From Nitrosopumilus sp. (GTDB lineage Archaea > Thermoproteota > Nitrososphaeria > Nitrososphaerales > Nitrosopumilaceae): a stretch of 64,000 nt of DNA. Position numbers and translations under genes: made by a program. Positions 1 to 64,000 of this stretch are shown here, in pieces. Position 1 is the first letter of the stretch; every line of letters begins with the position of its first letter. The notes beneath the pieces are model-generated. The model was given only the letters and a program-made list of their open reading frames with translations. It made no database searches and was not told the DNA's origin. The stretch is taken from contig OZ244650.1 in assembly GCA_965218785.1 (NCBI GenBank), forward strand, positions 192,001 through 256,000, in the 5' to 3' direction.

Positions 1-126
1 AGAGAGGGCGTCAAACTAGAAGACGGCCTATACCGGGGTCTTATGAGGCGCGGTGCCGGCGATGAACTGGCTGCAGGCTGTGCAAAGAGTCAGATGTTCC
101 ATGATGCATCACAAGCTACAATGTAG
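1..126 (+). mobile_element. Possible degenerate IS5-like (DDE) transposase C-terminal remnant, cut by the window edge
   Basis: GC-richer than neighbours; broken frames read ERASN*KTAY / MRRGAGDELAAGCAKSQM, loosely like the RSxxETxF..KRxxGDxL tail of DDE transposases. Confidence 0.3.
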
Positions 127-174
127 AATCTTTTTTAATCCAATACCTTAAAAAGTCTGCAACTAATTTATTTT

Positions 175-1203
175 GTGAAAATTCTAATTATCTCACCTAG
201 GTTGAAAGGAATCGGTGGAATCGCCCAGCACGTCCGGGATTTAATAAAATTTCTTGAGGAAAACGGTCATGATGTTGATATAATCTCTTCAGAAAACACC
301 CCTATTATTCCCATAAAAAAATTAAGGAATCCCAGTTTTTTAATATCATCTTATTTTAAAGCAAAATTTATGAAAAATTATGATATTGTTCATTCACAAC
401 ATCCAGTTGGCGCACTTGCCATGAAAAATGTTACCGGAAAAAAAGTTCTTACGATTCATGGTGTATACAGCGAACAAATCGGAATATTATATGGAAAAAC
501 CAGTTCAAAATTTTCAAACAAATATGAAAAAAACGCCTGCAAGTGGGCAGATGCCGTAACGGCAATTTCTCAAGATACATTTGAGTATTATAGTAAATTC
601 GTTCCCAATGCATATTTTATTCCAAATGGGATAGACATCAATTCGTTATCTGCTGAAACTGATACAAGATTTGAAAATCAAATAATTTTTGCCGGACGTT
701 TATCAAAAGAGAAGGGCATTCTTACTGTTCTTGAAGCTGCAAAAAACCTTCCAGAAGACATTCATCTGTTGATAATAGGAGATGGACCAGAAAAAGGAAC
801 TGTAAAAGAATCAATTAAAAAAAGTAAAAATATTCATTATCTGGGTTATCAATCCAAAGATAAAACCATCCCGTTAATTCGTGGATCCAAATTATTAGTT
901 CAACCCTCCCTTGCTGAAGGGATCAGTGCGACATTACTTGAGGCCATGGCATGTAAAACTCCCGTAATTGCTACAAATCTGGGAGGAAATAATGAATTGT
1001 TTGAAAATGACAAGACTGGCATTCTCATCGAACCCAATAATTCTGAAGCGTTACTCAAAGAAATATTATTACTATTGAATAATTCTTTAAAACTAGGGCA
1101 AATTGCTGATAATGCGTTTAATCACGTCCAAAAATATGATTGGCAAAATATCGGAAAAAAATATTTGAATTTATATCAAAAATTATTACATTTAGAAACA
1201 TGA
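175..1203 (+). CDS. Glycosyltransferase family 4 (GT-B)
   Basis: GGIAQHV N-terminus, GRLSKEKG, PSLAEGISATLLEAMAC (ExxxxxxxE) motif; GTG start. Confidence 0.92.
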   Translation: MKILIISPRLKGIGGIAQHVRDLIKFLEENGHDVDIISSENTPIIPIKKLRNPSFLISSYFKAKFMKNYDIVHSQHPVGALAMKNVTGKKVLTIHGVYSEQIGILYGKTSSKFSNKYEKNACKWADAVTAISQDTFEYYSKFVPNAYFIPNGIDINSLSAETDTRFENQIIFAGRLSKEKGILTVLEAAKNLPEDIHLLIIGDGPEKGTVKESIKKSKNIHYLGYQSKDKTIPLIRGSKLLVQPSLAEGISATLLEAMACKTPVIATNLGGNNELFENDKTGILIEPNNSEALLKEILLLLNNSLKLGQIADNAFNHVQKYDWQNIGKKYLNLYQKLLHLET

Positions 1204-1364
1204 TATTTTGTGTTTATTTACATTTCTTTAAACTGGGATGTATTATTCTGATTGCTTCTGATGTAGTATCTGATGCCTCCAAAAAACTGATCTGGGCACC
1301 TGAGGCAATTTGATGACTTGCTTGAATCTACAGGCATCTATAATGAAATTTGATAAAGAAATTT

Positions 1365-1737
1365 CTAAAAAGACATTTCTTGAATATCTGGAACTTGATA
1401 TTTCATCCATAGGTTAGAAAGTGACAAAAGAATTATCTGAGAATTGGGAACTATTTCTTCCATTTTTGTAGTAGCTGTAAGTTTTCCATTCTTTATTACT
1501 TGTTCAAAAATTTCTTTATATCTTGGCTCATCCTCTAATGGAAAGTCTTTATTTTTAATTTTATTTACCAATTCTTCATTAATATCAATACCAACTGTTC
1601 TTAGACCTGATTTTGTAAATGATAATGCAGTTGGCAAACCAATTCATCCAATTCCAATAACACAAACAGAGATTTCATTTTTATCAATGATTTTTTTTAT
1701 TTCATCTAGTGCTAATGAATTTTTTTTCTTGATCCAT
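1365..1737 (-). pseudogene. Nucleotide-sugar (UDP-HexNAc) 6-dehydrogenase, truncated pseudogene
   Basis: Reads ISVCVIGIG*IGLPTALSFTKSGLRTVGIDINEELV; in-frame TGA (1644-1646) in the Rossmann motif; ATG at 1737 is out of frame; similarity ends after about 110 codons. Confidence 0.8.
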
Positions 1738-1841
1738 TTTATTTACACTCTGTTTTTGATTTGTAGCATTTATTTCAGTTTATTAATTTGTGCATTTTCA
1801 ATATTCTCAAGGCTTAAACATGCCTAAACATCATAATTTTT

Positions 1842-2765
1842 ATGAAATTTGCTGTTATAGGGGGTGGTGGGTTCATTGGAAGTCATCTAGTAAAATATCT
1901 AGTATCCAAAGAACATGATGTAACTATAATTGATAATATGTTTAGAGGAAGATTATCAAATTTAAAAGATGTTCTAGATAAAGTCAACCTTGTTAAGATA
2001 GACATTTTAGATTATGAAAAATTGAGGAATAACCTTAAAAATATGGATGGAATTTTTCATCAGGCGGCTCTCACTTCAGTACCTGAATCTTATGTAAAAA
2101 AGGATGAATATCAGAAAGTAAATGTTGTTGGAACTGAAAATCTTTTCAAAATTGCCCAAGAATTTAAAATCAGGGTTGTCTATGCAAGTAGCTCCAGTGT
2201 TTATGGTAATACAACCTCTGTTCCGATTTCTGAGAATTTTGAGAAAAATCCAATTAATCCATATGGAATAACAAAACTAGATGGCGAGAAATTAGCAGAA
2301 AAATATCACAAGGCAGGCGTGTCTATTATTGGATTAAGATACTTTAACGTTTATGGAATTGGTCAGACACCTGATTATGCAGGTGTTATCACCAGGTTTT
2401 TTGATGCAATTCATAATGACATGTCTCCGGTAATTTTTGGGGATGGTTCCCAAATCCGGGATTTTATTTCAGTTACGGATGTTGCTGATGCAAATTACAA
2501 GGCAATGACTGGTGAGACAAAATTTGCATTTTTAAACATTGGAACCGGAATTGCCACATCGATTTTTGATTTGGCAAAACTTATGATAAAGTTATCAAAA
2601 AAGAATCTAGAGATTACATTTAAGAGTCTGCCAGATGGTGATGTTGAGAAGAGTCTTGCAAATATGGACTTTACAAAACAAACAATTGGATGGTCATATA
2701 CTACACATCTTGAAGATGGATTGAGAAATTTATTCTTTAAAGATCAAGATTCTAGTAATTTCTGA
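1842..2765 (+). CDS. NAD-dependent epimerase/dehydratase (GalE/WbpP-like)
   Basis: GGGGFIGSH, YASSSSVYG, YGITK, LRYFNVYG, DGSQIRDF. Confidence 0.92.
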   Translation: MKFAVIGGGGFIGSHLVKYLVSKEHDVTIIDNMFRGRLSNLKDVLDKVNLVKIDILDYEKLRNNLKNMDGIFHQAALTSVPESYVKKDEYQKVNVVGTENLFKIAQEFKIRVVYASSSSVYGNTTSVPISENFEKNPINPYGITKLDGEKLAEKYHKAGVSIIGLRYFNVYGIGQTPDYAGVITRFFDAIHNDMSPVIFGDGSQIRDFISVTDVADANYKAMTGETKFAFLNIGTGIATSIFDLAKLMIKLSKKNLEITFKSLPDGDVEKSLANMDFTKQTIGWSYTTHLEDGLRNLFFKDQDSSNF

Positions 2766-3694
2766 TAAAATTCAATATATTTGGGTAACAATGTTTCCCA
2801 GGTTAAATTTTGGATTAAAAAATCAAATCCATTCTGACTAAATTTTTCAGTTATTTCTTTGTTATCTAAGAGCAAGTTTATTTGATTTAGTAATCCTTCT
2901 TCATTTTCTGGATCTATTAATGCCCCATTGATATTATCTTTGATCAACTCTGCAATTCCCCCAACATTGAATGCAATGACAGGAACTTTGAGATAAAACG
3001 CCTCCTTGATTACTTGAGGTATACTCTCCATTCTAGATGGTATAACTAGAATTTGTGATTCTTTTAATATCTTCATGGCTTCTTTCCATTTCAGATCCGT
3101 GCAATATACCACATTTCCATTAATTCTCGGTTCAATTTTTTTGAGAATGTCGATTCCTTTCTCAAAACTATCTCGTCCTATGTATGCTACCTGATTTTCC
3201 TTTTTTACGACATTTGTGATATCTTTGAATTCTTCAACATCTAATGGCCCATATAGAAAGTCAAAATCAACCCCGAGTTTTTCTTTGTAAGCATTTTTTA
3301 CCGTTTGTGAATCTGTAGTGAGTTTGTCTGCCCACTTTAGGACCTTTGACTCTGTAACGGACGCTATTCTTGCTGTGATACCTGAATGTAATGCATTTAC
3401 CTGTTCTGAATATACTCCATGAATTGACAACACTTTCTTTTTTGCATTGATCTTCTTCATTGCAAAAGCTGAAGGAAGGTTAAACGCATGAACAATATCA
3501 TATTTTTCTGTATCTAGTATTGCCTTGATAGAACTTGATATTGCAAAGCTGGGATTCTTTAGTTTTTTTATTGGAAGATGAGGCGCATGCATTAACTTTA
3601 TGTTGTGACCCTGCTCTCGTAATTTTTCTGCAACTCTTAGTGCATGACCTCCAATTCCACCCTCAAATCTTGGCGAAATAAACAAAATTTTCAT
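2744..3694 (-). CDS. Glycosyltransferase family 4
   Basis: MKILFISPRFEGGIGGH, PSRMESIPQVIKEA; ATG at 3694 overlaps the upstream TGA; paralogue of 175..1203. Confidence 0.9.
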   Translation of the reverse strand: MKILFISPRFEGGIGGHALRVAEKLREQGHNIKLMHAPHLPIKKLKNPSFAISSSIKAILDTEKYDIVHAFNLPSAFAMKKINAKKKVLSIHGVYSEQVNALHSGITARIASVTESKVLKWADKLTTDSQTVKNAYKEKLGVDFDFLYGPLDVEEFKDITNVVKKENQVAYIGRDSFEKGIDILKKIEPRINGNVVYCTDLKWKEAMKILKESQILVIPSRMESIPQVIKEAFYLKVPVIAFNVGGIAELIKDNINGALIDPENEEGLLNQINLLLDNKEITEKFSQNGFDFLIQNLTWETLLPKYIEFYQKLLES

Positions 3695-4884
3695 TCTTGC
3701 TTGTATCTCCATCTTTTTTTATAAATTAAATTTTCTAAAATTTTTGTCATAAAATTTAAAAATTTTGATTTGATAAATGAATTTTTTCTATTTACATTAT
3801 TAATTTTTTCATGAATTTCTTCAAACATCTTATCCCATATCATTCCAATTACATTAGGATCAGTTAATCTCTTTACAAACTCTAATTCATCTTCAAGCAA
3901 TTTATTTCTAAATTTTTCATCAGTAACTATTTTATCAATTATGAGTGCTAACTCTTGAGGATCTTTTGAATTAGGTAAAAATTTTGCATTACATTCCTCA
4001 TTATTGATTAAATATGTTTCATTATTATCGTTGTAATTCAATACTGGTGTTCCACATAAAACCGCCTCTCTTTCAATTGACCCATGCCGAAATCTCATTT
4101 GACCCATTACTGCATCTGCCCAAACGTAATAATTTGGAATTTCATCCCACTTGATCATTGGAATAAATTTTATTTTTTCAGGTTTATTTTTTATATATTC
4201 ATCCGCTATTTTATTTTCTTCTGATGTTCTTCTATCAAACCATTCTACTTGAAGTATTTCAAAATCTGATTTAGATAACTCAACGGCTTTCCAGATAACA
4301 TCCATTCCTTTTCCAAGTCCCTGTCTTTGAGGACTCAAAAAAGTAAACTTTTTTCTCTCTTTGTTAATTGGTAAATGTTTTTTAAAAAAAACCTCATCCA
4401 CTGAAATCATATCCATCCTGTATACGCTAGAATGATATTTTTTTAACTGATTTACGAATTTTTTACCCCCATATGTTACACATGATGTTGCTGAATTAAG
4501 AACTTGTTTTAAAAACCACCTTTCAAATTTATTTTTATTATGTATTGGTTCTTTTAAATATGGTGTTCTAGCATTTTTGATGAAAGGCTGTTCTTTTACA
4601 CTCCCTCCAACAAAGAAGAAAACATAGTTTACATTTGCTAAAAAAGCAACTCTTGCACCTTCCCACGAGGAAACAAAACATAAATCATATTTTATTTTTA
4701 TTTCATTGATCTTGTTTACTTGTTCTGAGATTAAATGTGATTTAAAAAATTCAACGTTATCTGTATAAGTAAATTTTGCAGCACCGATTCTTGGAAAATT
4801 TATAATGTCAATTTTAGAATTGGGAACAATTTTACTTAACATATAGGCATTATTTGCAGTATCGCCTATGGCTAAAATCCTCAA
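3691..4884 (-). CDS. Putative GT-B glycosyltransferase
   Basis: KGMDVIWKA, YVWADAVMGQ..GSIEREAVLCGTPV GT-B C-terminal pattern; cluster context. Confidence 0.75.
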   Translation of the reverse strand: MRILAIGDTANNAYMLSKIVPNSKIDIINFPRIGAAKFTYTDNVEFFKSHLISEQVNKINEIKIKYDLCFVSSWEGARVAFLANVNYVFFFVGGSVKEQPFIKNARTPYLKEPIHNKNKFERWFLKQVLNSATSCVTYGGKKFVNQLKKYHSSVYRMDMISVDEVFFKKHLPINKERKKFTFLSPQRQGLGKGMDVIWKAVELSKSDFEILQVEWFDRRTSEENKIADEYIKNKPEKIKFIPMIKWDEIPNYYVWADAVMGQMRFRHGSIEREAVLCGTPVLNYNDNNETYLINNEECNAKFLPNSKDPQELALIIDKIVTDEKFRNKLLEDELEFVKRLTDPNVIGMIWDKMFEEIHEKINNVNRKNSFIKSKFLNFMTKILENLIYKKRWRYKQE

Positions 4885-5036
4885 CCCAATCTATTACTCA
4901 AATTATGATATAAGAGCTTATGCGTATTAACGTAGGCCATTATCTCCTTCTCTGACATTGCCTTTACCGTACAGCAATCCTTCTTCACATATAGTTAATG
5001 TTAAAATATTCTAAAACTATAATTCTTCCTCTAATT

Positions 5037-5180
5037 CTACATTTTCATTAAATCCTCTTCTACTCCCAAGATCTTGATATTTGCTTTTTCTTTAATTTTA
5101 TTCATTTCCAAATTCACATTTACTCTATTTGCTGTTAATTGTAATTTTTTAGAATAGATTGGTTTGATTTTATCCTGGCG
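5037..5180 (-). pseudogene. C-terminal relic of an RmlD/RfbD-like sugar reductase
   Basis: Reads QDKIKPIYSKKLQLTANRVNVNLEMNKIKEKANIKILGVEE, which aligns with QTKINPINSKELKLAVKRVNVNLKNSKILKETGLKIKGIK of intact 29320..30210. Confidence 0.7.
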
Positions 5181-5351
5181 TTCCCTGTAATTTTTGGTTT
5201 GATAAAATTAATCTCAAATATTTGCATGCCACTACATATGATTGATGTCTGTTCACACATTTGAGATATGTAGTCTGGGATCGATTACGTATAAGCACCA
5301 GCATCTGAATCTATAGTCGAACTTATTTAATTCTCTTTATTTAAGATATTA

Positions 5352-5927
5352 TTGAATAAAAAAAATGACCCTGAATTAGAAACACTCCACAAACAACTTT
5401 GGGCATTATATAAGCAATTACGCTCTGAGAAATCCAAACAATGGAAACGAATCCTGCCTTTCCCTGAATTACTTTTTGATAGATGGGAAAAAGCCAAGTT
5501 CCTCAAATCAAAAGATGGTTCTAATGTATATGATTCAAGCTATATTTTTGGTGATGTATCTATAGGAAAAAATTCTTGGATTGGCCCAAATACTATACTA
5601 GATGGCAGTGGTGGCAAACTTCGTATTGGTAGTTTTTGTAGTATTAGCAGTGGTGTTCAAATCTACACTCACAACTCTGTCAAATGGGCATTAACAGGTG
5701 GAAAATCACATTATGAAAAGGATGATGTAAGAATCGGTGATCAGTGCTACATTGGTCCAAACTCGATTATTACAATGGGATGTAAAATTGGAAAGTGTTC
5801 TGTAATTGGAGCACACAGTTTAGTTGATACGAATATTCCTCCAAATTCAATTGCCTTTGGAACTCCTGCAAAAATTGTAGGGCATGTAAAAGTAAATGGA
5901 AAAAATGTTCAATTCAATTATGACTAA
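5352..5927 (+). CDS. Hexapeptide-repeat (left-handed beta-helix) sugar acyltransferase
   Basis: IGKNSWIGPNTILD, IGSFCSISSGVQIYTH, IGDQCYIG, GTPAKIV. Confidence 0.9.
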   Translation: MNKKNDPELETLHKQLWALYKQLRSEKSKQWKRILPFPELLFDRWEKAKFLKSKDGSNVYDSSYIFGDVSIGKNSWIGPNTILDGSGGKLRIGSFCSISSGVQIYTHNSVKWALTGGKSHYEKDDVRIGDQCYIGPNSIITMGCKIGKCSVIGAHSLVDTNIPPNSIAFGTPAKIVGHVKVNGKNVQFNYD

Positions 5928-6004
5928 TACATGAATTATAAAGAAATGATAAATTTTTAATTATAATTTTGCAAATAAAAAAAAATAATTGATAGAATAA
6001 TTGA

Positions 6005-6900
6005 ATGGACAGAATACCCATTTAAAAAATAAACCAAAATTAAAAAATCATTTCCTTGCTTTTAAAAACTCTAAATATGTAAACCCTCAATGATATTCTC
6101 AATTTCACTATTAATATTAAAAACATAAAACAAAAATAAAATATAAAAACCATTTGAAGAAAAATTGATAAAAATTAATTTCATACGTTCTGATAAGGAA
6201 TTTAATGATGCCATTAAACCAATTTATTTAGAAATAATGGATCTACATGAAAATGATCTTAAAATTTTTAACAAAAGATTGGTTCAAGAAATTGATATTT
6301 AAAGCGGTTCATCATCATCAAGATTGTGGATCCACAAACATGGGATTTCACATAATTGATGTTTCTAAAAATATCTTTTCAGTATCAAAGACATTACGAA
6401 ATATAAAAAACAAATTATTCCATCACACGAGCAGATCGAAATTTCTTATCATACAAAAATAAAAGTTTTGATGTTATTGCCAGTACTGCAGTTTTACATC
6501 ATTTGCCAAATACAAATATTTCTTTAAAAAAAATTAAAAATTCAATCATGCATAGTATAGCAAGAAGCATAAGTTTATGAATTATTTTCAGGATTCCAAT
6601 TTTATTATTCATACTTACCTTTGGATAAAATCCACTAATCTCTCTAGTTTTTTGATGATTTTTAGTTCACGAACTTTGTCTTTTCGCTATCTGTTGATTT
6701 TTACAAATGTTTTTGGAATTAATCTTGGGAGAGAGGATATGAGCATTTCAATATGATAAATTTTTGATATCATCCTAAATTCTGTTGTAGATATACTAAA
6801 GACAAAATAAAATCCAGACGTCCAGAATTTAATCTACAAATTAAATATCTTAAAGAACCTGAAAGTGGTCATACATGTATTTATAAAAATAGGGTGTTAA
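6005..6900 (+). pseudogene. Degraded class I SAM-dependent methyltransferase
   Basis: Fragments DCGSTNMGFHIIDVSKN and, from 6461, KSFDVIASTAVLHHLPNTNISLKKIK in broken frames; limits approximate. Confidence 0.6.
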
Positions 6901-6933
6901 GAGATAATTACTTGAACTTTTATACATCAGATA

Positions 6934-8145
6934 TTGAATTCAAAAATTCATAAAACTAACCTCAAAAATATTTTGACCATTAGATACGATCCCTCAAAAA
7001 CTTCCCAACAATTGATTTCAACTAAAAATTTTTTGCCATACGTAAATGATCCTAATGGAGTTAAAACTGAAAAACTTCTTACACAATCAATAAAAAAATT
7101 TTTTGGTTCTGATGACAAACCCATTGCAATTTCATTAAGTGGGGGAATTGATTCCACGTTAGCCTTGGGATTAATAAGAAAAACATTTCCTAATACCAAG
7201 ATTATTGCATTATGTGGTATTTTTGAGGATGGATTTGATGAATCTATTACTGCTAAAAAAATTGCCAAAAAATTTGATGCTGATTTTTATCCTGTTAAAA
7301 TGTCATCAGTATTTACTGACATGCCAGAACTTATTTCAATTACTGGAAAACCAAAATGGAATACATATATCCATTTAATAGCAAAAAACGCGAAAAAATT
7401 CACAAATAATTTTGTTACCGGAGATGGGGCTGATGAAATATTTGGAGGTTACACATTTAGATATTCCAAATTCCTAAATTTATTAAAACCGGATGATACC
7501 TGGCTTACTAAAACAAAAAATTATCTTGAATGTCATAATCGTGATTGGGTGCCTGACCAAAATCAAATGTTTGGTAAATCAATCAAATTTGATTGGGCAG
7601 AAATTTATCCATATTTTAAACCATATTTTAAAAATAATTTACAACCTCTGAATCAACTAATGCTTGCAGATTATAATGGTAAACTTGTTCATGATTTTAT
7701 ACCTATTGGTAATACAATTACGAAACATTATGGACTAAAACCATTTTCTCCATTCCGAAATAACGATGTAATTTCATTTGGTTTAAAATTGCCAATTTCT
7801 CAAAAATTTGACATTGAATCTAAAAAAGGAAAACTTGTTTTAAGAAAAATTTCCAAACGATTAGGAATTGATCACATTGATGATAAAAGAGGATTTTCCC
7901 CCAATCTATTTTTTGATTGGAAAAAAAATGGAAAAAAAATATCCAATTCATACATTATGGATAAAGACAGTAATATTTTCAAACAAAAATTAATTGATTA
8001 TGATTGGGTTTTGAATGCCATAGATAAAGTGGAAAATGACGGTGATATTCGTTATCTCAATAGAATTATATCCATTTTAGCATTAGAAATATGGTATAGA
8101 CTCTTCATCTTGAAGGAAATAAAGCCATCAAAAAAACTGATTTAA
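6934..8145 (+). CDS. Asparagine-synthase-like ATP-dependent amidotransferase (synthetase domain only)
   Basis: PP-loop SLSGGIDS, TGDGADEIFGGY, KRGF; no N-terminal Cys glutaminase domain. Confidence 0.85.
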   Translation: MNSKIHKTNLKNILTIRYDPSKTSQQLISTKNFLPYVNDPNGVKTEKLLTQSIKKFFGSDDKPIAISLSGGIDSTLALGLIRKTFPNTKIIALCGIFEDGFDESITAKKIAKKFDADFYPVKMSSVFTDMPELISITGKPKWNTYIHLIAKNAKKFTNNFVTGDGADEIFGGYTFRYSKFLNLLKPDDTWLTKTKNYLECHNRDWVPDQNQMFGKSIKFDWAEIYPYFKPYFKNNLQPLNQLMLADYNGKLVHDFIPIGNTITKHYGLKPFSPFRNNDVISFGLKLPISQKFDIESKKGKLVLRKISKRLGIDHIDDKRGFSPNLFFDWKKNGKKISNSYIMDKDSNIFKQKLIDYDWVLNAIDKVENDGDIRYLNRIISILALEIWYRLFILKEIKPSKKLI

Positions 8146-8155
8146 TTTTTGCTGC

Positions 8156-9244
8156 CTAATTTATTGTTTGAGAAATAATCTTACAAATTTTTTCCTGATC
8201 TTCATTTGTTAAATCCTTCTGAAGAGGAAGTGTTAATGCATTATAAAATAATTTTTCTGAATTTTCAAGATTGCCAATCCTCTTAAAGTTCTTGTATGCC
8301 GGTTCTAAATGTAATGCATAAGTGCCAATTTGACTTTGAATATTTTCATCAGCTAATGCTTTTCTAATTTTGTCTCTGTTCCCTTTTTTTTCTACATAAC
8401 ATGTATAGGATTGAAACGTTTGTCTAGTTCCATCTCCAACATATGCGGGTTTTATCCCATCTATTTTTGTAATCATTTCTTTGTAAATACCGGCTTTTTC
8501 AATTCTATCCTGAATTATCTTTTCAATTTTTTTCATTTGAACTAGTCCAATTGCACTAAGAATGTTTGATAACTTGTAATTTGTTCCAATTATTTCAAAC
8601 GAACTCCCTTTGGCACCAAAATGTTTGTATGAATGACAATATTCTGCCATCTCATCATCATTGGTAGTAATCATTCCTCCCTCACCTGTTGTAATTACTT
8701 TTCTTGGATGAAAACTAAAACATGAAAAATCTGCAATATTCCCAACAAACTCATTTCCAATTTTTGAACCCAAACTACCAGCTGAATCTTCAAGACATTT
8801 TAGACCCAAATCTTTTGCTTTTTTATACACGTCTAATTCTAGCGGAACTCCCCCCCATGAAACTGGTGAAAATACACTCATTTTATCATCATATCCTTCT
8901 TCTAGAATTTCCCTAGTCATATTCATACTATTGATGTCAACATCTGCAAGAACTGGAATTCCTCCTGCTAAAACCACTGCTTCAGCTGTTGCCGGATAAG
9001 TATAATCAGGAACAAGTACTTCTTGATCTTTAATATCTAGTCCTTCAAGTACTGTATGTAATCCAGTTGTACAAGATGTTACTGCAATTGCATGCTTTAC
9101 TCCTAGATATGATGCAACCTGCTCTTCAAATTCTTTCGTTGTTTTACCTTCTGTAAGAAATTTTGTATCGAAGACTTTTCTAATTTCATCAATTTCCTCA
9201 TCTCCAACATCTGGAATTGCTAAAGGTATCATTTTATTTTCCAA
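8156..9244 (-). CDS. DegT/DnrJ/EryC1/StrS sugar aminotransferase
   Basis: AVTSCTTGLH, EDSAGSLG, FSFHPRKVITTGEGGM (PLP lysine). Confidence 0.95.
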   Translation of the reverse strand: MENKMIPLAIPDVGDEEIDEIRKVFDTKFLTEGKTTKEFEEQVASYLGVKHAIAVTSCTTGLHTVLEGLDIKDQEVLVPDYTYPATAEAVVLAGGIPVLADVDINSMNMTREILEEGYDDKMSVFSPVSWGGVPLELDVYKKAKDLGLKCLEDSAGSLGSKIGNEFVGNIADFSCFSFHPRKVITTGEGGMITTNDDEMAEYCHSYKHFGAKGSSFEIIGTNYKLSNILSAIGLVQMKKIEKIIQDRIEKAGIYKEMITKIDGIKPAYVGDGTRQTFQSYTCYVEKKGNRDKIRKALADENIQSQIGTYALHLEPAYKNFKRIGNLENSEKLFYNALTLPLQKDLTNEDQEKICKIISQTIN

Positions 9245-9488
9245 TCACGTTTGGGATTTTTAATCTACTTTATAAGGTAATGGATAAGCAAGATGTACGA
9301 GGTTACCTGCCCTAAATCCTAGCCATGACCTCCTCTACGATGTTTTTTCCATGTGCCCTACATGTCAGGACACGTCATGATGTTGGATATCATGACTAAT
9401 GGATCACGCTTTTATCTTGTTGATAAAATTGTGAGAATAGGTGGCCTCATACAGCAAGATATTTTAAAAGACTTTTTCATATATTGTT

Positions 9489-10376
9489 ATGAAAATATTG
9501 ATTTTAGGTTCTGAAGGATTTGTGGGACATAATTTAGTCAAAGCTTTATCTAAAAATCATGAAATATTTTGTGCTGATTTAATTTCTAATAGTGACCATA
9601 AAAATTACAAGCAATTTGATATCACTGATTCTTCTAGTGTCGATCAAATTGTTAGAGATGTTGATGTTGTAATTGATCTTGCTGCCCATTCTTTAGTTTC
9701 TTCTCTTGATGGATCTGTACAAAATGCAAAAGTCAATATCATTGGATTACTAAATGTATTAGAATCTTGTAGAAAAAATGACATCAAAAAAATTATTTTT
9801 ACTTCAGCATCTTCTATGATTGGTGCTCCTAATTCTGAACAAGTTTCTGAAGATCATCCCGCATTTCCTAAAACTGCATACGGAATAACAAAACTTGCAT
9901 CTGAACACTATCTGAGATTATATAATGAATTGTATGGAGTAAATTTTGTAGTTTTTAGATTTTTTAATATTTATGGACCATATCAAAAAAACGGTCTAAT
10001 TCCAACTCTCTATAACAGAATAAAAAATGGTGAATCTTTAATGGTGTTTGGGAAAGGCGATCAGATTAGAGATTATGTGTTTATTGAAGATATAGTGCAC
10101 TTTTTTGAAGAAGCGGTTTCATCAGATATTGGTAATAATCAAATTTTTAACATGGGTACCGGAAAAGGCTCTACAATCTCCGATATTATTGAAATTCTAT
10201 CTAAAACTCTTCAAATTTCCCCAACTATTGAAAATAAATCTGAAAGACCTGGAGAAATTGGAAATTTTGTAAGTGATACCACCAAATTAAATTCTGTTTT
10301 CGGAAAAATCCCCTCAACATCTGTTGCCATTGGTATTCAAAAAACTGCTGAATGGTTAAAACAGCGTAAAAATTAA
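9489..10376 (+). CDS. NAD-dependent epimerase/dehydratase
   Basis: GSEGFVG, YGITK, FRFFNIYGP, GDQIRDYV. Confidence 0.9.
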   Translation: MKILILGSEGFVGHNLVKALSKNHEIFCADLISNSDHKNYKQFDITDSSSVDQIVRDVDVVIDLAAHSLVSSLDGSVQNAKVNIIGLLNVLESCRKNDIKKIIFTSASSMIGAPNSEQVSEDHPAFPKTAYGITKLASEHYLRLYNELYGVNFVVFRFFNIYGPYQKNGLIPTLYNRIKNGESLMVFGKGDQIRDYVFIEDIVHFFEEAVSSDIGNNQIFNMGTGKGSTISDIIEILSKTLQISPTIENKSERPGEIGNFVSDTTKLNSVFGKIPSTSVAIGIQKTAEWLKQRKN

Positions 10377-10419
10377 ATCATTACCTTAAATTACTAGTTT
10401 CAAAAACTTCATTATTAGA

Positions 10420-11757
10420 TTGAAATCAAAACAAAATAATTTGGATTTATCTAAAACTACCGTTGCTGTATATGGTTTGGGAAATGTAGGCGGCCCTATC
10501 GCCGCTGCTTGGCTACGTAAAGGTGCTAATATTATCGGTGTTGACATATCACGGAAACTGCTTGATTCCATTAAAAATGGCACTTCTCACATGAAAGAAC
10601 CCTTTGTTTCAAATTTATTTTCAAAACATCTTAAAAATAAAACATTATCTTTATCATCTGATGGAATCCAAGCTTCCAAAAATTCAACAATTAAAATCAT
10701 TTCTGTCCCCGTTGATATCAAAAAAAATAAAATTGATTTAGCAGCAGTAATATCTGTATCAAAAAACATTTCAAAAGGACTAAAGAAAGGCGATGCTGTT
10801 ATAGTTTGTCCATCATTGCCTCCTGGCATAACAAGAAATATTCTTTTACCAATTTTAGAAAAAGAAAATAATCTAAAAGGCGAAAAAGATTTTTTTTTAA
10901 TTTATAATCCTGAACGAATTTTTGTAGGTAAAGCATTAGCGGACATTGAAGAAAATTATCCTGCAATAGTTGCCGGATTGGGTAAAAAAAGTCTTGAATT
11001 TGGCGTGTCTCTTTTAAAAATCATATCCAAAAAAGGTGTTCTTCAAATGAGTTCATTAGAAAATGCTGAAGCTGAAAAATTATTTGAGGGCGTTTATCGT
11101 GATGTAAATATTGCATTGGCAAATGAGTTATCTGATTATTGTGAAAAAATTGGTATAGATTACTGGGAATCTCGTAAGGGGGCAAATTCTCAGCCTTCTT
11201 GCCACCTTCATTATCCCGGAACAGGTGTAGGAGGATTATGTATTCCTATTTACCCACAACTGGTGTTAGAATCTTCTAAAAAAATCGGAAAATCATTGAA
11301 AATAATAGAATTTTCAAGAAAGATAAATGATTCCATGCCTAAAAAATGTGTTAAAGATGCATTAAATCTACTATCGAAAAATAAAACTGTAAAAATAAAT
11401 TCCAAAATCGCCGTATTAGGATTAGGATTTAGGGGAGAAGTTACTGATTCTCGTCTATCACCTACTTATGATGTAATCAACGAATTTTTAAAGAAAAATT
11501 TTCTTGTTTCAGTACATGATCCATTTATTTTTGAAGATAACAATTTACCAAAAAATGTAATTCTTTCTTCAGATCTAAATTCTACTATTCAAGATGCGGA
11601 TCTGATTTTTGTCTCTACTGATCATAAAATGTATTCAAAATTAACCAGTAAACATTTTTCAAAATCAAAAAAACCGCTTTTAATTTATGATGGAAGAAAA
11701 ATTTTATCTGATAAAAATTTTCCATCCAAATCATTGTTAACAATTGGTAAGAGATAA
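10420..11757 (+). CDS. Nucleotide-sugar 6-dehydrogenase (WecC/WbpA family)
   Basis: GLGNVGGP, YNPERI, KLFEGVYRDVNIALANE, PGTGVGGLCIP catalytic Cys. Confidence 0.93.
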   Translation: MKSKQNNLDLSKTTVAVYGLGNVGGPIAAAWLRKGANIIGVDISRKLLDSIKNGTSHMKEPFVSNLFSKHLKNKTLSLSSDGIQASKNSTIKIISVPVDIKKNKIDLAAVISVSKNISKGLKKGDAVIVCPSLPPGITRNILLPILEKENNLKGEKDFFLIYNPERIFVGKALADIEENYPAIVAGLGKKSLEFGVSLLKIISKKGVLQMSSLENAEAEKLFEGVYRDVNIALANELSDYCEKIGIDYWESRKGANSQPSCHLHYPGTGVGGLCIPIYPQLVLESSKKIGKSLKIIEFSRKINDSMPKKCVKDALNLLSKNKTVKINSKIAVLGLGFRGEVTDSRLSPTYDVINEFLKKNFLVSVHDPFIFEDNNLPKNVILSSDLNSTIQDADLIFVSTDHKMYSKLTSKHFSKSKKPLLIYDGRKILSDKNFPSKSLLTIGKR

Positions 11758-11760
11758 TTA

Positions 11761-13332
11761 TTATTTCTGTTTTTCATATAATTTATAATTTATTTTAAAT
11801 ATTTTTAAACCATATTCAAATTCATACTCTGATGAATCATAAATTTTTTCTAAAAATATAAAATCATCTGTGTTTTTATATAAATCTGAAATAATTTTTG
11901 GATCATTCCTGCCATCTAATACAAAATGAGTTATATCATTACTTTTCATATATGTCATCAACTCATCTATCGAATCAAAATCTCCAAAAATTGGCCATCC
12001 ATAGTCGGATAATCTTATTGGAATTGAATTATTATTTATGATTGGAAATGATTCTAATTCATAAAACCTATGAACGGGAATGAATTTGGCTTCTTGACCA
12101 TAAAGATTGATTCGTTGAGTTTCTGAATAAACAATTTTGGATATTTCAAATGCCTCTTTTTCATGTTCCAAATCAATTTTATCATCTAGATAAAGTATGG
12201 ATGATGCCAAAATTATAATCAATCCTATTACTACTAGCTGTTTTTCTTTATTGATTCTCTTTGAAAAATCTCTTAAACTTATTACAGATACAACACAAAA
12301 TAACGGATATAGAGTAAACATGTATCTGGTATCTGATGCTACACTCAGAGCATAGATTATGGGAACGGAGAAAATAATTGAGCATAAAATGATGAATTTT
12401 CTTTCAAAATTCCTATTTTTCAAAACTAGAATATACCCATATGGCACAAAAACTAAAAACGTTGGAATCATCACCCATCCAAAAAATTTAACAAAATTTT
12501 CAAAACCTAAAATAATTAATTGATTTGAATTTCCACTTTCTACTCCACGATTAATTGCACTTTGTGATGATGATTCTATGGCATAAAGAATCCGACTTAA
12601 AATCCCGTCCTCTCCAATCGTATCTATTCTGATACTGATCATTGGCAACAAAATTATTGTTAAAATAATAATACAAATTAGATATTTAATTAAGTCTTTT
12701 TTGTTATTTTTATGTCTTAGAAAAAATCCTATTGATAGTGCCATAAAAAGAAAAATTGCTTCAATTCGAATTAAAATCATTAGTGATGTAATAGCAAAAG
12801 CAAGATATGTAAAATTAATTCTATTTTTTAAGAATAAATAAATTGATAATGTTAAAAGTAAAAGTAATATTGGTTCTGTAATACCTAATGTTGAGTTTTG
12901 AATAATTCTGGGTTCAAACACAAATAAACCTGCTCCAAAGACTGCAAAAATAGACGGAACAAATCTTTTACATAATAAATAAATTGGAATTATCGTTGCT
13001 ACTGATATTGTAATTGATACCAGTCTTTGCAGACCCATAAAGTCTAAAAAATTATTTGAATCATACAAAGCAAAAAATATTGATAAAAATGATGGCCATC
13101 CATTATTTGTTGCATCAGGATATCCGATTGGAAAATATCCGGATTGACTCATATCTATTGCATACCAAAAGTAAATTAATCCATCAAGAGTTATTGGAAG
13201 TTCAAATGATACAAAGTTAATTCTTACAATAAATCCAATTACTGCTATAACTACTAAAGAAATAATGATGCTCTTTTTACTTGATAAAAAATTATCATTC
13301 TCCTTATATTTTGATTTATCTAAAAATGACAA
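11761..13332 (-). CDS. Polytopic membrane protein, probable GT-C glycosyltransferase (PMT/ArnT-like)
   Basis: Many TM segments, first loop D..Y (LDGLIYFWYA), TEP, RIEA, DTRY motifs. Confidence 0.7.
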   Translation of the reverse strand: MSFLDKSKYKENDNFLSSKKSIIISLVVIAVIGFIVRINFVSFELPITLDGLIYFWYAIDMSQSGYFPIGYPDATNNGWPSFLSIFFALYDSNNFLDFMGLQRLVSITISVATIIPIYLLCKRFVPSIFAVFGAGLFVFEPRIIQNSTLGITEPILLLLLTLSIYLFLKNRINFTYLAFAITSLMILIRIEAIFLFMALSIGFFLRHKNNKKDLIKYLICIIILTIILLPMISIRIDTIGEDGILSRILYAIESSSQSAINRGVESGNSNQLIILGFENFVKFFGWVMIPTFLVFVPYGYILVLKNRNFERKFIILCSIIFSVPIIYALSVASDTRYMFTLYPLFCVVSVISLRDFSKRINKEKQLVVIGLIIILASSILYLDDKIDLEHEKEAFEISKIVYSETQRINLYGQEAKFIPVHRFYELESFPIINNNSIPIRLSDYGWPIFGDFDSIDELMTYMKSNDITHFVLDGRNDPKIISDLYKNTDDFIFLEKIYDSSEYEFEYGLKIFKINYKLYEKQK

Positions 13333-13377
13333 TCATAAATTAATCCTTGTTAGATTTATTTATATTGTTATATTATC

Positions 13378-13543
13378 ACGGGGTATTGAGAACGGATACA
13401 AGAATGCAAAGGCAGTCAGACCCCGTACTACTAGCATAAACAGATCAGTCAGAATATTCATGTTTTTCATGTCTCTCTTTATTTACAATCCCCGGATTAT
13501 TCTCAGGACAAGCAATGGACACATTCGACTTGCAGACCTCTGA
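13378..13543 (+). mobile_element. ISH3-family transposase C-terminal remnant
   Basis: RGIENGYKNAKAVRPRTTSINRSVRIFMFFMSLFIYN matches the RWGIExxYR...RTTS...R..YF.....YN tail of ISH3/IS4-like transposases. Confidence 0.65.
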
Positions 13544-13649
13544 TGTGGATGAATATTATAATACGCAGTAATGATGTGTTTTACCGCAGGCCGCCGGTTC
13601 CGCCGTGAGATGGGGAGTTGATCTAAGGCACACAATCGGAACTTTTGAT

Positions 13650-14792
13650 CTAGATATTTCTTTTTAAAAATAGATTGTCTACCAAAATACAATAAATTGC
13701 TGAAGCCGTTGCAGCTAAAACTAAAGCTGCAGCAATTCCATTTATTCCATAAATATTACCCAAAACGACTATTCCCACTATTTGAACAGTAGTCCATATA
13801 GCTGATGAAATTAATACTAAACGGCTTTTCTCTCTACCAAGAAATTTTGTCTGATATGTTATTGCTATTGTACTTGGAATTACTGAAATACTAACTATTT
13901 GTATAATCCCCTCTGCTTCTACAAATTTCGGAAAAATTGATCCAATTACAATTGGTCCCACCGTAAATCCTAGCACTGCAATACATAATGCAAACAAAAT
14001 TAATATTTTCTTTAATTTTATATTCTCATTTCCTGTAGCATCATTTGGCATTAAATATTTGGCAACTGCTATTGGAATCAAATTTAACAAAGTTAGAAAC
14101 TGCAAACCCAAAGAGTAATTTCCGAGTAATGCAAATCCAAATAATGGACCAATAATTAATTTATCAACTGATCCGTTCAATACTCCAGAAAGAGTTTGTA
14201 AATAGCTATTTGTAATAAAACCTAATCTTTCTTTTACTAATACAAAATCTACTTTGTTTTTTCTAAATCCTTTTACAATTCCATGTATGTATGGGGCAAA
14301 TGAAATTGAAATTCCAATAATAATTCCACTTTCCCCAATTATATAATAAAATCCAATTCCTAATATTACCATTAAAATCCGTTGGGTTAAAACGTACTTT
14401 GCATACTCTCTGTAGAGTTTATGACCTAGAACTTCGGCAATTATCAAGCTAAAAATTATGTATCCCAGTATCAATAAACTAATTCCCAAATCAAAAAATA
14501 TGAGAAATACAACTATCGACGAAATTAATCCTGCTGATAATGTAATAACGTACAATGCAGGCTGTATTGGGATTTTTTTTGCTGTATAGATTGTTAAAGT
14601 GTTTGAAGCACCTAGCAATGAAATTGTTGAGACTAATCCTGCAATTGATAGGGCATATGTGATATGTCCGTATGTTTCCGGCCCTAATATGGAGGCAATA
14701 TAAAACCAAAATATTGCCGATATTCCAGATGCTGTAATATCTGCAATACCTATGGAAGATATATCCTTGAATTTTTCCCAAATTCTTGTCAT
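13650..14792 (-). CDS. Oligosaccharide flippase (Wzx/MOP family)
   Basis: About 12 hydrophobic helices; ILGPETYG; VDKLIIGPLFGFALLGNYS. Confidence 0.88.
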   Translation of the reverse strand: MTRIWEKFKDISSIGIADITASGISAIFWFYIASILGPETYGHITYALSIAGLVSTISLLGASNTLTIYTAKKIPIQPALYVITLSAGLISSIVVFLIFFDLGISLLILGYIIFSLIIAEVLGHKLYREYAKYVLTQRILMVILGIGFYYIIGESGIIIGISISFAPYIHGIVKGFRKNKVDFVLVKERLGFITNSYLQTLSGVLNGSVDKLIIGPLFGFALLGNYSLGLQFLTLLNLIPIAVAKYLMPNDATGNENIKLKKILILFALCIAVLGFTVGPIVIGSIFPKFVEAEGIIQIVSISVIPSTIAITYQTKFLGREKSRLVLISSAIWTTVQIVGIVVLGNIYGINGIAAALVLAATASAIYCILVDNLFLKRNI

Positions 14793-14828
14793 GATTCTAA
14801 ATTTAATTAATTAGCCCGATAAAATATC

Positions 14829-15716
14829 TTAGCTATTCCTTTTTTGTGTTGCAGAAATACTAAACAAAACCACTGACATTAGTAACAATATGATTCCTAT
14901 CATTATTGTTGTCATTGAGATTAGTGTGAATGGAATGGAAAAATATCTAGTCTCATTAAATGTAATTAATACAAAAACCCCAAAAATAACCCCTACTGTG
15001 ATTAATCCCATTCCTGGCAGTCCTAAATATCGTAAAGGATGATTAATTGCTATAATTTCAAGCAATGACACAATTACTTCTGTACTGTGACTGATAGGAC
15101 TCTTAGTTGAAGTACTATTTCCAGTATTATAAATAACTGAAACTTTTTCTTCGACAATTTTTAATCCTTTTTTGGATGCATCAACAAGAATTTCTGAATC
15201 TACTCCAAATCCTTTAGTTGTAATGTTTATTGAATTAATTGCTTTTTTAGAATATGATCTAAATCCTCCTTGTGTATCTCTAAATGGAAGTTCAGATGCT
15301 AGGTTTGTGAATTTATCCAATATTTTATTTCCTATTTTTCTATAAGATGGCATTTCTTCATTATCATCAAATCTATAACCGATAACTATGTCTACATTGT
15401 CTTTAATTATCGGTTTAGCAATCTTTGGTATTTCTTCAGGTAAAAACTGCCCATCGCCATCAATAGATATCATAACATCAGCATCAATTTTTTTTGCATA
15501 TGCAAAAATTGTCTTCATTGCTTCACCTTTACCTTCATTTTGTTTATGTTGAAGAACTACAGCTCCTGCATTAGTTGCTACTTTGGATGTATTATCTGTA
15601 GATCCATCATCACATACTACGACTATATCTACATATTTTTTACAACGTTGAATAACATCTTCAATTACTTTCTCTTCATTATATGCAGGTATGCCCGCAA
15701 TTTTTTGCATATTCAT
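14829..15716 (-). CDS. GT2 glycosyltransferase, DPM1-like polyprenol-phosphate sugar transferase
   Basis: IPAYNEE, DDGSTDNT, IDGDGQF, DTQGGFR, two C-terminal TM helices. Confidence 0.92.
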   Translation of the reverse strand: MNMQKIAGIPAYNEEKVIEDVIQRCKKYVDIVVVCDDGSTDNTSKVATNAGAVVLQHKQNEGKGEAMKTIFAYAKKIDADVMISIDGDGQFLPEEIPKIAKPIIKDNVDIVIGYRFDDNEEMPSYRKIGNKILDKFTNLASELPFRDTQGGFRSYSKKAINSINITTKGFGVDSEILVDASKKGLKIVEEKVSVIYNTGNSTSTKSPISHSTEVIVSLLEIIAINHPLRYLGLPGMGLITVGVIFGVFVLITFNETRYFSIPFTLISMTTIMIGIILLLMSVVLFSISATQKRNS

Positions 15717-15760
15717 AATTAATTCTTACCCATTAAAAATTATCTGTTAACATATTGAGG

Positions 15761-16732
15761 TTAATTCTTCATGTAATAGGACGCAGTGATTTTGAGCCCG
15801 TCTTCTATTGAATATTTGGGAGTCCAATTTAACAATCTTTTAACTTTGGCATTATCCATATTTAATTTTGGAATTTCCAAAGCTCTTTTTGGAAAACTGT
15901 TCCATTGAATTTCACCAGAATAACCTGTTATTTTTCTAATTTTTTCAGCTAATTCCCTAATTGATATTGGCTCGCTTGTTGTAATATTAACAGCTTCTCC
16001 CAAAATTTCTTCATTTTCTGATTCAGCAGCCAAAACATATGCATTTAACAGATCTTCTTCAAATATAAAATCACGAATAGGTTCAGGATCTCCAAGTTTG
16101 ATTGGTGACTTGCCTTGCACCATTTGAAATATTATACTTTCAATAACAAATTGATGATTGAATTTTCTTCCAAACGAATTGGCATTACGAAATATGATTG
16201 CAGGAAATTTATATGCTTGATAAAGATATTTTAAAAAGTTCTCTGCAGCAATTTTTGCAACTCCGTATGGACTTGCTGCATGTAACTGAATCTCATCTTC
16301 TTTTGTAGGATAGTTTTTTTCTGGTTGAATTCCATATTCTTCAGCTGAGCCTGACCAAATGAATCGTTTTAGATTTGGAACTTCTCTTCTTGCCGCTTCT
16401 GCTATATTGAATACCCCCATAAAGTTTACATCAAAAACTTCTTTCATGTGGGTAAAACTGTATGCAACAGAAGTCTGTGCTGCAAGATGAATAATTACAT
16501 CAGGTTGAAAATTTTTTAGAGCATCACTAACTACAAGATAGTCCGTTAAATCCCCGTAATAGTATTGTACGCCTTTAATTGCTTCTCCTCTGATCATATT
16601 TTCTGTATTTGAAGCTCTATCGCCGGTTGCCACATTTCTAGACAAAGTTCCTAATTTATGACTGTGATTAATTAGAGTTTCAGCAATTCTTTGACCCAAA
16701 AAACCGGTGATTCCAGTAAGAAAAATCTTCAT
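15761..16732 (-). CDS. NDP-sugar 4,6-dehydratase-like epimerase/dehydratase
   Basis: TGITGFLG, HLAAQTSV, GSAEEYG, SPYGVAK, IRDF. Confidence 0.88.
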   Translation of the reverse strand: MKIFLTGITGFLGQRIAETLINHSHKLGTLSRNVATGDRASNTENMIRGEAIKGVQYYYGDLTDYLVVSDALKNFQPDVIIHLAAQTSVAYSFTHMKEVFDVNFMGVFNIAEAARREVPNLKRFIWSGSAEEYGIQPEKNYPTKEDEIQLHAASPYGVAKIAAENFLKYLYQAYKFPAIIFRNANSFGRKFNHQFVIESIIFQMVQGKSPIKLGDPEPIRDFIFEEDLLNAYVLAAESENEEILGEAVNITTSEPISIRELAEKIRKITGYSGEIQWNSFPKRALEIPKLNMDNAKVKRLLNWTPKYSIEDGLKITASYYMKN

Positions 16733-16958
16733 AATTCGAATCAAATTCTTCTTTGTATAAGTTTTTTTATATGAGTTTATGCTTAATTGACAACTCCAGA
16801 GTAACTAACACACAGGCAAGTTTTTCAGATCATACTGATCTAAAAGCAAGGTGGTGTTGAGTTATACATTCAGAATATGTTACAGTTTAAGATCGACTAC
16901 GCATAAACTCTATTATTTAAATTCAGTTTTATATACATAAGAAAAAACCAATATTGAT

Positions 16959-18113
16959 TTGAAAATTTTAATTTTATGTACAACCCTTGATCTACAAAAA
17001 CCATATTCAGCAACTCCTTTTCTCTTACAATGGTTTAAGGCATTTCATGATGAAGGCCATCAACTTTTCATTATTCCTTATTCTGGGAAATCTATTGAAA
17101 GTGATTGGTGGAAATCCTACCCAAACCCAAATTACAAAAAAGGTGAAATTTTAGAAAAAATTATTAAATTATCTGGTCATAAACCCGGAAAAAAAAATCT
17201 ACCATTTATACCAAATCTAGCACAAATTTTTGCAAAACCTGCCTTTGAAAAGCAGATAAGAAAAATTATGGAACAAGAAAAAGGAATTTCAGCGATACTC
17301 AATATTGGATTACCATTAAATCAACTTAAAGGCATGGCAAAAGATTTGAAGAAAGATTATGATGTTCCAATTCTTTTCTTTGATGCTGATCTTCCCACAT
17401 CACTACCTGAAAATGGAGGATTCACTTTTAATTATTATGATGGGGCTGATCTTTCAGAATATGATTCATTTATTATAACTTCAGAAGGATCAAAAAACCG
17501 TTTACTGGAAATGGGAGCTAATTCTGTGGAATTTGTTCATATAGGAATTGATCCAGAACAATACAAGCCGATTCAAACCAAAAAAGATATTGATATTTTC
17601 TTTTTTGGTCATAATGGGGATTCTAGAAAAAAATATGTTGATATGATGATTACAAAACCATCAAATCAATTACCATTTAATTTTTTAATTGGAGGACGTG
17701 ATTACACAATGGATTTGGGAAAAGCAAAATATTTTTCGCCAAAATTATCTTTCGATGAATGGCGAGAATATTCATGTAGGGCAAAAATCAATCTTAATGT
17801 AGTGCATGAATCGCATGCCGAAACTTTTGCTACATCTACTGCAAGACCTTTTGAACTTGCTGCAATGGGTTGTTGCATCGTTTCATCCCACTATCATGGA
17901 ATAGAAAAATGGTTTGAACCAAAAAAAGAAATATTGATCGCAAATAATTCTAAAGAAGCCATTGAATTGTATCAATTATTGATGGATGATTCAGAATTAC
18001 GAGATAAAATTGGAATCGCAGCACAAAAAAGAGTAAATAAAGAACATACCGCTATACATCGAATTAAACAAATCGTTCAATTAATTCAAAAATATGGGGA
18101 TAATGTTAGATGA
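16959..18113 (+). CDS. CgeB-like GT-B glycosyltransferase
   Basis: AKINLNV, RPFELAAMGCCIVS, FEPKKEI, HTAIHRI C-terminal pattern. Confidence 0.85.
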   Translation: MKILILCTTLDLQKPYSATPFLLQWFKAFHDEGHQLFIIPYSGKSIESDWWKSYPNPNYKKGEILEKIIKLSGHKPGKKNLPFIPNLAQIFAKPAFEKQIRKIMEQEKGISAILNIGLPLNQLKGMAKDLKKDYDVPILFFDADLPTSLPENGGFTFNYYDGADLSEYDSFIITSEGSKNRLLEMGANSVEFVHIGIDPEQYKPIQTKKDIDIFFFGHNGDSRKKYVDMMITKPSNQLPFNFLIGGRDYTMDLGKAKYFSPKLSFDEWREYSCRAKINLNVVHESHAETFATSTARPFELAAMGCCIVSSHYHGIEKWFEPKKEILIANNSKEAIELYQLLMDDSELRDKIGIAAQKRVNKEHTAIHRIKQIVQLIQKYGDNVR

Positions 18114-19408
18114 AAAAACTAACAATTCTAATTCCTAAAATAAAACCTCCCGAAGAGCATGATATTATTACAAATCAATTAAAAAATATTTTTTCTGAGT
18201 TAAAAGAACAATGTGAAATTAAGCTTGTATGGATGATTTTTCAACCTGAGAAATTTAATGAATATGAATATGAAAATTCCACGGTACTTGATTATCATCA
18301 ATTTAATAATGCTCTTGAATCCGTAGAAAAAATTAAACCTGATCTAATTATTACAGAAGTTAGACTGGGAATAAATGGAATACTTTTCGCAAAAGTTGGA
18401 AATGATTTTAAAATACCTGTGGTCACTATTACGCCAACGGGAGAATCTGAATTTTTCTCCCAGAATTATTCTATAAAATCAAACTTTCAATTATTCATGT
18501 CTGATAAGGTACTTGCAGATTCTTCTAAAGATAAAAATACAAAAAAATTTGGAATGTTTAGATATTCCTTACATCGATATTTTTTCTTAATTGATACTCT
18601 AAGAAACGTAAATTATTCATTGTTTAATTTGATTAAATTTTTTATATTCTATCCAAGAATACAAATATTTTCAAAATCATATCCAGCACTTCATAAAATA
18701 ACAAGTGGAAATCTTAACATATGTTTCAATAAACACTGGGAATCCAGGTTACTTGATGCTGGTTTCTCTAAATCATCTATCTTTCTTTGTGGAGATCCTG
18801 CTTTTGATAAACTATATCAAAGAATTCAACTACAAAAAAATCTAAAAGTCACAGATTCCAAAAAAATCAATATTCTTTTTTGTCCCACACCCATGCATGA
18901 GCATGGTTTGATGAAGAAAAAAAAAGAAGATGAATTAATTATAAAATTAATTCAAAAAGTTTTGGAATTAAAAGACACTGGTATTTCTTTGAAAATTCAT
19001 CCCTCAAGTTCATCATTTCTGGAATATGATAATCTACTAAAATCCCACCATCTCAATATTCCTCTATTTCAAAAGGAAGATACGATTGATTTATTACAAA
19101 AATCCGATATCATGATTACCTATGGCAGTTCTAATGTTATTTTAGATGCCATTTTACTGAAAAAACCAATCATTTTATTAAAAAATTCTGTAATTCCTGA
19201 TTTATCACGTTTATCTGATAAAACAGTCATCTCAGAATGCTCAAATATTGACGATTTAGATGATCTGATTTCTAAAATCACCATTCAGTCAATTCCTGCT
19301 GGATCTCTTGAAAATTATATCGAAAAACAAATTGGAAACTTTGATGGAAAAAATTCCCAAAGAATATCCAATATGATATTAAAATTAACTGAAAAAAATT
19401 CTTTATGA
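18110..19408 (+). CDS. GT-B-fold protein of capsule/surface-glycan clusters, candidate nonulosonate transferase
   Basis: GDPAFD, LKIHPS (HP motif), SDIMITYGSSNVILDAILLKKP; ATGA overlap with upstream GT. Confidence 0.6.
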   Translation: MKKLTILIPKIKPPEEHDIITNQLKNIFSELKEQCEIKLVWMIFQPEKFNEYEYENSTVLDYHQFNNALESVEKIKPDLIITEVRLGINGILFAKVGNDFKIPVVTITPTGESEFFSQNYSIKSNFQLFMSDKVLADSSKDKNTKKFGMFRYSLHRYFFLIDTLRNVNYSLFNLIKFFIFYPRIQIFSKSYPALHKITSGNLNICFNKHWESRLLDAGFSKSSIFLCGDPAFDKLYQRIQLQKNLKVTDSKKINILFCPTPMHEHGLMKKKKEDELIIKLIQKVLELKDTGISLKIHPSSSSFLEYDNLLKSHHLNIPLFQKEDTIDLLQKSDIMITYGSSNVILDAILLKKPIILLKNSVIPDLSRLSDKTVISECSNIDDLDDLISKITIQSIPAGSLENYIEKQIGNFDGKNSQRISNMILKLTEKNSL

Positions 19409-20278
19409 TTGTTTCAATATCCAATAATTTTTCTTACTAGTTGATTTTTTTATCTCATCTTTTGTTATCAAAATTTCTTCAAGTTTTTCACCAGGTCTTA
19501 AGCCAATTATTCTTTGTTTTTTAGAAACTTTATCAGCTAACTCTTTAATTTTATAAGACTTCATTTTTGGAATAAATATTACACTTTGTTGAATATTTGT
19601 TATACATTCCAAAATAAAATCTACAGCCTCTTCTATGTGGAAAAAATAGCGTTTCATATTTGGATCAGTAATCGAAATTGGTTTTTTTTCTGAAATCTCT
19701 TTTTCCCAAACCTCGAACACATTTCCTTTTGTTTCGATTACATTTCCAAATCTAACAGATGCAAACTGAGTTGTCTGAATATGGTTTCCTGCCCATGTAG
19801 TTAATCTTTCACCTATTTCTTTTGTTGTGCCATATAAAGTGGAACTTTCTGCTACTTTATCAGTACTGATATTCAAAAATCTTTCTGGCTTTGTTTTAAT
19901 CGCGGTTTTTATCATATTTACAGTTCCATTGATGTTTATATTTATTGTATCAATTGCGTTAAATTCTGTTATTTCAATATTTTTTACTGCAGCAGCATGT
20001 ATGATAATGTCTGCACCATTTAATGCCATTTCAACTCTGTCTTTATCTAAAATGTTTCCAAGCAATAATTTAAGTCTAGAATCATTCAAGGAACGCTTTA
20101 AAGTAAACAAGGCATGCTCGTTAGAATCTAAAACTCTCACAGCTTTTACAGGATATTCGAGTATCCTTGCAGCAAGTGCAGAACCTACACTCCCAGCTCC
20201 ACCTGAAATTAGTATTACTTTGTTTTTGAATACTTTGTTAATTGCATTATTTTGCATATTTTTCTTTTTTTTAACCAT
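19403..20278 (-). CDS. UDP-GlcNAc 4,6-dehydratase (PseB/CapD/PglF family)
   Basis: SGGAGSVG, HAAAVK, ISTDK, YGTTK, VRFGNV, GLRPGEKLEE. Confidence 0.92.
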   Translation of the reverse strand: MVKKKKNMQNNAINKVFKNKVILISGGAGSVGSALAARILEYPVKAVRVLDSNEHALFTLKRSLNDSRLKLLLGNILDKDRVEMALNGADIIIHAAAVKNIEITEFNAIDTINININGTVNMIKTAIKTKPERFLNISTDKVAESSTLYGTTKEIGERLTTWAGNHIQTTQFASVRFGNVIETKGNVFEVWEKEISEKKPISITDPNMKRYFFHIEEAVDFILECITNIQQSVIFIPKMKSYKIKELADKVSKKQRIIGLRPGEKLEEILITKDEIKKSTSKKNYWILKQS

Positions 20279-20403
20279 CTTCTAATCAGAAATCTTTCTC
20301 ATCTTTTATCCTTTCCTAGGAAAAGAAAACCTTATAGATAAGGTTAAAAAATTGATTTTCATCTAAAAGGTTTAATCCTAATTCAAATATACTGTTATCA
20401 TAC

Positions 20404-21366
20404 TTGAGGAATATGTTTCCAAATATCTTAATTGTTGGATGTGGCAATATTGGAAGTAGACATCTCCAGTCCTTGGAGCGATCTTCTATACCTCTTTCCA
20501 TTACTGTGGTTGAACCTGACATTAATTCTCAAAAAATTGCAAAATCTAGATTAGAAACAAATTCAAAAAATTCAATTTCCTGGCTAGCTTCAATATCTAG
20601 CATAAATCAAATTTTTGATCTGGTGATTATTGCAACAAATGCGGAAAAAAGAAGATCCCTCATTGATATTTTACTACAGTCTGGAAATAAAAAATTCTTA
20701 CTTGAAAAAATGGTATGTCAATCCGAGGATGACTATAAGGATTTAATTGAAAATTTTGAAAAACACGATGCTTCCGGATGGGTTAACACTAATAGACGAT
20801 ATTTTCCATTTTATCAAAAACTAAAAAATATCATTGATTTAAACAACAATTTAGAAATCGTCATTACTACCGGAAATGAGGGATTGGGAAGTAACGCAAT
20901 TCATTTTATTGATCTATTTTTATGGTTAAAAAATTCTAATGATATATCATTAATTGGAGATTTAACTGACAAATTATATTCTAATAAAAGAGGAAATCAA
21001 TATTATGAATTTTCAGGAACAATTTCTGGGAAAATTTCTAATTCAATTCTAAAAATATCATTTTTACCTGTTGACGATTTACCATTAATTTTAGATATTC
21101 AAACTGAAGATTTTCATATTTCAATAAATGAAACCGATGAAAAAATTTCAAAGATTAAAAATTTAGAAAAATCTGAATTATCTTTTAAATACATGCATGT
21201 TAGTGATCTAACTATACAAATTGTTTTTGATATATTAAAAAATAATTCAAGTCACTTGCCCAAAGTCCAGGATTTATTTATTGCCCATCGTGAGTTGTTC
21301 AAAATTTTTAATTCACATGTAAAGAAATTAACAAACAAAGAATTTACCCTGTGCCCAATAACTTGA
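20404..21366 (+). CDS. Gfo/Idh/MocA oxidoreductase
   Basis: VGCGNIGSRH, LLEK, NAIHFIDL. Confidence 0.85.
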   Translation: MRNMFPNILIVGCGNIGSRHLQSLERSSIPLSITVVEPDINSQKIAKSRLETNSKNSISWLASISSINQIFDLVIIATNAEKRRSLIDILLQSGNKKFLLEKMVCQSEDDYKDLIENFEKHDASGWVNTNRRYFPFYQKLKNIIDLNNNLEIVITTGNEGLGSNAIHFIDLFLWLKNSNDISLIGDLTDKLYSNKRGNQYYEFSGTISGKISNSILKISFLPVDDLPLILDIQTEDFHISINETDEKISKIKNLEKSELSFKYMHVSDLTIQIVFDILKNNSSHLPKVQDLFIAHRELFKIFNSHVKKLTNKEFTLCPIT

Positions 21367-22352
21367 AAATCATGTCTTACCAATACATAAGCAATTTAAA
21401 ACCAAATAAAGTAAGGAAAAAATCCATTCTAATAATTGGTTCAGGATACATGGCCGAACAGTATTCTAAAACTCTTGATAAAATTGGAATTACAGATGTG
21501 ACAATAATTGGCAATTCCAAAAATAAAGTAGAAAAACTTGGCAAAAAATATAATTTTGTTGCCCTTAGCGGAGGATTTGAAACAAATTTACCTAATATCG
21601 AGAAAAAAGATTTAGTTATTGTAGCCACTCCCATTCAACTTTTGACTCCTGCAACAAAACTAGCATTAAAATCTGGACAAAAAAACATTCTTTTAGAAAA
21701 ACCCGGTGACCTGTACTCAAAACCTCTTAAATCATTAGAAAATGATTGTAATGGAAAAAAAGTTTGTTTGGCATATAACCGACTATTCTATCCCAGCTTT
21801 CATAAATTACTAGAATTGATTAAAAATGATGGTATAATTACATCTTGTACTTTTTCTTTTACTGAATGGACACACAGAATCAATCTTGATTCATTTCCTA
21901 AATCTGTTCTTTCTAGGTGGGGAATTAGTAATTCACTTCATGTAATTTCTATGGCGATGAGGTTAATTGGTATGCCTAAAACCATCAAATGTTTACAAAA
22001 ATCTCCTCTGTCTTGGCACAAAGCCGGTTCAATTTTTATTGGATCCGGAATTTCAAATAAGAACATTCCTTTCTCATATCATTCTGATTGGAATTCTGCT
22101 GGACGTTGGGGGATAGAGATTATGACTAGGAAAAATTCTTATCGATTAATGCCTTTAGAGCAATTATTTAGATGCAAGAAAGGTAGTACATCCTGGCAAA
22201 AAATACCATTCAAAAAATCATTTCCTCATTCAAAAGAGGGAATAGCTGAAGAAATATTTTCAATGTTGGATAATAAATCAAAACTAAATTTAGTTACTCT
22301 AAAAGAAGGCCATTTATACATAAAATTAGCCGAAAAAATTTTTAATTACTGA
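21351..22352 (+). CDS. Gfo/Idh/MocA oxidoreductase
   Basis: IGSGYMA, LLEKPG, AYNR, SNSLHVI; start uncertain. Confidence 0.85.
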   Translation: MPNNLKIMSYQYISNLKPNKVRKKSILIIGSGYMAEQYSKTLDKIGITDVTIIGNSKNKVEKLGKKYNFVALSGGFETNLPNIEKKDLVIVATPIQLLTPATKLALKSGQKNILLEKPGDLYSKPLKSLENDCNGKKVCLAYNRLFYPSFHKLLELIKNDGIITSCTFSFTEWTHRINLDSFPKSVLSRWGISNSLHVISMAMRLIGMPKTIKCLQKSPLSWHKAGSIFIGSGISNKNIPFSYHSDWNSAGRWGIEIMTRKNSYRLMPLEQLFRCKKGSTSWQKIPFKKSFPHSKEGIAEEIFSMLDNKSKLNLVTLKEGHLYIKLAEKIFNY

Positions 22353-22401
22353 TGAAAAATTCATTTTAAAATTAATATTACACTTGATCTAAACTAAATC
22401 A

Positions 22402-23382
22402 TTGAAAATTCTTATTATTGGATTTGGTTCAATTGCCAAACGCCACATCAAAAACCTACTTGAATTATCTGATATTCAGATATTAGTATGTACAAAACAA
22501 ATTCATTTTGGAAATTTTAAAAATCAATGCAAATTTTTTAACAAATTAAGTGATGCAATTAAAGAAAAACCTGATGCAGCAATTATAGCTAATAATACTA
22601 GCGAACATGTTAAAACTGCCATAGAACTATCTAAAAATAACATTGATCTCTTTATAGAAAAACCTCTTTCAAACAATACCATAGGAATAAAAAAACTCAC
22701 AAAACTAATTCATCAAAAAAAATTAATCAGTATGATGGGCTGCAACCTCCGTTTTCATGAAAATATCATTGCAATAAAAGATCTTATTGATAAAAAATCT
22801 ATAGGAAAAATAATTTCTGTTCAAGCAGAAAGTGGTTCATATTTACCGGATTGGCATCCAAATGAAAATTATAAAAAAAATTATGCTGCACGAGAAGATT
22901 TGGGAGGTGGAGTTGTCTTGACATGTATTCATGAAATTGATTATTTGTACTGGTTTTTTGGGGATGTGGAGAATATTTTTTCAATAACCGGTCAATATGG
23001 AAATTTGAATATATCATCTGAAGATCTATCTGCTATAGTAATTCAATTTAAAAATGGTATTGTTGGAGAAGTACATCTTGATTATATACAAAAACCCCCA
23101 ATTAGAAATTGTAAATTAATAGGTACTAGGGGCCAAATATACTGGGATTCTAATTCTAACACCGTTCAATTATTTGATTTTACCAAAAATCGATGGATCC
23201 AAAAATCAAAAATAAAAAAATATGATAGAAATAGTATGTATAGAAAAGAATTATTGCATTTTATTGATTGTATTAAAAAAAGAAAGAAGACTATTAATCC
23301 AATTAAAGAAGGAATAAAGACTATGGAAATAGCATTATCTGTAAAAAAATCATCAAAATTAGGCAGGTCAATTAAAATATGA
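22402..23382 (+). CDS. Gfo/Idh/MocA oxidoreductase (PtmF/ElaA-like)
   Basis: GFGSIAKRH, IEKP, YLPDWHP, GGGVVLTCIHEIDY. Confidence 0.9.
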   Translation: MKILIIGFGSIAKRHIKNLLELSDIQILVCTKQIHFGNFKNQCKFFNKLSDAIKEKPDAAIIANNTSEHVKTAIELSKNNIDLFIEKPLSNNTIGIKKLTKLIHQKKLISMMGCNLRFHENIIAIKDLIDKKSIGKIISVQAESGSYLPDWHPNENYKKNYAAREDLGGGVVLTCIHEIDYLYWFFGDVENIFSITGQYGNLNISSEDLSAIVIQFKNGIVGEVHLDYIQKPPIRNCKLIGTRGQIYWDSNSNTVQLFDFTKNRWIQKSKIKKYDRNSMYRKELLHFIDCIKKRKKTINPIKEGIKTMEIALSVKKSSKLGRSIKI

Positions 23383-24197
23383 AAAAAGATATTATTCAGA
23401 AAATCTTTGATTTATCTAATAAAACTGCAATCTTGACTGGCAGTGCCGGAAGATTAGGCACCGAATTTGCTAATATCCTAAGTGAAGCGGGAGCAAATCT
23501 TGTTTTAATTGATATTGATGAAAAAAAAAATAAACTATTAGAAAAATCAATTCAGAAAAAGTTTCATACAAAAACTTTAACTTTTAATATTGATATTTCA
23601 GATCAGGCATCACTAAAATCTGTAAAAAGAGATATTTTAAAAAAATTTGATACCGTTGATGTTTTAATTAATAATGCATTTTTTAATCCATCCATAAATC
23701 AAACATCTAAAACAATTAATTTTGAAACATTTCCTCTTGATTTATGGAATAAAGTAATTGATGTTAATCTTACAGGCGTTTTTCTTTGTTGTCAGGAATT
23801 TGGAGCAATTATGGCCAAACAAAAAAATGGTTCTATAATAAATATTTCTTCAATTTATGGTTTAGTTGGTGCAGATCAAAGAATCTATGGAAAAAGTAAA
23901 TTAAATTCCCAAGTCTCTTATTCTGCTACCAAAGGTTCAATCGTCAGTATTACTCGTTATTTAGCATCATATTGGCATAGAAAAAATGTCAGAGTTAACA
24001 CTTTGACATTGGGTGGAGTGGAGGACAAATCATACATGAAAACAAAATTTGTCAAAAATTATTCTGAAAAAACAATTTTAGGCAGAATGGCTAGAAAAGA
24101 TGATTTTAATGGCTCACTGTTATTTTTAGCATCTGATGCATCATCATATATGACAGGAGCAAATCTTGTAATTGATGGTGGATGGACCGCGTGGTAA
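23379..24197 (+). CDS. SDR oxidoreductase (PtmA/ElaC-like)
   Basis: TGSAGRLG, NNA, ISSIYG, YSATK, TGANLVIDGGWTAW; ATGA overlap. Confidence 0.9.
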   Translation: MKKDIIQKIFDLSNKTAILTGSAGRLGTEFANILSEAGANLVLIDIDEKKNKLLEKSIQKKFHTKTLTFNIDISDQASLKSVKRDILKKFDTVDVLINNAFFNPSINQTSKTINFETFPLDLWNKVIDVNLTGVFLCCQEFGAIMAKQKNGSIINISSIYGLVGADQRIYGKSKLNSQVSYSATKGSIVSITRYLASYWHRKNVRVNTLTLGGVEDKSYMKTKFVKNYSEKTILGRMARKDDFNGSLLFLASDASSYMTGANLVIDGGWTAW

Positions 24198-24899
24198 CTA
24201 GTCTGTTGCTAAAATTTTATTTTTAACAATCATTTCAGCTATCTTAAATTCAATCTCTGTATCAATCATTAAACCCGTTTCAACTGGAATTTCATATGGT
24301 AATGTTTTTGGAAGTATGGGTTCTCGCACACTCAATAATTTATTTACATTAAAAACGAATAATCCGTTTAATTGATAAACGATTGGTGCCTCTTGTCTGC
24401 TTTTTGGTCTTTTTCCTTTTTTCTTACTTAATTCTAAAAAACCATTTCTCCCAATTTCCATCATGTTGAAATAAGGATTCAAATGTTGTCTATAAACTCC
24501 TACCACTTCATCACAATCAGTTTTTTTCAATAAATTAATTGCGCCTTTGACATCTTTATTCCGAATAAATGGAACAGTACAGTCTCTATTGACAAAAATA
24601 TCAAAATTATACCCTAGTGATTGTAATTTGTTTATACCATGAATCATTACATCTGTCATCCCTACAGAACTCGTAGCTAATTTTTTTGGTCGCATGAATG
24701 GTACTTCTGCACCAAATTTTTGGGCAACTTTAGCTATTTCTTTGTCTTCTGTTGATACTATTACATGACTAAAATTTTTTGAATTTAAGGCAGATTCAAT
24801 AGTGTATGCAATCAATGGTTTACCTGCTAATGATCTAATATTTTTTCTAGGCACACCCTTGGAGCCTCCCCGAACCCCGATAAAACAAATAGGTCTCAT
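24198..24899 (-). CDS. neuA: Acylneuraminate (nonulosonate) cytidylyltransferase
   Basis: RGGSKGVPRKNIR, GKPLIAY, VSTED, IDTEIEF. Confidence 0.92.
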   Translation of the reverse strand: MRPICFIGVRGGSKGVPRKNIRSLAGKPLIAYTIESALNSKNFSHVIVSTEDKEIAKVAQKFGAEVPFMRPKKLATSSVGMTDVMIHGINKLQSLGYNFDIFVNRDCTVPFIRNKDVKGAINLLKKTDCDEVVGVYRQHLNPYFNMMEIGRNGFLELSKKKGKRPKSRQEAPIVYQLNGLFVFNVNKLLSVREPILPKTLPYEIPVETGLMIDTEIEFKIAEMIVKNKILATD

Positions 24900-24949
24900 G
24901 ATTTTATAATTAAAAACTAATACATAACAGCTGTGAATTATCTTTAAAA

Positions 24950-25981
24950 ATGAACGATTTCAGTATAGGTATACGTAAAATTGGACCAAGGCATCCTGTC
25001 TTTGTAATAGCAGAAGCTGGAATTAACCATAATGGTTCGTACATTATGGCAAAAAAATTAGTTGATATTGCTAAAAAAGCCGGTGCAGATTGTATAAAAT
25101 TTCAAACCCACATTACTGAACAGGAAATGCTTCACACAAACATAAAACCTGGAAAAATTTCAAAAAAAACCCTTTGGAATATTATTAAAAGCTGTGAGTT
25201 ATCCCAGGATCAGGAAATTAAATTAAATAAATATTGCAAAGAAAAAAATATTTTATTTTTATCTACTCCTTTTTCAATCAGTGCTGTAAATCAATTAGAA
25301 AAATTAAAAATAAAAGCATATAAAATTGGATCAGGTGAATTAACAAATGAACCATTTTTACGAAGAATTGCAAAAATAGGCAAGCCTGTTATTCTTTCAA
25401 CTGGAATGTCTGAAATTCCTGAAATTAAGGATGCTGTAAAATTATTTCAAAAATATAAGACTCCATTAGCATTATTGCAAACAACATCAGAATATCCTGC
25501 TGACTATGCCGATATTAATTTAGGAGTAATAGAAAAATTTGAAAATATGTTCAAAATACCAATAGGGATATCTGATCATTCTTTAGGAATATACACCGCA
25601 TTAGGTGCAGTTGCCAAAGGAGCATGTATAGTTGAAAAACATATTACTCTAAATAGAAAAATGCCCGGACCTGATCAAAAAATCTCTCTTGAACCTAATG
25701 AATTATTTGAACTTGTAAAGGGGTGCAGAGCTATAAAATTAGCATTGGGTGATACTAAAAAAATTCTTAGTAAAGAAAAACCTATTCTTAAATTTGCTAG
25801 AGAATCTGTTGTATCAGTTCAAAAAATCCAAAAGGGTGAAAAATTAACTGAAGAGAATATTTCAACAAAAAGACCCAACACCGGTCAAATTCCTGCTAAA
25901 AAATTCTACAAAATTATTGGGAAAAGAGCTAAACAAATAATTCCAGTAAACAAACAACTTTCATATAGTGATATATCTTGA
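24950..25981 (+). CDS. neuB: N-acetylneuraminate/nonulosonate synthase with C-terminal SAF domain
   Basis: IAEAGINHNG, KFQT, STPF, KIGSGE, SDH, EKH. Confidence 0.95.
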   Translation: MNDFSIGIRKIGPRHPVFVIAEAGINHNGSYIMAKKLVDIAKKAGADCIKFQTHITEQEMLHTNIKPGKISKKTLWNIIKSCELSQDQEIKLNKYCKEKNILFLSTPFSISAVNQLEKLKIKAYKIGSGELTNEPFLRRIAKIGKPVILSTGMSEIPEIKDAVKLFQKYKTPLALLQTTSEYPADYADINLGVIEKFENMFKIPIGISDHSLGIYTALGAVAKGACIVEKHITLNRKMPGPDQKISLEPNELFELVKGCRAIKLALGDTKKILSKEKPILKFARESVVSVQKIQKGEKLTEENISTKRPNTGQIPAKKFYKIIGKRAKQIIPVNKQLSYSDIS

Positions 25982-27120
25982 AAAGAAAAATCCTAATTGT
26001 TACAGAACGAAGGGCTGATTATTCTAAATTTCGTCCTGTTATACAAGAAATTGAAAAATCAAAGAAATTAGATTATTCCCTAATTGTTACAGGAAGCCAT
26101 TTGTTAAAAGAACACGGTTATACAATAAATGAAATAAAAAATGATGGATTTAAAATCACTTCAAAATTTGAAATGTATCCAAAAAATAGAAAGGATACTG
26201 GGGCAGAAATGGTTGCAGGGTTGGGAAAAGCATTAATTCAATTATCTAAAATCATTGAGAAACTCAATCCTGACATTATTTTATCTGGATTTGATATCGG
26301 TGCAAATTTTGCAGTGGCAGTAACTGGCGCACACATGAACAAAATTGTTGCTCATATGGAAGGTGGTGAAGTTACCGGAACAATTGATGAATCTATCAGA
26401 CATGCCATAACAAAATTTTCTCATATTCATTTTACAACTAATAGACAGGCCACAAACAGAATTATAAAAATGGGTGAAATCCCAAGTCATATCTTCACCG
26501 TAGGCAATCCTTCACTTGATAGTATCAAAAATGTATCAAAAATATCCAAGCGTGCTTTGGAGACTGAATTTGGAATAGATTTGAAAAAACCCTTTATCCT
26601 TGTTATGCAACATACTGTTACCACCGAAGTCTCAAAAGCGGAAAAAAATATCCTTGAAACCCTTGAAGCAGTTACTGAATTAGGAATTCAGGCAATTATT
26701 ATACATGGAAACGCTGATTTTGGTTCCAAAAAAATCTCCAACATTATCAGAAAATCAAATATTAGACAATACAAAGCATTGCCTTTTTCAAAATATGTTA
26801 ATCTTCTAAAACATTCAGCGGCATTAGTTGGAAATTCCAGCAGTGGTAAAATGGAAACACCGTTCCTAAAAATTCCATCCATCAATATAGGCACAAGACA
26901 ATCCGGACGACCAAAAGCCATCAGTGTAATTGATGTTCCCTATAATAAAAATAAGATAAAAAAAGCTATAAAGAAAGCAATTGAAGATAAGAAATTCCTT
27001 CGAAACATAAAAAAACAAAAAAGTGTCTATGGAGATGGAAATTCTTCCAAAAGAATTATTAAAATCCTTGAAACAATTAATTTGGAAAAAATCCCAATTC
27101 AAAAAAAATTAACATATTGA
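25978..27120 (+). CDS. neuC: Hydrolysing UDP-N-acetylhexosamine 2-epimerase
   Basis: RADY, TGSHL, HMEGGE, DESIRHAITK, GNSSSG, GTRQ, YGDG. Confidence 0.93.
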   Translation: MKRKILIVTERRADYSKFRPVIQEIEKSKKLDYSLIVTGSHLLKEHGYTINEIKNDGFKITSKFEMYPKNRKDTGAEMVAGLGKALIQLSKIIEKLNPDIILSGFDIGANFAVAVTGAHMNKIVAHMEGGEVTGTIDESIRHAITKFSHIHFTTNRQATNRIIKMGEIPSHIFTVGNPSLDSIKNVSKISKRALETEFGIDLKKPFILVMQHTVTTEVSKAEKNILETLEAVTELGIQAIIIHGNADFGSKKISNIIRKSNIRQYKALPFSKYVNLLKHSAALVGNSSSGKMETPFLKIPSINIGTRQSGRPKAISVIDVPYNKNKIKKAIKKAIEDKKFLRNIKKQKSVYGDGNSSKRIIKILETINLEKIPIQKKLTY

Positions 27121-27121
27121 T

Positions 27122-27982
27122 ATGACTCGTGTAATAGTTTTAGGCAGTTCAGGATTTTTAGGAAAACCTCTATGTCAGGAATTAATGAAAAATTTTTTTA
27201 GCACCAAATTCATGATTCATAAAAAACAAAAAAACCTCCAAAAAAATGAATTTTTAGGCGATATTTTAGATAAAAAATCTTTATTGAAAATTGTAAAAGA
27301 TAATGATGTTATTGTAAATCTTGTGGGGCAATATGATGATAATTTATCCAAATTTTTTGATACAAATATCAAAGCAGGATTAAATCTAGTGGAAATTGCA
27401 AAAATTAAAAAAAATATTAAAATTATTTTTGCATCATCCATCAACGTATATGGTGAGAACTGCAAATCCCCTTCCAAAGAAACCGATATTCCAAATCCAA
27501 TGACCACTTATGGAATAGGGAAATTTTTAACTGAGCAACTCTATGAAAAATACTCAAAACTTTATGGATTTGATATGACCATCCTGCGATTCTCAAATTT
27601 ATATGGAAAAAACAAAAAATCAGGTTTAATAGCAAACCTGATCAAATCCAGCAACAAAAATCCAGCATATCTCACCCATAATGGAAACCAATACCGTGAT
27701 TTTTTGTATGTGGATGATGCAGTAGATGGAATTATTCAAGTTGTTAAAAAACAACCCAAAAAATTTCAAATTTTCAACATTTCATCGGCAAATAAAATCA
27801 CTGCAAAAAAAATTACAAGATCCGTTGAATCTATATCCAAAAACCAAATTTTCTACAAGTACACAAATAAAAAATCTGATGAAAAATGTATTTGGGCTGA
27901 TAATTCCAAATCCCATAAAATACTTGGGTTTTATCCAAGAATATCCCTTGATGGTGGTTTAAAAAAAATATTAAAATCCTAA
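27122..27982 (+). CDS. NAD-dependent epimerase/dehydratase
   Basis: GSSGFLG, YGIGK, LRFSNLYG, QYRDFLYVDD. Confidence 0.88.
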   Translation: MTRVIVLGSSGFLGKPLCQELMKNFFSTKFMIHKKQKNLQKNEFLGDILDKKSLLKIVKDNDVIVNLVGQYDDNLSKFFDTNIKAGLNLVEIAKIKKNIKIIFASSINVYGENCKSPSKETDIPNPMTTYGIGKFLTEQLYEKYSKLYGFDMTILRFSNLYGKNKKSGLIANLIKSSNKNPAYLTHNGNQYRDFLYVDDAVDGIIQVVKKQPKKFQIFNISSANKITAKKITRSVESISKNQIFYKYTNKKSDEKCIWADNSKSHKILGFYPRISLDGGLKKILKS

Positions 27983-27989
27983 AAACCAA

Positions 27990-28883
27990 CTAATTATTTT
28001 TTTTTGAATATAAAAGATCATAGATAATTGCCAACCCCCCCGTTGTATTTAATTTAATAAAATGCAAAATATTGCTGAAAAATATTTTTTTACCAATATG
28101 ACTAAAACACCATTTTGTAAAAGGATAATATGGAAAAATTCTTCCAATTTTATTGTGTCCTAATTTTTTAGTAGATGCTAATATCCCTTCTGATGAAAAA
28201 CCCTCTCTACAAAATCTGATTAATTTTTTTTGAATAATATGAAAATCCCCATATTTTAGAACGTTTAGAATTGTTGCCAAATCTACTGCTAGAAATGACT
28301 CATTAACAAAACTTTTCTTTAGCGCATCTGTTCTAAAAATTCCGTATAATGCCTGCGCAGAATTAATTCCGAGATATATTTTCACTTTTTCTTCATAATT
28401 TCCTACTGCTTCTTTAGGACAATATTTACTCCATCTACATTTTTCAATAATTTTTTTTATATATTTATTAGAAAATACCTCCCTTTGATCCGATGCACCA
28501 AAACTATCAACGTTTGTAATTGAACCCACAAATTCTCTCTCTCTCTCTAGAAAACTAATATTTTCTTTAAGAAAATCTTTTTCCCAAAAATCATCAACAC
28601 TTGCCCAAACAAAATATTTGCCCGTTGCTTTATCCAAGACATATTGAAAATTTGAAATTATATTGATCCCATTTTTTTGCCGTAAATTCATGATTCTTTT
28701 GTCCTTTTCCACATTTATCAAACAAATTTTTTGTGTCATATCTGTGGAGCAATTATCTGATATAATTAATTCAAAATTAGAATATGTTTGATCCAGAATT
28801 GAATTTATTCTTTCTGAAAGAAATACTTCTCCATTATATACGGGCATACCAATACTAACAAAAGGTTCCTTACTATCTTGCAT
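27990..28883 (-). CDS. GT2 glycosyltransferase
   Basis: VSIGMPVYNGE, ISDNCSTD, WASVDD. Confidence 0.92.
   Translation of the reverse strand: MQDSKEPFVSIGMPVYNGEVFLSERINSILDQTYSNFELIISDNCSTDMTQKICLINVEKDKRIMNLRQKNGINIISNFQYVLDKATGKYFVWASVDDFWEKDFLKENISFLEREREFVGSITNVDSFGASDQREVFSNKYIKKIIEKCRWSKYCPKEAVGNYEEKVKIYLGINSAQALYGIFRTDALKKSFVNESFLAVDLATILNVLKYGDFHIIQKKLIRFCREGFSSEGILASTKKLGHNKIGRIFPYYPFTKWCFSHIGKKIFFSNILHFIKLNTTGGLAIIYDLLYSKKNN
28534..28548. repeat. (TC)7T dinucleotide tract inside the GT2 gene
   Basis: tctctctctctctct, encoding the EREREF segment on the minus strand. Confidence 0.8.
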
Positions 28884-29319
28884 TTACAATTTCAAAATTT
28901 TACTTACATTAAAGGTTACTTTAACATCCGTAAAAATTTATTTTGAATACTTGCCGTAAACTGGATATTAAAAACCAAATAATTTATGATTTTTTTAATA
29001 TGAACACGATCCTTATTTTAATTTGAATTCATTAGCAACATCTCTTCAATTACCTAGTTCTGGAGTTGGTGAATCAAAACGGCATTTCATGAACAATAGA
29101 TGTCCTGTATAATAATTTCTAGGCACAAATTCTAACATATGATTTTTCAGAATATCAAAATTTTCAGGCATAAATTTAACCAAAATCCAGAAATATATGA
29201 AAACAATGCTTTGCAAGTGCTCTAAACAGTGCTTCGAATCAATTCCTGCCTCTAAAAACCTACAATTAAAAAAATTCAAGAGTAACAGATCTGCAAAAAA
29301 ATTCCCTTTTATTGAAAAA

Positions 29320-30210
29320 CTATTGAATCTCTGATCTCTCATTTTTCATTAAAATAGCCCCACTTTTAATTCCCTTTATTTTTAAACCGGTTTCTTTTAG
29401 TATTTTAGAATTCTTTAGATTTACATTAACTCTTTTTACTGCAAGTTTTAATTCTTTTGAATTAATGGGATTAATTTTTGTTTGATCATAACCAAAAATT
29501 TTAGCCACTTCAATTGACCACTTGTATCTATTAATAAAATCAGAACCCACAACATGAAAAATACCATTTGATTTATTTTTTAATAATTCTGATGTAGCTA
29601 AAACGATTTCTGGCACATATGTGGGAGTGTTATACCAATCTTCCACTTCATTTAAAATTTTACCTGCACGTAATGTGTCGAGAACCCTTAAAATCGAATT
29701 TGTATGTTGCCACTTTTCCACCCAACAATATGGCTGGTCAGTTCTCAAAATCAAATATTCCAATTGAGAATCTTTTGTTATTTCCTCCCCCTTCATTTTA
29801 GTATAACCATAATATGTTGATGGTGATGGTTTGTCTTCTTCATAATACTCTTTTTTATTTCCATCATAAACAAAACTTGTTGATAAATATACTAATTTAC
29901 CATTAATTTCTTTACAGCCTTTTACGGTATTTTCAATTCCTTTTACATTTACCTTGTATGCTAATTCTTTATCAGTTTCACATAAATCTATGTTCGTAAT
30001 TGCCGATGAATAGATGATTATTTCGGGATTGATTTTTTTTAAAAAATTTACAGTTTTACTTGAATCAGTTATATCTAACTGATACTCTTTAGAAGAACTG
30101 TTTGTTCTATGTGTGTTATAAGTGTGAAAAGTATCATGACCATTTTCCGAAAAAAACTGTACCATTTTTGATCCAATAACTCCACTTCCACCAATAATGC
30201 AAATTTTCAT
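29320..30210 (-). CDS. NDP-4-keto-6-deoxyhexose reductase (RmlD/RfbD family)
   Basis: GGSGVIG, YLSTSFVYDG, YGYTK, TPTYV. Confidence 0.88.
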   Translation of the reverse strand: MKICIIGGSGVIGSKMVQFFSENGHDTFHTYNTHRTNSSSKEYQLDITDSSKTVNFLKKINPEIIIYSSAITNIDLCETDKELAYKVNVKGIENTVKGCKEINGKLVYLSTSFVYDGNKKEYYEEDKPSPSTYYGYTKMKGEEITKDSQLEYLILRTDQPYCWVEKWQHTNSILRVLDTLRAGKILNEVEDWYNTPTYVPEIVLATSELLKNKSNGIFHVVGSDFINRYKWSIEVAKIFGYDQTKINPINSKELKLAVKRVNVNLKNSKILKETGLKIKGIKSGAILMKNERSEIQ

Positions 30211-30212
30211 AA

Positions 30213-30962
30213 TTATCTAGAGATTTCACTGATATCTTTTATACATTTAAGATATCCTGATGGCGCTGCAGTAAATAATAATTTTTCTTCAATTTTTTTA
30301 TTAATTTTAAAGCGCTTGTTGCTCTTTAGAAATTGCTCTACTGCGGTTTTTGGATTATTATTCTTGCCCCAAGGACGATTTTTGGTAAGTTCTTCAGGCA
30401 TGTTTTGAATAATTGTGTCAAATACTATGATATAGCTGCCTTTTGACACCAGTGGGGCATATGCAACTAATTCTTTTAGCACATGATCATGTGTATGATT
30501 TGAATCTAGAATGACCATGATTTTTTTCTTTTCTTTGGCAAAATTATGAACTTTTTTAATAATTTCTTTACTTGTTGAAGAGCCCTTTATCATAGTAATT
30601 CGTTTATACAAAGAATGTTTTTCAATCTCTTCCTTGTTATGTTTTCTAATGTCTATGTCGATTCCAAGCACTTCTCCCTTTCCAATCAATTCCAATATTG
30701 ATGCAGATAAAACCAATGATCCCCCATGAGCTATTCCGGTTTCTATGATTAAATCCGGCTTTATTTTCCAAATAAGCTCTTGTACAGATAAAATATCTTG
30801 GGGATATTGGATTATGGGACGACCCAACCAAGAAAAATGATATGAATATTCATATTTTAAAGATTTTTCAAACCACTCTTGACTATATTTTTTAAATTCC
30901 AAATCCTTAGACATGATTTTTGTTAATTCATTATTTCTATTTTCAAATTCCTTCTTTAGCAT
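30213..30962 (-). CDS. CmcI (cephalosporin hydroxylase) family, probable sugar O-methyltransferase
   Basis: WLGRPIIQYPQD, IETGIAHGGS, ILDSNHTHDHVL. Confidence 0.9.
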   Translation of the reverse strand: MLKKEFENRNNELTKIMSKDLEFKKYSQEWFEKSLKYEYSYHFSWLGRPIIQYPQDILSVQELIWKIKPDLIIETGIAHGGSLVLSASILELIGKGEVLGIDIDIRKHNKEEIEKHSLYKRITMIKGSSTSKEIIKKVHNFAKEKKKIMVILDSNHTHDHVLKELVAYAPLVSKGSYIIVFDTIIQNMPEELTKNRPWGKNNNPKTAVEQFLKSNKRFKINKKIEEKLLFTAAPSGYLKCIKDISEISR

Positions 30963-30996
30963 ATCCTGAATTTATTAAATCACTAATTAAATATTT

Positions 30997-31536
30997 TTAA
31001 AAATCATTTCTATGAAAAATGGGATTTGATGAATCTTTTTGTGAAATTACCGTTGCTTTTAATGGCCATTTAATTTGGAATGTATCATCATCCCATTTTA
31101 CCCCCTTTGCATGTTTGGAATTATAATATTCTGATATTTGATAAAAAACTTCAGTATTATCCTCCAAAGTTTGAAATCCATGTGCAAATCCTTTAGGTAC
31201 ATATAACATCTTGTAATTGTCTGAACTTAATTTTATAGAAAACCACTCTTTGAATGTTTTTGAATCCGGTCTAAGATCAACTACCACATCAAAAATTTCA
31301 CCTTTTACACATCTCACAATTTTATCTTCTTCATATGGTTTTGTTTGATAATGCATCCCGCGAATTGTACCTTTTCTTTTATTTGATGAAATACTTGTCT
31401 GAACAAATTCTGTCCCTAGTCCCACTTTAGAAAATTCATCTTTATCCCATATTCTGGAAAAAAATCCTCGCTCGTCTTCTATTTTTTCAATTTCAATGAC
31501 ATATACACCAGAAAGTTTGGTTTCAGAAAAAATCAT
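30997..31536 (-). CDS. rfbC: NDP-4-keto-6-deoxyglucose 3,5-epimerase (cupin)
   Basis: DERGFF, GTIRGMHYQ, DVVVDLR, VPKGFAHGFQTL. Confidence 0.92.
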   Translation of the reverse strand: MIFSETKLSGVYVIEIEKIEDERGFFSRIWDKDEFSKVGLGTEFVQTSISSNKRKGTIRGMHYQTKPYEEDKIVRCVKGEIFDVVVDLRPDSKTFKEWFSIKLSSDNYKMLYVPKGFAHGFQTLEDNTEVFYQISEYYNSKHAKGVKWDDDTFQIKWPLKATVISQKDSSNPIFHRNDF

Positions 31537-32765
31537 ACTATTATCACCTCGGGAATTAGTATGACAAATTTTCCTCCCCAGTCACGAATAAATGAATTTT
31601 CATCCATGATCTCCTCTTTAATATTCCAGGACATTATAACTACAAAATCCGGTTTGGTTTTTTTAACCTCTTCGGGTTTTTTTACCTGTAAATGTGAACC
31701 TGGTAGATACAATCCTTGTTTGTGTGGGTTTTTATCCACAACATATTCTATGTGTTTTTTTCCTATCTCACAAAAATTTAAGAGGGTATTTCCTTTTGCT
31801 GCAGCTCCATAACATACAATTTTCTTCCCATTTTGTTTTGTATTGTCAAAAAATTTTATTAATTCCTTTTTAACTAGTTTAATTTTTTTTGAAAATTCCA
31901 AATAAACTGACATATCCAACAATCCAAAATCTTTTTCTTTCTCTAAAAGTTTTTTTACAGAATTTTTTATTTCAAGATTTTCATTTGCTTCATGTTTTGC
32001 ATAAATTCTTAAAGATCCTCCATGAGTTGGAATTTCTTCTACATCAAAGATTATTAGATTATGAAACTCAAATATCTTTTTTACAGTATTGAATGATAAA
32101 TATGAAAAATGTTCGTGGTAAATTGTATCAAATTGATTATATTTTATTAATTGAAGTAAATGTGGAAATTCCATATTTATTATTCCGTCCCTTTTCAACA
32201 AAATAGAAATTCCTTTTACAAAGTCATTAATATCTGGAACATGAGCCAACACATTATTTCCGATTATTAGATCAGCTTTTATTCCTTCGTTAGAAAGTTT
32301 TGCTGCTAATTCTTTGTCAAAAAAATCCACTATTGTTTTAATTCCTCTGTCTTTTGCTACTTTGGCAACATTTACTGCAGGTTCTATTCCTATAACTGAA
32401 ATCCCCTTATTTTTGAAAAATTGTAATAAATATCCGTCATTACTTGCTAATTCAACCACAAGATTGTCTTTTCCTAGATTATTTTTTTTCGAAATCATAT
32501 TTGCATAATTTTCTGCATGTTTTAACCAGCTTTTTGAATAAGATGAAAAATATACATATTCTTTGAAAATGTTTTGAGGTGTCTCATATTCAGGTAATTG
32601 TACTAAAAAGCAATTTTCACAAACAAATACTTTGAGGGGAAATTTTTTTTCTAATTCTTTTAAATTCTCATGTTTTAAAAATGAATTTGATAATGGCGAT
32701 ATCCCAAGATCTGCAAACACTTTATCTATTTCACAATTACAAAATCTACATTGATAATTTTCCAT
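31533..32765 (-). CDS. NDP-hexose C3-methyltransferase
   Basis: Zn-binding CRFC..CENC, ELASNDG, NNVLAHVP, FDTIYHEH, THGGSLR, YGAAAKGNT. Confidence 0.92.
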   Translation of the reverse strand: MENYQCRFCNCEIDKVFADLGISPLSNSFLKHENLKELEKKFPLKVFVCENCFLVQLPEYETPQNIFKEYVYFSSYSKSWLKHAENYANMISKKNNLGKDNLVVELASNDGYLLQFFKNKGISVIGIEPAVNVAKVAKDRGIKTIVDFFDKELAAKLSNEGIKADLIIGNNVLAHVPDINDFVKGISILLKRDGIINMEFPHLLQLIKYNQFDTIYHEHFSYLSFNTVKKIFEFHNLIIFDVEEIPTHGGSLRIYAKHEANENLEIKNSVKKLLEKEKDFGLLDMSVYLEFSKKIKLVKKELIKFFDNTKQNGKKIVCYGAAAKGNTLLNFCEIGKKHIEYVVDKNPHKQGLYLPGSHLQVKKPEEVKKTKPDFVVIMSWNIKEEIMDENSFIRDWGGKFVILIPEVIIV

Positions 32766-32768
32766 TTT

Positions 32769-33839
32769 TTACACTGCCATAAATTCATCAATTTGTTTCT
32801 CAGAGAATTCCCTCATACTGCCACCACCTTTCATAAACTCATTATACCAATCTAGTGTCCATTGCAAAGTCTTTTCTATGTTCATTTTAGATCCCCACCC
32901 TAACTCATTACTAGCTTTAGAACAGTCCAAACTGAGATATTTCTCTTCATGTGGTTGTGATGACGTATCTATCTCAAAATTTATTTCACCATCTATATTT
33001 TTTTTAATATATTCAATAATCAATTTGACTGGTTTTTCCTCATCTATTGTGGGACCAAAATTCCATCCTTCAGATTTTTTTTGACCATCAATCCACATTT
33101 TTTCAGCCAGAATAATGTATCCGAACAATAAATCTAGAACAAATTGCCACGGTCTTGTTGATTCTGGATTTCTAATCTTTATGGACATTTTATTTTGGAA
33201 ACCTCTGATGATATCTGGCAATAGCCTGTCTGCTCCCCAGTCTCCGCCACCTAATACATTTCCGGCCCTTACTGAAGCAATTGCAACTTTGTGCTCAGAA
33301 TATTTCAAAGGATTAAAAAATGAATTTCTGTAAGATGCTGTAACTAGTTCGGCGCATGCCTTACTACTACTGTATGGATCATTGCCTCCCATTGCATCTT
33401 CTTCTGAATATCTACTGTAATCTTTTTTTGGCCTGTATGATTTATCACTAGTAACAATAATGGCCACTTTGACATTTTCTGAGTTTCTTACTGCATCAAG
33501 TACATTTGCCGTTCCAATTACATTTGTTGAAAAAGTCTCTAATGGATTTTTGTAAGATTCCCTGACAATTGCCTGGGCTGCCATGTGGATAACAATATCC
33601 GGCTTGTTTTCCTCAAAAACCTGCCTGATATGTTTTGCATCATTGATATTGCCAATTATGCTTTTCATCCCCTCTCCCACATTTGCAATTTCATACATGC
33701 TAGGCTTTGTAGGAATATCTTTTGAAAAACCTATTACATTAGCTCCGAATTTTTTTAAAACTATTGATAACCAGCTACCCTTAAAACCCGTATGTCCTGT
33801 AATCAGGACGGTCTTTTTTTTCCAAAAATTTTGATTCAT
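32769..33839 (-). CDS. rfbG: CDP-glucose 4,6-dehydratase
   Basis: TGHTGFKGSWL, HMAAQ, DPYSSSK, RAGNVLGGGDW, RPWQ; ATG at 33839 overlaps the rfbF stop. Confidence 0.95.
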   Translation of the reverse strand: MNQNFWKKKTVLITGHTGFKGSWLSIVLKKFGANVIGFSKDIPTKPSMYEIANVGEGMKSIIGNINDAKHIRQVFEENKPDIVIHMAAQAIVRESYKNPLETFSTNVIGTANVLDAVRNSENVKVAIIVTSDKSYRPKKDYSRYSEEDAMGGNDPYSSSKACAELVTASYRNSFFNPLKYSEHKVAIASVRAGNVLGGGDWGADRLLPDIIRGFQNKMSIKIRNPESTRPWQFVLDLLFGYIILAEKMWIDGQKKSEGWNFGPTIDEEKPVKLIIEYIKKNIDGEINFEIDTSSQPHEEKYLSLDCSKASNELGWGSKMNIEKTLQWTLDWYNEFMKGGGSMREFSEKQIDEFMAV

Positions 33840-34606
33840 TACCAGTTTTTCCAATGTGCCTTATCCGAATTCCATAATCCTTCTAGATAATTTTTATCGC
33901 GTAATGTATCAAGTGGTTGCCAGAAACCGGTATGCTTGAATGCTGTTAATTGATTCTCTCGAACTAATCTTTCTAGAGGTTCTCTTTCCCAAATTGTTGT
34001 ATCATCTTTCAAATAATCAAATATTGATGGTTCCAAAACAAAATAGCCACCATTAATCCAATTCCCATCCCCCGCAGGTTTTTCTTGAAAATTTGTAATT
34101 TTATTACCAGATATATCCAAAGTTCCAAATCTTCCGGGTGGCTGTACTGTTGTCATTGTAGCCTTTGTTTTTTTATTTTTATGAAAATCTATCAATTCTG
34201 AAATATTGACATCACTTAATCCATCACCGTATGTGAAACAGAACGTATCCTCTTGAACATATTCTTTAATTTTTTTTAAGCGACCTCCGGTCATGGTATC
34301 CAATCCTGTATCTACTAATGTCACAGTCCACGGTTCTACAAATTTATGATGTATTTCCATATTGTTTTTTTTCATGTCAAAAGTTACATCCGACATGTGA
34401 AGAAAATAATTTGCAAAATATTCTTTTACCATATATCCCTTATAGCCACAACAAATCACAAAATCATTAATCCCATATGATGAATATTCTTTCATGATGT
34501 GCCAAAGTATTGGTTTCCCACCAATCGCAATCATGGGTTTTGGCTTGAGATCGGTTTCTTCACTAATTCGCGTTCCATAGCCTCCAGCTAAAATCACCAC
34601 TTTCAT
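33839..34606 (-). CDS. rfbF: Glucose-1-phosphate cytidylyltransferase
   Basis: LAGGYGTRISEET, KPM, DTMTGGRLK, TYGDG, FWQPLDTLRD. Confidence 0.95.
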   Translation of the reverse strand: MKVVILAGGYGTRISEETDLKPKPMIAIGGKPILWHIMKEYSSYGINDFVICCGYKGYMVKEYFANYFLHMSDVTFDMKKNNMEIHHKFVEPWTVTLVDTGLDTMTGGRLKKIKEYVQEDTFCFTYGDGLSDVNISELIDFHKNKKTKATMTTVQPPGRFGTLDISGNKITNFQEKPAGDGNWINGGYFVLEPSIFDYLKDDTTIWEREPLERLVRENQLTAFKHTGFWQPLDTLRDKNYLEGLWNSDKAHWKNW

Positions 34607-34679
34607 AATATTTGAAATGAGTTCTGTTTTATTATATTTTTGATATCTTGGTCTTTTTTGGTCTTTTGGGGTGAAATCA

Positions 34680-34957
34680 TGCCTGTTTTACGGTATGTTC
34701 TCTGAATCTGCTTGCAGTTTATGGGCACATCAAGCTACCGTGAAACACTTGCGGCCATTGCGTCTGGTGTCTATGCTGGTCTTCAAACCAGTTTCCTGAC
34801 AGTTTTTGTGATGGTAGGATCTATCTGAATAACTCTCGGTCTTGGTTTGTGGTATAATTTGTTGCAAGATAATCCGACATAGGACACCGGCTTTCCCTCC
34901 CTCCACTGACAGATGTCTGGGGATGTATGTTGTGTTTGCGGCAGTTCTGCCACCCAT
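34680..34957 (-). mobile_element. Possible degenerate transposase fragment
   Basis: GC-richer insert between rfbF and the isomerase gene; weak DRxY-like motif (SYSDRSY). Confidence 0.25.
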
Positions 34958-35034
34958 TTTTTGATAAAATTTACTAAATCATTGATAAGGATCTATTTTT
35001 GATGAATCCCATATGGATATCTAATCTGGCATAG

Positions 35035-36054
35035 TCAAAAATCATCTAGTTTTTCTTTTATGAATTCTATTGATTTAACTGGTGTTGGATCGATATTTCC
35101 CAAAACAGCTTTATAGATTGATACATAATCAAACAGGTAAATTAGCGTAGTAATCTTGGATAGAATGCCGCCATCAATTGAAAATATTTCCTTGTACTCG
35201 ATTCCGTTTTTTTCAAAATATTCTTTTAGTATGTTCCATCTCTCCTTTGTTTTAAGATGATCATCTTTACCCTGTAATAAAATGGGCTGTAATTTGGAGG
35301 GATTTTCCCATGCAACTATTCCGTTATGGGACGTTTCAATAATATCTTCTGTGATTACATGGTTTTTTGCATTTTCCTGTAAAGAATTTTTAAACCTAAT
35401 TGCCACCGAGTTTAATCCCCATGGATAATAGATAACGGGAATTTCCGTTATCCATTCTGCCAGTTTAATGGCACTATTGGTATTTGTCAGATTTGACGAA
35501 GAAATATTCTCCCTCAACTCTCTCATTTTTTTAATTGATTCAATTACTTCTTTATTTGTTATTGGCAATATTAAATCAAGAATTTTCAAGATTGAATAGA
35601 AAAATTTGACAAACGATGAACGTGGAGAATGTATCTGTGAAATTTTTCTAAAATCTATTTCATTTGTTTTACAAAACTCCTCCATTTTTCCACCAGAAGA
35701 AACAGCCATAATTTTACAGCCCCTCTCTTTTGCAGAATATAGTATGGAAAGGGTTTCTTCCGTGTTTCCTGAAATACTTGTAGTTATTACCAGCGATCTA
35801 GAATCTGCGGTATTTGGAAGTAGATATCCCTTTACAACAGAAACATGAATCTTCGTCTGTGATAGGATGCTGGCAAATGTATCTCCTATGGCACCAGAAC
35901 CTCCCATTCCGGCAAAAACTATGTGATCTATATTTTCTAATTGGATTTTTTTAAGATTTGATGAATATGCCTCCTCGGCAATCTCTGGCCATTTATCATA
36001 AATTTCATACATACGAGAAACATCCCATTTCTCCAAGTCGGTACTACCAATCAT
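35035..36054 (-). CDS. Bifunctional phosphoglucose/phosphomannose isomerase (SIS domain)
   Basis: GMGGSG, SISGNTEET, SSGG, SLQENAK, HNGI. Confidence 0.9.
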   Translation of the reverse strand: MIGSTDLEKWDVSRMYEIYDKWPEIAEEAYSSNLKKIQLENIDHIVFAGMGGSGAIGDTFASILSQTKIHVSVVKGYLLPNTADSRSLVITTSISGNTEETLSILYSAKERGCKIMAVSSGGKMEEFCKTNEIDFRKISQIHSPRSSFVKFFYSILKILDLILPITNKEVIESIKKMRELRENISSSNLTNTNSAIKLAEWITEIPVIYYPWGLNSVAIRFKNSLQENAKNHVITEDIIETSHNGIVAWENPSKLQPILLQGKDDHLKTKERWNILKEYFEKNGIEYKEIFSIDGGILSKITTLIYLFDYVSIYKAVLGNIDPTPVKSIEFIKEKLDDF

Positions 36055-36143
36055 GGTATTACTAGATTTTTAATGAGATTATAATGTTTCACAGATGCCG
36101 GGTTTAGTTATTTTAAATATGGAAATAAAAATTATAATTTTAA

Positions 36144-37205
36144 ATGAAAAGTGATATTCCACCTAATTCCTCATTGAGAACTGTAGAATGGAAAAACAAC
36201 AAAGTAATCATGATTGATCAGACAAAATTACCAAATGAACTTGTTTTTGTAGAATATGATGATTTTAACAAAGTTGCAGATGCGATTAGTACCTTGGTTG
36301 TAAGGGGTGCGCCTGCAATTGGAGTTTCAGGGGCGTTTGGGCTTGGTTTGGCGGTTTTACAAAGTGATGCGGCAACACGGGATGAGTTACTCTCTGATTT
36401 GGAAAAAGCAAAAAAAATCCTTTTTGCGACCAGGCCGACTGCAGTCAACCTGGGCTGGGGATTGGAAAAAATTATGGGTGTTGCCAAGACCGGTGATTCA
36501 GTCAAACAAATTAAAGAATTGGTAATTTCCACTGCTAAAAAAATGGCAGATGAAGATATTGAAATTAACAAGACAATGGGCAAGAACGGATCCGTCCTGT
36601 TTGATGATAATGACACCGTAATGACCCACTGTAATGCCGGTGCACTAGCTACCGTGGCATATGGAACCGCATTGGGTGTAATTAGGGCAACTAGAGAGAG
36701 TGGAAAGAACATCAAGGTAATAGCCACTGAGACCAGACCGATACAGCAGGGTTCCAGGCTTACGGCATTTGAGTTAAAACACGATGGATTTGATGTAAGT
36801 TTGATTCCTGATACTGCAGTAGGGTATAGTATGGCAAACGGGCTGGTAAACAAGGTCATAGTTGGAGCAGACAGGATTGTAAGGACGGGCCATGTCTTTA
36901 ATAAAATTGGAACCTACCAGGTGGCAACAATGGCAAAACAACACGGAATTCCGTTTTATGTTGCAGCACCGTTATCTACAATTGACTTGGAAACCAAGGC
37001 CCCAGATGTGGTAATTGAGATGCGAAAAGGCTCCGAAGTTACAGGAATTGGTGAGAAAAAGACCGCCCCTGATGATATCCGAGTAATCAATCCTGCCTTT
37101 GATATGACCCCGCCTGAATTAATTTCTGGTATAATTACTGAAAAAGGCGTGGCTACGGCCCCGTATGAGGTATCAATTCCAAAATTATTTGAAGCTAATA
37201 ATTAG
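36144..37205 (+). CDS. mtnA: S-methyl-5-thioribose-1-phosphate isomerase
   Basis: VRGAPAIG, RPTAVNL, THCNAG, ETRP..QGSRLT, NKIGT, NPAFD. Confidence 0.93.
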   Translation: MKSDIPPNSSLRTVEWKNNKVIMIDQTKLPNELVFVEYDDFNKVADAISTLVVRGAPAIGVSGAFGLGLAVLQSDAATRDELLSDLEKAKKILFATRPTAVNLGWGLEKIMGVAKTGDSVKQIKELVISTAKKMADEDIEINKTMGKNGSVLFDDNDTVMTHCNAGALATVAYGTALGVIRATRESGKNIKVIATETRPIQQGSRLTAFELKHDGFDVSLIPDTAVGYSMANGLVNKVIVGADRIVRTGHVFNKIGTYQVATMAKQHGIPFYVAAPLSTIDLETKAPDVVIEMRKGSEVTGIGEKKTAPDDIRVINPAFDMTPPELISGIITEKGVATAPYEVSIPKLFEANN

Positions 37206-37240
37206 AAAGTTTTTATTGTTTTTCAAACTGCCATTAACAG

Positions 37241-37879
37241 ATGAGTGCTATTTCCGTACAGGCAATCGAGGATTCCTTGAAATTATGCATGGATCCTGAG
37301 GTTCCCCTCAATATCGTGGAAATGGGATTAATCTATGGAATTGACGTGACAGAAAACAATGATGTCAATATCAAAATGACAATGACCACCCAGGGGTGCC
37401 CGTTGCATGAAACACTGGTTTCTGATGCCACCAGATTTGTCAAAAAGGTGCCCGGGGTAAATAACGTCAATGTGGATATTGTATGGGATCCCCCATGGTC
37501 AATGGATAAAATGTCCGAGGAGGCAAAAGTCAAGATCAAAAACATGGGTGCCGGATTGAATACGCCTGCGCCAATAAACTATGAGACTGCACTTCCGCAA
37601 GGAGTTGGAAAACTGGTACGGCAGGAGGACGGTTCGTTGGTACTGGCAAATGATCATGAACAGGGATTCATGGTAAATCAGGCAATTGTAGATTTCTGGA
37701 AGTCGTGTAACGGTCAGCGCAAAGTAACTGAACTAGTGGAGGTGTTTGCACAGCAAACAGGACTGCAAAGAAACCAGGTTGAAAAGGAAGTTATGCAGCT
37801 ATTGCAGCAACTGCGTGAGGGCGGATTGATTGCAATTGCAGGCCAGCCTGACATTCCAAACGTTGAATTTAAAAAATAA
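37241..37879 (+). CDS. DUF59/SufT-like Fe-S assembly domain fused to a PqqD-like domain
   Basis: DPEVPLNIVEMGLIY, TTQGCP, WDPPW; C-terminal VNQAIVDFWKSCNGQRKV..LREGGLI. Confidence 0.8.
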   Translation: MSAISVQAIEDSLKLCMDPEVPLNIVEMGLIYGIDVTENNDVNIKMTMTTQGCPLHETLVSDATRFVKKVPGVNNVNVDIVWDPPWSMDKMSEEAKVKIKNMGAGLNTPAPINYETALPQGVGKLVRQEDGSLVLANDHEQGFMVNQAIVDFWKSCNGQRKVTELVEVFAQQTGLQRNQVEKEVMQLLQQLREGGLIAIAGQPDIPNVEFKK

Positions 37880-37881
37880 TC

Positions 37882-38529
37882 CTAAAAGATATGGTTTGAA
37901 TTTGCACCATCAAAGTTTATTGTAACACCTGATAGATACTTTATCTTGTTCTCAATTATGGATTTTACAAAGCTTCCAATCTCGCGTGGTTCCCCCAATC
38001 TTTTCATGGGCAGGGATTTTTCAAATTCTTTTACATCTTTTATTAGTTCCTGGGTCCTGTCCGTGTTGATGGGTCCTGGTGCGATGTTTATACAACTGAT
38101 GTTTTTTCCTGCATACTCTTTGCTTAAAATTTTAAAGACCTCGCTGAATGCGGCACGATACGCAGAGGATATTATCAATTTTGCATTTGGTTCCTTGATG
38201 ACATTTGAGCTTATCAAAAAAATGTATCCGCCGTCATTGATTTTGATATTTTGTAGTATGGTGCAAAATCCCAGAAATAATTGATTGTGATACAGATTCC
38301 AATCATCCTCAGTTATGGTGGCAAACGGCTTTGGGGCAGGACCTCCCGTGTTTAGAATCAGAATGTCTGTCTGTGTATTTTTTTTCAGGAACTCTTTTAC
38401 ACTCTTCAAATTTGAAGTGTCAATATCATTTTTGGATGCCGCAAAAACATCAATATCTATTGATTTTAGCGAGTCAGAAATTGCCTTTCCAATTCCACGT
38501 GAGCCGCCAAGAACAATCGCTCTAGTCAT
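37882..38529 (-). CDS. Short-chain dehydrogenase/reductase
   Basis: GGSRGIG, NTGGP, IAPGPINTDR, PMKRLG. Confidence 0.9.
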   Translation of the reverse strand: MTRAIVLGGSRGIGKAISDSLKSIDIDVFAASKNDIDTSNLKSVKEFLKKNTQTDILILNTGGPAPKPFATITEDDWNLYHNQLFLGFCTILQNIKINDGGYIFLISSNVIKEPNAKLIISSAYRAAFSEVFKILSKEYAGKNISCINIAPGPINTDRTQELIKDVKEFEKSLPMKRLGEPREIGSFVKSIIENKIKYLSGVTINFDGANSNHIF

Positions 38530-38679
38530 GTTGTCTTGAATAAACTTGATAATTAAATTTCTTTGGTAGAGAGATATCTAATTAAATCAAGTAATATCTT
38601 GGAATCATTTGAATCCTTCAAAAAGGAAGGAATTGCAGGTAAATTTACTGCAAATGTGAATAATCAATTTTTTGGAGAA

Positions 38680-38757
38680 TTAGTCTCTTCCGCCGCCAGA
38701 TGGCTTGCCTGGATTTTTACTAGGTTTTCCACCGGGGCCTTTTTTCATTTGTACCAT
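38680..38757 (-). CDS. Putative 25-aa Gly/Pro/Lys-rich microprotein (not in ORF track)
   Basis: MVQMKKGPGGKPSKNPGKPSGGGRD*, with an AT-rich TATA-like element about 25 nt upstream. Confidence 0.4.
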   Translation of the reverse strand: MVQMKKGPGGKPSKNPGKPSGGGRD

Positions 38758-38958
38758 ACAATCTAGAAACAACTAAAAAATATTAATCTTTTGTAATATT
38801 GGAAATTTTGCCTATTATCATCTGCTCTGTTTATGACAATCTGTAGGTTTGATGCCTGATATCAAATATAACATCTTGCTTTTCTAGTTGCAGGCAAGGG
38901 GGAATTAGCACCTTTCATTTTGAGATCAAAATAAATACCCAAATCAAGTAATTATAAT

Positions 38959-39918
38959 GTGGTAGAATTTTTAAACGAATTAAATGACATGGATGCCGTT
39001 TCCCTTGATTTGGTAATAGTGCAAAAATCATTTCCAGCAAAAACCAAGGGTGAAAACTTGATGGTGGTTTTCGATGTAGCAGACAAAACAAAAACCCTCA
39101 AGGCCAGATATTTTGGAACGGCAAATGAATGTACCAAATTTTATAACAGACTTGAGCAAGGCAAGGTTTACCGTATTGTCGGTAAATATAGTGATACATA
39201 TCACAGCATTACTATTAATGTAAATGAGCTGATGTTTGTTACTGATCCTGATTGGAATAAACTAAAACGGGAGATTTCCCCAAATGATGAACAAATTCAA
39301 GAATTAAATAGATACGTCGCCACAGTTACAACCCTTGAATTAAAAATCCTTTTAGAAAAATTATTTGCCAGACCGGATTTGATGAACAAACTTGCCGTAT
39401 GGCCCGCTGCATCATCGATGCATCATGCTTATCCCAATGGATTAATAACACACATTTTAGAAATGCTAAAAATAGCTGATAGTTTGCTGTCAATTTACCC
39501 CAAAGCCAACCGTGATTTGCTGTACTGTGGTTGTATCTTACATGACCTGGGTAAAATCATTGAACTTGATGCAGAGTTTGGAACTGTTTACTCTGATAAG
39601 GGAAAGTTATTAACCCATATTCCAATGGGGTTTTTTCTTGTTGGTGAGATACTTGTAAAGGAGACACAGTGCAGTGATGATTTATCAAACCAGATACTCC
39701 ACATGATATTAAGCCACCATGGTACGCCTACTGACAAGATTCCAGGTATTGTCCGGCCCAAAACATTAGAAGCTGTAATGTTGCACCAGATTGATATGCT
39801 CTCATCTCAAGTTGCCCCCATTCATGATGAAGTTGGTAAAAAGTCTGGCTGGGTTAAAATTGGTGGTGGCGAGTATTATATTTCTGATAATACATTGACA
39901 GAAGGATCTGTTGGATAG
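38959..39918 (+). CDS. YhaM/Cbf1-like OB-fold + HD-domain 3'-5' exonuclease
   Basis: PAASSMHHAYPNGLITH, LHDLGK, ILSHHG, PKTLEAVMLHQID; N-terminal OB-like segment. Confidence 0.85.
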   Translation: MVEFLNELNDMDAVSLDLVIVQKSFPAKTKGENLMVVFDVADKTKTLKARYFGTANECTKFYNRLEQGKVYRIVGKYSDTYHSITINVNELMFVTDPDWNKLKREISPNDEQIQELNRYVATVTTLELKILLEKLFARPDLMNKLAVWPAASSMHHAYPNGLITHILEMLKIADSLLSIYPKANRDLLYCGCILHDLGKIIELDAEFGTVYSDKGKLLTHIPMGFFLVGEILVKETQCSDDLSNQILHMILSHHGTPTDKIPGIVRPKTLEAVMLHQIDMLSSQVAPIHDEVGKKSGWVKIGGGEYYISDNTLTEGSVG

Positions 39919-39949
39919 TTGTTATTTGATATCAAGTCATTGTAATCAT

Positions 39950-39974
39950 TGTGAAGAAAAAACGAAATTCAGAT
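39950..39974 (+). repeat. 25-bp direct repeat, copy 1
   Basis: TGTGAAGAAAAAACGAAATTCAGAT, identical to 41897..41921. Confidence 0.85.
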
Positions 39975-40038
39975 CCTGTAATTCAATTAAAAGATACAAC
40001 TAAAGATGCTTTGATGAGCATATGGTTGTTTGAGATTC

Positions 40039-40518
40039 TTAATTAGAATCTTCTGGTGGGAATAAACACTTATGAATATCCTTATGAATTGGTATCAATA
40101 TTATCAATAATGAATAAAATACAATCTTTGATAACATGTCTGAATTAAGTGTCTCATGCTGATAAATTATTTGAATGAATATGGTTGTAAGATAGCTTAA
40201 GATTAGAAATACAAACTTGTGTTTTATTTGGTGTATGAGTTCTTTTATTCTATTTGGATTACCAATTCTATTTTCTTCCCTTATGCTTACATGAAATACT
40301 TTGAAAATTTGACGTACCAAATTTTCACCACCTATTCCTGTAAAAGTAACTTCAATTTGTAGTGATATATTGTCTTGATTTTTTAGTTTTTTTGGAATCT
40401 TTGGTATATGTGCTTCTAACTCATTATGTCTTTTCATTTCCTTTTTCAATCTACTATGACGTTCTTGTGGAACCACAGCATCGTAAATTACTATATAATG
40501 AGAATCCCTCTTAAACAA
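40039..40518 (-). CDS. Hypothetical protein with two C-terminal TM helices
   Basis: 159-aa ORF; hydrophobic FVFLILSYLTTIFIQII and IVFYSLLIILIPI. Confidence 0.65.
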   Translation of the reverse strand: MFKRDSHYIVIYDAVVPQERHSRLKKEMKRHNELEAHIPKIPKKLKNQDNISLQIEVTFTGIGGENLVRQIFKVFHVSIREENRIGNPNRIKELIHQIKHKFVFLILSYLTTIFIQIIYQHETLNSDMLSKIVFYSLLIILIPIHKDIHKCLFPPEDSN

Positions 40519-40550
40519 TGAACATCAACATACTAGATAGTAATTATATG

Positions 40551-40856
40551 TTAATCTTGAATAAAACCTGAGACTGTTTCCAAATTACCATGAGTGTCAT
40601 TTTTAATTTTTTCAACAATATCTTCTAATACATTCTCATTGTTGATTTTGAATTTCACATACAAATCAATACTGCGTGATCTATCAGAAGGAATTAAAAA
40701 TTGTATATTATTAGCATTAAACTCTTTCAAAGTATATTGTATGATGCTTTGTACAAGCGAACAATTTTTCAAATTATCTACAGCCATTTCATGTTTTCTT
40801 GTTTGCGAATACTTTACAGCTAAAAGTACAGAGAAAGGCCCTTGTAATAAACTCAT
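40551..40856 (-). CDS. Hypothetical protein
   Basis: 101-aa ATG ORF co-oriented 32 bp upstream of 40039..40518. Confidence 0.55.
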   Translation of the reverse strand: MSLLQGPFSVLLAVKYSQTRKHEMAVDNLKNCSLVQSIIQYTLKEFNANNIQFLIPSDRSRSIDLYVKFKINNENVLEDIVEKIKNDTHGNLETVSGFIQD

Positions 40857-41453
40857 AATTTTTCTAAAATGTAATTTACCTCTGTATTTACAATTATCTG
40901 ATTGATTCTAATTTTGTAAAATTGTATCATTTTCACCTTTACTCGAGTTTTGATCATAGAAGTTACACGATTTAAAAGTTTAGGTTTTTGTGAAAAATCT
41001 ATTGATTCTACTCTTCCTGTGCGATTCAACATATGTATATTATAATTTACTAAGTAAAAAAGATTCCTTGTATAATGTCAAGAGGAATATTTAACCTCTA
41101 TCTAGGAATCACCAAATGTAATATATGGAAATTATGTCCTCCTAGTCATAGGTATCCATTTCCATCCATTTTGTATTCTTTTCTCTGATCATATCTGTGG
41201 CTTTTTGTCGGCAAATACCTTCAATGGTGTTTGATAATTGTCCGCGTCAAGTGAGAAATGAACTTTCATTCGTTGTAATATTTCACGTATGTCAGGCAAA
41301 GGAGAATACACGACAACTTCTAACACTCGATCTGATTTTTATCTGTCAAAACTTGTAATCTTGTCCCTGAGTTTACAGAATTTTGAGAGAAAATGAAATG
41401 TCTTTAAGAATTTAATGTAAAATTCTTCTACCTGTCAAAGATCGGGATATAAG

Positions 41454-41621
41454 TTATTTTCTACTAAGACGCCTTTCTTTTGTTTGACGGCTTCTACACT
41501 TTCTACACCATGATTGAACCATTTTGTATCCCTGATTATTTCTAATACCAAATCTTTCTACAACTTGATCCTCACCATGTGCCATCTTCCCACATTCAGG
41601 ACATTTAGCTTCATACAACAT
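41454..41621 (-). CDS. 55-aa zinc-finger microprotein (not in ORF track)
   Basis: MLYEAKCPECGKMAHGEDQVVERFGIRNNQGYKMVQSWCRKCRSRQTKERRLSRK*; two CxxC pairs. Confidence 0.75.
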   Translation of the reverse strand: MLYEAKCPECGKMAHGEDQVVERFGIRNNQGYKMVQSWCRKCRSRQTKERRLSRK

Positions 41622-41689
41622 TGTTAAAATATTATTGACTTTATGATATAAAATCCTTTTGCAAAAGGTTTAGATCGCTATTATTTACC

Positions 41690-41923
41690 ATGTCAAAGAT
41701 CTTGCAATCAAAAAAAGAGTATGAGATAGAACTCTGGATGGGATTTGAAAATAAAATCAAAGAGTGTTGTGTAATGTTCTTTGAATCAGCATGGAGACCA
41801 TCAATAAAGTATGAAATTAAGGAGTATAGTGAAACAATGCATATACTTACTAACAATGAAGGGGTTATTCTATGCCCTGATTGTTTAGTAACTATATGTG
41901 AAGAAAAAACGAAATTCAGATGA
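41690..41923 (+). CDS. Small Cys-containing hypothetical protein
   Basis: 77-aa ATG ORF with ECC and CPDC, divergent from the zinc-finger gene. Confidence 0.5.
   Translation: MSKILQSKKEYEIELWMGFENKIKECCVMFFESAWRPSIKYEIKEYSETMHILTNNEGVILCPDCLVTICEEKTKFR
41897..41921 (+). repeat. 25-bp direct repeat, copy 2
   Basis: Identical to 39950..39974. Confidence 0.85.
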
Positions 41924-42003
41924 TATTAGGAATACCCCATCTAGAAAAAATACAGTTTCCAAGAAAAAAATAAACAAAATCATTAGGAAAAAAAACAAAA
42001 TCT

Positions 42004-42190
42004 ATGACCTATGTTGGAATCGACCTGCATAAGGAATTCTCTAGGTAGAGGCAATGGATAATTATGGTGTATCCTGTTTAATGAAGATTCAAAACACACA
42101 AAATGATACATGCAATGCACTCCCCACCTGCTAATGGATTCAAAATATATCATCGAATCATAATTTGTATGATATTTGAAAATCTTTTCT
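42004..42190 (+). mobile_element. IS110-family transposase N-terminal remnant (pseudogene)
   Basis: MTYVGIDLHKEFS / VEAMDNYG / SKYIIES*FV*Y in shifted frames; GIDLHK and xES..W are DEDD RuvC-like motifs. Confidence 0.78.
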
Positions 42191-42220
42191 TGTCTGTGTG
42201 TTCTAATTTCTAGCAGACAT

Positions 42221-42640
42221 TCAAATGAATCCATCCTTTGCTTTCCTGATCTCTGATGGCAAATCATTAATCCCGCCCATGGATCTATATCCAAATGACT
42301 TTAATCTTACTTTTGATTCTGTACATGCCTTGGTAATACATTGTTCATAAAGCCTGTTGGCTCCTGCCTTGAAAAAAATTACCACATCATATTTTTCTAC
42401 AATTTTTTTGATTTCTGGTACTAATTCTTGGCATCTTTTCTCATCCATTATTCTGTCGTATGGCTGTATTGTTTTTTCGGCAGGAACAAGCCCATGTTCC
42501 GCACTTAGAATGAACATGTCAGTATCGTCTTTACGGTTGTAAACTGCCGTTATTCTTGATGATTTGTATAACCTCCATGCTGGAAGTTCTTCATCTCTTT
42601 TTTTATTCCCACATGAAGTAACGACTGAAATTTTTGTCAT
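42221..42640 (-). CDS. DUF6884-like protein
   Basis: SCGNKK..PAWRLY..ILSAEHGLV..IQPYD pattern; ATG overlaps the glycosylase TGA. Confidence 0.7.
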   Translation of the reverse strand: MTKISVVTSCGNKKRDEELPAWRLYKSSRITAVYNRKDDTDMFILSAEHGLVPAEKTIQPYDRIMDEKRCQELVPEIKKIVEKYDVVIFFKAGANRLYEQCITKACTESKVRLKSFGYRSMGGINDLPSEIRKAKDGFI

Positions 42641-43542
42641 TCTGGCAGTCTTGTATCTATCAGCGTACGTCCTTTTTGGTTTATTTGAATACTAGATGAT
42701 GGAATATTTGCCGTGCAGTATTTTTCCAGCCTGCACTGGTCTCTGACTGGACATGCCGCCCCATCTCTGTATTTCGTGCATCCGAGTCTGCTTAGATTCC
42801 ATAATGCCTCATCAAGTTCTAGTGGATAGTGCTCAGTCTTGTTACAGACATCAACCCAGGCCTGTTTTGCGTATTCTGTCAGCTTTGAGAAATCGTCTTC
42901 AAACGTGCCTGACAGACATCCGGTCATTATCGTTGCACGTGCGGTATGAATGTCTATTGGCATTGGCACTTTTTCCAGGTTTTTGAATCTGATCTTGGCT
43001 TCTTTGTAAAGCATTCTAATCCACAACGAGCGAATTTTTCCCGTTCCTGTTGAACCTGCAAGGTATGGAAAGTCTTTTCCATACTGTGTTTTCATTGCCG
43101 TGACAATCTGATGTGCGTCATAATCAAATCTTGCAAAAAGATTCCTGGGATCTCCGTCAAATAACTCTGCAAATGACTGTGCAATACTCCTCCAAATGCC
43201 AACATCTTTTTTTATTTTTTTACAAAGTTTGTATTTTGTCAGCGCCTCGCCAAGTTCTGCTGTCGTCTTTTTAATGACCTCCTTTGGGAAAAAAACCCAT
43301 CTGGTGTCTTTATCCTCCCACGATCTTCTTGCCGAATCCCACAGGTCGCTTGCAGAACGCTGATAGTCTATTGCTACAGTCATGGTAAGAAACATGATAT
43401 GTTCGTATGATCCAATGTCTATCCCATTTGGAATCTCCGATTCTGGAAGATCAGAACCTGAGAATATCCCGTCTTTTTTATCGTACCAATCCAAAATAAT
43501 ATCGATTACTTTTCTTGCATGCTCGATATTTGTAACTAGCAT
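42637..43542 (-). CDS. Divergent HhH-GPD superfamily DNA glycosylase/lyase with C-terminal four-Cys cluster
   Basis: FPYLAG..GKI (HhH), PIDIHTAR (catalytic Asp), LDEALW, C-x8-C-x5-C-x5-C. Confidence 0.75.
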   Translation of the reverse strand: MLVTNIEHARKVIDIILDWYDKKDGIFSGSDLPESEIPNGIDIGSYEHIMFLTMTVAIDYQRSASDLWDSARRSWEDKDTRWVFFPKEVIKKTTAELGEALTKYKLCKKIKKDVGIWRSIAQSFAELFDGDPRNLFARFDYDAHQIVTAMKTQYGKDFPYLAGSTGTGKIRSLWIRMLYKEAKIRFKNLEKVPMPIDIHTARATIMTGCLSGTFEDDFSKLTEYAKQAWVDVCNKTEHYPLELDEALWNLSRLGCTKYRDGAACPVRDQCRLEKYCTANIPSSSIQINQKGRTLIDTRLPE

Positions 43543-43791
43543 GTACTGGGTTACTCTTTCACATATATCAATATTGTAAGAAAATACCTTTGTGGTTATT
43601 GAGACTCGTGATAAATAATATCATTTACTACAATAACTATATTGGATTATACATAAATATAAAATCTCGATCAAAGAAATGAAATATGATATCTGTACAT
43701 CGTGAAAAGTTTAAGGCATTAGCAAAGCCTTTGAGTAGTTTTATTCCAGAAATTAAAAGGAATTAATATTTCAAATAATCTAAGATTTAAA

Positions 43792-44298
43792 TCAAAATTT
43801 GTTCTGTCCCATTTCTTCTTTTATTGATTGTAATTTTTCATATAATTTTTCTGCTTCGTTTAATGCAGAATTCACATTTAATTTTTTACCCAACCATGTA
43901 AATACCATATCAACACTAAATGAATCTGCTTGGAGATCTTTTCGGTTTATTTCTCTTACATGTCTTTTTTTACTATCAATTCCATAATCATACATATGTT
44001 CTCCCACATCACGCATGATTTTAAGATCAGGAATATTTCTATCGAATTCTTCAATCGCTTCACACATGTATTTTGAAATAGAATCTATTTTTGTTGCAAG
44101 GTTTACCATGTTTCGAAATCGGTATAAAGAAATTATAAAAAATTGTAAATCTATACAATATTTGAATTGAAAAGAATACTCCTCTGAACATGGTTTCTGT
44201 AAGCGATTTTTTTGTAATCTAACTGCACAAATGTATTCTCTGGATAAACTAATTGCTCTTTCCATAGTCGCACCATCAGATGGCTTATCATCCGTCAT
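43792..44298 (-). CDS. Hypothetical protein, putative HEPN-like RNase
   Basis: Helical 168 aa with R-x4-H motif (MRDVGEHMYDY). Confidence 0.55.
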   Translation of the reverse strand: MTDDKPSDGATMERAISLSREYICAVRLQKNRLQKPCSEEYSFQFKYCIDLQFFIISLYRFRNMVNLATKIDSISKYMCEAIEEFDRNIPDLKIMRDVGEHMYDYGIDSKKRHVREINRKDLQADSFSVDMVFTWLGKKLNVNSALNEAEKLYEKLQSIKEEMGQNKF

Positions 44299-44329
44299 GT
44301 GTTTTTAGAATTCTTATTTCGTTTATTTA

Positions 44330-44728
44330 TTTATTCATTAATCACTTTATTACAATACTATTCAATAGAATTTATGCGTATCCATGTGCGATCCTAATAA
44401 ATATTTCATGCAATATCCGAACATAGAGTATGGTCTACGCTAGAGATGTACTGCAAACCAAAGATGAAATTGGACACGTATCCATTCGGGGCTCACCCCC
44501 AGTACCATTCTTCATCCATTTGTCAGGTAAAATCACAGCTAATCAACGAGGTATAATCCCCAACGCATAAAACGCGTTCATATTCCTAATTATAATGTCT
44601 TCAAATTTATGAACCTGTGTCAACTTTGACATGCGACAAATTCCCTCTTCTTTTAGCATCCAGTATATGACACGCAGCATCTTTGATGCAGTAGCCACTA
44701 CAGTCTTTGATGTACCAACCCATACCAA
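44330..44728 (-). mobile_element. IS110-family transposase C-terminal remnant plus downstream non-coding end
   Basis: GTSKTVVATASKMLRVIYWMLKE is a typical IS110 C-terminal helix; followed by GC-rich hairpins. Confidence 0.72.
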
Positions 44729-44745
44729 CTAGAATATTTTACTAA

Positions 44746-44964
44746 TCAGATTTCCTTAATTTCCGTAATCGTACCCAGCACGGAATCCATCCGGATTACA
44801 GCTTTTTTCTCCCCCCATCCTAGTGCAACATACCAATCGCCTGCATCATCATGATACTTTGTCTCCAGCGTCTTGATATCCTCCAGTTTAACATCATATT
44901 TTTTGGCAATTCCTGAAATTCCCAGAGCAACCGCATCTTTTTCCTTTTCAAGACGTCTTTTCAT
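44746..44964 (-). CDS. Small hypothetical protein (PepSY-like pattern)
   Basis: MKRRLEKEKDAVALG..WYVALG..IRMDSVLGTITEIKEI; host-like composition. Confidence 0.7.
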   Translation of the reverse strand: MKRRLEKEKDAVALGISGIAKKYDVKLEDIKTLETKYHDDAGDWYVALGWGEKKAVIRMDSVLGTITEIKEI

Positions 44965-45100
44965 CAGACCTATCCCCGGACTCATACACACCCCACAACG
45001 CCTCATCTAATATAGTTAATTCAAAAATTAGCCATAATGTCGAATTTTTCTAATTGATACCATTACAACATTTCAAATAGTCCCAAACCATAGAAACAAA

Positions 45101-45694
45101 ATGAAGCTGATTCAAAGACTTTCAAATTCCACACTTGCAAAACCATCCACCCTCGTCCTACTCGTATCCATCCTGGCAGTAATCGGCCCCATCGTGATCG
45201 TTTCTGCAGGATTCTGGGATGCAATCTCCCACCTTCAAAATGAACCTGAATTCTTTTGGAGTCCCTCGCACATCATAGTATACTTTGGAGTTTCAATGAC
45301 TAGCTGTGCTGCAATCATGGGTGGCATGCTAATAATTAAAAAATCAGTCCACGGCTCACTTAAAACCGGAATCAAGCTAGTCATTGCAGGTTCCATCCTA
45401 CAAACCGTTTCCGGATTTGCAGACTCGGTATCCCATGATCTCTTTGGAATTGACGGACTGGTATCCTGGTCTCACCAGCCACTTGAATTCGGACTGGTCC
45501 TTGCATCACTGGGGGCAGTCTTGATAATAAAAAACAGGGAGCACACACGACTCAAAGCATTTCTTCCATTCTCAATTGTCGCATTTTTGTTTTTCACAAC
45601 GTGGCTTGTATTCAACCTAATACTGATCTTCGGACATGTCATCCAGTGTATTCCAGTCTATGAAATATTCTCATCAGGCTGCTCCATACTATAA
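45101..45694 (+). CDS. Membrane protein with two D-x3-H-x12-H motifs
   Basis: WDAISHLQNEPEFFWSPSH and ADSVSHDLFGIDGLVSWSH among about 5 TM helices. Confidence 0.8.
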   Translation: MKLIQRLSNSTLAKPSTLVLLVSILAVIGPIVIVSAGFWDAISHLQNEPEFFWSPSHIIVYFGVSMTSCAAIMGGMLIIKKSVHGSLKTGIKLVIAGSILQTVSGFADSVSHDLFGIDGLVSWSHQPLEFGLVLASLGAVLIIKNREHTRLKAFLPFSIVAFLFFTTWLVFNLILIFGHVIQCIPVYEIFSSGCSIL

Positions 45695-46149
45695 TTTTTT
45701 ATTCTCAGATACGACATTACCATCATAGTTACAACCCCCACCAGTATCAAAATACCCGCAACAGTCATTTCTTTGGAATTTGTATTGCCAAACTCTAACT
45801 GCAAATCAACCGGGTTTTCTGAAATGTTTGCAATTTTTGCAGTGTACACCCCGTCTTTATCAAAATTAAAATATCCGACTGACATCTTTGTCTGGATTCT
45901 CTCCTCTTGGATCACGTTGCCCTTTACATCCAATATCTGGATAAATACCGCCTCACCTGCAAACTCTGGCATGTACACCCTGTAAAACCCAATGTCCGTC
46001 CCAGTAAATTCCAAATCCAGCTCAAAAGAGTTCGTCTCTTTTAACAAAACCACGCCATCTGTCTTTTCAATCTCTACAAAAATAAATGAAATCCAGATAA
46101 TTCCGACTAGCACCAGCCCCAACCCCAATTTGAATAAAGATACCTTCAC
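45658..46149 (-). CDS. Hypothetical membrane protein (N- and C-terminal TM, beta-rich middle)
   Basis: 163-aa ORF, hydrophobic ends. Confidence 0.75.
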   Translation of the reverse strand: MKVSLFKLGLGLVLVGIIWISFIFVEIEKTDGVVLLKETNSFELDLEFTGTDIGFYRVYMPEFAGEAVFIQILDVKGNVIQEERIQTKMSVGYFNFDKDGVYTAKIANISENPVDLQLEFGNTNSKEMTVAGILILVGVVTMMVMSYLRIKNYSMEQPDENIS

Positions 46150-46190
46150 TTCATCATAATGCCAAACTGTTTACCTAATAAGATATCTAA

Positions 46191-46265
46191 AGGGCTCGGA
46201 GGGCTTCGATCCCTCGACCTGGCGGTCCGAAGCCGCCCGCACTATCCAGGCTGTGCAACGAGTCC
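46191..46265 (-). tRNA. tRNA-Arg (anticodon TCG)
   Basis: GGACTCG acceptor, GGCGG-CTTCGGA-CCGCC anticodon arm, GAGGG-ATCGAAG-CCCTC T arm; no intron, CCA not encoded. Confidence 0.93.
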
Positions 46266-46633
46266 AAAGAAACAGGATTTTAACAGACCTAAATATCTGT
46301 CTAGATCGTCTTTGAATGTTTTTTTGGATGACGTCTTGGATCTCATCTGGTGGGAATGATGCTGTAACTAAATTCAAAAACAACCCTATACATCAAAAAC
46401 CCTTCCAGAAAACTGATAATTGAGGTATGATGTTTGGTTGGAACTTCACACACTTGGAATCTTGTTCCTGCCAAACTTGCAGTTAATTCTGAAAAGACAC
46501 ATACGGTCTCTACCCGTAAGACGCAAAATCATAGCAACCCGAAAACGGATCCCCATTACAGATCAACTAACAAAACCCAACTGCTTTTAAAATAAATGTG
46601 GTCATTATATACTAGTTTTTGAGTAGATAAAAC

Positions 46634-47611
46634 ATGTCACAAATCCGGTTTGCCATTCCCAAAGGAAGCCTAGAGGAGGCCACCTTCAAACTACTAGAAA
46701 GATCCTGGACCAGAGTCAACCGGAAAAGCAGAACTTATCGCGTCTACTTGGATGATCCAAAGATCATAGTCAAGATGCTTCGCCCCCAGGAGATCCCAAC
46801 CCTGGTTGCAGAGGGACTATACGACGTGGGCATCACAGGAAAAGACTGGGTTGGAGAAACCAATGCAGACGTAGAGCCGATCCTGGATCTGGAATATGGC
46901 AAAATCAGACTGGTAATAGCATTCCCAGACAAGTATCGCTACAAAAATCTTGATGAAATGATTGCAGACTATGGCAAAAAGAAAAAAACACTTCGCATAT
47001 CCTCGGAATACCTTATCACCGCATCCAAATTTCTAAAAAACTCAAAATCCTACAAAAAATATTACGGCTCTAAAGATCCGCTGATTGTAACACCATGGGT
47101 TCGACTGGGAACCAACAAAAACGTCCAGATCCACCTCTCATTTGGCGCAACTGAGGCAAAGCCCCCAGAAGATGTGGATGCAATCATGGATGTTACTGAA
47201 ACCGGAACAACTCTAAAGCAGAACAAGCTAAAGATAGTCGATACGGTACTCACCTCCACTGCACACCTGATTGCAAATAAAAAGTCATTAAAGGATCCAA
47301 ACAAGCGCGAGAAAATATTTGACGTTCTAACCCTGATGCGAGGCGCAGTCAACGGCAGAAAATACCTGCACGTCTATCTGAATGTAGAGGAGAAAAACCT
47401 AAAAAAACTTTTAACACAGATGCCCTCCCTGAAAAGACCCACGATAAGCCCGCTTAGCGAACCTGGGTGGTTTGGAGTAAACACGGTCGTCAAAAAGGAT
47501 CAGTTCCACAAACTCATTCCAAAACTAAGAAAGATTGCCCAGGGTCTCGTGGTTCATGAACCGCGGCAGATTCTAGAGCTCGAGGAGATAAAGCGTGACG
47601 AAGAGAATTGA
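46634..47611 (+). CDS. hisG: ATP phosphoribosyltransferase
   Basis: AIPKGSL, LRPQEIP, GITGKD, GATE, DVTETGTTL, PTISPL. Confidence 0.96.
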   Translation: MSQIRFAIPKGSLEEATFKLLERSWTRVNRKSRTYRVYLDDPKIIVKMLRPQEIPTLVAEGLYDVGITGKDWVGETNADVEPILDLEYGKIRLVIAFPDKYRYKNLDEMIADYGKKKKTLRISSEYLITASKFLKNSKSYKKYYGSKDPLIVTPWVRLGTNKNVQIHLSFGATEAKPPEDVDAIMDVTETGTTLKQNKLKIVDTVLTSTAHLIANKKSLKDPNKREKIFDVLTLMRGAVNGRKYLHVYLNVEEKNLKKLLTQMPSLKRPTISPLSEPGWFGVNTVVKKDQFHKLIPKLRKIAQGLVVHEPRQILELEEIKRDEEN

Positions 47612-48879
47612 TGAGAATAATCAAAGTAACCAACGTTGAAAAATTTGCAGCTAGGGCAGTCCGGAGACTGCCTCAAAAAAAAACCACGGTTGAATCCATC
47701 CTAAAAAACGTCAAAAAAGACGGCGATAAGGCGATTCGGAGATACGAGAAGATGTTTGGCGGGGTAAACATCTCCTCGTTGCGTGTATCCCAATCTGAGA
47801 TCAAAGATGCGTACTCCAAAGTTTCAAAGACCCAGCTTGACGCACTACACTCTGCAAAAGCCAGACTCGAAAAAACAGAATACGCGATAAAGTCGCTTTT
47901 AAAAAATGTAACAATCAATAATGCCGGAGTTAAAATCTCCAAAAGATTCACCCCGATTCAAAGTATTGGCTGTTATGTTCCAGGAGGATTGGCACGGTAC
48001 CCAAGCTCCGTAATAATGTCTGCTGTTCCCGCCCGGATTGCCGGCGTTAAAAGAATCGTTGCCGTGTCTCCTCCGAATTCAGAGGGTGGAATTGATCCGA
48101 TGACCATCGTTGCAGCAGATATCTGCGGCGTTAACGAGATTTACAAGACTGGCGGTGCCCAGGCAATTGCCGGGCTGTGTTACGGCACAAGAACCATCCC
48201 CAAGGTTGATAAAATCGTCGGTCCGGGGGGATCATTTGTTACTGCTGCAAAGTCCATGATAAGTAGTCAGACTGGAATCGACATGCTTGCAGGTCCTACC
48301 GAACTGGGGGTAATGGCAGACAACACGGCTGATCCAAACTATATCGCATTGGATCTCATCTCTCAGGCAGAACACAGCGGCGATACCCTGTGTTATCTAA
48401 TCACAACCTCCAAAAGACTTGCAGAATCAGTCAGGGATGCGGTCTCTGAGATACTGCCAGAAATTCAAAGAAGAGCCATCGTATCATCGAGTCTGAAAAA
48501 TAACGGCTTTATTGCAATCTGTAAAAATAGTTCTGATATGATCCGACTGGCAAACATCCTGGCCCCCGAACACCTGCAGATAATGACAAAAAACGCAGAA
48601 TCCGTCTCCTCAAAAATTACCACGTCCGGTCTGGTTCTGATTGGGCATTACTGCCCGTCATCTGCCAGTGACTACATCTTTGGATCAAACCACGTCTTGC
48701 CTACCGGCGGCTTTGGAAGAATCCGCGGCTCACTTTCAGTACTGGACTTTGTAAAGATAAACACGCAGGTAACCTCGTCTAAATCCTCGCTGTTGAGAAT
48801 CTCAAAACATCTTGAGGTCTTGACAGAATCCGAGGGACTACCAAACCATTACGAGGCAGTAAAAGGCAGGTTGAAATGA
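47611..48879 (+). CDS. hisD: Histidinol dehydrogenase
   Basis: YVPGG, GGAQA, IDMLAGPTE, SQAEH, APEHL, GSNHVLPT; alternative TTG start at 47608. Confidence 0.96.
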   Translation: MRIIKVTNVEKFAARAVRRLPQKKTTVESILKNVKKDGDKAIRRYEKMFGGVNISSLRVSQSEIKDAYSKVSKTQLDALHSAKARLEKTEYAIKSLLKNVTINNAGVKISKRFTPIQSIGCYVPGGLARYPSSVIMSAVPARIAGVKRIVAVSPPNSEGGIDPMTIVAADICGVNEIYKTGGAQAIAGLCYGTRTIPKVDKIVGPGGSFVTAAKSMISSQTGIDMLAGPTELGVMADNTADPNYIALDLISQAEHSGDTLCYLITTSKRLAESVRDAVSEILPEIQRRAIVSSSLKNNGFIAICKNSSDMIRLANILAPEHLQIMTKNAESVSSKITTSGLVLIGHYCPSSASDYIFGSNHVLPTGGFGRIRGSLSVLDFVKINTQVTSSKSSLLRISKHLEVLTESEGLPNHYEAVKGRLK

Positions 48880-49946
48880 AAAAAAACTGGTTTGCTGAGA
48901 GAATACAAAAACTCTCGTCTGTTGGCGGCTATCAAAAGCCCGAATTCAATCAGAATTCACTAAAGCTTGACTCCAATGAAAACTATGTAATTCCAAAGCA
49001 GTTTCAAAATGATATAATATCTTCTGCAAGAAAAAACTCCGATGTAAGGCAGTATCCGCTTGGCGGGGCAGAACAGCTAATCAAAAGCATATCCAAGTAC
49101 ATCGGGATGCCTCCCTCAATGGTTGGGGTTGGCAACGGCTCTGATCAGATTCTGGATCTGATACTATGTAATTTTGCATCAGAAAAGACCCGCATCCTCA
49201 CATCTGATCCCACCTTTGGATTTTTCGAGGAACGATGCAAACTGTATTCTGTTCCCCTAAATACGGTCCCATTCTCACATGAGATGAAACTAGATGTCAT
49301 GGATTTTATCAATAAATCTGAAAATGCGGATATTCTCTACCTTGACTCCCCGAATAACCCCACCGGATTTCAATTCTCAAAAATCGAATTACAGAAATTA
49401 ATAAGATCTTTTGACGGACTAGTAATAATTGACGAGGCATACGGGGAGTTTGCAGATCATACCATCTTACCAATGGTGAAAACCCAAAAAAACCTGGTTG
49501 TAATACGGACCCTCTCCAAATCGTTTGGTCTGGCAGGTCTCAGACTCGGATACTTTGCTGCAAGCAAGAATTTCACTGATGCGTTTATGAACGTCCTGCA
49601 GTATCCGTATCCCGTTAGTACCATAACGATCGAGTCTGGAATTCTGGCCTTGGAGAGATCAAAGATCATAAAAGATGCCATCCACCTCGTCAAAATTGAG
49701 AGAAAAAGAATTATTGAGACCCTGCAAAAGCACGGCGCCTTTGAGGTATTTGACTCCAATGCCAACTTTGTATTGTTTGATGCACACGGGGCATACAAAC
49801 GAATTTACGCCGCATTACTTGAACAGGGCATCTCTATTCGAAAACTGGGGAGGATAGGAAAACATGAAGGATGTCTTAGGGTGACGGTTGGAACAAAAGA
49901 GATGAACTCGAAATTTCTCCTGGCTGTGCGTGATCTGCTGGAATGA
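48876..49946 (+). CDS. hisC: Histidinol-phosphate aminotransferase
   Basis: LDSNEN, GNGSDQ, SPNNPTG, DEAY, RTLSKSFGLAGLRLG. Confidence 0.95.
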   Translation: MKKNWFAERIQKLSSVGGYQKPEFNQNSLKLDSNENYVIPKQFQNDIISSARKNSDVRQYPLGGAEQLIKSISKYIGMPPSMVGVGNGSDQILDLILCNFASEKTRILTSDPTFGFFEERCKLYSVPLNTVPFSHEMKLDVMDFINKSENADILYLDSPNNPTGFQFSKIELQKLIRSFDGLVIIDEAYGEFADHTILPMVKTQKNLVVIRTLSKSFGLAGLRLGYFAASKNFTDAFMNVLQYPYPVSTITIESGILALERSKIIKDAIHLVKIERKRIIETLQKHGAFEVFDSNANFVLFDAHGAYKRIYAALLEQGISIRKLGRIGKHEGCLRVTVGTKEMNSKFLLAVRDLLE

Positions 49947-50920
49947 CTCTGAGAAAAAAGGCAGAGGGAATCTACGTTGATGATTCTGGTGTGGATGTCT
50001 TAGCTAGAATCGATGCTTTGATCTTTGATTGTGACGGCGTCCTAATTGACATTACAAAATCATATGATTTTGCAATCATCAAGACGGCACAGCACATTTT
50101 GGAGAATCTTGCAAAAATAGATGATGCCATCAGTATTAATTTTAAAATTATCGAAGGATTCAAATCCACCGGCGGATTCAATGACGAGGTTGATCTCACA
50201 TATGCTGCGGTATTATCATTGATTGCCGCAAAAAAACTAAAAGCAGATCAGACCAGCTTTGTCTTTGATGTTATAAAAAATGCAGATTCCACCGGCATCT
50301 CATCTGTGGAGAAGTACATTAACAGTCTGGTTGACATATCTGATATGACAAACCAGCTGTCATACCCTGGCAGCCGTGATCAAAGCCTGTTGCGTCGCAC
50401 ATTTGATCAGCTTTTTTACGGACCGCAACTATATCAAAAATTATTTGGAAACACATCGCCGTTTTCTGAACCCGGTCTGATTGAACAGGACAAAGTAATT
50501 CTTGATTCCCCGCTAATGAATATACTGCAAAAAAAATTCCACCAAAAAATTGCAATGGTTACAGGCAGGAGCAAAAAATCTGTGGAATACTCATTAAAGT
50601 CACTGCTGGAGAAATTTGATATAAGAAATTCCGTGTTCTTGGAGGATGAGCCAAGGAGTCTTGCAAAACCCAATCCTTTACCACTACTAAATACCATCAG
50701 GAGAATCAGCAGCAGATCCAGTCTGTATATCGGGGATTCCATGGAAGATCTTTTGATGGTAAACAGAGCCTCTGAGCTAACAGACCAAAAACCCGTTTTT
50801 TGTGGAATCATCGGTACTAGCAAAAACCCGCAGGAAAAACTCGAATTATTTGAGCAAAACGGGGCAGTTTTGGTATTAGACTCGATTCACCTGCTCCCAA
50901 AAGTATTAAATTTAAAATAA
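49943..50920 (+). CDS. HAD-superfamily hydrolase, probable histidinol-phosphate phosphatase
   Basis: FDCDGVLID, VTGR, KPNP, IGDSMED; lies between hisC and hisB. Confidence 0.8.
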   Translation: MTLRKKAEGIYVDDSGVDVLARIDALIFDCDGVLIDITKSYDFAIIKTAQHILENLAKIDDAISINFKIIEGFKSTGGFNDEVDLTYAAVLSLIAAKKLKADQTSFVFDVIKNADSTGISSVEKYINSLVDISDMTNQLSYPGSRDQSLLRRTFDQLFYGPQLYQKLFGNTSPFSEPGLIEQDKVILDSPLMNILQKKFHQKIAMVTGRSKKSVEYSLKSLLEKFDIRNSVFLEDEPRSLAKPNPLPLLNTIRRISSRSSLYIGDSMEDLLMVNRASELTDQKPVFCGIIGTSKNPQEKLELFEQNGAVLVLDSIHLLPKVLNLK

Positions 50921-50945
50921 AGCAGAAAACACAATACGTGAGAGC

Positions 50946-51533
50946 ATGACACCGCGAAAGGCCACAATCAAACGAGATACCAAGGAGACTAGGGTCGAGG
51001 TATCAGTTGACATGGACGGATCCGGAATAACCAGCATCAAAACCGGCATTAACTTTCTTGATCACCTGATAGTTTCTTTTGGAAAACACGGCATGATGAA
51101 CCTGACAGTTACTGCAAAATCCCACGATAAAATCCAGCATCACCTCGTTGAGGATACTGCAATTACAATCGGACAGACCATCAACAAGGCGTTAGGTACC
51201 AGAAACGGCGTAAGACGATTCGGTTATGCGTCTGTTCCAATGGATGAATCCCTTGCAGAGGCATCAATTGATCTAGTAAAGCGCCCGTTCTCAAAGCTGA
51301 GTTTGTCAATCAAACAAAGTAAAATTGAAGACGTATCCGGAGAGGATCTCGAACATTTTTTCCAGTCATTACTACACAACATGAACAGCTGCATCCACCT
51401 TGCCGTAAGATATGGTGATAATGACCACCACAAAGCAGAAGCTGCCATAAAATCACTTGCAGTCGCATTCAGGGATGCTGTCACCATGGATAAGAAACAG
51501 AAAGGTGTTCCATCCACAAAGGGTACGATGTAA
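50946..51533 (+). CDS. hisB: Imidazoleglycerol-phosphate dehydratase
   Basis: RDTKET, FLDH, HHLVED, PMDES, NDHHKAEA, PSTKG. Confidence 0.96.
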   Translation: MTPRKATIKRDTKETRVEVSVDMDGSGITSIKTGINFLDHLIVSFGKHGMMNLTVTAKSHDKIQHHLVEDTAITIGQTINKALGTRNGVRRFGYASVPMDESLAEASIDLVKRPFSKLSLSIKQSKIEDVSGEDLEHFFQSLLHNMNSCIHLAVRYGDNDHHKAEAAIKSLAVAFRDAVTMDKKQKGVPSTKGTM

Positions 51534-52138
51534 TGACCGGTGTCGCAATCTTTGATTATGGTGCGGGAAACATCTTTAGTCTGAAAAACTCCCTTGAAAG
51601 AGTTGGAGCATCAGTTGATGTGATAACTGATTTTGACGGACCTGACACCTACTCCGGTCTGCTGCTTCCCGGCGTGGGAAACTTTGATCCTGCCATGCAC
51701 AGCATCAGGAATTTATCCAAGACACAGTTTCCAGACTATGTCCGGGAGATGCCCGTACTTGGAATCTGTCTGGGAATGGAGATGTTTTTTGAGAAAAGCG
51801 AGGAGGGAAAAGAGTTGGGACTCGATGTAATTGATGGAAAGATAATCGTACTTCCGTCTTTAATGAAGGTGCCGCACATGGGATGGAATGATCTTCAAAT
51901 AAAAAAACCCGGAAAAATCCTTGACGGTATTGATGACGGCGCATGGGTTTATTTTGTCCATTCATATATGGCAGAGCCCGTCTCTGATGACGTGGTTACC
52001 GCCGAATCTGACTACGGCATCAAGGTGCCTGCCGTTATAGAGCACAAGAACTTTTTTGGAACACAGTTTCATCCCGAGAAATCCGGCAGTGTCGGCAGGA
52101 CCATGATCAGCAATTTTCTCAAAGAGTGTAGGAAATGA
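51533..52138 (+). CDS. hisH: Imidazole glycerol phosphate synthase, glutaminase subunit
   Basis: DYGAGN, LPGVG, GICLG, PHMGWN, YFVHSY, QFHPEKS. Confidence 0.96.
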   Translation: MTGVAIFDYGAGNIFSLKNSLERVGASVDVITDFDGPDTYSGLLLPGVGNFDPAMHSIRNLSKTQFPDYVREMPVLGICLGMEMFFEKSEEGKELGLDVIDGKIIVLPSLMKVPHMGWNDLQIKKPGKILDGIDDGAWVYFVHSYMAEPVSDDVVTAESDYGIKVPAVIEHKNFFGTQFHPEKSGSVGRTMISNFLKECRK

Positions 52139-52842
52139 AGATAATTCCCGCAATTGATCTGATGGACGGGCAGGTAGTCAGACTGTACAGGGGTGATCCC
52201 GCCCAAAAAACCGTGTATAGTAACGACCCTATTGATATTGCAAAAAGATGGGAATCAGACGGGGCAGACATGCTGCACCTGGTGGATCTAGATGCGACAC
52301 TTGGGCGCGGCTCGAATCTGGGAATGATTAAAAAAATACTTGATTCAACTGTAATTCCAGTCGAGGTTGCAGGAGGAATACGCAGTAGAACGCTGGCAGC
52401 AGACATGGCACAAATCTCTGAGAGAATCGTTTTGGGGACACTGGCATTTACTGAGAAACCCCTGTTACAGAAATTACTAGACGAATTTGGATCATCGAAG
52501 ATCGTAATTTCAGTTGATCACAGGGACGGCCAGATAACGATTAACGGCTGGCAGAAAGACACCGACATACGGTTACTTGATGCCATGACTGACTTTGTTG
52601 ATATGGGATTTACAGAGTTTTTACTGACAAACGTCAGCCGTGACGGCACACTTGACGGGCCTGATCTGGAATTTCTGGAGAAATCATGTTGCATATCCAG
52701 AGCAAACGTGATTGCAAGCGGCGGGATCTCCGGCATACACGATATCATACAGGTAAAAGAAAAAAATCCGTTTGGAGTAATACTGGGAAAGGCGCTATAC
52801 GAGGATAAAATCTCAATTAAGGAGGCAAAAAAGGCGGCATGA
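52135..52842 (+). CDS. hisA: ProFAR isomerase
   Basis: IIPAIDLMDGQVVRL, HLVDLD, GGIR, RDGTLDG, ASGG. Confidence 0.96.
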   Translation: MKIIPAIDLMDGQVVRLYRGDPAQKTVYSNDPIDIAKRWESDGADMLHLVDLDATLGRGSNLGMIKKILDSTVIPVEVAGGIRSRTLAADMAQISERIVLGTLAFTEKPLLQKLLDEFGSSKIVISVDHRDGQITINGWQKDTDIRLLDAMTDFVDMGFTEFLLTNVSRDGTLDGPDLEFLEKSCCISRANVIASGGISGIHDIIQVKEKNPFGVILGKALYEDKISIKEAKKAA

Positions 52843-53642
52843 CACTAACAAAGAGGGTGATCCCGTGTCTTGATGTCAAAGACGGGCGGGTTGTAAAAGG
52901 ACTGCACTTTGAATCCATCCGGGATGCAGGTGACCCCGTGGAACTGGCTGAAAAATACAGCAGGGAGGGCGCCGATGAACTAGTCTTTTTGGATATTACC
53001 GCATCTGTACAGCAAAGAAAGACCATCGGGGATCTGGTTCGAAGAGTCGCATCAGTAATTGACATTCCGTTTACCGTGGGCGGGGGAGTCAAATCCCTGG
53101 AGGATGCAAGAAACATTCTTTTACATGGTGCAGACAAAGTCGGAATCAACACTGCGGCAACAAGGAATCCTTTCATCATCACAGAACTAATGAACCAGTT
53201 TGGACGCCAGTGTGTTGTAGTCGCAGTTGATGCAAAAAGAAACTATAATCTAAAAGATAATGTGACATTGTTCTCAAAAGACGGGAAGGATTTCTGGTTT
53301 GAGGTATTTATTTACGGCGGCAAGCAACCAACCGGACTTGATGCCATCACCTGGGTCAGGACCGCGCAGAAACTTGGCGCCGGCGAGATTCTTCTTACCA
53401 GCATTGACCGGGATGGAACCAATGACGGCTATGACATACAACTTACAAAATCCGTTGTTGATTCCGTATCCATTCCCGTGATTGCCTCTGGAGGATGTGG
53501 AAAACCAGAAGATATGGCGGCAGTCTTTGAGAAGACCGACGTCGATGCCGCCCTTGCCGCATCCATCTTTCACTATCAAAGACACGGCGTACATGGCGTC
53601 AAGACATACCTTGCCGCAAAAAACATTCCTGTAAGGTTATAA
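52839..53642 (+). CDS. hisF: Imidazole glycerol phosphate synthase, cyclase subunit
   Basis: KRVIPCLDV, GADELVFLDITAS, GAGEILLTSIDRDG, ASGGCG. Confidence 0.97.
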   Translation: MTLTKRVIPCLDVKDGRVVKGLHFESIRDAGDPVELAEKYSREGADELVFLDITASVQQRKTIGDLVRRVASVIDIPFTVGGGVKSLEDARNILLHGADKVGINTAATRNPFIITELMNQFGRQCVVVAVDAKRNYNLKDNVTLFSKDGKDFWFEVFIYGGKQPTGLDAITWVRTAQKLGAGEILLTSIDRDGTNDGYDIQLTKSVVDSVSIPVIASGGCGKPEDMAAVFEKTDVDAALAASIFHYQRHGVHGVKTYLAAKNIPVRL

Positions 53643-53664
53643 GACCTGTATACAGTCCGAATAC

Positions 53665-53985
53665 ATGGAAATCAATGATATAGATTTTGAGAAAGGCGGG
53701 GGTCTTGTCCCCGTGATTGTTCAGGATGCCGATACCAAGGACGTCCTGACACTGGCTTACTCCAATCGGGAATCGCTGGAACTTGCAAAAAAGACCGGCA
53801 ACTCTTGGTTTTGGAGCCGTTCAAGAAACAAACTCTGGATGAAGGGCGAAGAGTCTGGAAACACACAGAAGATCAAGGAGATCCTAGTTGACTGTGACTC
53901 TGATGCGGTAATCTATCTTGTCAAACCTTCTGGTCCTGCATGTCACCTGGGAGAACGGGTCTGTTTTCACAATACACTGGACTAG
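53665..53985 (+). CDS. hisI: Phosphoribosyl-AMP cyclohydrolase
   Basis: SRSR, WMKGEESG, DCDSD, ACHLGERVCF; no HisE domain. Confidence 0.95.
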   Translation: MEINDIDFEKGGGLVPVIVQDADTKDVLTLAYSNRESLELAKKTGNSWFWSRSRNKLWMKGEESGNTQKIKEILVDCDSDAVIYLVKPSGPACHLGERVCFHNTLD

Positions 53986-54569
53986 CACACGGGTTCATAA
54001 TATTCTTCATCGCCTGGCAGAATGTCCCCTGTTATCTTAAATTCCAGATTTGGATACTCTGTTCCCCTAAACACGACCCTCCAGTCCCCGACAAGGTCAT
54101 CGACTGTGCAGTACCCGTTGATTTTTGATAGACCGGGTTGAAAATATTGGTTAAATGTTGGTTTTTCCAAACCGTCAAACGCGATTGTACGATATACAGA
54201 ATAATGTGTGTCATTTAACGGTCTTAGAAACGCAATCTGTCCCTTTTCATCCGGACCTAGTATGCCGACTCTCACGAAGATCTTCTCCCCTATTATGTAC
54301 TCACTGCGGTCAATCTGAAAGGGTCCTGAGGTAATCCACTCTTGTGGTTTGGGCTTGTATTTGTTCTCTGAGACTTGTCTCTCAATTCTCTCATACTTTT
54401 CTTGAATTGCCCGGGCAGTTGCATTATCAACAGGGTCTACCTGTGGATTTACCGTACCGCCCACTGTAATATTCTCCTTATCTTCTTCTGGTTCTACCGT
54501 CATTACTACTAGTAAAATAACTACTACAACTACAACTCCGGCAATCCCTGCAATCTGACCCGTCTTCAT
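53982..54569 (-). CDS. Membrane-anchored hypothetical protein
   Basis: N-terminal TM; WITSGPFQIDRSEYIIGEKIF; GDWRVVFRGT. Confidence 0.8.
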   Translation of the reverse strand: MKTGQIAGIAGVVVVVVILLVVMTVEPEEDKENITVGGTVNPQVDPVDNATARAIQEKYERIERQVSENKYKPKPQEWITSGPFQIDRSEYIIGEKIFVRVGILGPDEKGQIAFLRPLNDTHYSVYRTIAFDGLEKPTFNQYFQPGLSKINGYCTVDDLVGDWRVVFRGTEYPNLEFKITGDILPGDEEYYEPVC

Positions 54570-54771
54570 GTGATATCTGTTTTAAAAATTCGCTAAAAAC
54601 CTTACTCATGATGGTTCTATCACGCCTACGGCTGATATTCTACGTAAATTCAGTTGGCGTTATTTTGGGCAGTATGGAGTTGTAAAAAAGATCAGAGTAC
54701 TGAGAATCAGCATTCCTTACCATTTAACTCAAGCAAATTATAATGTAATTTTTAAGACATTAAAAGAAGAA

Positions 54772-55158
54772 TCATGGAATTGTAATACGTGCCTTCTTAG
54801 ATGGACCGTTTAAATCTAAAATACATTTTTGTAATACCCACATACCCATGACTGGAAATCCATCTAAAAATAATGCGGGTATTATTAATTTGGGATTTAA
54901 TATTTTATCATGCATTTCTAAAATATTCGTATTTGAAATTGTATCTACTGACACCCGGCGACCATCTGCAAGTTTTACACTTCCCGTACCTGTAAAACTT
55001 GCAAATTCTTTGTATTCTAGGGGTAATTTCAAACCAAACCCTGTCTCTGTGACAAATTCGGTATCTACCAATACCTGCAATTCTTTTTCTGTACCATGAA
55101 TGTTGATTTTAATTTTGACAATGCAGTTCCCGTCATAAGGTAAATCTAAAGTTATCAT
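54772..55158 (-). CDS. Clan AA (retropepsin-like) aspartic protease homologue
   Basis: VLVDTEF (DTG variant), VKLADG flap, PVMGMWVL. Confidence 0.7.
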   Translation of the reverse strand: MITLDLPYDGNCIVKIKINIHGTEKELQVLVDTEFVTETGFGLKLPLEYKEFASFTGTGSVKLADGRRVSVDTISNTNILEMHDKILNPKLIIPALFLDGFPVMGMWVLQKCILDLNGPSKKARITIP

Positions 55159-55166
55159 TTCAAAAA

Positions 55167-55697
55167 TTAAAGTTTTACGATTTCTTTGAATCCTATCTTT
55201 TCAATATAATAATCCTCAGAGATGTTTTTAGGTGCTAAATCTTCGTTTAGATTTTTTAGTGAATCCTTGATTGAAAGTATATTTCCAGTCAAAGTTATCG
55301 CAATATATTTTCCATAGTTTTCTTTTAAAAACTTTTTAGATAGCCTACTGACAATCGCTTTACTTATTATTACTTTTTTATCTGAATCGGAAAGATTTTC
55401 AATTGTTGATGATTCGTTCGGGATTTGTTGTTTTTGTAATAATTCTTCAAAACAATTTTGTATCAGTGCTTCAAAAAATGGATAATTTTGAGTGAGATTT
55501 TTTTTCATTTTATTATCTAAATTTCCTAATTCTGTAATTTTTTTATCAAAAAATCGTTTATTTTTAATTATCATATTCATCTTTTCTCTCAAGTGTTTAT
55601 TTTCAATCATTAAATGCACAAGTATATTTTCATCTGGTTTCATCTCTAAAAGTTCTTCCGTGTCTTTTTGTATTTTAACTTCTTCCTCAAATTCCAT
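55167..55697 (-). CDS. Coiled-coil protein with C-terminal DUF5678-like domain
   Basis: NYGKYIAITLTGNILSIKDSLKNL..YYIEKIG. Confidence 0.6.
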   Translation of the reverse strand: MEFEEEVKIQKDTEELLEMKPDENILVHLMIENKHLREKMNMIIKNKRFFDKKITELGNLDNKMKKNLTQNYPFFEALIQNCFEELLQKQQIPNESSTIENLSDSDKKVIISKAIVSRLSKKFLKENYGKYIAITLTGNILSIKDSLKNLNEDLAPKNISEDYYIEKIGFKEIVKL

Positions 55698-56017
55698 TAT
55701 TCATCATCTTCATAATATCGTCGGAGCACTTTATTACGAGTATTATTCAAACCAAAATCCATGTTATCAAATTTTATGCTAACTGATTTTAAATCCCGTA
55801 ATCGATTATACAATTCTTCCTTGCTTTGTGTTTGATATGCATCCTTAACTCCATGAAGTTGTTCTACATCTTTGACTTCTAGCATACTGCATGTATTTGT
55901 TAAATTGAAAAATATTTTTCTTGTTTTATTAAACCGACCCAATTCTGTATATTTAATTGCATTTTCAAGTGATTCATTTAGTATAATTTTAATATCTTTC
56001 ATAACTGGATTATACAA
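55697..56017 (-). CDS. Hypothetical protein
   Basis: 106-aa ORF whose TAA overlaps the next ATG; start uncertain. Confidence 0.55.
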   Translation of the reverse strand: MYNPVMKDIKIILNESLENAIKYTELGRFNKTRKIFFNLTNTCSMLEVKDVEQLHGVKDAYQTQSKEELYNRLRDLKSVSIKFDNMDFGLNNTRNKVLRRYYEDDE

Positions 56018-56399
56018 TGGATCTATTTTAGAGTTTATGTGTAATCGATTCTAGACTAACATATTCCGAATATATAAACCGACATCAATCACATATTGAT
56101 GCCCCACATACAAAAATGAAAATTTATACAAAGTTTTCTGATTTTTTTACAGTTTTAGAATATCATGCACAAAATAACAGCACGGATGTGCAGGTTTTAA
56201 AAATCTTCAAGATGATTCAGTAATCCCTTGTTACGATACATGAGGTAAAAGTTTTCCATTCCCGTAATTATCTGTAGATCCATGTTAAACTGTTCTGGTG
56301 TATCATCATACTACTGACAAGCTACTGTTGCGGTCTTGCTCGTACAAGTATCAGACCGTCCATTTGGTCACAACATGTATCCGTGTTTCTTTTTCTTGG

Positions 56400-56640
56400 C
56401 AGAGTAACTATCCCTCCTAAAGATGGAAGGGTTGGTACCACATGAATGTTGTAAAATGTATTGAATGTAACAAAGAAATTATTCATGAGGAACTCGAATC
56501 TCACGAATGCAGATCTTAAGGAATACAAGATTTTGATTACACGCTAAATGATGAAAAATATGATAATTCTCTTAAACTCTAGGACAACTGATCATTTACA
56601 TCAAGAAAACAACCGCAGGTTGGAGAAACCCTCATGATGA
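56400..56640 (+). pseudogene. Remnant of a small zinc-binding protein gene
   Basis: GWYHMNVVKCIECNKEIIHEELESHECRS* (CxxC..HxC) with broken flanking frames. Confidence 0.4.
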
Positions 56641-56792
56641 AAATCGGCAATCTATCTCTATTTTTTTTATTTCCTGTTCCACCTTTTTCCCACACACACC
56701 GATTTTTATTATATTTTTCAAGCATTAAAATTAAGTAATACTTAACTTGATATTAGGATTTTTTATGTATAATATAAGAGGAGAAACTGATC

Positions 56793-58012
56793 TTGGCTAG
56801 AACATCACTGGAATGCAGGGAATGTAAGAGACAGTATGACTCTACTTTCAGGTATGTATGTGATGACTGTTTTGGTCCGCTAGATGTAAGGTATGACCAT
56901 GATCGTATCACAATCTCCAAGGATACGTTTGCAGGCCGTGATCAAACGTACTGGCGATATTTTGAACTGCTTCCAATAGAGGAGAAATCAAACATTGTAA
57001 GTATTGGTGCCGGAATGACCCCGTTGATTGCCGCAGACAAACTTGGGGAAAGACTGGGATTAAAGAACCTCTACATCAAAAATGATTCTGTAAATCCGAC
57101 CTTTTCATTCAAGGACAGGCCTGCAGGCGTTGCAGTATCAAAGGCAAAAGAGTTCGGACTCTCCGCTGTAGGCTGTGCATCCACGGGAAACCTGGCATCA
57201 GCTACTGCGGCACATGCTGCCAAGGGGGATTTCCATGCCATGTGTTTGCACCAAGCAACATTGAGATGGCAAAAATAGTACAGGCACTCTCGTATGGGGC
57301 AAACTACATTGCAGTGGATGGAACATATGATGACGCAAACAGGATTGCCGCACGGATCGGTGACAGCAAGGGAATTGGAATTGTAAATATCAACATGCGC
57401 TCCCACTATATAGAGGGCTCAAAAACTCTGGCCTTTGAAGTCGCAGAGCAGCTTGACTGGCAGGTGCCAGACCAGTTGATCGTCCCCGTTGGAAGCGGCG
57501 CAATGCTAAATGCGATCTGCAAGGGATTCGAGGAGTTACAGGGTGTTTCACTGCTCGATGACGTCTCTGGGATGCACATGATCGCAGCACAGCCCCACGG
57601 GTGTGCGCCGATAGTTGATGCATTTAAGGGCGGCAGCAGCGAGGTGGTTCCAGTAGAGCATCCTGATACGGTGGCAAAGAGCCTGGCCATCGGTGATCCC
57701 GGTGATGGCAGATACGTCTTAAAACGATTACAGCAGTATAACGGCTTTGCCGAAGAAGTCAGCAACAGGGAAATCCTGGATGCAATAATACTTCTTGCAA
57801 AAACAGAAGGCATATTCACCGAGCCTGCCGGGGGTGTCTCAGTTGCCGTTTTACAAAAAATGGTAGAGCAGGGAAAAATAAATGCAGATGACAAGGTGGT
57901 GTGTTACGTCACTGGAAACGGTCTAAAGGCGACTGAATCTGTAATGGAGATTCTGCAAAAGCCGCGGGTAATGAAGGCAGAGATTGAAGAAATTTCGGCG
58001 GTTGTAAACTAG
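56793..58012 (+). pseudogene. thrC: Threonine synthase-like PLP enzyme split by a single-base frameshift (may be a sequencing error)
   Basis: NPTFSFKDR and ASTGN in ORF1; EGSKT, PVGSG, EPAGG, TGNGLK in ORF2; one extra G in the G5 run at 57224-57228 restores AAKGGFPCHVFAP. Confidence 0.85.
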
Positions 58013-59347
58013 TTGGCAGGCATTACATTTACGATACCTTCGGTATTGAACCAGGGCGGCGGGGAAAAAAAGACAGAGCTCGTCGCTGATTCACTGACTG
58101 AGGCGTTTGCAGAAATCTCCAAACTCATGGGTGATGATTTTAAGCGCAAAGTGCTGGAAGGTGACGGCATCACCCCGCGTTCATTAATTAACATCTACAT
58201 TAACGGCAAGAACGCAAAATTTTCAGACGGCATGCAGACTGTTCTAAAGGACGGCGATGAGATCTACATCCTGCCTGCAGTTGCAGGCGGCTCTGAGGAA
58301 CTCTCTCCTGTGGAACTTGATAGATATTCCAGACAGGTGATGCTCGAGGAGATCGGATACAACGGACAGCTCAAGCTAAGAAATTCCAGGATATGTGTTG
58401 TCGGGTGCGGCGGTCTTGGCAATCCGATTATAACGCGGCTTGCCGCGATGGGTGTCGGCACACTGCGCATTGTTGACAGGGATGTAATCGAACTATCAAA
58501 CCTGCACAGACAGACCATGTTCAATCAGGATGACGTGGGACAGGTAAAGGTGGAGGTTGCCGCAAAAAAACTGCGCGAGCTGAATCCGGACTGTAGCATT
58601 GAAGCACTGGCAGTATCTGTAAATGATTATACGGCACTTGCAGTAGTGGAGGGCTGTGATGTAATAATTGACGCACTTGACAGTGTCAACGCAAGATATG
58701 CGCTAAACAAGGCATGTGTCAGATTTAACATCCCGTTTGTAACGGGTGCCGCAGTCGGCGTATCAGGACAGGCATTTACGGTCCTGCCAGGGGAGACGGC
58801 ATGTTACCACTGCATGTTTCCATCGTTAGATGAGGATGTAATGCCGACATGCAGCATTGAGGGCGTTCATCCGTCAATACTTTCCATAGTCGGGGGGATT
58901 GAGGTTGCAGAAGCCGTGAAAATAATTCTTGGAAAAACCCCGAGTCTTTGCCGGCGGATACTTCACATTGATTTGGAGCATCTCGACTTTGATAGTACCC
59001 GGACATTCAAGGCAGAGCAGTGCCCCGTCTGTGGAACGGGAAAACCAGACGTCGTGGAAAAAAAAGAGCTGATTCTAGAGGAGTTGTGCGGACGCAATGG
59101 AGGAAGGCGGACTTTTTCCATTACTCCTACTGCTACATTTGATCTTGATGTACACAGCATTACTGCAACTGCAAAAGTATGCGGATTCACTGTAGAGAAC
59201 CTGGGTAATCTGGGACTCTCAATGCGGACAGATGACCTTTCTGTGAGTTTCATGAAAAGGGGCTCTGCTGTAGTTGTGGGGTCTAGAGACGAGACTGATG
59301 CAGTTGCGTTATACAAGAGACTGCTTGGAATAAAGTCCAAGGTATGA
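58013..59347 (+). CDS. Ubiquitin-like SAMP/MoaD domain fused to ThiF/MoeB (E1-like) adenylyltransferase
   Basis: INIYING..LKDGDEIYILPAVAGG, then RYSRQ, GCGGLG, DRDVIELSNLHRQ, CYHC, CPVC. Confidence 0.92.
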   Translation: MAGITFTIPSVLNQGGGEKKTELVADSLTEAFAEISKLMGDDFKRKVLEGDGITPRSLINIYINGKNAKFSDGMQTVLKDGDEIYILPAVAGGSEELSPVELDRYSRQVMLEEIGYNGQLKLRNSRICVVGCGGLGNPIITRLAAMGVGTLRIVDRDVIELSNLHRQTMFNQDDVGQVKVEVAAKKLRELNPDCSIEALAVSVNDYTALAVVEGCDVIIDALDSVNARYALNKACVRFNIPFVTGAAVGVSGQAFTVLPGETACYHCMFPSLDEDVMPTCSIEGVHPSILSIVGGIEVAEAVKIILGKTPSLCRRILHIDLEHLDFDSTRTFKAEQCPVCGTGKPDVVEKKELILEELCGRNGGRRTFSITPTATFDLDVHSITATAKVCGFTVENLGNLGLSMRTDDLSVSFMKRGSAVVVGSRDETDAVALYKRLLGIKSKV

Positions 59348-59463
59348 CAGTTATATTTCATAAATTATGAATAGAATATAGATCTGCTATATCCGGTTTA
59401 TAATTCAATCAAACTCAAATATGATGGAATCATCATATAATAATGATAAAGATCGCATAATGA

Positions 59464-59491
59464 TGGACAAGTTGTCCACTAGCCTTATATA
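59464..59491 (+). promoter_or_regulatory. Inverted repeat plus TATA box upstream of the S-layer gene
   Basis: TGGACAA-G-TTGTCCA (59464-59478) followed by CTTATATA (59484-59491), about 29 nt before the ATG. Confidence 0.55.
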
Positions 59492-59519
59492 CTAATTTTA
59501 AAGAAAAAACTACAATAAC

Positions 59520-62500
59520 ATGAATAACAAATTAGGACGAAAAATAACTAGTCTTACACTAATGACAATCATGGTTGCCGGTGGTCTGACATTTGCAATA
59601 CCTGGCATTACGCCAGATGCATATGCTGCCAACGCCAACCTGTTTGTCTCCGCAGAAAGCACAACGTTCAATGATCACATAGCAGGACCGCAAGTAATTG
59701 AGGTCGTCATTACAGATTCTGACATCAACGACACTGATCAAGCAAAAGGTGAGCCTATTGTTTCTGTCAATGGTGCGAAACTTAGAATGGTTCAAGGCAC
59801 TGACGGTAGCTGGTATGCTTACTTTGCAGATCAGATGCAAGCCAGAATCGCAGACAGTACTTCACTATTCGTTGTATCATCTAGTCCTGTTGGATTAGAC
59901 TTTGGTACTATATGTAGTGCTGAATCAGGACCTGTCATGCTTGGTATCGACACTAGTGAAACTCGTGGCATTGCAGTTCCAGTTCAAAGATCTGGTACTG
60001 GTGGCAATCCAGTTGCTACAACAGAAGGTAACCTTGCAACGTGTACTGGTATTGCTGGTACCGATATCGACGGAATAAACGTCGTTAGAGAATCTACAGC
60101 GCCAAACAGTCAAACTGGTATTCCAGTTGGTCAAATAGGCCTTGGTTCTGATGGTGCTTCTGGTGTACCTGGTCAATACTGGCCCTTCGTACAACTCTAT
60201 GACTTCTCTAGTGGCGGTGAGGTAGTAATACTTTACAATAAAGCCGGTGGTACTCAAAGTACCACACTAACCTTTGATGATGTTGATGAATTTGCCAGCG
60301 TAACTTTGGACAGATCTCAATATCCACAAAACGCTGAAGTACATGCCACAATTACCGATACATGGTTAAACATGGATCCCACTGACGAAGATTCTTGGAC
60401 ATTTGGTGCAAACGCTGGTGACTCTACCAGTGTTGGAATTTACTACCAAGTCTTTGATGAAAACGGTGCACAACCTGGGAGTGATAAGCCAATAAATAAC
60501 GGCAACTACGGTGTAATTAACATTGCATCCGTAACTGGCGATCTAATGTGTGATGATAACTGTAAACTCTTCATTGATGTAAATCCAAACAGTGCAGAGT
60601 TCCCAGTTCTTACACTTCAGGACAACAATGATAGTGCTATTTCATTAACTGGTGGCAATCCAGGTTTGATTGCTGCCAATAATGCAACAGCATTTTCAGT
60701 TGATGGTATAGGTGGTCAACAAAACCTAGGTCCAGGTTCATATCCTGTCACAATAACTGAGACAGAAGAATCTACAGGAGTATTTACCACATCTGACGAA
60801 TCCGATGTATCAGTATTGAAAATTACTAGCAATGCAGTTAGAGATACATCTGCTATCATTGATTACAACGAATCTCCGGTCAGCATACTTGTTGGATTTT
60901 CCACTGGAAGTGTTGTCATTACACCGGCCGATGATGTATGGAACTCTGGTGAAGAGATTTCAGTAAACATTATCGACGATGATGCCAACAAGAACAGCAA
61001 AATAGACGAAGCACTGTCTTTGGCTGATGAAAACATACAGGTAATCCCAGCATTATCAACAGGTAATCCATTTACCCTAGGTGACGCTGGTCCACTCTTT
61101 CAAGCAGTGTACAGTACCGAACTCCTATTACTTGGTCCAACAAATGTAACAAGTATAGTAGGACAGACAGGTGGTATTCTCGTTAATAGTACAGCAGCTG
61201 GTGTAACAGGTGGCGACTCTTTTAGAGCCGACAATATTCCTGTTGACCAGTATAGTGACCGTGGTATTATTCATATTACTAATACTACTGGTACCACTTT
61301 GGATGCTACTGAACTGTTAATTGACTTGGATGCTACCATGGGTGACTTACGAGGCACTTTCCTAGATACTAGAGAATCTGCTGCTAATACACTTTATGGT
61401 GCAAACCTCTTCAACTTTGATCTCAGAAGTGTTACTGATGCTAATACCGTTGACGTTTATCTCGTTAACAGTACAGCTCAAATCATTAATGGGACTGGAT
61501 TCATACCTGATAGTAATGTAATCACTACTGTTGTATTGATAGCAAATGATGCCAGCGTACAATCTCTGACCTCTTTGGAGGTTGATGGATTGCATGATGC
61601 ATTAGGCGAGGCTTCAATACCCGATGCAAATCAGATTGGTTTGTTGTTTAACTACAACACAACTGCTACTGAGGTTGCATTCGCTGATAGGAATCCAATT
61701 GTAGCTGACTTTATTTCATTTGGTTTCACCGATGATGGTCAACAAGCATCTGAAAGGGTGTCAAACCAAATCATCAGAATTGAAGGTGAAGAATCACTTG
61801 ATAACTCGGCTATATTTGAAGGTACACTAGAGTTTACCATGGTCAATCAACTAAACATCAACGATCCAGATACCTATACCGGTCTTTCAACAAGTGGATT
61901 TGATCCTACATTCATTGTAATTGAGGATCTCACTGATGAAGACGCACCTAGAGTGAATTACTTAGACACAGATTCCGATGGTGTAGTAAGTGTAGTATCT
62001 GATCAACAAGAAGCTCCAAGCTTTACCGGTGTTGTCTCACTAGATCAAGAGTCATACAAGATAGCTGATACTGTATTAGTTACTCTACTAGACCCAGATC
62101 TTAACGTCGACTCTGATATTATCGATATCTATACTGTTGTTAGACCCGTAGAAGGGGCTGATGGAAGCAATTCTAACATTGCAGCATTTGATGATGACGA
62201 TATTGATCAAGTCGGTTCTAACGTTGACAGCACTCTAGAGGCCTTTTCATTTGGTTCTCTAGGTAGATTGGCAGATATCACATTTGACGATGAAAGATGG
62301 CAGAACAACTGTGCCATTGATGGTGTTGATGACGGTCTTGCCGCTTCCGGATTTTCATTACGTGAAACTGGTCCGGCAACAGGCGAATTCACTGGTACCT
62401 TCCAAATTCCATCACAATGGTGTAGAGATGGTTCAACTGAAATTGAATCAGTTACCGGACTCGACATCGAAGTCAACTATGTTGACTATAGAGATGCATC

Positions 62501-64000
62501 CGGTGAAATCACTGAAACAGGTGACTCTGCAGGAGTTCGGGCAAGCACAGGTTCAGTTAGCCTTGATAGATCCGTCTATCCAGTACCATTCGGTGTTGCA
62601 GATGACTTCGTAGATAACGACTCTGAAGCTCTAGATAACAGATCATTATTCCCAATCCACTTTAGTAGCGTATTTGGTGGTGCAAATGGTTTTGATGATG
62701 CTGAACACCTTAGCAACGGTGATCTAACTGTTCACATTAGAGTAAACGACCCAGACTTTGACGTCAGCCCATCTGGTGAAGATGTACTTGGACAAAATAC
62801 TGCAGCTGACGACGTAGGCCCTGTCAAGATCTCTGTTATCAGAGGTTCTGATGTGGTCGTACTCGGTTATGCCGGTGGTAGCGATAGCAACAACAACAGA
62901 ATTGATGTTGATGATGATGACGCTACCGATGCCAGACAATTTGGTCCAATGACCGAAATTGCCCGGGATGAAGGTATTTTTGAATTGGATCTTCCAATCA
63001 AATTTACTGACGGTCCAGCAGATACCACATGTCCATCAGCAGATGCTATGTATACAATACCTGGTGGAGATCAAAGAAGTGCAGATGAAACAGTCAGATT
63101 TGATGCTGCCAGCGAAGGCGGTGAGAATTACTGTATCTTACAAGGAGACATTCTCCAAGTAGAATACACGGATCCTGCCGATGCTTCTGGTAACGTAAAT
63201 ACTGTTACTGATTCTGCAACCTTTGACCTGAGAAACGGCGTACTGCAAACTGACAAAACCGTATACATTATCGGTTCCGATATGATTCTAACCCTCATTG
63301 AGCCAGACTTTGATCTTGACAATGACGGTGCAGAGACATATGACTTGGACTTGATTGAATGGGATTCTGATGCCGCAACTACTACCCTTGGTAACTCTGG
63401 TGGTTATGCTGCAGATTTCGACCCAGAACCAACAGCGTTTAGAGAGACAGGTGATAGCACTGGTATCTTCCAGGCTACCATCGAAATCCCTAAAGAACTA
63501 GGTGAGAGCCTTGAAAGAGGTGAAGAAATCATCTTAGAATACACTGATTGGGGTCCATCCGGATCTGATTATGTAGGTGATGAAGATGAAGACATAAACG
63601 TTACAGTTTATACTTCAAACTTCGGTGCAACTGTTGAACTTGACCAAAAAGTCTACACATGGACTGACAAAGTCTACATTACCATAGTCGCTCCAGATCA
63701 CAACTTTGACAGTGATCTAGTTGACGAAATCGGTAACGGGGATGATGATGACCCAATAAAGGTCTCAACCCGTGACAACGATCTTGACAACTATACACTC
63801 GTTGAAACTGGAACCGACACCGGCATCTTCACAGGTGAGGTAATCCTTACAGGATTTACTAACCATGATGCAGATGGCGATGGTGATGATGGCGATGCGT
63901 CAGGACTCTCTTCCGGTGATGATGGCGGTCCAACTGATGGACTGCTACGAGCTGAAGATGATGACGGACTCACAGTCTCCTTTGAATTCTCAGAGAATGA
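59520..64000 (+). CDS. S-layer (main surface) glycoprotein, Nitrosopumilus type; 3' end beyond the window
   Basis: MNNKLGRKITSLTLMTIMVAGGLTFAIP signal peptide, NANLFVSAES, GPQVIEV, repeated ETGxxTGxF and DPDxN motifs, very acidic; start and window end are in the same frame. Confidence 0.92.
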   Translation, partial: MNNKLGRKITSLTLMTIMVAGGLTFAIPGITPDAYAANANLFVSAESTTFNDHIAGPQVIEVVITDSDINDTDQAKGEPIVSVNGAKLRMVQGTDGSWYAYFADQMQARIADSTSLFVVSSSPVGLDFGTICSAESGPVMLGIDTSETRGIAVPVQRSGTGGNPVATTEGNLATCTGIAGTDIDGINVVRESTAPNSQTGIPVGQIGLGSDGASGVPGQYWPFVQLYDFSSGGEVVILYNKAGGTQSTTLTFDDVDEFASVTLDRSQYPQNAEVHATITDTWLNMDPTDEDSWTFGANAGDSTSVGIYYQVFDENGAQPGSDKPINNGNYGVINIASVTGDLMCDDNCKLFIDVNPNSAEFPVLTLQDNNDSAISLTGGNPGLIAANNATAFSVDGIGGQQNLGPGSYPVTITETEESTGVFTTSDESDVSVLKITSNAVRDTSAIIDYNESPVSILVGFSTGSVVITPADDVWNSGEEISVNIIDDDANKNSKIDEALSLADENIQVIPALSTGNPFTLGDAGPLFQAVYSTELLLLGPTNVTSIVGQTGGILVNSTAAGVTGGDSFRADNIPVDQYSDRGIIHITNTTGTTLDATELLIDLDATMGDLRGTFLDTRESAANTLYGANLFNFDLRSVTDANTVDVYLVNSTAQIINGTGFIPDSNVITTVVLIANDASVQSLTSLEVDGLHDALGEASIPDANQIGLLFNYNTTATEVAFADRNPIVADFISFGFTDDGQQASERVSNQIIRIEGEESLDNSAIFEGTLEFTMVNQLNINDPDTYTGLSTSGFDPTFIVIEDLTDEDAPRVNYLDTDSDGVVSVVSDQQEAPSFTGVVSLDQESYKIADTVLVTLLDPDLNVDSDIIDIYTVVRPVEGADGSNSNIAAFDDDDIDQVGSNVDSTLEAFSFGSLGRLADITFDDERWQNNCAIDGVDDGLAASGFSLRETGPATGEFTGTFQIPSQWCRDGSTEIESVTGLDIEVNYVDYRDASGEITETGDSAGVRASTGSVSLDRSVYPVPFGVADDFVDNDSEALDNRSLFPIHFSSVFGGANGFDDAEHLSNGDLTVHIRVNDPDFDVSPSGEDVLGQNTAADDVGPVKISVIRGSDVVVLGYAGGSDSNNNRIDVDDDDATDARQFGPMTEIARDEGIFELDLPIKFTDGPADTTCPSADAMYTIPGGDQRSADETVRFDAASEGGENYCILQGDILQVEYTDPADASGNVNTVTDSATFDLRNGVLQTDKTVYIIGSDMILTLIEPDFDLDNDGAETYDLDLIEWDSDAATTTLGNSGGYAADFDPEPTAFRETGDSTGIFQATIEIPKELGESLERGEEIILEYTDWGPSGSDYVGDEDEDINVTVYTSNFGATVELDQKVYTWTDKVYITIVAPDHNFDSDLVDEIGNGDDDDPIKVSTRDNDLDNYTLVETGTDTGIFTGEVILTGFTNHDADGDGDDGDASGLSSGDDGGPTDGLLRAEDDDGLTVSFEFSEN

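Follow-up and report, generated by a model that had tools for sequence, protein, structure and literature searches.

A translationally coupled gene pair of an HhH-superfamily glycosylase-like protein and a DUF6884-family partner recurs beside defence genes

Our analyses showed that GLY, a gene for a glycosylase-like protein, and a gene of the DUF6884 family are translationally coupled and in some loci fused, that they form a conserved module, and that this module is patchy in its occurrence and not vertically inherited. We give roughly even chances to the reading that the pair is a single module of two components, horizontally mobile and acting on DNA bases, that forms part of the accessory defence repertoire of archaea and of some bacteria. 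In the literature on DUF6884, YfjM and PDC-M57 we found the gene pair undescribed; the family lists of the Dag preprint may include the GLY family.

Results

Layout of the locus

The window, i.e., the whole stretch of 64,000 nucleotides of Nitrosopumilus sp. DNA that was analysed, contains three minus-strand open reading frames with coordinates exactly as given by an earlier, sequence-only reading. GLY (42637..43542, 301 aa) encodes what is, as judged from its model, an HhH-superfamily glycosylase-like protein, with a C-terminal four-Cys loop that is probably an Fe-S site. It is followed by the gene of its DUF6884-family partner (42221..42640, 139 aa, Pfam PF21818). The start of the DUF6884 gene overlaps the GLY stop in an ATGA at 42640-42637, and the translational coupling that had been proposed for the two genes was found in this overlap. 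Upstream of GLY, an AT-rich minus-strand spacer (43543..43791, GC 0.27-0.35) leads to a HEPN-like gene (43792..44298, 168 aa), a neighbour outside the module; the spacer measures 249 bp, in line with the earlier estimate of about 250 bp. GLY probably has its own promoter within this spacer. Similarity to the 92%-identical relative L014 stops at 43579, likewise inside the spacer.

The right border of the variable region is a tRNA-Arg(tcg) gene (46191..46265, minus strand, ARAGORN), beyond which housekeeping his genes follow from 46634 onward. To the left of the pair, a strain-specific low-GC insertion of 1.95 kb (39946..41928, GC 0.27-0.33) is absent from L014; it is context and lies outside the GLY-DUF6884 module. 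On either side of the insertion lies one copy of a perfect direct repeat of 25 nt (39950-39974 and 41897-41921; repeat family D1).

Relics of IS110-family elements, as found by blastn, flank the three genes. The left one (41889..42175, plus strand) is a 5' end with N-terminal codons and matches the 5' end of L003, a degraded IS110 copy of the same genome, at 82.8% over 296 nt. The right one (44366..44716, minus strand) is a 3' end with the last ~25 codons; it matches the 3' end of L001, the genome's near-full IS110 copy, at 92.6% over 353 nt, and its 61-aa open reading frame matched the NCBIfam model transpos_IS110 at E 0.073. The relics are oppositely oriented and do not represent the halves of a single element. 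The left relic is mostly present also in L014, and the right one is strain-specific. Of the IS110 bracketing described from the sequence, the fragments on both sides are real, but we saw no sign that they mobilise the cassette. A composite transposon was considered and rejected, since the relics are opposite in orientation, stem from different parts of the element, and only the left one also occurs in the relative.

The HEPN-like protein carries one R-x4-H motif (RDVGEH, residues 96-101), as had been noted for the upstream gene. Its family comprises 288 representatives at E<=1e-3; among 39 aligned relatives H101 never varies, and conservation reaches at least 90% at R96, E100 and Y105, which gives the motif R-[ND]-x-x-E-H. 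Pfam returned no match for the protein nor for any of these 39 family members. The model of the protein is a helical bundle, for which Foldseek found nothing at E<=0.001 (best HEPN toxin 8yuf_B, E 0.6, probability 0.72) and a wide VIA search only generic helical bundles (Z<=11.1). The gene is absent from all four other Nitrosopumilaceae loci of the pair and from L014, and its family occurs in two other Nitrosopumilaceae genomes that lack the pair. The HEPN-like gene, earlier counted as an optional part of the cassette, belongs to a real family of its own; it is independent of the pair and shares the same variable hotspot by chance.

Linkage and distribution of the pair

Of 151 Nitrosopumilaceae genomes, three contain GLY, one of them in three diverged copies, and none of the nine other genomes of the same genus has it; vertical inheritance, one of two outcomes set beforehand as refuting the earlier proposal and open to computation, was thus not found, and neither was the other, a lack of linkage to DUF6884. 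In the same three Nitrosopumilaceae genomes, the copy numbers of DUF6884 (1, 3, 1) equal those of GLY. In all, there are 337 metagenome and ~30 long-type genome relatives. DUF6884 adjoins GLY in all nine genome loci of this type (9/9); it does so in the four other Nitrosopumilaceae loci (4/4) and also in L014, L015, L019 (Ignavibacteria) and L058 (Methanosarcinales). Among 78 metagenome GLY loci, DUF6884 was adjacent downstream in 43, fused in three, adjacent upstream in one and nearby in three, whereas 16 were without DUF6884 despite room and 12 had no room to judge. Where there was room, DUF6884 was hence adjacent or fused to GLY in 47 of 66 loci, and the proposed linkage proved conserved in genomes and metagenomes alike. 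The 16 of 66 loci that lack DUF6884 show that GLY can also stand alone.

A virus-borne pair was rejected, since no relative was found in the phage collection and only a single, distant one in viral contigs. On plasmids, three distant haloarchaeal GLY matches (23-28% identity) were found in neighbourhoods of nucleases and transposases; DUF6884 was not annotated beside the two plasmid matches examined, for which the plasmid gene table is incomplete.

Sequence, predicted fold and active site of GLY

GLY contains Cys residues at positions 255, 264, 270 and 276, i.e., the spacing C-x8-C-x5-C-x5-C, and a PIDIH motif at residues 195-199, both of which confirm the sequence-only reading. By sequence, GLY can be tied only weakly to any of the glycosylase families. 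Pfam AGOG matched residues 187-251 only, with E 2.9e-5 and 24 bits, under the cut-off of 26.1, and NCBIfam PRK13280 (AGOG equivalog) reached 20.9 bits at a cut-off of 383. With Pfam, GLY gave no match to PF00730 (HhH-GPD) at E<=0.1 and none to Q_salvage (PF10343). When relatives of GLY were compared with four Q_salvage proteins by hhalign, the probability was 0.6%, i.e., no signal. A PDB sequence search returned AGOG at E 0.17 and otherwise chance matches, and an Atlas search with the homologue P0009 yielded only unnamed, AGOG-like, Fe-S-loop and Q_salvage clusters.

The AlphaFold model of GLY (pLDDT 91.4) has the two-lobe helical fold of the HhH superfamily with a central helix-hairpin-helix. 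In Foldseek, its nearest solved structures were those of Qng1/DUF2419 (E 2.7e-5). VIA-align gave Z 19.1 for Qng1 (248 residues aligned, rmsd 3.6), 15.9 for EndoIII, 14.8 for MutY and 13.3 for AGOG. Z was at least 8 for 186 of the 777 chains compared with the model, and the best 50 of these 186 were all Qng1/DUF2419, EndoIII, NTHL1, MutY/MUTYH, AGOG or thymine-DNA glycosylase. Our assignment of GLY as an HhH-superfamily glycosylase-like protein follows from the sub-threshold AGOG match, the confident AlphaFold model and the HhH-superfamily fold matches taken together. The earlier description as a divergent Fe-S HhH glycosylase can be refined, as the fold is nearer to Qng1 than to EndoIII, although the C-terminal four-Cys loop is EndoIII-like.

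In alignments of 20 and of 23 relatives, GLY residues K169, D197 and H199 do not vary; K169 is the HhH Lys typical of bifunctional enzymes of the superfamily, and D197 takes the place of the catalytic Asp that follows the HhH. In HMMER alignments, D197 aligns with residue 172 of Pa-AGOG, and D244 and W248 align to AGOG D218 and W222. D244 is invariant and W248 at least 90% conserved, with the D-x3-W spacing found in Dag and Qng1. All four Cys are kept in 22 of 23 long-type relatives; within the long clade each reaches a conservation of at least 90%, and the spacing there is C-x(7-10)-C-x5-C-x5-C. They occupy the C-terminal place equivalent to that of the EndoIII/MutY motif, which binds a [4Fe-4S] cluster and has the spacing C-x6-C-x2-C-x5-C, and the EndoIII and MutY alignments run through GLY residues 283-292, spanning the Cys region.

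Short bacterial relatives of GLY are fused to Q_salvage in three loci and adjacent to it in four, and they sit among NTPase_I-T, HD, NUDIX and UDG-like nucleotide-hygiene genes. This context points to an ancestral function at the nucleotide level and not to DNA attack. Together with Qng1 as nearest solved fold, it would be in agreement with a salvage role of the pair, in which GLY frees a 7-deazapurine from a free nucleotide, like Qng1, and DUF6884 acts on the product. We consider such a role very unlikely, because the long clade features an EndoIII-type four-Cys loop and the HhH Lys, both characteristic of glycosylases that bind DNA, and because the DUF6884 family is described as DNA-binding and base-flipping (PMC11701544). 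Furthermore, the neighbours of the pair are DNA-targeting defence genes, and a core route of salvage would not be so patchily distributed.

The DUF6884 partner

The 139-aa partner matched Pfam DUF6884 (PF21818) with E 7.2e-13 and 49.3 bits, above the cut-off of 30, so that its earlier label as DUF6884-like was justified. Across eight DUF6884 partners, C10, K13, K14, the ILSA at 44-47 and G50 are invariant. Here C10-x3-K14 and L45-S46-A47-x-x-G50 correspond to CxxxK and LSAxxG, named as motifs of the DUF6884 family (PMC11701544). As described in the same source, abasic and RNA-base lesions pulled down YfjM, a member of DUF6884, and YaaA, a relative of YfjM, acts in oxidative stress.

In PADLOC, the best match of the partner was PDC-M57A (E 1.4e-12, residues 1-82), and DpdC matched residues 14-64 only (E 9.4e-5). 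A preprint places DpdC in Pfam DUF6884 and another paper places it under DUF328/YaaA; the reaction described for DpdC leads from preQ0-DNA to ADG-DNA (PMC10164549). As the DpdC match is weak and the partner is a minimal domain of 139 aa, DpdC chemistry is not transferable to the partner. DUF6884 proteins of the partner's type are also fused to Mrr_N and to DUF7662, and DUF7662 heads, in addition, an McrB-like AAA_5 protein that adjoins the pair in L099. The C-terminal ~240 aa of the DUF6884 fusion in G110 had been considered as a GIY-YIG-like nuclease; this assignment was dropped, since the segment gave no Pfam match and no meaningful PDB match.

Genomic neighbourhood of the pair

PADLOC matches at E<=1e-6 occurred within ~5 kb of the pair in six of seven genome loci, and RM or defence genes were neighbours in ~15 of 36 metagenome loci, both figures being raw counts. 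For the genome loci, the PADLOC input was 42 of 89 proteins, with the two genes of the pair excluded; for the metagenomes, it was proteins from 21 loci, picked after the Pfam results had been seen. Neighbours in the genome loci were type II RM with a NucC-like nuclease, type III RM with a type IV REase and AbiEi/AbiEii, and furthermore Old, PD-T4-4_A, PDC-S02 and a DarG-like protein. Those in the metagenomes include GmrSD, an McrB-like AAA_5 protein, type I and IIG RM, BrxA with AbiU, DrmD with HerA, and PDC-S19. The defence-gene neighbourhood anticipated for homologues of the glycosylase was thus observed, and the pair recurs beside known defence genes in unrelated genomes, which is the operational criterion for a defence island. 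In this window, no recognised defence gene was found beside the pair, unless the putative HEPN-like gene is counted, and at a sizeable share of loci, e.g., L114, L119, L160 and L162, the surroundings are housekeeping genes.

Loci amid housekeeping genes would fit an accessory repair function. Here GLY would excise an oxidised or differently damaged guanine from the cell's own DNA in the manner of AGOG, DUF6884 would bind or process the abasic product, and the pair would ride in variable regions. In agreement with this, the sole sequence-level family match of GLY is AGOG, an 8-oxoguanine glycosylase, partner variants in L123 and L140 match the YaaA family, and the lesion pull-down of YfjM and the oxidative-stress role of YaaA (PMC11701544) fit as well. 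We nevertheless judge repair to be unlikely, if worth weighing. GLY is confined to 3/151 Nitrosopumilaceae genomes and 0/9 other genomes of the genus, one genome holds three diverged copies, and two canonical HhH-GPD (PF00730) genes are already present elsewhere in the same genome. The recurrent siting beside RM, type IV and abortive-infection genes speaks against repair as well, as does the fact that the partner domain also occurs fused to Mrr_N and to DUF7662.

Since restriction components often adjoin the pair, it could alternatively serve to install or mature a Dpd-like mark on host DNA that protects against the linked restriction, just as DpdC, a DUF6884 member per the preprint, matures a 7-deazaguanine mark in DNA (PMC10164549). 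Such modification of self-DNA seems quite improbable to us. No TGT/DpdA or preQ0 pathway gene was found beside the pair, save for a weak QueC/QatC-like match near it in L129, and the island of this window contains no TGT-like or ParB-like gene. Type IV neighbours (GmrSD, Mrr_cat/PDC-S02, mREase_IV, McrB-like) would, moreover, make self-marking hazardous. Base exchange is also not known for HhH enzymes.

At one locus, L010, a C5 cytosine methylase and its restriction enzyme lie ~3 kb from the pair. Fe-S HhH mismatch glycosylases accompany an archaeal RM system, and the fold matches of GLY include 1kea, a thermostable T:G glycosylase (Z 14.1). GLY might hence be an analogue of Mig or Vsr that corrects T:G or U:G mismatches arising by deamination at the sites of a linked methyltransferase. 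This is highly doubtful, however, as a C5 methylase is present in only one of the seven genome loci with flanks, the others having N6/N4 methylases or none, and no C5 methylase lies within the island of this window. In addition, the pocket helix of the GLY model appears more like that of the guanine-reading AGOG and Qng1 than that of Mig and MutY.

Discussion

Proposed function

The module moves between genomes and sits among antiviral genes, and hence probably is a new two-part variant of glycosylase defence against chemically modified viral DNA. In this defence, GLY would bind DNA via its HhH motif and the EndoIII-like four-Cys loop and flip a base into a pocket like that of Qng1 or AGOG. 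There, D197 would cleave the N-glycosidic bond with K169 assisting, perhaps together with a lyase step. The DUF6884 partner would be a second base-flipping protein. By analogy with DpdC and BapA, it may convert a hypermodified base into a form that GLY can excise; alternatively, its role may lie in recognising either the modified base or the abasic product, so that it directs or completes the attack. Abasic sites and nicks, dense in modified viral DNA, would block replication, and unmodified host DNA would be spared. The likeliest targets would be guanine-derived bases, e.g., 7-deazaguanines. In our best reading, the pair would be a mobile, two-component module for defence by base excision, possibly aimed at modified guanines.

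We may further speculate that the pair is an archaeal two-enzyme restriction system for viral DNA with 7-deazaguanines, a reading to which we assign a minor chance. DUF6884 would flip and trim the hypermodified base, e.g., in a DpdC-like reaction that hydrolyses a nitrile or amidine side chain, and the Qng1-like Fe-S glycosylase would excise it. If this holds, DUF6884 gains its first general function, and a queuosine-salvage fold has been recruited into DNA-level immunity.

Glycosylase immunity against modified phage DNA is a recent finding (Brig1, Brig3-BapA, Dag1/2), known until now from bacteria only. The GLY-DUF6884 module would extend it to archaea, with abundant marine ammonia oxidisers among them, to CPR and to other uncultured lineages, and DUF6884 would add a second, obligate-looking component. 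The DUF6884 family is widespread, and in the available texts the activity of DpdC is the only enzymatic one that we found reported for it. Fusions of DUF6884 with GLY, Mrr_N and DUF7662 suggest that this domain is a reusable reader or editor of modified bases in restriction systems. The module would also hint at modified guanines in the viruses of Nitrosopumilaceae.

Comparison with known systems

The PADLOC candidate PDC-M57 is related to the pair by its component A, the best PADLOC match of the partner; GLY itself matches no PADLOC model. DpdC and the partner belong to the same Pfam family, DUF6884, per the preprint, and the substrate of DpdC is a base in duplex DNA. However, the DpdC models have ~312-319 positions, of which the 139-aa partner matches ~50 residues (E 9.4e-5), and neither DpdA nor DpdB of the Dpd system was found near this pair. 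AGOG (PF09171; PDB 1XQO), the sole sequence-level match to GLY, covers the catalytic Asp region and the D-x3-W helix, but it remains below the Pfam cut-off, and its fold match (Z 13.3) is weaker than that of Qng1 or EndoIII. A DUF6884 partner was not found reported for AGOG, unlike for GLY, and AGOG is not known to carry an Fe-S loop.

The best structural match of GLY is the queuosine-5'-phosphate N-glycosylase Qng1/DUF2419 (e.g., PDB 7U07). Qng1 acts on a 7-deazaguanine N-glycoside by means of D231 and K199, while D298 and W302 recognise the 7-deazaguanine ring (PMC9881137); an HhH Lys and an Asp are common to both proteins. Qng1 differs in that it lacks a Cys cluster, closes around a free nucleotide and makes use of the carboxylate at its C-terminus. 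In place of this C-terminus, GLY features a 45-residue Cys loop and a beta-hairpin tail, and no sequence or profile similarity between the two was detected.

Brig1 reportedly belongs to another glycosylase superfamily than GLY (uracil-DNA-glycosylase-like). Brig3 works with the base-modifying BapA of the same operon (bioRxiv 10.64898/2026.02.25.707755), and the logic is the one proposed here for the pair: the glycosylase removes a modified base from viral DNA, and its operon partner alters the base and so makes more substrate available. BapA, described as a glucosyl hydrolase, is unrelated to DUF6884, and the Brig targets are 5hmC derivatives.

The HhH glycosylases Dag1 and Dag2 defend against 7-deazaguanine phages and feature a Lys/Asp pair and a D184-x3-W188 motif (bioRxiv 10.1101/2025.10.29.685425). 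In contrast to the two-gene GLY module, the Dag proteins are described as single-gene systems from Vibrio integrons, and the available text of the preprint mentions neither an Fe-S loop nor a DUF6884 partner. Nevertheless, Dag1, Dag2 and GLY all have HhH-superfamily folds that were missed by sequence searches, share the Lys/Asp pair and D-x3-W, and are patchy, mobile and found in defence loci. The likeness would extend to the binding site, as the model of GLY suggests a guanine-type pocket.

Results

The locus and its IS110 relics

Three co-oriented ORFs lie on the minus strand of the window: the 139-aa DUF6884 gene (DUF, 42221–42640), the 301-aa HhH glycosylase-like gene (GLY, 42637–43542) and a 168-aa HEPN-like gene (43792–44298). 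The ATGA at 42640–42637, in which the DUF start overlaps the GLY stop, was confirmed from the sequence, as were the Cys spacing, PIDIH and R-x4-H described in the sequence-only reading. IS110 debris, which that reading took to bracket a mobile system, indeed lies on both sides. The fragment at 44366–44716 matches the 3′ end of the genome's near-intact IS110 copy (92.6% over 353 nt) and the one at 41889–42175 the 5′ end of a degraded copy (82.8% over 296 nt); they have opposite orientations, and a functional role of the bracket was not borne out. The island is bordered on the left by a conserved HD/OB gene (38959–39918) and on the right by tRNA-Arg (46191–46265), with his genes beyond. GC over the GLY–DUF pair is close to the flanking housekeeping level (0.37–0.42) and is 0.27–0.33 on either side of the pair.

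The 319-aa HD and OB-fold protein of the left border has weak Cas3-HD similarity (Pfam Cas3_HD, E 1.1e-4); its homologue in L014, a close relative of about 92% nucleotide identity, matches PADLOC Cas3 (E 4.8e-8) and directly adjoins the pair and its IS relic. The protein probably is housekeeping. Next to it, the window carries a low-GC 1.95-kb insertion (39946–41928) not present in L014 and flanked by a perfect 25-nt direct repeat (39950–39974 and 41897–41921), the right copy of which lies within the IS110 5′ relic. Among its four small ORFs are those for a Zn-ribbon protein (phrog_34160, E 6e-11) and for a membrane-like protein of 159 aa; an integrase was not seen. The insertion has the appearance of a small integrated element or cassette. 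A homologue of its 101-aa ORF (40551–40856), with 37% identity and E 2.5e-13, lies at L013:2064–2369, some 6 kb away from one of the pair copies in G001, a Cenarchaeum-labelled MAG.

Fold and active site of GLY

Pfam AGOG matched GLY at E 2.9e-5 and 24 bits, under the 26.1 cut-off and spanning only residues 187–251; AGOG matches in NCBIfam and PDB were far under threshold, and no PADLOC model matched GLY. An AlphaFold model with an alignment of 20 relatives as input (pLDDT 91.4, pTM 0.89) retrieved Qng1/DUF2419, an enzyme of queuine salvage, first in Foldseek (E 2.7e-5, TM 0.57–0.59), then AGOG, EndoIII, NTHL1 and MutY. VIA-align gave the same first place to Qng1 (Z 19.1, 248 aligned residues, rmsd 3.6), followed by EndoIII (Z 15.9, 212, 3.1), MutY (Z 14.8, 225, 3.3) and AGOG (Z 13.3, 230, 3.7). 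The EndoIII and MutY superpositions cover the Cys region, since they extend through GLY residues 283–292.

PIDIH occupies residues 195–199. Two alignments of relatives show no variation at K169, D197 and H199, and D197 pairs in sequence alignment with Pa-AGOG position 172. Qng1 and the DNA glycosylases are described as having just two residues in common, the HhH Asp and Lys, both catalytic (PMC9881137). Cysteines 255, 264, 270 and 276 of GLY (C-x8-C-x5-C-x5-C) are kept in 22 of 23 relatives of the long, Cys-bearing type, in which the first spacer ranges from x7 to x10 and the x5 spacers are fixed. In the helix after the active site, D244 is invariant and W248 at least 90% conserved; in alignment they pair with AGOG D218 and W222, which presumably read the guanine edge. 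[quoted passage not shown] The modelled fold, the catalytic residues and the Cys loop argue for GLY being a DNA glycosylase. A role in deamination repair appears very improbable to us beside this AGOG-like helix.

A short bacterial branch

Relatives of about 250 aa with 33% identity occur in gut Bacilli and Clostridia, without the Cys tail and without DUF6884. They are fused to Q_salvage/Qng1 at three loci (L022, L029, L078) and adjacent to it at four (L020, L025, L040, L041); other fusions carry GNAT or methyltransferase domains, and NTPase_I-T, HD, NUDIX, HAD and UDG-like genes are found as neighbours. Some loci have tandem paralogues. The short relatives may represent an undescribed step in salvage of modified purines. 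Their Q_salvage links and nucleotide-hygiene neighbours suggest that the GLY family first dealt with modified purines at the nucleotide level. The long branch would later have gained DNA-directed features and the DUF6884 partner, an order that we infer. For the pair itself, bearing both Cys tail and partner, salvage would be a very improbable role in spite of these relatives.

The DUF6884 partner

DUF is a true member of DUF6884 (Pfam, 49.3 bits; cut-off 30). It has both motifs given for the family in the Pfam paper, CxxxK and LSAxxG, and C10, K13, K14, I44, L45, S46, A47 and G50 are invariant in eight partners; the paper describes the family members as YaaA-like proteins that bind DNA and probably flip bases (PMC11701544). 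DpdC of the 7-deazaguanine DNA system Dpd, placed in DUF6884 by one preprint and under DUF328/YaaA by another paper, is reported to convert preQ0-DNA to ADG-DNA without need for DpdA or DpdB (PMC10164549). DUF matched the PADLOC DpdC models weakly (E 9.4e-5) and PDC-M57A, a candidate-system component, better (E 1.4e-12). Self-DNA modification by the pair might be imagined from the DpdC kinship; we regard it as improbable.

DUF6884 domains of the window's subtype also occur in fusions with DUF7662 (PF24698), PF26468 or Mrr_N (proteins P0272–P0278), and a 949-aa McrB-like AAA_5 protein beside the pair at L099:2184–5033 carries DUF7662 at its head. Both findings hint that systems restricting modified DNA draw on a common toolkit. 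In G110, a genome of the same genus in which GLY was not found, a DUF6884 very like the window's (L180:5188–6327) is fused to a C-terminal domain of about 240 aa that has no Pfam or PDB match; the fusion adjoins two DDE transposase genes.

Distribution and linkage

GLY occurs in 3 of 151 Nitrosopumilaceae genomes and in none of nine other genomes of the same genus, in keeping with the earlier view, which vertical inheritance throughout the family would have refuted. G001 holds three diverged pair copies (C1 near 1112886, 1149185 and 1443802; L011, L013 and L012), with GLY 57–59% identical to the query and each in a different defence-type neighbourhood.

The proposed linkage of GLY and DUF6884 was upheld. 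DUF directly follows GLY in 4/4 other Nitrosopumilaceae loci, and Pfam DUF6884, present in 5/151 genomes, has copy numbers of 1, 3 and 1 in exactly the three GLY genomes; the remaining two hold the fused form of G110 and a weak match. A jackhmmer DUF profile placed DUF beside GLY also in L014, on the short contig L015 and in L019 (Ignavibacteria), and upstream of a GLY without Cys tail in L058 (Methanosarcinales); it found DUF in none of about 70 short bacterial-type loci. A metagenome scan returned 337 GLY relatives, from which 80 loci were kept; of these, 78 in which the GLY ORF is complete were scored. DUF was adjacent downstream in 43, in a single ORF with GLY in three, adjacent upstream in one and nearby in three; it was not present despite room in 16, and 12 end too early to judge.

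Neighbourhoods of the pair

L014 holds the counterpart of 41929–43579, that is, the pair and most of the left IS relic, followed by the HD/OB gene. Neither 39946–41928 nor any of the sequence upstream of 43579, the HEPN-like gene among it, is present; the upstream region is replaced by genes for a PD-T4-4_A/AAA_15 ATPase and a type II methylase. Neighbours are a LlaMI-type REase, a C5 methylase, a NucC-like/DUF6602 nuclease and a Schlafen-AlbA_2 protein in L010; a DarG-like protein and DDE transposases in L011; type III RM, a type IV REase-like HNH/Mrr_N protein and AbiEi/AbiEii in L012; an Old/AriA-type ATPase-TOPRIM in L013; and, immediately downstream in L019, a Mrr_cat protein (PDC-S02, E 2e-133). 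L058 has no recognised defence neighbour.

RM or defence neighbours occur in about 15 of 36 metagenome loci, a raw count from a Pfam scan of larger neighbours only and from PADLOC on proteins chosen after the Pfam results. They include type I (L106, L116) and IIG RM (L128, L151), GmrSD/HEC-06 beside a fused pair (L122), McrB-like AAA_5 (L099, L148), BrxA with AbiU/AIPR (L167), DrmD with HerA (L127), PDC-S19 (L162), CARF (L118) and a QatC-like protein (L129). Integrase, transposase or phage genes are found in several more loci. Surroundings are plainly housekeeping in L114, L119, L160 and part of L162. Accessory repair as the role of the pair could draw on these last loci; set against the defence-type neighbourhoods, we consider it unlikely.

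About 3 kb from a GLY without DUF6884 partner, the QatC-like gene (L129:8503–9918) encodes a protein of 471 aa that contains part of a QueC domain and matches QatC weakly (E 2.9e-10). With it, a GLY neighbourhood includes a further defence component related to 7-deazapurines.

The HEPN-like gene

The HEPN-like protein has one R-x4-H (residues 96–101). A word-indexed search gave only one close relative, exhaustive HMMER 288 representatives at E≤1e-3. Across 39 aligned members there is no variation at Q29, R32, D50 and H101, and conservation is at least 90% at R96, E100 and Y105; the motif reads R-[ND]-x-x-E-H. No Pfam HEPN family matched any member scanned; the model (pLDDT 94.7) is a helical bundle with weak HEPN matches in Foldseek (8yuf_B at E 0.6), and a wide structure search yielded generic bundles only. 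Homologues in two other Nitrosopumilaceae genomes (L096:201–1199, L097:63–668) lie beside ORFs that, judged by eye alone, resemble a portal-like protein and a C-terminal tyrosine-recombinase fragment.

The family occurs in 3/151 Nitrosopumilaceae genomes, the other two of which lack GLY and carry the gene alone in variable DNA; for this reason the window's gene is plausibly a HEPN-type gene that stands alone and has no tie to the pair. Its suggested membership in the cassette did not hold, as it is also not present at the four other Nitrosopumilaceae pair loci.

Discussion

The pair behaves like a defence-island module. For comparison, about 45% of Dag homologues are reported to have defence or mobile markers no more than 20 kb away, versus 3.1% for housekeeping glycosylases (bioRxiv 10.1101/2025.10.29.685425). 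Type IV restriction neighbours, together with partner-domain fusions to type IV-associated domains, fit a system targeting modified DNA, and we give even chances to the pair being a defence glycosylase with its partner. By analogy, modified guanines are the leading candidate substrate class, because the pocket helix is AGOG-like and both Qng1, the nearest fold, and DpdC, from the partner's family, act on 7-deazaguanines. A two-step mechanism specific for 7-deazaguanine would be a doubtful extension of this.

Searches of the accessible literature brought up no description of the GLY–DUF6884 pair; the supplementary lists of the Dag preprint could already include the GLY family. As precedents, that preprint reports HhH glycosylases that protect against 7-deazaguanine phages (bioRxiv 10.1101/2025.10.29.685425), and for Brig3-BapA, a base-modifying enzyme from the same operon is reported to widen the range of the glycosylase (bioRxiv 10.64898/2026.02.25.707755).
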